Source: Clostridia bacterium
GTDB taxonomy: Bacteria > Bacillota > Clostridia > Oscillospirales > CAG-272
Reading direction: 5' to 3'
Assembly (NCBI GenBank): GCA_017472255.1
Contig: JAFUQU010000041.1
Coordinates: 154 to 24,153 of the forward strand
Length of the DNA stretch: 24,000 nucleotides
Shown here: piece after piece, positions 1 through 24,000 of the stretch
Layout: each line of letters opens with the position of its first letter
Numbering within the stretch: the first letter of the stretch is position 1
Translations under genes and position numbers: made by a program
The notes under the pieces: model-generated
The model's database searches: none
What the model was told of the DNA's origin: nothing
Seen by the model: only the letters and a program-made list of their open reading frames with translations

Positions 1-22
1 CACCGGCTATGCCGGTGGTTTT
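1..22 (+). terminator. Hairpin plus T-run at the window edge
   Basis: caccggc-tat-gccggtg (1-17) is followed by gtttt. The upstream gene lies outside the window. The hairpin could also serve the minus-strand tRNA. Confidence 0.35.
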
Positions 23-23
23 C

Positions 24-109
24 TGGTGCGAGAAACGGGACTTGAACCCGTACGGTGAAAATCCACACGCCCCTCAAACGTGCGCGTCTGCCAGTTCCGC
101 CACTCTCGC
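24..109 (-). tRNA. tRNA-Leu (anticodon GAG), class II long variable arm, CCA encoded
   Basis: The reverse complement reads GCGAGAGTGGCGGAACTGGCAGACGCGCACGTTTGAGGGGCGTGTGGATTTTCACCGTACGGGTTCAAGTCCCGTTTCTCGCACCA. It has a 7-bp acceptor stem, an anticodon stem CACGT/GCGTG with loop TTGAGGG, and a T-arm GGGTTCAAGTCCC. Confidence 0.9.
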
Positions 110-121
110 GTCAACAGATAT

Positions 122-150
122 ATTATACACGATTGCGCACGATTTGTCAA
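122..150 (-). promoter_or_regulatory. Sigma-A type promoter for tRNA-Leu
   Basis: The minus strand reads TTGACA-aatcgtgcgcaatcgtg(17)-TATAAT. It ends about 12 nt upstream of the tRNA 5' end. Confidence 0.65.
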
Positions 151-185
151 GGGGTTTTCGAAATTTTATTCGGGATAATTTTTAA

Positions 186-1193
186 TTATTCCACCGCCGC
201 CAGATCCAGCGATTTGCCGTAATCGGTGTAAACCGGCGTCAGATTGTTGTAGAACTTGTAGAATTCCTCGTAGAACTTCGAATAGGTGTAGTTCTCGAAA
301 ATTTCGTCTGCGTTTTCATTCATGTAGGCTTCGTCCTTCGGACAGCGCAGCACAATGTGGTAGCCGTAGGGCGATTCCACCACGCCGCTGTATTCGCCTT
401 CGTCAAGCCCAATCGCCGCTTCCCAGATTTCGTCCAGCGCGTCATATTTCATCGTATAATAGCCGTGCTCCGGCGACAGATATTCCTCGCTGTAATCGCT
501 GTACTCGCCCATCAGCTCCACAAAATCGCCGCCCGCCTTCAGCGCGGCAAGCGCTTCCTCGGCGCGTCCCTTCGCGTAATCCTTCGCCTCCGCGCTCAGA
601 AACTCCACGTAAATTTCCTTGATGCAGATGATCTCGTCGCTTGCCAGCGCCGCATCCACAGCCTCATCGCCCGTGGCGATCATGCCCGTGGATTTCATGT
701 AATCCAGCACCGAATACGCCAGCTGGGACTCCGCCATTAAATCGTAAAATAAATCATGCGTCATATATTGCTGCTCCAGCGCCAGCAAATAGGTCTCGTC
801 GTCACCGCAGGAGGCTCGGTACTGCTTCACATAAGTGTCAATCGCCTGTTCCTCGTCGTCGGTCAGCTTAACGCCCCATTCGTCCGCCATAATCGTCAAA
901 GTATGGCGGTTTTTTACGTTGGCTTCCACCAGCTCCTTCAGCGTTTCGCAGTCTTCCTCGGTCAGCGCAGCGTCCTCGCCGAACTGGTCGCGCTTGTTGT
1001 TAAGCAGAAAATAGCGGTATTCCTGATATTCCACATCCTCGCCGCCAATGGTCATGACCACCTTTTTGTCCTGCTCAGTAGACGGAAAATCGCTGCTATT
1101 CTTCCCCGAACAGCCGGACAGCAGCATCGCCGCCGCCATCACCGCCGCTCCAAAAGCCCTATATTTCAAATCTATCATCCTTTCATAAACCAT
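186..1193 (-). CDS. Peptidyl-prolyl isomerase lipoprotein (PrsA/SurA-like parvulin foldase)
   Basis: The signal peptide carries a lipobox (AMLLSGC). The C-terminus has a parvulin-type motif (SPYGYHIVLR). The true start may be an internal ATG or TTG just downstream of GAAAGGA, giving MKYRAFG... Confidence 0.8.
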   Translation of the reverse strand: MVYERMIDLKYRAFGAAVMAAAMLLSGCSGKNSSDFPSTEQDKKVVMTIGGEDVEYQEYRYFLLNNKRDQFGEDAALTEEDCETLKELVEANVKNRHTLTIMADEWGVKLTDDEEQAIDTYVKQYRASCGDDETYLLALEQQYMTHDLFYDLMAESQLAYSVLDYMKSTGMIATGDEAVDAALASDEIICIKEIYVEFLSAEAKDYAKGRAEEALAALKAGGDFVELMGEYSDYSEEYLSPEHGYYTMKYDALDEIWEAAIGLDEGEYSGVVESPYGYHIVLRCPKDEAYMNENADEIFENYTYSKFYEEFYKFYNNLTPVYTDYGKSLDLAAVE

Positions 1194-1339
1194 AAAATCG
1201 TGCCGCTTCTGCTATTATAACGTACCAATGTGACGGCTGTGTGAAGATTCACGGAGTATTGCTGGAATTTTGCAAAGAATTTCGTTGACTTGGCTGAACA
1301 GCCGTGAACCCGTCCGGCGTGCAGTGAACACCCCAAGTA

Positions 1340-1348
1340 TGCTATACT
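1340..1348 (+). promoter_or_regulatory. Possible extended -10 promoter for the phage-type operon
   Basis: TGcTATACT lies about 27 nt upstream of the terS start codon. No good -35 element is present. Confidence 0.35.
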
Positions 1349-1374
1349 TTTAGCAGTACAGAGGAGGAATGCAA

Positions 1375-1704
1375 ATGGTCAAATTCCGATCGGGCAGAAA
1401 GCTCATCGAGGCCATCGACGCCTACGTGACCGAGTGCCGCTCAGTCGATACCAAAAAGCCCATCTTCGCCAATATCGCCGGATTCTGCCGCTCCGCCGGT
1501 ATCTCCGTCGGCGATTACCTTTCATTAAAAAAACGCTTCCCCGCCGAATTCGAACTCGCCGGCGCCTACTTCGAAGACGCCGCCCTCAACTCCGGCGCCA
1601 CCGCTTCCCTCGTCGGTATGTACCTCCGCCAATACGGCTACTGGGGCAAACCCGCCGAAGACGAAGTGGTATGCGAGCATGATTTATACGAAGACGGGGT
1701 TTAA
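1375..1704 (+). CDS. Phage terminase small subunit (gp3-like DNA-packaging protein)
   Basis: The ORF is small and lies directly upstream of terL. Its N-terminal HTH-like segment (IFANIAGFCRSAGISVGDYLSLKK) is typical of small terminases. The second ATG (1375) has better spacing to GAGGAGGA than the ORF-track start at 1369. Confidence 0.65.
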   Translation: MVKFRSGRKLIEAIDAYVTECRSVDTKKPIFANIAGFCRSAGISVGDYLSLKKRFPAEFELAGAYFEDAALNSGATASLVGMYLRQYGYWGKPAEDEVVCEHDLYEDGV

Positions 1705-1705
1705 A

Positions 1706-1965
1706 GGGGTACGCGCTTTTCGTGAAAAGCTGTGCAAAAGCTTTATGGTGAGGGATATTTTGGCTTTCCTTCGGGACGGTTTACCGTCCCCGAATGCACT
1801 TCACCCACGGCGTTTACGCTTCAAACTTGTTCGCGAGTGCAGCGCAATTGGTAGGACAGCGCGAACATACTGCTGGCGACAGAGAGCGATTTGTCCTCCG
1901 CGGAACCCTGCCCCCTCCGGCAAATCGGGTTCGCTATAATTTGTTTTGCGTGTAAAGTTACTTTG
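1706..1965. repeat. Left arm of a 624-bp inverted-repeat element between terS and terL
   Basis: The arm starts 2 nt after the terS stop codon. It is an inverted copy of 2073-2329. The first 49 nt are identical and the first ~104 nt carry 4 mismatches by hand alignment. Further in, identical blocks of 31, 17 and 11 nt are separated by diverged patches. Confidence 0.9.
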
Positions 1966-2072
1966 TTTTTTGGATAATATAGGTCGAACCAAATTGCTGA
2001 AATGCCAGTAATAAAAGTTACTTTATTTATAAACCCGACAGTTCAAACAAACTCACTGTGCTGCAAGTGATA
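1966..2072. other. AT-rich core of the inverted-repeat element
   Basis: This ~107-bp AT-rich spacer sits between the two arms. It contains the palindromic 11-mer AAAGTTACTTT at 2014-2024, which is also present at 1954-1964, with the variant AAAGAACTTTT at 2074-2084. Confidence 0.8.
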
Positions 2073-2329
2073 GAAAGAACTTTTGCACGCAAAGCGAGTT
2101 AGAAGTGTCCCGATTTGCCGTAAGGGGTAGGGACCCCTGGAGGACAAATCGCTCTGGGACGCTTAGCCTGTGTACGCGCACGCTTCGTCTGCGCTGCACT
2201 CGCGAACAAGTTTGAAGCGTTCCTTCGTGGGTGAAGAGCATTCCGGGACGGTAAACCGTCCCGAAGGAACGCCAAAACATCCCTCACCATAAAGCTTTTG
2301 CACAGCTTTTCACGAAAAGCGCGTACCCC
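2073..2329. repeat. Right arm of the inverted-repeat element
   Basis: Its reverse complement aligns with 1706-1965. The arm ends 25 nt upstream of the terL ATG. Confidence 0.9.
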
Positions 2330-2354
2330 CCTACCAGAAAGGACTGAATCACAA

Positions 2355-3632
2355 ATGATATTACACGGCAAGCCTAATCCGAAGCAGGCGGAATTCTTCC
2401 GGTCTACTGCGAAGTTTACTGCATACGGCGGCGCGCGGGGGGGCGGCAAGAGTTGGGCGCTGCGGCGGAAGCTGATTGCGCTATGTTTGAGGTATGCGGG
2501 CATACACTGTCTGATTATAAGGCGGACGCTGTCTGAGCTGAGGCAGAATCATGTGATGCCGCTGCTTGCGGAGCTTGGCGGACGGGTGGCGTGGTCGGCT
2601 GGTGAACGGGAGTTTACCTTTGCCAACGGCAGCCGGATTACGCTGGGGTATCTTGCCTGCGATGCGGACACGCTGCGCTATCAGGGTCAGGAGTACGACA
2701 TTATCGCCATTGACGAGGCGACGCAGCTTACCGAGTATCAGTTTTCGACGCTGAAGGGCTGTCTGCGCGGCACGGGGAAATTTCCCCGCCGGATGTATCT
2801 GACCTGCAATCCCGGCGGCGTGGGACACGCCTGGGTCAAGCGTCTGTTTATTGATCGGGATTTCCGGGAGGGCGAGAATCCTTCCGACTACCGATTCATT
2901 CAGGCGCTGGTTTACGACAACGACGTGCTGATGGATTCCGATCCCGATTACGTTCACTCGCTGCAAAGCCTTCCCGATCATTTACGGGCGGCGTGGCTGG
3001 AGGGGCGCTGGGATTTATTCGAGGGGCAGTTTTTCCCCGAGTTTTCGAAGGAACGCCATGTATGCGCGCCTGTCGAGCTGAAATCAAGGCGGCGGTTCGC
3101 TGCTTTTGACTATGGATTTGACCGCTTTGCCCTGCTCTTTTGCTGCATGGAGGGGGATATGCTTTACGTCTACCGCGAGTTCTGCAAGTCGGGGCTGACC
3201 CTCTCGCAGGCGGCGGGGGAGTTGGCGCGGCTCTGTGATGCTGACCGGCAGCGGGGGTTTGATATCGCTTATGCGGTGGCTTCCCCCGATTTATGGAACC
3301 GGCGGCAGGATTCGGGCTACAGCGGTCAGGAGATCATGTCCCGCACCGAGGGCGTGCCGCCTCTTTTGCGGGCGGACAACCGCCGCATTCCCGGATGGCG
3401 CGCCTTACGCGAGACGCTGGACGGGCATCTGCGCATCTTTGAAGGGTGCCGGGAGCTGATTTCGTCCATGCAGGCACTTCTCTGCGACCCGGCGATTCCC
3501 GAGGACGCCTCGGGCGAACCGCACGCTGTGACCCACGCGCCGGAAGCGCTTCGCTACGCGGTGATGTCCCGTTCGGGCGATCGCTGCGATGTGCGGGTTG
3601 ACCGCACAATCGGCGGGCTGGCGAATTTCTGA
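2355..3632 (+). CDS. Phage terminase large subunit
   Basis: It has a Walker A motif (YGGARGGGKSWA), a Walker B-like motif (YDIIAIDEAT) and a C-terminal nuclease-type region. The ATG at 2355 (MILHGKPNPKQAEFF) is preferred because the ORF-track start at 2298 lies inside the repeat arm. Confidence 0.9.
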   Translation: MILHGKPNPKQAEFFRSTAKFTAYGGARGGGKSWALRRKLIALCLRYAGIHCLIIRRTLSELRQNHVMPLLAELGGRVAWSAGEREFTFANGSRITLGYLACDADTLRYQGQEYDIIAIDEATQLTEYQFSTLKGCLRGTGKFPRRMYLTCNPGGVGHAWVKRLFIDRDFREGENPSDYRFIQALVYDNDVLMDSDPDYVHSLQSLPDHLRAAWLEGRWDLFEGQFFPEFSKERHVCAPVELKSRRRFAAFDYGFDRFALLFCCMEGDMLYVYREFCKSGLTLSQAAGELARLCDADRQRGFDIAYAVASPDLWNRRQDSGYSGQEIMSRTEGVPPLLRADNRRIPGWRALRETLDGHLRIFEGCRELISSMQALLCDPAIPEDASGEPHAVTHAPEALRYAVMSRSGDRCDVRVDRTIGGLANF

Positions 3633-3727
3633 GATTCGCCGCTGACAACGATATATCCGCCTCGCGGGGTGCACACTGCGGGGTGCATATATAAATACAT
3701 TACCTACCAAACAGGAGGACAAAAACT

Positions 3728-4552
3728 ATGGCAATTTCCAACTTCATCCCCACCGTCTGGAGCGAGACGCTCCTGAGCGAGCTTGACCACGACTACATCG
3801 GCGTGCGCAACTGCTCCCGCGACTTTGAGGGCGATATCCGCGGCAAGGGTTCGTCCGTCAAGATCAACGGCATCGGCGACATCTCTGTTTTCGACTACAC
3901 CAAGGACACCGATATGCAGACCGCGCAGGATCTGTCCGACACCTCTCAGACCCTGCTCATCGATCAGGCAAAGGCGTTCAACTTCCAGATTGACGACGTT
4001 GACCGCGCCCAGTCCACCCCCAAGCTGATGCAGGCTGCCATGAGTCAGGCTGCTGCGGCTCTTTCCGATGTGGCTGACGCTTATGTCTACTCCCTCTACA
4101 AGAATGTCGCTCCCACGAACACCATCGCCTACAGCGAAATCGTTGCCGAGGACGTGCTGGACATTCTGCTTGACGCCCGCCGCGTCCTGCTCTCCCACGG
4201 CGTGAACAGCAACATTCCCACTTCGCTGGAGGTTTCTCCCGAGGTGGCGGCGCTGATCATCAAGTCCAAGATTCTCAACAACTCGGACAACACCGCCGCT
4301 CTGGAAAACGGCGCGCTGGGCAGCTTTATCGGCTTCGACGTCTACGTTTCCCCCAACATCGCCGTGGTGGACAACCGCTACAAGTGCCTTGCCCGCACCA
4401 AGCGTGCCATCGCGTTCGCCGAGCAGCTCAACGAGGTGGAGGCTTACCGCCCCGAGAACCGCTTCGCCGACGCGGTGAAGGGTCTGCATCTCTACGGCGC
4501 AAAGGTGGTTTACCCCGACGAGGTGGTGCTGCTTGACCTGAGCGTCGGCTGA
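3728..4552 (+). CDS. Phage major capsid protein (HK97-fold type, small)
   Basis: The RBS AGGAGGA is strong. The N-terminus MAISNFIPTVWSETLL resembles the N-terminal signature recalled for some phage coat proteins. The gene sits in the head module and is followed by a hairpin. Confidence 0.65.
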   Translation: MAISNFIPTVWSETLLSELDHDYIGVRNCSRDFEGDIRGKGSSVKINGIGDISVFDYTKDTDMQTAQDLSDTSQTLLIDQAKAFNFQIDDVDRAQSTPKLMQAAMSQAAAALSDVADAYVYSLYKNVAPTNTIAYSEIVAEDVLDILLDARRVLLSHGVNSNIPTSLEVSPEVAALIIKSKILNNSDNTAALENGALGSFIGFDVYVSPNIAVVDNRYKCLARTKRAIAFAEQLNEVEAYRPENRFADAVKGLHLYGAKVVYPDEVVLLDLSVG

Positions 4553-4574
4553 TTCATACGCTGACTTCGTCTGC

Positions 4575-4600
4575 GGCGGGACGGCTCACGCCGTCCCGCC
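4575..4600 (+). terminator. Hairpin after the capsid gene (possible partial terminator or stabiliser)
   Basis: A 10-bp GC stem ggcgggacgg/ccgtcccgcc has a 6-nt loop. The following T-tract is weak (taccttatt). Confidence 0.3.
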
Positions 4601-4623
4601 TACCTTATTAAGGAGAGATTTTT

Positions 4624-4962
4624 ATGACCTGCAACAATATTTACGAAAAAGCATTGGCATTGATCGGCGATATGCCGACGGACGCGGGAACCGAATATTA
4701 CGCCGACCGCGCCCCCGCCCTGCTTTCGATGGTGGTGCGCGAATACGCCCCCATCACCGGAACGGTGGTGCCTGAAATTACGTCGCTGGACGCTTCTTTT
4801 CCGCTGGACGACCGGCTGGCTCCTCCGGCGGCCATGCGGCTGGCGGCGCTGCTTATCATCGACGAGCTGCCCGGCACCGCCGAGGTGCTGAATTCCTCCG
4901 CCGCACGTTCGCTTCAGGCGGTCTGGGGCGCGGAGATTTCGTCGATCAAAGAGGTATACTAA
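4624..4962 (+). CDS. Phage structural protein, possible head-tail adaptor or head completion protein
   Basis: RBS AAGGAGAG. The ORF is 112 aa, sits between the capsid gene and a large structural ORF, and has 1-nt spacing to the next gene. No diagnostic motif was found. Confidence 0.55.
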   Translation: MTCNNIYEKALALIGDMPTDAGTEYYADRAPALLSMVVREYAPITGTVVPEITSLDASFPLDDRLAPPAAMRLAALLIIDELPGTAEVLNSSAARSLQAVWGAEISSIKEVY

Positions 4963-4963
4963 A

Positions 4964-6664
4964 ATGAGCGAGCCGAAGAAACACATCTTTGACGATTTCT
5001 CCTCCGCCGCGCGGATCGACAACTTTCGCGTTACGGCCGACAAACGGCTGGAACAGCGGGGCGGCACCGCGCTGATTCACACCTTCGACGCGCCGCTTCG
5101 GGGGGCGCTGACCGTGGGCGTCAGCGACGGCGAGGAGATTTACGCCGTTTCGGGCAGCAAGCTTTGGCGGCTTACCGAGGCGGACGGGGTATTCACCGCC
5201 GTGTCGCTGGGCACGCTGGAGGACGCGGCGTTCGCGGACGAAAACGAGCGGGTGGAGATGTTCCTGTTCACCGGGAAGCTGTACATTCTGGGCGGCGGGA
5301 ACTATTACTGCTGGGACGGCAGCGCACTGTCCGTGGTGGAGGGTTACATCCCTCTCTGGCGGCGATATTCGGGCGCGACGGGGGGGAGCCAGGCTTACGA
5401 GCGGCGCAATCTGCTGACCAACCGGGTGCGGGAACGCTTCTGCCCCGACGGGGAGAGCCGGGAATTCAAGCTTTACGGCAAGGCGGTGTCGGTGGAATCG
5501 GTTTGGGTTTCCGGCACGAAGCTGGAAACCGATATGTATTCGGTGCGCTTCTCGGAAAACACCGGCTACGTGGAGATGGCGCTCATCTACTCCGAAAATT
5601 CCAACGACATCATTGAAATCTACTACACGTTAGTGGACGATGGACGCCGTTCCGACGTAACCTCCTGTCCCCACGCGGCGGTTTACGGCGGCGACACCGA
5701 CACCCGCGTGTTCCTTTACGGCGGCAGCAACCGCTCGGTCATCTACCCCACCGATCTGGTGGGCGCGGAGGATACGCCCGCCATTTCCGCCGAATACTTC
5801 CCCATTGGCGCGGACATCACCGTGGGTGATGGCAATCTGCGGGTGACGGGCGCGGTGCGGCAGTTCGACCGGCTGGCGATTTTCACGGAGGAGGGGGCGT
5901 TCTACACCTATCCTTACGATGCGGGAACGGTCAACGGCATCCAACGCTTCACCTACCCCATTCTGCCGCTGAACTCGGATGTGGGCGCTACCCGGGAGGG
6001 CGGCGCGGTGCTTCTGGAAAACGAGCCTTACGCGCTGAATCCCAACGGGCTTTACCGCTTCAAATCCACGTCGGTGCGGGACGAGCGTCTGGCGGTGCGG
6101 GTGGAAGCGCCGGATTTCATCGGTCTCGATCGGGAATTCATCGACGCCTGCGGGCTTTATGTGAACAAGCTGCGGGGCGAGCTATGGTGCTATCACAACG
6201 GCGTGATGGCGATTTACAACGCTCGGCTTGATGTGTGGTACCGTTTCACGGGGGTTGATCCGCACTTTATGTTCACGTACCAGAGCGAGGCGGCGTTCGG
6301 CGAGGGTAATTCGCTGTACCGCTTCGGCGAGGGGCTGTACGACGACGAGGGTACGCCCTTTACGGCGCAGTTTGTCAGCCTGCCGCTGGATCTGGGGGCT
6401 GCCTTCGAGCGAAAGACGATCTACGGCTTTGGCGTATCGCTGGAGCGGCGTCCCAGCGCGTCGGTGATCTGCTCCCTTTCCACCGATCTGGGCGGCGAAT
6501 GGTCGCACACCTTTACGCTGGACGAGGGGGACGGCAGCACGCCTGTGGTATGCCATTCCCACGCGCGGCTGGGGCGGGTGGCTTACGCGGTATTTTCGCT
6601 GGAGGCGCCCGGCGGCTGCGATGCTTCCGTCGGCGTCCGCGAGGTGATGGTCGAGGTGAGGTAG
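4964..6664 (+). CDS. Phage virion protein of unknown function (566 aa; possibly tail-hub, nozzle or stabilisation-like)
   Basis: The composition looks coding and an RBS (aagagg) is present. The gene lies within the head module. No catalytic motifs were recognised. Confidence 0.7.
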   Translation: MSEPKKHIFDDFSSAARIDNFRVTADKRLEQRGGTALIHTFDAPLRGALTVGVSDGEEIYAVSGSKLWRLTEADGVFTAVSLGTLEDAAFADENERVEMFLFTGKLYILGGGNYYCWDGSALSVVEGYIPLWRRYSGATGGSQAYERRNLLTNRVRERFCPDGESREFKLYGKAVSVESVWVSGTKLETDMYSVRFSENTGYVEMALIYSENSNDIIEIYYTLVDDGRRSDVTSCPHAAVYGGDTDTRVFLYGGSNRSVIYPTDLVGAEDTPAISAEYFPIGADITVGDGNLRVTGAVRQFDRLAIFTEEGAFYTYPYDAGTVNGIQRFTYPILPLNSDVGATREGGAVLLENEPYALNPNGLYRFKSTSVRDERLAVRVEAPDFIGLDREFIDACGLYVNKLRGELWCYHNGVMAIYNARLDVWYRFTGVDPHFMFTYQSEAAFGEGNSLYRFGEGLYDDEGTPFTAQFVSLPLDLGAAFERKTIYGFGVSLERRPSASVICSLSTDLGGEWSHTFTLDEGDGSTPVVCHSHARLGRVAYAVFSLEAPGGCDASVGVREVMVEVR

Positions 6665-6724
6665 GAACGGCCGGCGGGCTGCCGTACACCCACAAAATTT
6701 TCACACTACAAAAGGAGGACACAT

Positions 6725-6856
6725 ATGCTTATTTTCCTTTACCTGCTTGGCTTCCTTACGGGAGCGGCAGCGGCTGCGCTGGTCGGCTTTCTGCGCAAAA
6801 GGCGCAGAAAGCCCCCTTCCCTCGATGACGAGATGCGCAGCATTTTACAATATTAA
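6725..6856 (+). CDS. Small single-pass membrane protein (43 aa), absent from the ORF track
   Basis: AAAGGAGGA lies 6 nt upstream of the ATG. The product is MLIFLYLLGFLTGAAAAALVGFLRKRRRKPPSLDDEMRSILQY: one hydrophobic helix followed by a basic stretch. The stop codon lies 12 nt before the portal start. Confidence 0.5.
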   Translation: MLIFLYLLGFLTGAAAAALVGFLRKRRRKPPSLDDEMRSILQY

Positions 6857-6868
6857 GGAGGATTTACC

Positions 6869-8392
6869 ATGCAAAACAACATTTCCTGGCGGCAGTTCGA
6901 AGCCGGCCGCGAGTACAACCAGCGGATCGGGCTTTACCAGAACGCCGCCGTCAACGAACGCTTCTATCGCGGCGATCAGTGGAAGTCGGTCAACGCTTCC
7001 ACGCTTCAGACTCCCGTCTTCAACATTGTCCGGCGCATTACCGATTATCTGGTGGCGCAGGCGGCGGCTTCCAACGTGGATATCGTTTACTCGGACGAAA
7101 ATCTCCCCTTCGTGCAGGATGAGGACACCCGCGCGCGCATCGCCGAAGCGGTGGCGCTGCTTAATCGCAACGCCGCCTATCGCTGGGAAAAATGCCGCCT
7201 CGACCGGCTTGTCCGCCAGCTGCTTTTGGACGCGGCTCTTACCGGCGACGGCGTGCTTTTCACCTACTGGGATCCGTCCATCGTAACCGGGCAGGCTTAC
7301 ACCGGAGATTTCGTTACCACCACCGTGGACGGCGCGAATCTGTTCGTGGCGGACGTGAACTCCACCGATTTGCAGGGACAGGCGTACATCATTCTGTCCG
7401 GTCGGGCGGCGGTGAGCGAGCTTCGGGCGGAAGCGCTGGATCACGGCGCGTCCCCCGACGACGCGGCGAAGATTCTCCCCGATGGCGATCTTCACTACGG
7501 CGCGGGCGACTGCGCGGCGCTGGAGAACACCGATGTGTCCATGGAAAAGGCAACCTACATCATCAAGTTTTACCGCAACCGGGCGGGCATCGTCTGCTTC
7601 GAAAAATCCACCCGGGACTGCATCATCCGCACCGCCGAAACCGGGCTCCGGCTCTATCCCGTGGCGATGATGAACTGGATTCCCACGAAGAATTCCTATC
7701 ACGGCACCTCGCCGGTCACGTCGATGATTCAGAACCAGAAGTATATCAACAAGGCTTACGCTCTGCTGATGAAGCATATGATCGACACCGCCTTTTCCAA
7801 GGTGATCTACGACAAGACCCGCATTCCCGAGTGGACCAACGAGGTCGGGCAGTCCATCGGCGTGGTGGGCGGCGATCTGAACGGCGTGGCGACCACCGTT
7901 TCGCCGGGCGCCATGGACGAACGGTTCGGCGAGGTCATCGACAGCGTGCTGACCCACACCAAGGAGACCATGGGCGCTACCGACGCTTCCCTGGGCGAGA
8001 CCAATCCCACCAACACGTCGGCAATTGTGGCGCTCCAGGAGGCTAATTCCGTTACGCTGGATTCGGTGCGCGGTTCGCTGTACAACTGCCTGGAGGAGCT
8101 GGCGGCCATCTGGGTGGACTTTATGTGTGCTTATTACGCGGACGGGCGGATGGTGCTGTCCGGCGAGGGCGTGGCGGCGTTCGACTGCCGTTTGCTGCGT
8201 GGCGAGCTGATTTCCGCACGGGTTGACGTAGGCTCGGCGACCCGCTTCTCCAAGGCGTCGGCGCTGGCGGCGCTGGACAAGCTGCTGGACGGCGGGCATA
8301 TTACGCTGAAGCAGTATCTGGAGCGCCTGCCCGACGGGGTGATTCCCATGCGCGCCCAGCTGATCGACGAGGTGAGCGGCGATGGACGATAA
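6869..8392 (+). CDS. Phage portal protein
   Basis: RBS AAGGAGGA. The N-terminal motif NERFYRGDQW is characteristic of portal proteins. The size is 507 aa. The long minus-strand ORF 6845..8527 is an antisense shadow. Confidence 0.8.
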   Translation: MQNNISWRQFEAGREYNQRIGLYQNAAVNERFYRGDQWKSVNASTLQTPVFNIVRRITDYLVAQAAASNVDIVYSDENLPFVQDEDTRARIAEAVALLNRNAAYRWEKCRLDRLVRQLLLDAALTGDGVLFTYWDPSIVTGQAYTGDFVTTTVDGANLFVADVNSTDLQGQAYIILSGRAAVSELRAEALDHGASPDDAAKILPDGDLHYGAGDCAALENTDVSMEKATYIIKFYRNRAGIVCFEKSTRDCIIRTAETGLRLYPVAMMNWIPTKNSYHGTSPVTSMIQNQKYINKAYALLMKHMIDTAFSKVIYDKTRIPEWTNEVGQSIGVVGGDLNGVATTVSPGAMDERFGEVIDSVLTHTKETMGATDASLGETNPTNTSAIVALQEANSVTLDSVRGSLYNCLEELAAIWVDFMCAYYADGRMVLSGEGVAAFDCRLLRGELISARVDVGSATRFSKASALAALDKLLDGGHITLKQYLERLPDGVIPMRAQLIDEVSGDGR

Positions 8393-8570
8393 GCAGCTCT
8401 CCCCCGAGGAAATCAACGCCGCCAATGCCGCCGCGTCCACCGGGCGTGTCCGGGATGACGGGCGGGGCGCGGTGTTCTTCACCGAAGCGGACGTCCGCGC
8501 GATGACGTCGAAGCAGGTGCGCGCCAACCTGCCCCGGATTCTTCAATCCATGAGCAGCCGGGAGTTTTAA
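8382..8570 (+). CDS. Hypothetical phage protein (62 aa), possibly a truncated N-terminal fragment
   Basis: The start overlaps the portal stop. RBS GAGGTGA. The stop codon lies exactly at the GC-to-AT compositional junction. Confidence 0.45.
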   Translation: MDDKQLSPEEINAANAAASTGRVRDDGRGAVFFTEADVRAMTSKQVRANLPRILQSMSSREF

Positions 8571-8580
8571 GAGGAAATTG

Positions 8581-8628
8581 ACTGTATTTCATGAGATGCT
8601 ATTATGTCAACGTCTCATGAAATACAGT
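8581..8628. promoter_or_regulatory. Inverted repeat (16-bp perfect arms) overlapping the cassette promoter
   Basis: The arms are actgtatttcatgaga (8581-8596) and tctcatgaaatacagt (8613-8628), separated by a 16-nt loop. The right arm abuts the -35 element. This is a candidate operator or an upstream-operon terminator. Confidence 0.5.
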
Positions 8629-8656
8629 TGACAAAACGCAAAGATTATTATATAAT
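8628..8656 (+). promoter_or_regulatory. Consensus sigma-A promoter
   Basis: Exact TTGACA-N17-TATAAT. Confidence 0.7.
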
Positions 8657-8676
8657 ATTTCAAGGAGATTAGATAA

Positions 8677-8826
8677 ATGTTGACAAATCAAAATACCCTT
8701 TGGGTTTATCGTTGCCGTTCTACTGATTCATGCAATGCATGTAGAAAATATGATAGGAAAGTATTCCATGAAAATGATGCCCAAAACTACCGCTACACCC
8801 CAATTGCAGATGTTATTATGAATTGA
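8677..8826 (+). CDS. 49-aa Cys-motif protein, absent from the ORF track
   Basis: AAGGAG lies 8 nt upstream of the ATG. The product is MLTNQNTLWVYRCRSTDSCNACRKYDRKVFHENDAQNYRYTPIADVIMN. The C-x5-C-x2-C...KVF stretch resembles the conserved core of Mu-F/SPP1-gp7 head morphogenesis proteins; this is recalled, not searched. Confidence 0.45.
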   Translation: MLTNQNTLWVYRCRSTDSCNACRKYDRKVFHENDAQNYRYTPIADVIMN

Positions 8827-9605
8827 TATCATCTCAAAATGGGGTACTAATACCTACAGCAATCCCCTCTGTACCTTCATCTCAGAATAATCCTACTGAA
8901 GCTATACCCGAACTTGATATTGAACCTATACACACCTCTTCCGTATCATTGCCAAGTGAACCAATGAAACACATAGATGAATCTATTGTTCCTCAATCTC
9001 TTAGCTATGTGATGAGTGTCAATGAGGCGTTTGATATCATGAATGAATCTGACAATTTGACTCATGTCAGTGATCAAATGATCGAATTACTCAAAAAATA
9101 TGAAACACAATATTCAAGATATTTGATTAAAGATGTACAGGGTAATATAATCGGGATAAAACCGCATGATGTTGGAGACGGTGGAATCACCGTTGGTTTT
9201 GGACACTTTATTAGCAATAAAGAATTACGAACTGATGCTGAAGCCTATAAACTTGCACAGCGCAACTTGTCAGTGGAAGAGGCCACCGCTATAATGAAAA
9301 CGGACTTGGAACGTTTTGAAAAGCAAATACTCAATCTTATGAAAAGGAATGAGATATATCTTGTTCAACATGAGTTTGACGCACTTGTTCTGCAAGCCTA
9401 TAACTATGGTAATGTTAATTACCTTACGGATTTGTTGAAATCAGGAAATCGTGACCGTAATAAGTGGATTGAAGTCATCACAGAACGGATGGAAGTTAAT
9501 AAAGGTAAATTCTACAATGGATTGATGAATCGCAGGTACCAGGAAATGGATTTATTCTTATATGGCGATTATAATGGAGGGCCTGATGTTATTAAATATC
9601 CGTAA
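8823..9605 (+). CDS. GH24 phage-type lysozyme (muramidase) with a Pro/Ser-rich N-terminal extension
   Basis: GH24-like signatures are present: KKYE...GGITVGFGH...EFDALVLQAYNYG...GLMNRRYQEMDLF. The ORF-track start is a TTG that overlaps the upstream stop codon (TTGA). In-frame ATGs at 8964, 9012 and 9039 lack strong RBSs, so the start is uncertain. Confidence 0.8.
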   Translation: MISSQNGVLIPTAIPSVPSSQNNPTEAIPELDIEPIHTSSVSLPSEPMKHIDESIVPQSLSYVMSVNEAFDIMNESDNLTHVSDQMIELLKKYETQYSRYLIKDVQGNIIGIKPHDVGDGGITVGFGHFISNKELRTDAEAYKLAQRNLSVEEATAIMKTDLERFEKQILNLMKRNEIYLVQHEFDALVLQAYNYGNVNYLTDLLKSGNRDRNKWIEVITERMEVNKGKFYNGLMNRRYQEMDLFLYGDYNGGPDVIKYP

Positions 9606-10203
9606 AATTATGCTTGTCACATTAACATTATGGTATGTGAGTATGCTAACTTCATGTTATCACATACAGCAAGATGTTACTGGAAGTGTGTATTTGGTGA
9701 AAATTTCACCTGCATCCGTTCAATCACATACAACGAATAAATGCGACTATCCCGAAATTCACTTGCATGTTGAATCCAACATATCCAATGATTCACGGGA
9801 CGTTGCCGAATATATCGCTCCCGTTCAAGCTGATACAGCCGCAGCTGATCCGGTCGCGCCCGCTCAAACCGCGCCCGCTCTGCCTGAGCCGGATCTTCCC
9901 GAGCCGGACGGCTCCACCGCGTCCATGCTGGCTTACGCCGAGGGTGCCCTCGCCCACTGGCAGGCGCTGGCGGTGTCGCTGCTGGACGAGCGCCCGGAGC
10001 TGGCGGAGGATTACGCCGCCTTCCTCGCGGCGCTGGATGCGGAGGTTGACGTCTATCGGGAGACCTTCCGCGTGGAGGACAGCGACCTTTACGGCAGCAG
10101 CAGCCTTTACGGCAGCAGCAGCCTTTACGGCAGCGCGGTCATTTACGAATGCGTCTGGCTTCGCGCCGTTCGGACGCGGGAGTGGCTGGAGGCACAATGG
10201 TAA
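9586..10203 (+). CDS. Putative lipoprotein, a compositionally chimeric ORF
   Basis: GGAGGG lies 6 nt upstream of the ATG at 9586. The signal peptide has a lipobox (SMLTSC). The N-terminal ~70 codons are AT-rich and the remainder is GC-rich and Ala/Pro-rich. The ORF contains an LYGSSS tandem repeat. Confidence 0.5.
   Translation: MLLNIRKIMLVTLTLWYVSMLTSCYHIQQDVTGSVYLVKISPASVQSHTTNKCDYPEIHLHVESNISNDSRDVAEYIAPVQADTAAADPVAPAQTAPALPEPDLPEPDGSTASMLAYAEGALAHWQALAVSLLDERPELAEDYAAFLAALDAEVDVYRETFRVEDSDLYGSSSLYGSSSLYGSAVIYECVWLRAVRTREWLEAQW
10086..10134 (+). repeat. 18-bp in-frame tandem repeat (about 2.7 copies)
   Basis: cctttacggcagcagcag occurs twice, followed by the partial copy cctttacggcagc. 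The repeat encodes LYGSSS-LYGSSS-LYGS. Confidence 0.9.
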
Positions 10204-10205
10204 CC

Positions 10206-10224
10206 GGGCGACCACAGGTCGCCC
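10206..10224 (+). terminator. Hairpin after the chimeric ORF
   Basis: gggcgac-cacag-gtcgccc forms a 7-bp stem. The T-tract is poor (tattacc). Confidence 0.3.
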
Positions 10225-10271
10225 TATTACCATGTGAATTCGCACTTTTTGTACCACATTGCGCGTACCCC

Positions 10272-10300
10272 TTGACAAATCCGAAAAAAAGCGGTATAAT
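10272..10300 (+). promoter_or_regulatory. Consensus sigma-A promoter of the transketolase operon
   Basis: Exact TTGACA-N17-TATAAT, 50 nt upstream of the start codon. Confidence 0.7.
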
Positions 10301-10349
10301 GATAACTAACGATATTATTTCGTAACACCACCTACAGGGGGAACAACAA

Positions 10350-11186
10350 ATGCTTGAAACTCGTAAAAAAGAGCTTACAAAGATCGCTTACGAGCTGCGC
10401 AAGGCAGCAGTAACCGCGGTCTACAGCGCAGCCAGCGGTCATCCCGGCGGCTCGCTCTCCATCGCTGAAATCCTCACCTACCTCTATTTTGAGGAGATGA
10501 ACATCGACCCGAAGGATCCGGCTAAGGCTGACCGCGACCGCTTCGTGCTGTCCAAGGGTCACGCTTCGCCCGCTATCTACGCGGCGCTCGCTCTGCGCGG
10601 CTACTTCCCGGTGGACGACCTTAAAACCTTCCGCCAGGTTGACAGCGTGCTCCAGGGTCATCCCGATATGAAGCACATCCCCGGCATCGATATGACCACC
10701 GGTTCGCTGGGTCTGGGCATTTCCGCCGCCTGCGGCATGGCGCTGGGCGCTAAGAAGAACGGCATCGGCAACCGCGTCTGGGCTATCATCGGCGACGGCG
10801 AGTCCGAGGAGGGTCAGGTTTGGGAGGCCGCTATGTTCGCGGCTCACTATAAGCTGGACAACCTCTGCGTTTTCGCTGACTTCAATGGTTTGCAGATCGA
10901 CGGTCCCGTGGCTGAGGTAATGAATCCCGCGCCGCTGGGCGATAAGTTCCGCGCTTTCGGCTGGAACGTCATCGAAATCGACGCCCACGATCTGGACGCC
11001 ATCGAGGCTGCCGTGGCTCTGGCTAAGGCAACCAAGGGCAAACCCACCGCCGTCATCGCCACTTCCACTAAGGGCAAGGGCGTTTCGTATATGGAAAACA
11101 ACGTAAGCTGGCACGGCTCCGCCCCCAAGCAGGAGCAGTACGAGCAGGCAATCGCAGAACTCGACGCTGCAATCGCCGCTATCTGA
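10350..11186 (+). CDS. tkt: Transketolase, N-terminal (TPP-binding) subunit
   Basis: Typical sequence: SGHPGGSLS, DRFVLSKGHASPAIYA, GSLGLGIS, IIGDGESEEGQVWEA. Confidence 0.93.
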   Translation: MLETRKKELTKIAYELRKAAVTAVYSAASGHPGGSLSIAEILTYLYFEEMNIDPKDPAKADRDRFVLSKGHASPAIYAALALRGYFPVDDLKTFRQVDSVLQGHPDMKHIPGIDMTTGSLGLGISAACGMALGAKKNGIGNRVWAIIGDGESEEGQVWEAAMFAAHYKLDNLCVFADFNGLQIDGPVAEVMNPAPLGDKFRAFGWNVIEIDAHDLDAIEAAVALAKATKGKPTAVIATSTKGKGVSYMENNVSWHGSAPKQEQYEQAIAELDAAIAAI

Positions 11187-11208
11187 CGCAGTAAAGGAGA
11201 ACTCGAAA

Positions 11209-12150
11209 ATGGCAGAAAAAATCGCTACCCGTGAAGCGTACGGCAACGCGCTCGCCGAATTCGGCGAAAAGTATGAGAAGCTGGTCGTCCTCGACGCAGA
11301 CCTCGCCGCCGCTACCAAAACCGGTACCTTCAAAAAGAAATTCCCCGATCGTTTCTTCGACTGCGGCATCGCTGAGGGCAATATGATGGTTGTCGCCGCC
11401 GGTCTTTCGACCACCGGCTTCATCCCCTTCGCCAGCTCCTTCGCCATGTTCGCCGCCGGACGTGCCTTTGAGCAGGTTCGCAACGCTATCGGCTACCCCC
11501 ACCTGAACGTGAAGATCGGCGCTACCCATGCCGGCATCTCCGTCGGTGAGGACGGCGCTACCCACCAGTGCCTGGAGGACTTCGCTACCATGCGTTCCAT
11601 CCCCGGCATGGTCGTTATGCAGCCCGCCGACGCCGTGGAAGCCCGCGCTATGGTCGAAGCCGCCATTAACTACGTAGGTCCCTGCTATATGCGCTTCGGT
11701 CGTTACGCAGTCCCTACGCTGTTCGATAAGGATACCTATAAGTTCGAGCTTGGCAAGGGCATCGTCCTCGCCGACGGCAAGGACGTAACGCTGGTCGCTA
11801 CCGGTCTGATGGTCGAGCAGGCGCTCATCGCCCGCGAAACCCTCGCCGCAGAAGGCATCTCCGCCCGCGTGGTCAATATCCACACCATCAAGCCGCTGGA
11901 TGAGGAGCTGATCCTGTCCTGCGCCGCCGAAACGGGCGCTATCGTTACCGCCGAGGAGCATAACATCATCGGTGGTCTTGGCGCGGCAGTCTGCGAGTGC
12001 GTCTGCGCTAATAAGCCGGTGCCCGTACTTCGCGTAGGCACGAATGATACATTCGGCCGCTCGGGTAAGGTTCCCCCGCTGATGGAACTGTACGGTCTCA
12101 CCGCAAACGATATCGCGGCTAAAGCCAAAGCCGCCATCGCGCTGAAATAA
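11209..12150 (+). CDS. tkt: Transketolase, C-terminal (pyrimidine-binding) subunit
   Basis: Typical sequence: TREAYGNAL, FFDCGIAEGNM, ATHAGISVGEDGATHQ, MVVMQPAD. Confidence 0.93.
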   Translation: MAEKIATREAYGNALAEFGEKYEKLVVLDADLAAATKTGTFKKKFPDRFFDCGIAEGNMMVVAAGLSTTGFIPFASSFAMFAAGRAFEQVRNAIGYPHLNVKIGATHAGISVGEDGATHQCLEDFATMRSIPGMVVMQPADAVEARAMVEAAINYVGPCYMRFGRYAVPTLFDKDTYKFELGKGIVLADGKDVTLVATGLMVEQALIARETLAAEGISARVVNIHTIKPLDEELILSCAAETGAIVTAEEHNIIGGLGAAVCECVCANKPVPVLRVGTNDTFGRSGKVPPLMELYGLTANDIAAKAKAAIALK

Positions 12151-12165
12151 TAAACAAAAGCATAT

Positions 12166-12203
12166 GAGAGAAGCCCCCACGCATTCGCGTGGGGGCTTCT
12201 CTC
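12166..12203. terminator. Strong shared hairpin terminator (tkt on plus, small ORF on minus)
   Basis: A 17-bp perfect stem gagagaagcccccacgc/gcgtgggggcttctctc has loop attc. The T-rich tract lies on the minus-strand side (cttttgtttatt). Confidence 0.75.
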
Positions 12204-12205
12204 AT

Positions 12206-12373
12206 TCAGGCATTGATGCTTTTGGCAAGCTGTTCAACCTCGGAAAGAGGGATCTTGGTCATGTCAACAATATCAGAAATTGGATATATTTTCTTATGCA
12301 GCATACGTGTAGCAATCTCAATCGCCTTCTTTTTTTCACGCTCGGCAAGCGCTTCTTCCATAATACGACACAT
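12206..12373 (-). CDS. 55-aa protein corresponding to the C-terminal tail of Rpn-family nucleases (RpnS-like)
   Basis: GGAAGGAG lies 8 nt upstream of the ATG at 12373. The product is MCRIMEEALAEREKKKAIEIATRMLHKKIYPISDIVDMTKIPLSEVEQLAKSINA, which matches the recalled C-terminal helix-rich tail of Firmicutes Rpn/PD-(D/E)XK putative transposases. Confidence 0.55.
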   Translation of the reverse strand: MCRIMEEALAEREKKKAIEIATRMLHKKIYPISDIVDMTKIPLSEVEQLAKSINA

Positions 12374-12505
12374 AGTATGCACTCCTTCCGTTTTTTCCTT
12401 AACACTGCTGTTGTAACGGGCACGTTTGGCGGTCGCACCCTCATCCCGGCGCTGAACTTCAATGTTGTACCGCTTGCCCAGACCGTCTACAGCAAATACA
12501 TCCAG
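12374..12505 (-). pseudogene. Remnant of an Rpn-family PD-(D/E)XK nuclease core (N-terminus missing, internal deletion)
   Basis: The in-frame segment RLDVFAVDGLGKRYNIEVQRRDEGATAKRARYNSS fits the D...IE.Q...R..YY core pattern. It has no start codon, and roughly 150 aa that normally separate the core from the tail are absent. Confidence 0.5.
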
Positions 12506-12515
12506 CCGTACTCTA

Positions 12516-12543
12516 ATTATACCACACCTCCCCCGCCTGTCAA
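12516..12543 (-). promoter_or_regulatory. Near-consensus sigma-A promoter driving the Rpn remnant and small ORF
   Basis: The minus strand reads TTGACA-ggcgggggaggtgtgg(16)-TATAAT. Confidence 0.6.
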
Positions 12544-12790
12544 CAAATATTTTGTAAAAAACCAAACGACTGTACATCTCCCTCCCCCACTATCCGCCAA
12601 ACAAAAAGAAATAACACCCCCTCCCCCCGCCTAACGCCTCAAACCCCACCAAACGTGCGTTGACCGCGTTGTCCGCAATAGCCGTTACCAGCGGGCGTTC
12701 GTTGTTCGCACAATAAATTCGCCCAGACAAGCTAAGAAAAGGAATCCCCGCAGCACAATTATGAGTGCGGGAGAATGGTGAGAGGGGAGT

Positions 12791-12852
12791 CTGAGGGGGG
12801 GAGAGGTAAGGAGGGGCGGCTATAGAGCCCCTCCTTATCTCTTCCCCCTCAG
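12791..12852. repeat. Long imperfect G/C-tract hairpin
   Basis: The arms are ctgagggggggagaggtaaggaggggc and gcccctccttatctcttccccctcag, about 25 bp each, around a 9-nt loop. No adjacent T-tract is present on either strand. Confidence 0.6.
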
Positions 12853-12992
12853 GAGCCAACGAACGAATAGCTATAACAATATATAGAAATAACCTATACC
12901 TCGGAATAAAAAATTTACAACCTGTGTCTGTAATTTTCGACACAAATGTGATATCATATATAGAAACAACACATCAACGGAGGAATTCACCC

Positions 12993-13637
12993 ATGTCCAT
13001 ATTGTCCGATCTCAGCGAAGCATTGCAAAAAGGCCGCCTGCCTAAAATTAAGGAGCTGACTAACGCCGCCCTCGCTGAAGGTATCCCCGCAAAGGAAATC
13101 CTCGATGACGGCCTTCTCGCCGGAATGTCCGTCATCGGCGAAAAATTCAAGAATAATCAAGTCTATGTCCCCGAGGTCATGATGGCCGCACGATGTATGC
13201 AGGCGGGTACCGATCTGCTGAAACCTCACCTCACCGCAGGCGAAACCGCACAGTCCTGCGGCACCGTCGTCATCGGCACCGTTAAAGGCGACCGCCACGA
13301 TATCGGTAAAAACCTCTGTAAGCTCATGCTGGAGGGAAAAGGTCTGAACGTTATCGATCTTGGCGTCAACGTCAGCGCGGAAAAGTTCGTCTCCGAAGCC
13401 CAGAAAAACGGCGCGCAGATCATCTGCTGCTCCGCCCTGCTCACCACCACCATGCCCGAAATGAAGCGGGTCGTTGAAGTCGCCGACGCCGCCGGAATCC
13501 GCGATAAGGTGAAGATTATGATCGGCGGCGCACCCGTTACGCAGGCTTACTGCGATACCATCGGCGCCGACTGCTATACCACCGACGCCGCTTCCTGCGC
13601 CGACGCCGCCGTCACGCTGGCTGCACAAATTTCGTGA
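12993..13637 (+). CDS. Cobalamin-binding corrinoid protein (methyltransferase-cognate, MtaC/MttC-like)
   Basis: RBS GGAGGA. The B12-binding motif is GDRHDIGKN (DxHxxG), followed by SALLTTT and GGAP. No partner methyltransferase is adjacent. Confidence 0.85.
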   Translation: MSILSDLSEALQKGRLPKIKELTNAALAEGIPAKEILDDGLLAGMSVIGEKFKNNQVYVPEVMMAARCMQAGTDLLKPHLTAGETAQSCGTVVIGTVKGDRHDIGKNLCKLMLEGKGLNVIDLGVNVSAEKFVSEAQKNGAQIICCSALLTTTMPEMKRVVEVADAAGIRDKVKIMIGGAPVTQAYCDTIGADCYTTDAASCADAAVTLAAQIS

Positions 13638-13645
13638 GGAATAAG

Positions 13646-13672
13646 AAAACCGACCCGTGAGGGTCGGTTTTT
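13646..13672. terminator. Bidirectional intrinsic terminator
   Basis: aaaaccgaccc-gtga-gggtcggttttt, with an A-tract on the left and a T-tract on the right. It lies between convergent genes. Confidence 0.8.
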
Positions 13673-13674
13673 GG

Positions 13675-14253
13675 TTATCGAGGGGAGAGCTTGTCCAGCT
13701 GAATCACGGATTTTCCGGTGAGGAGGTCGATTTTTTCCTTGTACAGAAGCGTCCATACCGCCTGCCCAACGGTATAGTCCTTGTCCTCGCGAGGGAAAAA
13801 GGAGCGGCAGAAATAGGTGTCCGTCTCTTTGTTTCGATTGATGAACAGGTAAACATCTACATTGCTGTGCGGTGTGGACAGGAGATAATCTGCTTCAATT
13901 TTAGAGAATTTCTGTTGATCCCTGTTGTAGCGGAAAATCAGTTCATTGGAGTCCAAAATGGTTTCAATGTCGAATAGATGTGAAAAACGATTGACTATTT
14001 CATCATAATATCTGCTTTTGGAGATAACGGTGTCCTTCAGCCGACCGCGCAGAATATTATCAAACACAATCTGACGATTCTGCGATGCGATATGTAAATC
14101 CTTCAGCTTACCGAGCCCCATGAGATGATGGAAGTCCAGAGGCGTGAAGGTTAATGTTATTTCCTTTAAGACACCTTTACGTCCAATAACCATGCGATAT
14201 TTCGTATGCAGCAGCTTTTCAAATCCTCTGGCGCATACAAGCAGTCTGTCCAT
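13675..14253 (-). CDS. Predicted nuclease of the phage Barnase-EndoU-ColicinE5/D-RelE-like type (PBECR4-like), 192 aa
   Basis: The gene is AT-rich. RBS GGAGAGG lies 10 nt upstream of the ATG at 14253. The pattern ITLTFTPLDFHHLMGLGKLKD...SKIEADYLL...FCRSFFP matches my recollection of PBECR4-family proteins, but this was not searched. Confidence 0.6.
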   Translation of the reverse strand: MDRLLVCARGFEKLLHTKYRMVIGRKGVLKEITLTFTPLDFHHLMGLGKLKDLHIASQNRQIVFDNILRGRLKDTVISKSRYYDEIVNRFSHLFDIETILDSNELIFRYNRDQQKFSKIEADYLLSTPHSNVDVYLFINRNKETDTYFCRSFFPREDKDYTVGQAVWTLLYKEKIDLLTGKSVIQLDKLSPR

Positions 14254-14446
14254 ATGCAGGAATCCTCTCCAGATAGTAAAATCGGCTGTTGCAAAGCGCA
14301 ACAGCCGATTAGCATTTTCTTTCGGCTTGCGCCTACTCCGGCTCGAGGTTATTGCTAAACCCCTACTGAAAGCTCCATGCAACAAGGCAATCCGGTACGC
14401 TGCTGCATTTCAACGCTTGGACAGATACACGCCGTTATCTGTCGGT
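14254..14446 (-). promoter_or_regulatory. Structured 5' leader or small RNA upstream of the nuclease gene
   Basis: Hairpins are GACAGATA/TATCTGTC (14443-14420), ATGCAGCA/TGTTGCAT (14408-14377), GGC-GCAA-GCC, and then a terminator. Segment 14406-14389 is a degenerate copy of the terminator 3' arm and is a candidate antiterminator. Confidence 0.45.
14278..14310 (-). terminator. Intrinsic terminator or attenuator immediately upstream of the nuclease RBS
   Basis: On the minus strand a 13-bp perfect stem AATCGGCTGTTGC/GCAACAGCCGATT has loop GCTTT and runs into TTTT. Only 7 nt separate it from GGAGAGG. Confidence 0.7.
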
Positions 14447-14452
14447 ACTATT

Positions 14453-14481
14453 ATTATACACCATCCGCGCGATTATGTCAA
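14453..14481 (-). promoter_or_regulatory. Consensus sigma-A promoter
   Basis: The minus strand has an exact TTGACA-taatcgcgcggatggtg(17)-TATAAT, starting 20 nt after the blaR1-like stop codon. Confidence 0.7.
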
Positions 14482-14501
14482 GCCCCTGTGCGAAATTTTT
14501 C

Positions 14502-17500
14502 TCACAGCGCATAACCGCCCAGACCGCGCCTCATGTTGCTGACGATCGTCCAGCTGTCGATGCAAAATCCGCCGCCGGAGAGCGGCGTCAGCGTGTAGCG
14601 AGTGGTGCGCGCTTCCATGGTGCAGGATTCGTCGGTGAAGAAGCGAACCGTGACGTAGTACTTCCCGTCCGATTCTTCCTCGCTCAGTACCGAGCTGTAG
14701 ATATAGCTGCCGCCGTGTCCGTCGTGATTGATGGTGCTCTGCTTCGCCAGACCATTCGTCACCGCCTGCCCGAAGTAGCGCTGGCAGTATTCGGCAAATT
14801 GCTTGCCCGTCGTCACCTCGTCGCAGTAGCCCTGACGGCTGAGCCAGCCGAAGAAATCCAGCGCGTTGTGCTGTACAACGTCGATGCTGCCGTCATAGCG
14901 TCCGGTACCGTTCAGCGTAAAGCTTTCCGGATAGGTCGAGCCGCCGTAGCAGGCCGCGAACTGGTACGCCCACTTCCCCGCCTCGGTCACAGGCTTGCTC
15001 CCGAAGCCGAAGTCCAGCGCCAGACCGTTCATGCCGGTGCCCAAAATGATGGAATAGCTCCCCGGCGGAACCAGCGTCACGCCGCTTTTTGTAATCTCCA
15101 CCTCCAGCGTCAGGCTGGACAGATACTGCTCCCGCATATTGGTCCGCAGAATCCGATAGCCGCCAAACTCCATGCTCTCCCATTCGGCGTAGGTTCCCTC
15201 CTCCACGCCGATCAGCTCCTCCAGCGCGGAGACATCGTTGGTAAGGAAGGCGCACAGCCCCCTGTAAACGGTATTTTCCCCGTAATCCTTCCATCCCAGC
15301 TTGGCGAAATCCGCGATGTCGTCCACCGAAACCGGGTCGTCGATGCCGGGATAGTCGATTTCACTGACGTGAAAATCCGAGAAATAGTCGCCCCGGTTCC
15401 AATCGCCCAGCCCGTAGATTCGGTAGGCGGAGAGATAGGCGTCCTCGGTGGTCAGCGTGTAGGTGACCCGGAAGTTCAGCTCGTTGCGCAGCTCGTAGTC
15501 CACGCTCAGCGCGCCGTCCGCCAGATGCTCCGCCGCGTAGCCCGCCGTGTCCAATGCGCCCAGCAGTGCGGCGAGCGTGTCTTCGTCCCGCAGAACGATG
15601 TCGATGTCCTTCTGGTCGTCGTGGAGCGTCACAGTCCCATCCGATTCCGTCACCGTCAGCTGGGCGTCCTTCCAGACTCTGGACGCTTCGCCCACCGTCC
15701 AAGTCGCGCCGTCATCCTCGGATACCCAGGTCAGCGAAGTATAGTTAGCGCAGGTCATCGACAGGCAGAGCCGCCCGTCCTCCTCCCGCCAAAGCGACTG
15801 CACATAAGCAGTTCCCTCGTCGTACAGGCGTTCCGGAACCGTCAGCTCCAGCCAGCGCCAGGTTTTCCCGTCCGACGTAAACTGAATCAGCGGCGTGTCC
15901 GGCGGGTCGGCAAAGGAATGGAAGGTCAGCATCCCCGTCGTTTCATCGGCAAAGGCGACGATTTCCAGATAGTTGTGCATCGCCATGGCGGGACGCGCCG
16001 GATCGTCGGTCTTTACCCAGCTTATGCCGCCGTCGCTGGTCATGTAAACTTCGGTGCGCACCAGCCAGCTTTGGAGCACCAACGCCCCCGCGCTGTCCGA
16101 AATCTGCACGAAATGCACGTTCGCGCCCGTTTCCAGCAGGCTCGCGGCAAGGTAGGCGTCCTCGTCCTCCGGCCAATGCTCCACCGGATTTCGCGGCACA
16201 CTGGTGAACAGACAGTCCCCGTCAATTTCGCCGTCGCCCAGACTGCCGGGCAAACCCTCGATTTCGCTGAAGCGCAGCTCGTGATCGCAGGTGACGCTGA
16301 CATCGTCCGGAATGGCGTCCGGCGCGATGTAAAGCACGCCCTCGGGAATGGCATAGCTGTCCCCGTCGCCGGTGTATTTCAGAAGCATCCGCCCGTCGGC
16401 GGTGAGAATCGCGTCGCCGGTATCGATGAAGGTTCGCTTCTGCCCCACCGAGCAGGCGAAAACCGTTCCCAGCGACAGGCAGATCAGCACGATCGACACG
16501 ATTAATATCCGCCCGCTCCGCTTTTTCGACCCGTCCAGAATCCAGGCAAAGCGCGCCTTGACCGCGTTTTTGCGTGGGTTGAAGTGGGTGGTCAGGGACG
16601 CGGGAGCGCGAGGTGACTTCGCCCGTTTGATCATCGCCAGAAGCGCTTGACCATAGCTGCCCCGCACTTCGCCGGACATTCCCGCCAGCACCATCTCGTC
16701 GCAGGAAAGTTCGCAGGTCTCCTGCGCCCTCGACGCAGCCAGATGCACCAGCGGGTTGTACCAGTGCAGCCCCTGCGCCAGCGTAATCAGCGTTTTCCAG
16801 AAAAGATCATGCCGGCGGTGGTGGCAAAGCTCGTGGGCCAGTACCACGGTCAGCGTAGAATCGCTCATTTCGGCGGCGTAAGCCGGCAGAATCAGCCGGG
16901 GGCGTATCAATCCGCAGAGCATGGGGCTTGCCGTGGCGTCGGAAACGAACAGGCGGGGCGGGCGCTTCACGCTCTGCGCCGCGCAGAAGCGGGCGTAGAG
17001 GGATTTCAGCCGATCGTCGGTGGCGCGGGGCTTTAATTTTGCCGCCCAGAGCGCGTATCCGCCGAACCGCCAGATCAGGAATCCCGCCGCTCCCGTCAGC
17101 CACGCCGCCGCAGCGATGTTCAGCAGGTCGTCGGTGTCAATGGAAAGACTGCGCCGGACAGGTTCGGCAGAGGGCGTTTCGATGGGCGTGGTTTCCGTCG
17201 GCGCGGATGTCTCTACCGGCTCGGTTTCGATTGATTCGGCTTCGGTCGGCTCGGTTCCAATGGGCGGCGCGGCAGGCTCGGAGCGCGTCACCTGAACGGA
17301 GGCGGGCAGCTCCACGCGGATGGGAGCGTAGGACCCGCTGTCCGCCGACGCGGGCAGTAATTCCGTCAGTCCCAGCGGCAGCAGAAGGCGAAATGCCAGC
17401 ACCAGCCAGAGAAGATACCCGCACCTCGCCGAAAACCGCCGCCCCACCAGCCGTTCGACCAGCAGCAGCGCCAGCGCGCAGATACTTACCAGCGCGGAAA

Positions 17501-17531
17501 TGCCTAAATATTGTAAGAAAAGATTGCCCAT
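14502..17531 (-). CDS. BlaR1/MecR1-family M56 membrane metalloprotease sensor with a large non-PBP extracellular domain
   Basis: The zinc motif is AHELCHHRRHD, set in the typical M56 N-terminal membrane topology. The C-terminal ~650 aa carry Asp-box-like motifs (SEDDGATW, TSDGGISW, TSDGKTW) rather than a penicillin-binding fold. Confidence 0.85.
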   Translation of the reverse strand: MGNLFLQYLGISALVSICALALLLVERLVGRRFSARCGYLLWLVLAFRLLLPLGLTELLPASADSGSYAPIRVELPASVQVTRSEPAAPPIGTEPTEAESIETEPVETSAPTETTPIETPSAEPVRRSLSIDTDDLLNIAAAAWLTGAAGFLIWRFGGYALWAAKLKPRATDDRLKSLYARFCAAQSVKRPPRLFVSDATASPMLCGLIRPRLILPAYAAEMSDSTLTVVLAHELCHHRRHDLFWKTLITLAQGLHWYNPLVHLAASRAQETCELSCDEMVLAGMSGEVRGSYGQALLAMIKRAKSPRAPASLTTHFNPRKNAVKARFAWILDGSKKRSGRILIVSIVLICLSLGTVFACSVGQKRTFIDTGDAILTADGRMLLKYTGDGDSYAIPEGVLYIAPDAIPDDVSVTCDHELRFSEIEGLPGSLGDGEIDGDCLFTSVPRNPVEHWPEDEDAYLAASLLETGANVHFVQISDSAGALVLQSWLVRTEVYMTSDGGISWVKTDDPARPAMAMHNYLEIVAFADETTGMLTFHSFADPPDTPLIQFTSDGKTWRWLELTVPERLYDEGTAYVQSLWREEDGRLCLSMTCANYTSLTWVSEDDGATWTVGEASRVWKDAQLTVTESDGTVTLHDDQKDIDIVLRDEDTLAALLGALDTAGYAAEHLADGALSVDYELRNELNFRVTYTLTTEDAYLSAYRIYGLGDWNRGDYFSDFHVSEIDYPGIDDPVSVDDIADFAKLGWKDYGENTVYRGLCAFLTNDVSALEELIGVEEGTYAEWESMEFGGYRILRTNMREQYLSSLTLEVEITKSGVTLVPPGSYSIILGTGMNGLALDFGFGSKPVTEAGKWAYQFAACYGGSTYPESFTLNGTGRYDGSIDVVQHNALDFFGWLSRQGYCDEVTTGKQFAEYCQRYFGQAVTNGLAKQSTINHDGHGGSYIYSSVLSEEESDGKYYVTVRFFTDESCTMEARTTRYTLTPLSGGGFCIDSWTIVSNMRRGLGGYAL

Positions 17532-17533
17532 AG

Positions 17534-18001
17534 CTACTCCTTGTTTTTGCGATTGTGAAGCATTTCCTCCAGCTCGGCGATGTCCTCATCCCCCAGCTCG
17601 TCGCTGTCGATAAGGGACGCCACCAGCTTCTTCCACGAACCCCGGCAGACCCGCTCCACGAAGCTGTGTGAGGCGAAGCGCCGGTAATCCTCCTCGCCGA
17701 TGAGCGGGCGGTAAACCTTGCGCGGGTTGGGCGCGGGGGAATCCTCCCGCTCCATTTCGAGAAAGCCGCGCCCGGTCAGGCGCTCCAGCAAGGTATGCAG
17801 CGTTGCCTTGCACCGCCGCGTTGCCTTGCACCGCCGCGTTGCTTTGCACTGCCGCGTTGCCTTGCACTGCTGCGCTGCATTTGTCTTGATCGCGTCGAAT
17901 TGCCATTGGTCGTAAATTTCCGCCACGGTGATGGGCGGCGTGCAGTGCCAGACGATCATCATGACCTCCAGCTCAGCGTCGGGCAGATGTGGGATATTCA
18001 T
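17534..18001 (-). CDS. BlaI/MecI/CopY-family winged-helix repressor with an internal hexapeptide repeat
   Basis: The N-terminus is LPDAELEVMMIVW...ITVAEIYDQW, and the motif LHTLLERLTGRGFL is present. The gene is translationally adjacent to the M56 sensor gene. Confidence 0.85.
   Translation of the reverse strand: MNIPHLPDAELEVMMIVWHCTPPITVAEIYDQWQFDAIKTNAAQQCKATRQCKATRRCKATRRCKATLHTLLERLTGRGFLEMEREDSPAPNPRKVYRPLIGEEDYRRFASHSFVERVCRGSWKKLVASLIDSDELGDEDIAELEEMLHNRKNKE
17801..17872 (-). repeat. 18-bp in-frame tandem repeat, 4 copies, inside blaI-like gene
   Basis: The plus-strand units are cgttgccttgcaccgccg x2, cgttgctttgcactgccg and cgttgccttgcactgctg. They encode (C)KATR(Q/R) repeats just N-terminal to the recognition-helix region. 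Confidence 0.9.
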
Positions 18002-18024
18002 GGGGTGTCCTCCTTGGGTTATAC

Positions 18025-18042
18025 TATAGACGTTTGTCTATA
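18025..18042. promoter_or_regulatory. Operator O1, perfect dyad
   Basis: TATAGAC-GTTT-GTCTATA lies between the -10 element and the RBS of the blaI-like gene. Confidence 0.55.
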
Positions 18043-18045
18043 CCC

Positions 18046-18074
18046 ATTATAACATAGGTATAGACGTTTGTCAA
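18046..18074 (-). promoter_or_regulatory. Consensus sigma-A promoter of the blaI/blaR1-like operon
   Basis: The minus strand has an exact TTGACA-aacgtctatacctatgt(17)-TATAAT. RBS AAGGAGG lies downstream. Confidence 0.7.
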
Positions 18075-18076
18075 TA
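18059..18076. promoter_or_regulatory. Operator O2, near-perfect copy of O1 overlapping the -35
   Basis: TATAGAC-GTTT-GTCAATA. Its centre lies 34 bp from the centre of O1. Confidence 0.55.
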
Positions 18077-18117
18077 GGCGCGGGAAAATTTTTTCACGGA
18101 ACTTTTTCGCCGTCCCC

Positions 18118-18146
18118 TTGACATCGGAGCGGGTTTTTGCTATCAT
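18118..18146 (+). promoter_or_regulatory. Sigma-A promoter of the deacetylase gene
   Basis: TTGACA-N17-TATCAT. Confidence 0.55.
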
Positions 18147-18213
18147 AATAGAAAGTGCAGGAAGTGTCAGAAGCCTGCGAGGATATACGAATTTTACGAC
18201 AAGGAGAAAAATC

Positions 18214-18870
18214 ATGAACAAAAAAATGCTGACGTTCAGCTTTGACGACGGCGTGACGGAGGATCGCCGTCTGGCGGCGTTGTTTGACAAATACGGGCTG
18301 AAGGCTACCTTCAACCTGAACTCCGGACGTTTCGGCAATGGTCGATACGTCACCGCCGACGAGGTGCGGGAGCTGTACAAAAACCACGAGGTGGCGGTGC
18401 ATACGGTGACGCACGCGGCGCTGGCTTCGCTGACGCCGGACGAGGTCGTCAGTCAGGTGGAGGACGATCGGGCGGCGCTGGAGGCGCTGGTGGGATACCC
18501 GGTGGTGGGTATGGCTTATCCGGGCGTGCGGGGCTATCCGCTGTACACCCGCGAGGTGATGGACATCGTCCGCACCCGCACTGCCGTTCGCTACGCCCGC
18601 ACGACCACCCACACGGACAGCTTCGATCTGCCGGAGAATCTTTTGGAGCTGAAGCCTACCACCCACTTCAATCAGGATCCAGCCCACCTGATGGAGCTTG
18701 CCGACCGCTTCATCGCCCTTGAAACCGAACAGCCCGCGCTGTTCTACGTCTGGGGACACGCCTACGAGCTGCGCACGGAGGAGGATTGGACGACCTTCGA
18801 GCGCTTCTGCGAAAAAATCGCCGGACGGGAGGATATCTTCTACGGCACCAACCGCGAGGTGCTATTATAG
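18214..18870 (+). CDS. Polysaccharide deacetylase (NodB/CE4 family)
   Basis: RBS AAGGAG. Motifs FSFDDG and HTVTH are present. The ATG at 18214 is preferred to the ORF-track start at 18118, which overlaps the promoter. Confidence 0.85.
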   Translation: MNKKMLTFSFDDGVTEDRRLAALFDKYGLKATFNLNSGRFGNGRYVTADEVRELYKNHEVAVHTVTHAALASLTPDEVVSQVEDDRAALEALVGYPVVGMAYPGVRGYPLYTREVMDIVRTRTAVRYARTTTHTDSFDLPENLLELKPTTHFNQDPAHLMELADRFIALETEQPALFYVWGHAYELRTEEDWTTFERFCEKIAGREDIFYGTNREVLL

Positions 18871-18878
18871 AATCAAAC

Positions 18879-18908
18879 GAGGCTGTTGCACTAAGGTGCA
18901 ACAGCCTC
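18879..18908. terminator. Hairpin terminator in a convergent intergenic region (first of four hairpins)
   Basis: A 13-bp stem gaggctgttgcac/gtgcaacagcctc has loop taag. Further hairpins lie at 18943-18967, 18979-18994 and 18996-19030. Confidence 0.55.
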
Positions 18909-19036
18909 AATAAAATACATCTTGTCGCCATCGAGGGCTCCATTTTTGTGTGCTATGCACACAAAAACCGATGTATTTGGGCGCATACGCGCCCCGGAGC
19001 TGTCACAAGTTTTCAACTTGCAACAGCTCCGTTCGC

Positions 19037-20365
19037 TTATTCTTCCCTCTTTCGATGCGTCACGACCAGCACCACGCCGCCGGCGATGACAACAGCCGCC
19101 GCGATGAGGATGGGAACTCCCACGCCCCAGCGGCTGCTTTTTTTCGGATTCACCGATGTGCTGAGGGTGAAGGTCAGTTCGCCTTCGGGCAGACCGTCCA
19201 GCGTCAGCGTATAGCCCGCGTCGGTTTTTTCGAACCCGCCGGGCTGACTTTCGGTCATGTAGTACGGCGTATTGACGATAATTTCCAGCCCGCCGAAATC
19301 CGCCCAGCTTTTCGCCGGGGACAGCAGGTAGGTGTAACCGTAGATCGTCGGCTCCCAAAGCGAGTTGATGGAGGGATACAGGGGCGCGGTGACGGTGTTG
19401 TTGGCCTGTTCGCCCGCGCCGACGGTCAGCTCGTATTCGTACCAGCGAAGCAGCGACCGGGAAATGTCCAGCTCTGTTCGGAACAGCACGCCGCACTCAA
19501 TCTGCTCATGATTCAGCATGGCGACGACGGCGTTGTACCAATCGTGCTCCAGCACGCCGGAGGATGGGTCGTAATCCCGCATGGCAAGCTGGCGGAAGGT
19601 CATTTCCTTCGTTTGGGTCAGCGTCATGTCGGCGGTGATTTCGGTTTCAAGGCTCTTGTCCGCGAAGAAGCGCCAGACGGTATCCTCCGGCAGCACGCCG
19701 ATAACGTAGACGGTGAACAGCTTGTCAAAGCCGGTACTGAAGCGAATCACGATATCCTTTTCCCGGGTGGTATAGCCGGTCAGGTTCTCGCAGAGAAGGC
19801 GCGTGTTGTTGTCCGTCCATGTGGTGAAGACGCTGGATTCTTCCGTGCCGCCAAGCTTCCAGGTGTACGTGGTGACGGGCGTGTCAGGGGCGTAGAAGGC
19901 GTCCTCCACATAGCCGTCGATGAGCAGCGGAAGGTCGGTTTCCAGCTGGAAATCGCTGTAGGATTCGGAGTAGGTATGCCGCAGGGTGTGGGGCACTTCC
20001 CCGCCGTTCACGGTGATGCCGTAGCTTTCGGAGAGGGCGTCCATTCCATAGTCGGGCAGCTTGCCGAAGGGGAACGCCAGCGTGGCGGTTACGTCGTAAT
20101 CGGCGGGAGTATAGAAGGTGTATTCCGCCCGCACGCTGCCGGAATAGGTCAGCCATTTGTCCTCGTCCGAGTAATGGTTGGACGGAAATTCCTGCGCATC
20201 GAAGGTCAGCCGTTCGTGCGATACTTCCAGCGGGCAGGCTTCATCGGTGATGATGGTGCCGTTCGCCCGGACGCCGCTCCAGTGCATCTGGGCGGAGTTT
20301 GCGCTGACGGGCAGCGCGCATAACGCGAGGCAGACGGCGATGATCGGGATGGATTTGACTTTCAT
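19037..20365 (-). CDS. Secreted, membrane-anchored surface protein of unknown function (442 aa)
   Basis: RBS GGAGGTG precedes the ATG at 20365. The signal peptide is MKVKSIPIIAVCLALCALPVSANS. A C-terminal TM helix is followed by a basic tail (VVLVVTHRKREE). Confidence 0.75.
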   Translation of the reverse strand: MKVKSIPIIAVCLALCALPVSANSAQMHWSGVRANGTIITDEACPLEVSHERLTFDAQEFPSNHYSDEDKWLTYSGSVRAEYTFYTPADYDVTATLAFPFGKLPDYGMDALSESYGITVNGGEVPHTLRHTYSESYSDFQLETDLPLLIDGYVEDAFYAPDTPVTTYTWKLGGTEESSVFTTWTDNNTRLLCENLTGYTTREKDIVIRFSTGFDKLFTVYVIGVLPEDTVWRFFADKSLETEITADMTLTQTKEMTFRQLAMRDYDPSSGVLEHDWYNAVVAMLNHEQIECGVLFRTELDISRSLLRWYEYELTVGAGEQANNTVTAPLYPSINSLWEPTIYGYTYLLSPAKSWADFGGLEIIVNTPYYMTESQPGGFEKTDAGYTLTLDGLPEGELTFTLSTSVNPKKSSRWGVGVPILIAAAVVIAGGVVLVVTHRKREE

Positions 20366-20395
20366 GGGAAGCACCTCCATAGGTTTGATGATATA

Positions 20396-20424
20396 ATTAT
20401 ACCATAATCGTCTGAATTTGTCAA
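20396..20424 (-). promoter_or_regulatory. Consensus sigma-A promoter of the surface-protein gene
   Basis: The minus strand has an exact TTGACA-aattcagacgattatgg(17)-TATAAT. Confidence 0.7.
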
Positions 20425-20460
20425 GTTTTTTTGTGCAATGAATAAAATCGGCGATCGCTC

Positions 20461-20489
20461 TTGCAAAAGCGCGGCGTTTATGGTACAAT
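20461..20489 (+). promoter_or_regulatory. Candidate promoter upstream of spoVT
   Basis: TTGCAA-N17-TACAAT. No convincing sigma-G/F type element was recognised closer to the gene. Confidence 0.35.
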
Positions 20490-20613
20490 AATATCGCTGC
20501 GCGCGCAATCTTGTTTGGCGCGCAAGTATAATCTCACAGAATTCGCACAGAATAATTACGCAGCCTGAATTTGCAAACCGGCTCAAATCTATCCCAAGGA
20601 GATTATACTATAT

Positions 20614-21159
20614 ATGAAAGCAACTGGAATCGTGCGCCGCATCGACGATCTCGGTCGTGTGGTCATTCCCAAGGAAATCCGCCGCACCATGCGCATCCGC
20701 GAGGGCGACCCCCTCGAAATTTTCACCGACCGGGAGGGCGAAGTTATCTTCAAGAAATATTCGCCCATCGGCGAGCTGAACAGCTTCGCCGCGCAGTACG
20801 CCGAGACCCTGCATAAGATTGCGGGGATGGCGGTGGTTATCTGCGACCGGGACGCGGTCATCGCCTGCGCGGGACTGCCCAAGAAGGATTATCTGGAAAA
20901 GAAGCTCTCCCCCGAGCTGGAGGAGATTGCCGAGGGGCGGAACGTCTACCACTTCCTGGACGGCTCCAACCCGGTGCGCATCACCGCCGAAGCAACTTCC
21001 GCCGCCGTATCCTGCGCGATGCCCATTGTGGCGGACGGCGATCTGATCGGCTGCGTGGCCTCGGTTCACACCCCCGACGCCGAGCCTGCCGACGGCGACG
21101 TGGAAACCAAGCTGGTCTGCACCGCCGCCGCGTTTCTTGCCAAACAGATCGAGGCGTAA
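20614..21159 (+). CDS. spoVT: Stage V sporulation protein T (AbrB-type N-terminal domain plus GAF-like domain)
   Basis: The N-terminus MKATGIVRRIDDLGRVVIPKEIRRTMRIREGDPLEIF...KKYSP is nearly identical to Bacillus SpoVT. The length is 181 aa. Confidence 0.92.
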   Translation: MKATGIVRRIDDLGRVVIPKEIRRTMRIREGDPLEIFTDREGEVIFKKYSPIGELNSFAAQYAETLHKIAGMAVVICDRDAVIACAGLPKKDYLEKKLSPELEEIAEGRNVYHFLDGSNPVRITAEATSAAVSCAMPIVADGDLIGCVASVHTPDAEPADGDVETKLVCTAAAFLAKQIEA

Positions 21160-21288
21160 TTGCACATGAGACCGCACGCGTTCATCGGACCGCACGCGTT
21201 CACGAGACCGCATTACGGTCTCGTGTACATAAAAATGGTGCATCAATTCCGCATATCCGGGCAAAATAACCCCGGAAGGAGGGATCGT

Positions 21289-21546
21289 ATGCCCAACAAG
21301 AAACCTGCACGGCCGGTGGTGTCGATTCTGCGTTCGGCGCGGGACGAATACCTGTCGCCGCTGGTCAATCCGGAGGAATACCCTGCCACCGACGCTTTTC
21401 TCACCAGCCGGGTGGCATCCGCCAACGACTGCACCGGCATCGCCGTCACCGTTCCCACGGATGAGGAAACCGCCGCCGATGTGGCAGATCTTTCGGCAAA
21501 CACCGGGCGCGCGCCTGTTACGCCGCCGGATGCGCCGACAAAATAA
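21289..21546 (+). CDS. Hypothetical protein (85 aa)
   Basis: The strong RBS GGAAGGAGGG precedes the ATG at 21289. No family was recognised. Confidence 0.5.
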   Translation: MPNKKPARPVVSILRSARDEYLSPLVNPEEYPATDAFLTSRVASANDCTGIAVTVPTDEETAADVADLSANTGRAPVTPPDAPTK

Positions 21547-21606
21547 CAATATGGGATTGGGGCGAGCCTCAATCCCAGTGCTATACGAACAGAGGTTGGA
21601 AATATT

Positions 21607-22797
21607 ATGAAATTCACCTACAAACACACGATGATTGCCTGTTACATATGCTTCATCATCCAGTCCATTGTCAACAACTTCAGCCCTTTGCTTTTTGTGA
21701 CCTACTCCCGCCAGTTTAACATCTCTCTGGAGCAGATCACGCTGCTGGTCGCTTACAACTTCATCATGCAGATGATGGTGGATGCCATCGGCGCCCGCTA
21801 TGTGGAGCAGATTGGCTACCGCCGGGGCATTGTTATCGCGCATATCACTTCGTTTATCGGCGTGGCGGGATTGGGCGTGTTCCCGTTTATTCTGCCGCCC
21901 TTCGCCGGGCTGATCGTCGCCACCACCTTCTGTGCGCTGGGCAGCGGCTTCATCGAAGTCCTCGCCAGCCCCATCGTGGAGGCGCTTCCCACCGACGAAA
22001 AGAGCGCCGCTATGAGCCTGCTCCACTCCTTCTACTGCTGGGGGCATATTCTAATTGTGCTTCTGTCCACGCTGTTTTTCACGCTGGCGGGAACGGAGAA
22101 CTGGCGGATTCTGGCGATGCTGTGGAGCCTGATTCCGGCGCTGAACTGTATCGTTTTCCTGTTTGTGCCGATTGTGCCGTACAATGCCGGAAACGAGACG
22201 GTATCGGCGGGCGGATTGTTGAAAATGAAGGAATTTTGGGTGTTTCTGGTGCTGATGGTCTGCGTTGGCGCGTCCGAACAGGCAATTGCCCAGTGGGCGT
22301 CGCTGTTCGCGGAGACGGGTCTTCACGTGTCGAAGACGGTGGGCGATTTGATGGGACCTTGTCTGTTTGGGCTGATGATGGCGATTTCGCGCACGATTTA
22401 CGGCAGCGTGGGCGGCAGAATCAACCTGCCCCGGTTTATGGTTGTCTGCGCAGCGGGTGTGACGGCGTCCTATCTGCTGACGGTGTTCGCGCCCGTTCCC
22501 ATGCTGTCGCTGGTGGGATGCGGACTGGCGGGGCTGTTCGTGGGCATTTTCTGGCCGGGCACACTTTCGCTGGCGACCCGCGCTCTGCCCCAGGCGGGCA
22601 CGTCGATGTTCGCGATGCTGGCGCTGGCGGGGGACATTGGCTGCACCTCCGGACCGTCGGTGATCGGCTTCATCTCGGGAAAGCTTGCGGGGGACGATGC
22701 CCTCAAGGGCGGCATTCTGGCGTCGGCGGTATTCCCCATCGGCGCGTTTGTGATTCTTCTGTGGCTGATTTGCAAGGGGAGAAAGAAGGAAAGGTAA
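21607..22797 (+). CDS. MFS transporter
   Basis: About 12 hydrophobic segments at 396 aa, with typical MFS-like composition. The minus-strand ORFs overlapping it are antisense shadows. Confidence 0.85.
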   Translation: MKFTYKHTMIACYICFIIQSIVNNFSPLLFVTYSRQFNISLEQITLLVAYNFIMQMMVDAIGARYVEQIGYRRGIVIAHITSFIGVAGLGVFPFILPPFAGLIVATTFCALGSGFIEVLASPIVEALPTDEKSAAMSLLHSFYCWGHILIVLLSTLFFTLAGTENWRILAMLWSLIPALNCIVFLFVPIVPYNAGNETVSAGGLLKMKEFWVFLVLMVCVGASEQAIAQWASLFAETGLHVSKTVGDLMGPCLFGLMMAISRTIYGSVGGRINLPRFMVVCAAGVTASYLLTVFAPVPMLSLVGCGLAGLFVGIFWPGTLSLATRALPQAGTSMFAMLALAGDIGCTSGPSVIGFISGKLAGDDALKGGILASAVFPIGAFVILLWLICKGRKKER

Positions 22798-22814
22798 ACT
22801 TGTTTTGGTACATA

Positions 22815-22848
22815 AAAAGTGGGGTTCATAAAAAACCTCACTTTTTTT
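22815..22848 (+). terminator. Intrinsic terminator after the MFS gene
   Basis: aaaagtgggg/cctcactttt stem with an 11-nt loop, followed by a T7 run. Confidence 0.55.
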
Positions 22849-22869
22849 CATTTTTCTGCGCTTTAGCGA

Positions 22870-22899
22870 TTGACAATATTAAAAAAACTGTGATATAAT
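22870..22899 (+). promoter_or_regulatory. Sigma-A promoter of the AT-rich protease island
   Basis: TTGACA-N18-TATAAT. The 5' UTR is about 125 nt and contains the hairpin gatatgttg/caacatatc (22969-22997). Confidence 0.55.
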
Positions 22900-23027
22900 A
22901 TACATGCTAAAGTGATGTGCAATGCATTACTTTTAGTGCAGAAACGTTTCGTACTACGTATTCGCATATGATATGTTGAATTTGCAAAGCAACATATCGC
23001 ATTATCTTAGAATGGAGATGATACGGA

Positions 23028-23642
23028 TTGAAGTATTTATTTCGTAATGTTCTGACGGTTATTATGGTGCTGACGCTTTTGTGTATCACTGCACACGCTT
23101 CTGAATATGATGATAGTGGCTATAGTAAGGCAACTATATATATTCAGAACAAGTTGGACGAATATTATCACGATCATTTTGAGACAGCTATTGGTTATTG
23201 GGATGGTTATGATGATGAAGGAAACAAGCATTTGCCGGGCCGTAGTATCGTAGTTAATACGGAGTCTTATTCTCAAATCACGAATGTGAGTTTCAGATTT
23301 CATCCTGAATTCGGTGTACTGAATTCACAATTTACGTATGGATTGTATGTGGTGGAATATCCAACGTCATTAGCGTGTGATTGCCATACGACAGCAGGTT
23401 TTACCATCTATATTAACGATTATTTTGCACGAGAAGCGACGGATGAGTATTTACGTACATCAAATGAAAACCTTGCGACTATTGTTCATGAAATGGGACA
23501 TGCATATGGTTTGATTGACTTTGATGAGAGTTACTATGTATATGACTCCATTATGTCGTATCGTGTAAATAATAACACGATGTATCAGCCGCAGGAGCGT
23601 GATTATAGAAATGCAAGAGCATCATGGGCAAGGCATGAATGA
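23028..23642 (+). CDS. Secreted zinc metalloprotease (metzincin, snapalysin/matrixin-like)
   Basis: The start is a TTG after GGAGATGA. The signal peptide ends ITAHAS. The zinc motif HEMGHAYGLID fits HExxHxxGxxD, and SIMSY fits a Met-turn. Confidence 0.75.
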   Translation: MKYLFRNVLTVIMVLTLLCITAHASEYDDSGYSKATIYIQNKLDEYYHDHFETAIGYWDGYDDEGNKHLPGRSIVVNTESYSQITNVSFRFHPEFGVLNSQFTYGLYVVEYPTSLACDCHTTAGFTIYINDYFAREATDEYLRTSNENLATIVHEMGHAYGLIDFDESYYVYDSIMSYRVNNNTMYQPQERDYRNARASWARHE

Positions 23643-23668
23643 GTAGCTCAAGAAAGGTGACATTAGCT

Positions 23669-24000
23669 ATGAAAAGAATAATTGCTGAACTTCTCACAAT
23701 TATCACCGTATTATTTTCATGTGGATGCAGCAACAATAAGGCGATCTTGGATAATGATACGGTTGATGCAGACAAGACAGCTGAGGTGAAAGTGATTCAG
23801 GTAAAAGCGCAGTTTGGCGATCCAAAGTCGTTCAACGCTGTTTACGGTTTCTGCGACCAGATGGTTATGGCTCGCGTCAAATCGGTCGGTGAGAGCTATA
23901 TTCTGGGCGGAGAGCTGGATACAACTGGCGATGAGGCGTCTATTGCTCAGCAGATGATTGGTATCCGCACCCCGTATGAAATTGAAATTGTCAATGTTTA
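23669..24000 (+). CDS. Putative lipoprotein, partial (runs off the window)
   Basis: RBS AAAGGTGA precedes the ATG at 23669. The N-terminus is MKRIIAELLTIITVLFSCGCSNN. The frame stays open to the end of the window. It is absent from the ORF track because there is no stop codon. Confidence 0.6.
   Translation, partial: MKRIIAELLTIITVLFSCGCSNNKAILDNDTVDADKTAEVKVIQVKAQFGDPKSFNAVYGFCDQMVMARVKSVGESYILGGELDTTGDEASIAQQMIGIRTPYEIEIVNV

Follow-up and report, generated by a model that had tools for sequence, protein, structure and literature searches.

Between the small and large terminase genes (terS and terL) of a phage-derived gene cluster in a Clostridia genome lies a 624-bp inverted-repeat element, at 1706-2329 of the window, by which we mean the whole 24-kb stretch of DNA analyzed here. 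It is probably an inverted doublet, in the manner of a MITE, REPIN or BIME, of a repeat that is specific to this host and dispersed over its intergenic DNA, that is, a non-coding and lineage-specific foldback insertion carried as a tolerated passenger. An ordinary non-coding repeat insertion is the most likely origin because the ends of the element belong to a dispersed, hairpin-rich intergenic family. Two inverted repeat units would face each other with their tails on either side of a unique AT-rich segment of 107 bp, and the outward end of each unit would be the family terminus GGGGTACGCGCTTT-hairpin-AAAAGCTGTGCAAAAGCTTTA. The doublet would have been inserted, or assembled, in the roughly 8 nt that separated the stop codon of terS from the ribosome-binding site of terL, with both genes left intact. 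An earlier note on this DNA, made from the letters alone, had listed several alternatives, and a MITE/PATE-like insertion is the one that fits best.

Gene cluster and the terS-terL junction

The cluster spans about 9 kb (window 1369-10203). The terS-like gene and terL are followed by genes for the major capsid protein, a 112-aa ORF, a 566-aa structural protein, the portal, a lysozyme and an ORF of about 205 aa. A SurA-like rotamase gene and a tRNA-Leu gene neighbor it on one side and transketolase genes on the other, and the cluster contains no integrase, replication or tail genes. Relatives in which terL is 60-79% identical are found on contigs of up to 298 kb, often with the same rotamase neighbor. 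The cluster is syntenic across many such contigs of Clostridia/Oscillospiraceae type (terL identity 60-79%); in one relative (L006 3102-4336) the cluster has 1.2 kb without a called gene where the capsid gene is expected. By analogy, the cluster looks like a phage-derived head, packaging and lysis set resembling a gene transfer agent (GTA) of the FpGTA I type. The podovirus-like FpGTA I operon of Faecalibacterium has a similar layout (PMC12946183), and the two are likened by layout alone.

The features that flank the element are as follows.

1369-1704, plus strand: putative small terminase gene, terS-like, 111 aa; weak Pfam match to GP3_package (E = 7.7e-4, below the curated cut-off)
2337-2343, plus strand: terL ribosome-binding site GAAAGGA; GGAAAGGA stands at the same place in two relatives (L005 and L094)
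2355-3632, plus strand: large terminase gene terL, 425 aa; Pfam Terminase_6N and Terminase_3, and PHROG 979 at 1e-46

The identity of terS is also indicated by its place, directly upstream of terL in relatives. The terS stop codon is at 1702-1704 and the terL ATG begins at 2355, which leaves a gap of 650 nt. A single nucleotide separates the element from the stop codon of terS, and 25 nt separate it from the terL ATG; the foot of its hairpin lies 8 nt before the terL ribosome-binding site. The earlier note had called this position unusual, and comparison with relatives confirmed that orthologous loci have adjacent terS and terL. The gap is -1 to 28 nt in five orthologous loci where an upstream ORF was called (L005, L006, L007, L010 and L011; terL 74-79% identical). 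A further locus, L094, has 15 nt from the terS stop to the terL ATG; this was read from the sequence and counted apart, as the contig is short and no ORF of at least 70 aa fits. When 85 related loci are taken together, the gap has a median of -4 nt and its 5-95% range runs from -11 to about 35. The ribosome-binding-site motif is the same in orthologous loci wherever a spacer is present. No comparable inverted repeat or similarity to the arms was found in about 90 related loci, and the check for the element at the same position in relatives was thus negative. As far as the compared sequences go, the element is an insertion exactly between terS and terL, seen in this lineage only.

The C-terminus of terS in the window (...CEHDLYEDGV*) is intact compared with relatives. 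Because it is intact and the GGAAAGGA-type motif is kept, the element appears to occupy the ancestral spacer, about 8 nt long, and to have left the flanking bases neither duplicated nor deleted. The earlier note had proposed looking for target-site duplications, and there is none at the flanks: gtttaaa before the element and cctaccag after it share no direct repeat. The missing duplication points away from classical DDE cut-and-paste transposition. It points towards spread by a duplication-free mechanism (single-strand, HUH/Y1-type) or by recombination.

In the two closest terL relatives (P0002 and P0005; 79% identical), the contigs stop 120-270 nt upstream of terL in GC-rich hairpin arrays. 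These arrays are seen in Logan contigs (L008 1-229, L009 1-272 and L093 1-119), and no terS is present in these contig ends. Homology between the element and this hairpin-rich sequence was considered and dropped, as the similarity was not significant (p = 0.05-0.55). The arrays may be independent repeat insertions, in which case the junction may have been colonized repeatedly.

Structure of the element and the dispersed repeat family

The earlier note had described arms of about 260 nt around an AT-rich core of about 107 bp, and a repeat finder agrees with this description. In inverted orientation the two arms (1706-1965 and 2073-2329) share about 82% identity, and no other long inverted repeat occurs in the 24-kb window. 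Its parts are as follows.

1706-1965, plus strand: left arm (repeat finder, arm-to-arm alignment)
1706-1748, plus strand: left terminal module, made of GGGGTACGCGCTTT, a short hairpin at 1715-1730 and then AAAAGCTGTGCAAAAGCTTTATGG; common to the host dispersed repeat family
1773-1790, plus strand: GC-rich local hairpin GGGACGG-TTTA-CCGTCCC; right-arm counterpart at 2245-2262
1816-1846, plus strand: 31-nt block, perfect between the arms; counterpart at 2190-2220
1887-1927, plus strand: hairpin CGATTTG...CAAATCG, with stems 1887-1893 and 1921-1927
1954-1968, plus strand: 15-nt direct repeat 1, AAAGTTACTTTGTTT, with the near-palindrome AAAGTTACTTT, at the arm-core border
1966-2072, no strand: AT-rich asymmetric core, GC about 0.3
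2014-2028, plus strand: 15-nt direct repeat 2, AAAGTTACTTTATTT, at most 2 nt from the dyad center at 2017.5
2073-2329, minus strand: right arm (repeat finder, local folding)
2287-2329, minus strand: right terminal module, the same as the left one (arm alignment)

The repeat finder resolved the inverted repeat into three collinear segment pairs: an outer pair (1706-1809 with 2226-2329; 104 nt, 96% complementary), a middle pair (1816-1846 with 2190-2220; 31 nt, 100%) and an inner pair (1859-1964 with 2074-2179; 106 nt, 71%). The arms as a whole are collinear over about 255 nt. Alignment of the left arm with the reverse complement of the right arm gave perfect runs of 51, 25, 11, 31, 17, 12 and 8 nt between heavily substituted patches, and the substitutions comprise 23 transitions and 31 transversions. 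The mismatches are clustered non-randomly; in a permutation test, a 31-nt perfect run within the inner 151 columns, which hold 45 differences, had p ~1e-4. The patchwork conservation that the earlier note had noticed is therefore statistically real. Such alternation of perfect and scrambled stretches could be a sign of constraint on parts of the arms, and a pure passenger would have no need of such constraint. The local hairpins lie where that note had placed them, at 1715-1730, at 1773-1790 and at 1887-1893 with 1921-1927, the last pair enclosing 27 nt. The right-arm counterpart of the 1887-1927 hairpin has a better inner stem, AGGGGT/ACCCCT, which is absent from the left arm.

The 107-bp core (GC 0.29-0.36) has no residual dyad symmetry (p = 0.82), and we therefore rejected the idea that it is the decayed continuation of the palindrome. 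The exact 11-mer AAAGTTACTTT occurs at two sites only in the 24-kb window, both within the 15-nt direct repeats. With at most one mismatch there are 4 matches (the two sites, on both strands), compared with 0.17 expected. The element was found with identical sequence and orientation (100%) in three separate metagenome assemblies and is therefore not an assembly artefact. A fourth contig, from Logan, stops 30 nt into the right arm, as an assembler with k = 31 does at inverted repeats.

The outer ~40 nt of each arm (GGGGTACGCGCTTT-hairpin-AAAAGCTGTGCAAAAGCTTTA) are the sharply bounded end of a dispersed intergenic repeat. The host DNA compared was 42 kb of one 52.6-kb scaffold. A local blastn search matched the outermost 14 nt of the arm, and its nt 20-40, to an unrelated intergenic region that lies upstream of the element by about 6.6 kb and of the window start by 4.9 kb. 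The local alignment score of the module against this solo copy is 32, compared with 17.8 +/- 2.3 for shuffled sequences. Another 10 kb of the host scaffold contained four additional copies (4900-4961, 6430-6491, 8146-8207 and 9849-9892 in L095 coordinates), and together with 12766-12827 this makes five further module copies within 18 kb on the same scaffold. All module copies are intergenic and share an abrupt boundary exactly at GGGG, beyond which the flanks are unrelated. Most of them cap hairpin-rich mosaic units of about 210-660 nt, which are mutually 83-92% identical and occupy six intergenic regions within 18 kb of the scaffold. The main difference between the arm module and the other copies is a 26-nt GC hairpin tip that is missing in the arms. 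Elsewhere on the scaffold, family units are single and asymmetric; one end is defined by GGGG and the other varies. The family members, and one fragment inside the window, are as follows.

L095 4301-4961, 6430-6727, 7717-8207, 9849-9968, 12617-12827 and 14540-14812 (3-13 kb upstream of the window): mosaic units that share the GGGGTACGCGC... end with the element
10261-10271 of the window, minus strand: 11-nt module-end fragment GGGGTACGCGC, directly abutting the -35 box of the transketolase promoter

The transketolase promoter (10272-10300, plus strand) is a perfect TTGACA-17-TATAAT. A second perfect TTGACA-17-TATAAT promoter, for tRNA-Leu(GAG), is at 122-150 on the minus strand, and CCCC precedes both promoters.

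Module ends are found either 1-3 nt past a stop codon or 25-78 nt ahead of a start codon. Three repeat ends are only 1-3 nt past the stop of the neighboring gene (window 1705/1706, L095 4961-4965 and L095 9845-9849), and the bases just outside the GGGG boundary are often AA. The stop-codon-proximal ends and the AA may reflect a target preference, judged from three ends only. A rule that the GGGG end always faces a gene was considered and discarded, because compact intergenic regions put a gene at both ends of any element. The GGGG terminus is also suggestive of Tn3-type ends. These were rejected, as a 5-bp duplication is lacking and other copies accommodate a 26-nt hairpin insertion within the "end".

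The earlier note had asked whether an arm is a dispersed repeat at unrelated loci. This holds for the outer ~40 nt, which recur at no fewer than five unrelated intergenic sites of the same scaffold. Within the 42 kb of host DNA compared, no second copy of the arm interior (inner ~220 nt) or of the core turned up. Searches of IMG/VR, GTDB species representatives, JGI metagenomes, plasmids and phages also returned no match to the arm interior or core. Blastn of the element against plasmids and phages returned nothing, and exact or gapped DNA patterns from four arm blocks had no match in IMG/VR. Pseudo-translations of the arms, used as degenerate patterns, matched nothing in GTDB representative genomes or JGI metagenomes, and pseudo-translations and open frames matched none of 5.8 billion proteins. 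The arms were considered as the remnant of a coding gene and this was dropped, as their open frames have no Pfam match. Homology of the arm interior to the mosaic family beyond the module was likewise not significant (p ~0.22), and blastn gave nothing. No single-arm copy of this subtype was found in the collections or in the 42 kb of host DNA.

A gapped pattern of the terminal module, which matches three of the scaffold copies and both arm ends, returned nothing real from GTDB representatives, JGI metagenomes or IMG/VR. One GTDB match was attributed to chance, as it lies within a coding region of an AT-rich genome. The repeat family therefore seems to be restricted to this lineage, which these collections do not represent. 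Rfam had no match for the L095 repeat family, and a full-text search of the literature for the motifs gave only unrelated primer coincidences. A transposase, Y1/RAYT or recombinase family was found in 0 of the 20 window ORFs scanned against Pfam, and precomputed Pfam matches indicated no transposase, Y1 or recombinase among the called genes in the rest of the 42 kb.

Folding, transcription and rival explanations

As a single strand, 1690-2345 (656 nt) folds at -417.5 kcal/mol, compared with -200 +/- 9 for shuffled sequences (z = -24.8). The left arm alone gave local folding z values from -0.7 (-0.66, no better than shuffles) to -2.3. The right arm alone folds better than the left arm and better than shuffles (z from -3.6 to -3.8), and an 11-bp local stem (2217-2227 with 2262-2272) is present in the right arm only. 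There were no compensatory changes between the arms in 66 predicted consensus pairs. Rfam 15 covariance models gave nothing on the arms at the gathering threshold; weak matches to generic long-hairpin plant miRNA models were far below it. The earlier note had favored two diverged copies of a structured RNA or of a protein-bound DNA element and had suggested a search of the arms against Rfam. The lack of an Rfam match, the 0/66 compensatory pairs and the left-arm z of -0.66 speak against the structured-RNA reading.

No terminator-like or promoter-like site was found inside the element, no U-tract follows its hairpin, and an automated scan found no sigma-70-like promoter in 1150-2500, which covers the element and its flanks. 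An extended -10-like TGnTATACT (TGcTATACT) was seen by eye at about 1337-1345, upstream of terS, where the automated scan reported none. Because of this by-eye site, the element is presumed to be transcribed within the operon. The transcribed element would form an imperfect RNA hairpin of about 260 bp. Such a hairpin would remove the tight translational coupling of terS and terL seen in relatives, and translation of terL would then rely on its own ribosome-binding site, 8 nt beyond the hairpin foot. The hairpin would also be a natural substrate for a double-strand-specific RNase and might be cleaved. A long hairpin of RNase III type in a read-through transcript is plausible as a consequence of the predicted fold. 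Since relatives do not share the element, this is no sign that the hairpin was selected for control.

It is nevertheless conceivable, though unlikely, that the insertion has been co-opted as a selected regulatory RNA, in which the intercistronic hairpin is cleaved (e.g., by RNase III) or slows transcription and so sets the terS:terL ratio or the timing of terL. Such a role would agree with the very stable fold, with a foot that is only 1 nt away from the stop codon of terS and 8 nt away from the ribosome-binding site of terL, with the non-random alternation of conserved and variable blocks, and with a right arm, beside terL, that is locally structured beyond shuffles (z ~-3.7). However, all relatives are without the element and keep terS and terL coupled, and the arms show zero compensatory pair changes, no Rfam family and no U-tract after the hairpin. 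Furthermore, the ends are generic host repeat ends, which elsewhere lie beside unrelated genes. A dedicated packaging or control role is unlikely because every relative is without the element. The absence from relatives and the generic ends also weigh against a packaging (pac) recognition region or another DNA site of the terminase, which the earlier note had also offered and which we regard as barely credible. A position between terS and terL is a frequent one for pac sites, and the DNA is structured and potentially protein-bound, but no orthologous cluster that was examined has the element. The Faecalibacterium GTA, an analog by its similar layout, packages apparently random fragments, and its TerS has no obvious DNA-binding domain (PMC12946183).

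Two further readings concern how the arms and core came together and what they do. In one of them, which we consider improbable, two independent insertions took place, one by the terS stop and one by the terL start, with their GGGG ends towards the genes, and the "core" is made of their unrelated distal tails. Single asymmetric units are indeed the form of the family elsewhere on the scaffold, other family ends are also 1-3 nt after stops or 25-78 nt before starts, the core has no symmetry, and the inner parts of the arms are only 71% identical. Against this, the arms are collinear over about 255 nt with a perfect outer 51-nt block, no single-arm copy of the subtype was found, and the ancestral spacer of about 8-28 nt would be a very small target for a double strike. 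The other reading, an invertible DNA switch in which arm-arm recombination flips the AT-rich core and has an on/off effect upstream of terL, had been raised in the earlier note. Inverted repeats around an AT-rich segment immediately upstream of a gene, and a near-palindromic 11-mer at the arm-core border and at the dyad center, are what would suggest it. However, 1150-2500 has no promoter-like site, and nearby host promoters match the consensus perfectly. No recombinase family was matched in the 20 window ORFs or among the other called genes of the 42 kb. All three independent assemblies have the same orientation, although assemblies represent a consensus that a minor orientation could escape. 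In addition, the arms are long and only 82% identical, compared with the short perfect repeats of known invertons. We therefore consider a switch very improbable.

Comparison with known systems

The doublet insertion that we prefer shares several properties with MITEs. Like them, the element is short, non-coding and intergenic, it has terminal inverted repeats (outer 51 nt identical, outer 104 nt 96%), and it is absent from the orthologous sites of relatives. MITEs that are co-transcribed and fold as RNA hairpins include Correia/NEMIS in Neisseria, ERIC/IRU in enterobacteria and RUP in pneumococcus. Similarly, the whole element, if transcribed, would be a hairpin that is a possible RNase target and could alter expression of the flanking cistrons. 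Unlike MITEs, it has no target-site duplication, its arms are about 260 nt rather than 20-50 nt, and only its outer ~40 nt are demonstrably multi-copy. We know of no parent insertion sequence with the ends of the element.

Likeness to REP, BIME and REPIN sequences lies in the hairpin module of about 40-65 nt, which has a sharp end, is scattered over intergenic regions, often just past stop codons, and is combined with other hairpin motifs into mosaics as in BIMEs. As in a REPIN, two inverted modules (1706 on the plus strand and 2329 on the minus strand) form one large hairpin, and there is no target duplication. However, the element is 624 nt long compared with roughly 100 nt for a REPIN, and its inter-module sequence is long and unique. 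The GTAG that typically lies beside the REP palindrome is not reproduced, and the host belongs to a Clostridia lineage and is not a proteobacterium.

Invertons of the fimS type also have inverted repeats around an AT-rich segment upstream of a gene; the repeats of the element are ten times longer and imperfect, and no promoter, recombinase or second orientation was found. The RNase III hairpins of phage late operons, such as the T7 R sites, are likewise intercistronic hairpins within a phage-type structural operon. T7 R sites are short, conserved and part of the phage design, whereas the element is a 624-nt lineage-specific insertion with host-repeat ends.

A bolder form of the insertion reading has a small chance of being right. 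The module-terminated units would represent an undescribed mobile intergenic element of uncultured Oscillospirales-type Clostridia, which spreads without target duplication and docks 1-3 nt from stop codons, and the doublet would now serve a GTA-like operon as a co-opted RNA hairpin by which terL expression is uncoupled and tuned.

If the element is a doublet of the host repeat, a striking structure at the terminase junction is a local copy of the host's own intergenic repeat, and this cautions against interpreting the structure as a switch or packaging signal. The analysis also documents an unclassified family of hairpin-rich mosaic repeats in the genome of an uncultured Clostridia member, of a kind that is already known as genome-specific palindromic intergenic repeats. 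In addition, the locus offers a natural example of a GTA-like cluster whose terS-terL coupling, invariant elsewhere, is broken by 650 nt while the genes are intact, and this could be used for testing how important the coupling is to particle production.

Elsewhere in the window, a gene for a BlaR1-like M56 sensor-peptidase of 1009 aa (14502-18001, minus strand) adjoins a gene for a BlaI/Penicillinase_R-type repressor. Just downstream of the peptidase gene and on the same strand, at 14307-14418, lies a full-length drum RNA (Rfam RF02958), which scores 92 bits compared with a gathering score of 43.

What the first reader, a model, noticed from the sequence alone, without database searches (positions are those of the whole stretch)
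13675..14481. Consensus promoter, structured leader and terminator directly abutting a PBECR-like nuclease gene
**Layout on the minus strand**
- An exact TTGACA-N17-TATAAT (14481-14453) starts 20 nt after the blaR1-like stop codon.
- The predicted transcript runs about 170 nt through three local hairpins.
- It then meets a perfect 13-bp stem followed by TTTT (14310-14278).
- That terminator ends only 7 nt before the RBS of an AT-rich 192-aa ORF resembling phage/ICE PBECR-type RNase-fold nucleases.

**What this implies**
- No room is left for a separate promoter, so the nuclease can only be made by terminator read-through.
- Segment GCAGCAGC..CCGGATT (14406-14389) is a degenerate copy of the terminator 3' arm. 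It can pair with the 5' arm over 8+2+3 bp.
- That same segment is itself sequestered in the hairpin ATGCAGCA/TGTTGCAT. This gives a classic three-state attenuator layout.

**Interpretation**
- The order promoter, abundant short RNA, terminator, toxic nuclease is also the layout of type III (RNA antitoxin) toxin-antitoxin loci.
- I see no tandem repeats in the leader, so if it is an RNA antitoxin it would be non-canonical.
- Either reading, an unknown riboswitch/attenuator or an sRNA-controlled nuclease, would be new for this protein family.
Basis: partly seen in the sequence, partly recalled or inferred. Interest (0 to 1): 0.78.

Follow-up and report, generated by a model that had tools for sequence, protein, structure and literature searches.

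The report
drum RNA paired with PBECR4 nuclease gene
The "structured leader" is a known but unexplained bacterial RNA (drum RNA) that always sits in front of one family of predicted RNA-cutting proteins, in a layout that most resembles an RNA-antidote/protein-poison pair; that reading can now be tested directly.

Summary
On the minus strand there is an exact TTGACA-N17-TATAAT (14481-14453), a ~170-nt structured transcript, a 13-bp terminator hairpin (14310-14280) and, 24 nt later, a 192-aa PBECR4 gene (14253-13675).

The leader is not unknown. It is drum RNA (Rfam RF02958, 92 bits against a cut-off of 43), a 2017 motif of unknown function.

What I add: the partner gene is PBECR4.
- In 79 of 79 PBECR4 loci with upstream DNA (protein identity down to 31%), drum lies directly upstream on the same strand.
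- It follows a consensus promoter at fixed distance and a further conserved 5' hairpin.
- A covarying terminator follows, usually ending about 20 nt before the start codon.

The attenuator reading fails: the proposed antiterminator pairing is within chance and does not covary.

A type III-like toxin-antitoxin reading fits best.
- PBECR4 was never seen without drum.
- Drum often sits beside decayed PBECR4 genes or stands alone.
- 16 of 20 drums on viral contigs are orphans, several inside tRNA arrays.
- The experimentally characterised AbiF/RCd22 system has the same layout.

Toxicity, RNA-protein binding and RNase activity are all untested.

The parts
14453..14481 (-). Sigma-70-type promoter: TTGACA (14481-14476), 17-nt spacer, TATAAT (14458-14453). 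Predicted start near 14446 (inferred, not mapped).
   Evidence: 12/12 match. A promoter scoring at least 10/12 is found 29-35 nt upstream of the drum core in 71 of 77 loci, and 12/12 in 50 of 77.
14420..14443 (-). 5' hairpin P0: stem GACAGATA/TATCTGTC, loop ACGGCGTG. It is part of the transcript but lies outside the Rfam drum model.
   Evidence: Conserved in homologous loci. 97.3% of cells are paired and 6 of 8 pairs carry compensatory double changes.
14307..14418 (-). drum RNA core (Rfam RF02958): P1 14418-14415/14373-14370; P2 14408-14397/14388-14377; P3 and P4 further 3'.
   Evidence: 92.4 bits against a gathering score of 43, E 5.5e-18, model positions 1-112 of 112. Helices are 92.5% paired and 20 of 23 pairs carry double changes across 70 distinct sequences.
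14392..14395 (-). P2 loop CCGG, the 5' half of a pseudoknot with 14341-14338.
   Evidence: 99.3% paired. All 4 pairs show compensatory double changes (CCAG:CUGG, CCGA:UCGG, CUGG:CCAG) and none changes on one side only.
14338..14341 (-). CCGG, the 3' half of the pseudoknot.
14278..14310 (-). Intrinsic-terminator hairpin (13-bp stem, loop GCTTT) with a short U run (4 U).
   Evidence: A G+C-rich hairpin followed by a U/C tract sits at this position in nearly all homologous loci, and the arms differ but remain complementary.
14264..14270 (-). Shine-Dalgarno GGAGAGG, 10 nt before the ATG.
   Evidence: Purine-rich SD sequences are seen at the same place in homologs.
13675..14253 (-). PBECR4 gene, 192 aa (predicted metal-independent RNase; activity not shown).
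   Evidence: Pfam PF18813, E 5e-39. 310 homologs were found. Invariant residues include F41-H42-H43-L44, R89, S151 and T168. The AF2 model has pLDDT 90.7.
13646..13671 (-). Terminator-like hairpin closing the cassette, directly after the stop codon.
   Evidence: 11-pair stem (6 G-C pairs) followed by a T-rich tail.

Best explanation
The region 14481-13646 (minus strand) is a self-contained, horizontally acquired two-gene cassette: drum RNA plus PBECR4.

**Proposed mechanism**
1. A near-perfect constitutive promoter makes a ~170-nt RNA consisting of the 5' hairpin P0, the pseudoknotted drum core and a terminator hairpin.
2. Most transcripts stop at the terminator, so the RNA is made in excess.
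3. PBECR4 mRNA arises only by read-through.
4. The RNA acts in trans on the PBECR4 protein, most likely by binding and neutralising a toxic RNase. It may do so as a mimic of the enzyme's conserved substrate.
5. The pair would then work like a type III toxin-antitoxin or abortive-infection module, serving mobile-element maintenance and/or phage defence.

**Status of each step**
- Shown here: the anatomy, its strict conservation, and the covariation support for the RNA fold.
- Inferred: the start site, termination efficiency, RNase activity, toxicity, and RNA-protein binding with inhibition.
For: **Obligate, oriented linkage**
- Drum lies directly upstream on the same strand in 76 of 76 genome loci that have upstream DNA (70 strong matches, 6 weak at 22-29 bits).
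- The same holds on 3 of 3 Enterococcus/Streptococcus plasmids, whose PBECR4 is only 31-33% identical (46-52 bits).

**Fixed architecture**
- A consensus promoter lies 29-35 nt before the core.
- The modal distance from core end to ATG is 47 nt, and that space is filled by a terminator hairpin and the SD.

**Asymmetry between the two partners**
- PBECR4 was never found without drum.
- Among drum-ascertained metagenome loci with enough downstream DNA, 45 had an intact gene, 39 a disrupted gene and 20 none.
- After dereplication into 114 lineages: 66 intact only, 8 mixed, 22 disrupted only, 18 none.

**Evidence for a trans-acting role**
- 16 of 20 confirmed drums on viral contigs lack PBECR4.
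- 7 of them lie between tRNA genes. In L082 the next tRNA starts 1 nt after drum and there is no terminator.
- L060 carries two extra orphan drum copies.

**Precedent**
- RCd22/AbiF in C. difficile has the layout SigA promoter, structured ncRNA, terminator, RBS, toxin, with no internal promoter. RCd22 neutralises the toxin in cis and in trans (bioRxiv 10.1101/2025.04.15.648962).

**Context**
- The cassette GC is 0.42-0.47 against 0.57-0.65 in the flanks.
- Other copies sit in ICEs next to the relaxase and on plasmids next to AbiH, ssb and Y-family polymerase genes.
Against: - No experiment shows toxicity, binding or RNase activity.
- The protein matches no PADLOC defence model.
- It has no significant structural match in the PDB: the best Foldseek E is 0.16, and RelE/YoeB/HigB appear only at E 1-2. 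The RNase assignment therefore rests on the Pfam family annotation alone.
- The RNA is single-copy and not a tandem repeat. The toxin is not ToxN-like.
- The RNA is much more conserved (83% mean column identity) than the protein (~55-60%). This is unlike known type III antitoxins, which vary with their toxins. It may point to a conserved cellular partner instead.
- The counts of decayed genes come from a drum-pattern search, which requires an intact RNA motif, and from metagenome assemblies, which can contain frameshift errors.
- The plasmid and ICE contexts (ssb, polymerase, polyvalent helicase neighbours) would also fit an anti-defence effector role.
Confidence: 0.5

Rival explanations
1. 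RNA cofactor rather than inhibitor. Drum is a structural, guide or activating subunit of a PBECR4 ribonucleoprotein, or its processed substrate, and is needed for the protein's activity or targeting.
For: - The linkage and orientation are the same as for the best explanation.
- Many unpaired nucleotides and a pseudoknot are conserved to an unusual degree, as expected for a functional RNA core.
- Weinberg et al. rated the motif as suggestive of a 'sophisticated biochemical function'.
Against: - A cofactor would not be expected to persist widely next to decayed or absent PBECR4 genes.
- It would also not be expected as orphan copies in phage tRNA arrays.
- Placing a terminator between RNA and gene favours RNA excess, which is typical of an antidote.
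Confidence: 0.2
2. Purely cis-acting leader. Drum is a riboswitch or protein-responsive attenuator that opens or closes the terminator to control PBECR4 expression.
For: - Drum always lies in the 5' UTR of PBECR4, with a terminator immediately 3' of it.
- Its high sequence conservation resembles that of an aptamer.
- In about half of the loci the pyrimidine tract after the terminator can pair weakly with the SD (23 of 51).
Against: - No conserved antiterminator exists. Pairing of the terminator 5' arm with the upstream RNA is not better than with shuffled arms (median z -0.26; 5 of 47 loci at 5% or below).
- Native and non-native combinations do not differ (-9.66 vs -9.11 and -8.70 vs -9.29 kcal/mol).
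- The terminator does not overlap any drum helix.
- Orphan drums with their own promoter and terminator, tandem extra copies, and phage copies with no downstream gene have nothing to regulate in cis.
- The original authors also judged a riboswitch improbable.
Confidence: 0.12
3. Coincidental neighbours. Drum is an independent small RNA, and the hairpin is simply the terminator of the upstream blaI-blaR1-like operon.
For: - There is no clear terminator between the BlaR1-like stop (14502) and the promoter, so upstream transcription may also end at this hairpin.
- Orphan drums exist.
Against: The same promoter, RNA, hairpin and gene unit recurs in quite different surroundings, none of which contains blaR1:
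- chromosomes, ICEs and plasmids;
- several phyla.
Confidence: 0.03

Closest known systems
drum RNA motif (Rfam RF02958; Weinberg et al. 2017, PMC5737381)
   Same: The window RNA is a full-length member of this family. It is followed by a terminator and associated with one protein family, as described in the paper.
   Different: - The paper gives no function. It says the motif is rarely in 5' UTRs and that the associated gene can lie on either side or strand.
- In the loci examined here, drum is always directly upstream of PBECR4 on the same strand.
- The transcript carries an additional conserved 5' hairpin and a fixed-distance consensus promoter, neither of which is in the Rfam model.
- The paper's supplement, which names the associated protein, could not be read.
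Type III toxin-antitoxin systems (ToxIN, CptIN, TenpIN, AbiQ)
   Same: The order is promoter, abundant non-coding RNA, Rho-independent terminator, RNase toxin gene made by read-through. A canonical example lies next to an orphan drum in L123: 3.2 repeats of 35 nt, then a terminator, then ToxN (PF13958, E 3e-50).
   Different: - The RNA is a single ~170-nt pseudoknotted molecule, not tandem repeats.
- The protein is PBECR4, not ToxN/AbiQ-like.
- Neutralisation of the protein by the RNA is untested.
AbiF/RCd22 of Clostridioides difficile (abiF motif RF03085; bioRxiv 10.1101/2025.04.15.648962)
   Same: The layout is identical: SigA promoter, structured ncRNA from the same 2017 motif survey, terminator, RBS, toxin, and no internal promoter. 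For that system it was shown experimentally that the RNA limits toxin expression in cis and neutralises the toxin in trans.
   Different: The RNA family differs (only drum was found here). The protein family also differs: Abi_2 there, PBECR4 here.
PBECR domains of phage and conjugative-element polyvalent proteins (Iyer et al. 2017, PMC5512222)
   Same: The protein belongs to PBECR4. The predicted active site, a His in a helix plus a C-terminal Ser/Thr, matches invariant H42/H43 and S151/T168. Some copies lie in ICEs and plasmids.
   Different: - That paper treats PBECR domains as effectors delivered by invading elements and mentions no RNA partner.
- The family here consists overwhelmingly of solo proteins of about 190-200 aa.
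Transcription-termination riboswitches and attenuators
   Same: A structured 5' leader is followed by a terminator directly before the gene.
   Different: No conserved alternative (antiterminator) pairing exists. The RNA also occurs without any downstream gene.

Membership tests
drum RNA (RF02958) | Full-length match above Rfam's gathering score | tested here: met
   92.4 bits against 43, model positions 1-112 of 112.
drum RNA (RF02958) | Helices P1-P4 of the consensus fold supported by covariation | tested here: met
   92.5% of cells paired. 20 of 23 pairs carry double changes, and 0 of 500 shuffles reach the observed values.
drum RNA (RF02958) | [quoted passage not shown] | tested here: met
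   13-bp hairpin at 14310-14280 followed by UUUU. Conserved in homologs.
PBECR4 (PF18813) | Profile match above the curated cut-off over the whole domain | tested here: met
   135 bits against 27, profile positions 2-187 of 188.
PBECR4 (PF18813) | Conserved His in a helix and a C-terminal Ser/Thr (predicted active site; Iyer 2017) | tested here: inconclusive
   H42/H43 (helix 38-45), S151 and T168 are invariant in 25 sequences. Which of them are catalytic is inferred only.
PBECR4 (PF18813) | BECR fold resembling solved RNases (colicin D/E5, RelE, barnase) | tested here: inconclusive
PBECR4 (PF18813) | Ribonuclease activity | not testable with these tools
   No experimental data were found for this family.
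Type III toxin-antitoxin | Toxin of the ToxN/AbiQ/CptN/TenpN kind | tested here: not met
   Pfam reports only PBECR4 at E up to 1.
Type III toxin-antitoxin | Antitoxin RNA made of tandem direct repeats | tested here: not met
   No tandem repeats in 13600-14520.
Type III toxin-antitoxin | Order promoter, RNA, terminator, toxin gene in one transcription unit | tested here: met
Type III toxin-antitoxin | RNA binds and neutralises the toxic protein | not testable with these tools
   Only indirect support exists: the asymmetry of loss and orphan phage copies.
Terminator-controlling riboswitch or attenuator | Conserved, mutually exclusive antiterminator pairing | tested here: not met
   For the window the pairing has z -1.2, and 10% of shuffled arms pair as well.
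AbiF/RCd22 system | abiF RNA motif (RF03085) and an Abi_2 protein | tested here: not met
   The only Rfam match at the curated threshold is drum. The only Pfam match is PBECR4.

The most novel reading that the evidence does not exclude
Drum is a single-copy, pseudoknotted RNA antitoxin for a BECR-fold RNase toxin (PBECR4). It may act as a mimic of the enzyme's conserved RNA substrate. This would define a new, widespread family of type III-like toxin-antitoxin or abortive-infection modules on ICEs, plasmids and chromosomes of Firmicutes and spirochaetes.

Phages would counter it by carrying orphan drum genes inside their tRNA operons, as antitoxin mimics. The skipping-rope RNA may be carried there for a similar reason.
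Probability: 0.35. Interest if true: 0.8.

Novelty: new variant of a known kind. Interest (0 to 1): 0.62.

Why it matters
**An open question becomes testable**
- Drum is one of a handful of highly conserved bacterial RNAs singled out in 2017 as likely to have a sophisticated function. In the literature I could search, that function is still unknown.
- Tying drum to a defined partner, a predicted RNase, in a fixed promoter-RNA-terminator-gene unit turns the question into a simple experiment: is PBECR4 toxic, and does drum neutralise it?

**If the reading is right**
- RNA-antitoxin systems would extend beyond repeat arrays to a large structured RNA and a new toxin fold.
- PBECR4, so far only a predicted domain, would gain a function. 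The family has about 1,500 clusters at 50% identity.
- Drum genes inside phage tRNA arrays would be explained as counter-defence.

**The window itself**
- It is one ordinary, intact copy of this cassette.

Tried and rejected
**Attenuator model: rejected**
- I compared RNAduplex energies of each terminator 5' arm against its upstream RNA with those of shuffled arms.
- I also compared native against non-native locus combinations.
- Neither test gave a signal.

**Protein searches that gave nothing useful**
- Foldseek against the PDB found nothing significant.
- A profile search of PDB sequences found nothing.
- PADLOC found nothing.
- PHROGs gave one weak family of unknown function.

**Other searches**
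- GenBank phages (INPHARED) gave no BLAST match for the RNA or the protein. BLASTN is a weak tool for a 147-nt RNA.
- Relation to DUF3800, hinted at in the 2017 paper: no Pfam hit to DUF3800 at E up to 1. DUF3800 is described as RNase H-like. I did not pursue this further.
- The supplement of the 2017 paper, which names the drum-associated protein, is not held.
- My first drum search pattern was too strict, matching only 32 of 80 loci. I replaced it.

**In-frame upstream TTG start (14385, 236 aa): rejected**
- It runs through the conserved RNA.
- Homologs start at MDKL.

Full report
**1. The observation**

- TTGACA (14481-14476), a 17-nt spacer and TATAAT (14458-14453) begin 20 nt after the stop codon of a 1009-aa Peptidase_M56/BlaR1-like ORF.
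- A perfect 13-bp stem (14310-14298 with 14292-14280) is followed by a short U run.
- GGAGAGG and an ATG at 14253 open a 192-aa ORF that matches Pfam PBECR4 end to end (E 5e-39).
- The predicted transcript folds better than all 200 shuffles (z -3.4).
- It contains no tandem repeats.

**2. What the leader is**

- An Rfam scan identifies 14418-14307 as drum RNA (RF02958): 92.4 bits against a gathering score of 43, covering the full model.
- It is the only Rfam family in the window at the curated threshold.
[quoted passage not shown] Its function was unknown (PMC5737381).
- The supplement naming the protein is not held.
- No paper in the searchable library links drum to PBECR4 or assigns it a function.

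**3. The partner gene**

- The protein has 310 close homologs, nearly all solo proteins of about 190-220 aa from Clostridia.
- The wider family has 1,528 clusters at 50% identity.
- I fetched 80 genome loci encoding relatives.
  - Rfam found drum directly upstream on the same strand in 20 of 20 tested.
  - A covariance model built from those hits found drum in all 76 loci that have upstream DNA. The four exceptions have the gene at a contig edge. Six distant loci match only weakly (22-29 bits).
- Enterococcus and Streptococcus suis plasmids carry PBECR4 genes only 31-33% identical to the window protein. All three examined have drum above Rfam's threshold in the same position, with the same -10 box, 5' hairpin, terminator and SD.

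**4. Conserved architecture**

- Promoter: at least 10/12 in 74 of 77 loci and 12/12 in 50. In 71 of the 77 it lies 29-35 nt upstream of the Rfam model start, usually 35 nt.
- That gap holds a further hairpin, P0, which is not in the Rfam model. It is 97.3% paired and 6 of 8 pairs carry compensatory changes.
- Core helices are strongly supported: 92.5% of cells paired and 20 of 23 pairs with double changes.
- A pseudoknot joins the P2 loop to a downstream CCGG. It is 99.3% paired, and all four pairs show double changes.
- A G+C-rich hairpin with a U/C tract follows immediately. Its arms differ between loci but stay complementary. The SD and ATG then follow, with a modal distance of 47 nt from core end to ATG.
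Termination efficiency itself is not known. In the window the U run is short.

**5. The attenuator reading fails**

- In the window, the proposed pairing between the terminator 5' arm and 14406-14389 scores -13.7 kcal/mol against a mean of -10.9 for shuffled arms. Ten percent of shuffles do as well.
- Across 47 distinct loci the median z is -0.26, and the best partner site moves around.
- Terminator arms vary while the RNA is nearly constant. Native arm/RNA combinations pair no better than non-native ones.
- The terminator overlaps no drum helix.

**6. Evidence bearing on mechanism**

- Searching the other way, a drum sequence pattern returned 120 metagenome loci.
  - Of 104 with enough downstream DNA (including 2 viral loci), 45 had an intact PBECR4 gene directly downstream on the same strand, 39 a disrupted or truncated one, and 20 none.
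  - No PBECR4 hit lay on the opposite strand.
  - Dereplication of these together with the genome loci gave 114 lineages: 66 intact only, 8 mixed, 22 disrupted only and 18 none.
- So the protein was never seen without the RNA, while the RNA is often found beside a dead gene or alone. That is the pattern expected for a poison and its antidote.
- Caveat: the pattern search demands an intact RNA, and assemblies contain errors.
- On viral contigs, 20 drums were confirmed.
  - Only 4 have PBECR4.
  - Of the 16 orphans, 7 lie between tRNA genes and 2 more lie within about 0.5 kb of one.
  - In L082 a tRNA-Val starts 1 nt after drum, with no terminator.
  - The contigs carry phage-family genes.
  - L081 also has a skipping-rope RNA abutting a tRNA.
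- These phage copies cannot be cis-regulators. They fit a trans-acting RNA that a phage benefits from making. From my own knowledge, the known analogue is phage pseudo-ToxI mimicry of the ToxIN antitoxin.

**7. Precedent**

RCd22/AbiF of C. difficile has the same layout, and no promoter lies between the terminator and the toxin gene. The RNA, which carries another motif from the same 2017 survey, was shown to limit toxin expression by termination and to neutralise the toxin in trans by binding.

**8. Weak points**

- The RNase assignment rests on the Pfam family description (Iyer et al. 2017). It is supported by invariant His-His, Ser and Thr residues in a confident model (pLDDT 90.7).
- Structural search of the PDB was not significant, and PADLOC has no model for the protein.
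- The RNA is far more conserved than the protein. This is unlike known RNA antitoxins. It could mean the RNA mimics a conserved substrate, or that it has another conserved partner.
- Plasmid and ICE neighbours (ssb, Y-family polymerase, polyvalent helicase, relaxase) would also fit a role during element establishment rather than defence.

**9. The window copy**

- The cassette is a low-GC island (0.42-0.47 against 0.57-0.65) between a BlaI/BlaR1-like operon and a corrinoid-protein gene.
- The nearest mobile-element genes are the phage-like genes about 4 kb beyond its downstream end (2298-9605).
- The PBECR4 gene is intact.

**10. Verdict**

- The RNA is a known family, so it is not a new element.
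- The attenuator reading is rejected.
- The type III-like reading is the best explanation (about 0.5), ahead of an RNA-cofactor model (0.2) and a cis-only leader (0.12).
- New relative to the literature I could search:
  - the identification of PBECR4 as drum's partner;
  - the fixed transcription-unit design, including P0;
  - the orphan phage copies in tRNA arrays.

Noticed in passing
L081:6142-6233 and tRNA arrays of L081, L082, L083, L217, L227, L229: Large phage contigs carry orphan drum RNAs inside their tRNA gene arrays. L081 also has a skipping-rope RNA (RF02924, 55.7 bits) starting 1 nt after a tRNA-Leu. Both motifs were grouped together in the 2017 paper.
   Followed up: partly
L123:484-604 and 800-1665: An orphan drum with its own promoter and terminator lies about 200 nt upstream of a canonical type III TA locus. 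That locus has a promoter, 3.2 repeats of 35 nt (882-993), a terminator hairpin and a ToxN gene (PF13958, E 3e-50).
   Followed up: yes
L060:4775-4886 and 5155-5267: Two further drum copies (Rfam 86 and 81 bits) follow the PBECR4 gene, with no ORF of their own, before a flagellin-like gene on the other strand. L107 and L152 also each carry two drums about 530 nt apart, without PBECR4.
   Followed up: partly
L089, L100, L138, L143, L153, L154, L172, L174, L194, L199: One lineage (at least 95% identical), found in ten independent metagenome contigs, keeps drum but encodes only the first ~74 residues of PBECR4.
   Followed up: partly
window 12516-12543 (-) and 12206-12577 (-): A second exact TTGACA-N16-TATAAT with a TG motif lies inside a low-GC stretch. 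It precedes a short ORF ending ...KIPLSEVEQLAKSINA and a terminator-like hairpin at about 12195-12170. The ORF has no Pfam match. By eye it resembles the C-terminal end of an Rpn/PD-(D/E)XK-type gene remnant.
   Followed up: partly
window 17534-18001 (-): The BlaI-like repressor (Penicillinase_R match only from residue 65) has an N-terminal insertion of four tandem 6-residue repeats (QCKATR QCKATR RCKATR RCKATL).
   Followed up: no
window 18046-18074 (-) and 18118-18146 (+): A third exact consensus promoter (with TG) lies upstream of the blaI-like gene. It faces a divergent 11/12 promoter for a polysaccharide deacetylase gene.
   Followed up: no
window 2298-9605 (+): A cluster of phage-like genes is present: terminase large subunit, capsid, P22-like portal and lysozyme. 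It may be a prophage remnant or a gene-transfer-agent-like cluster, and lies about 4 kb from the cassette.
   Followed up: partly
homologous loci, for example L003:500-550 and L012:3951-4003: In 23 of 51 distinct loci the pyrimidine tract after the terminator (CUUUCUUU) can pair with the SD (AGAGAGG) in the minimum-energy fold. The energies are weak (about -2 kcal/mol). This is not seen in the window.
   Followed up: partly
window 9562-10203 (+): An ORF contains a short tandem peptide repeat (SSLYGSSSLYGS) next to the lysozyme-like gene.
   Followed up: no
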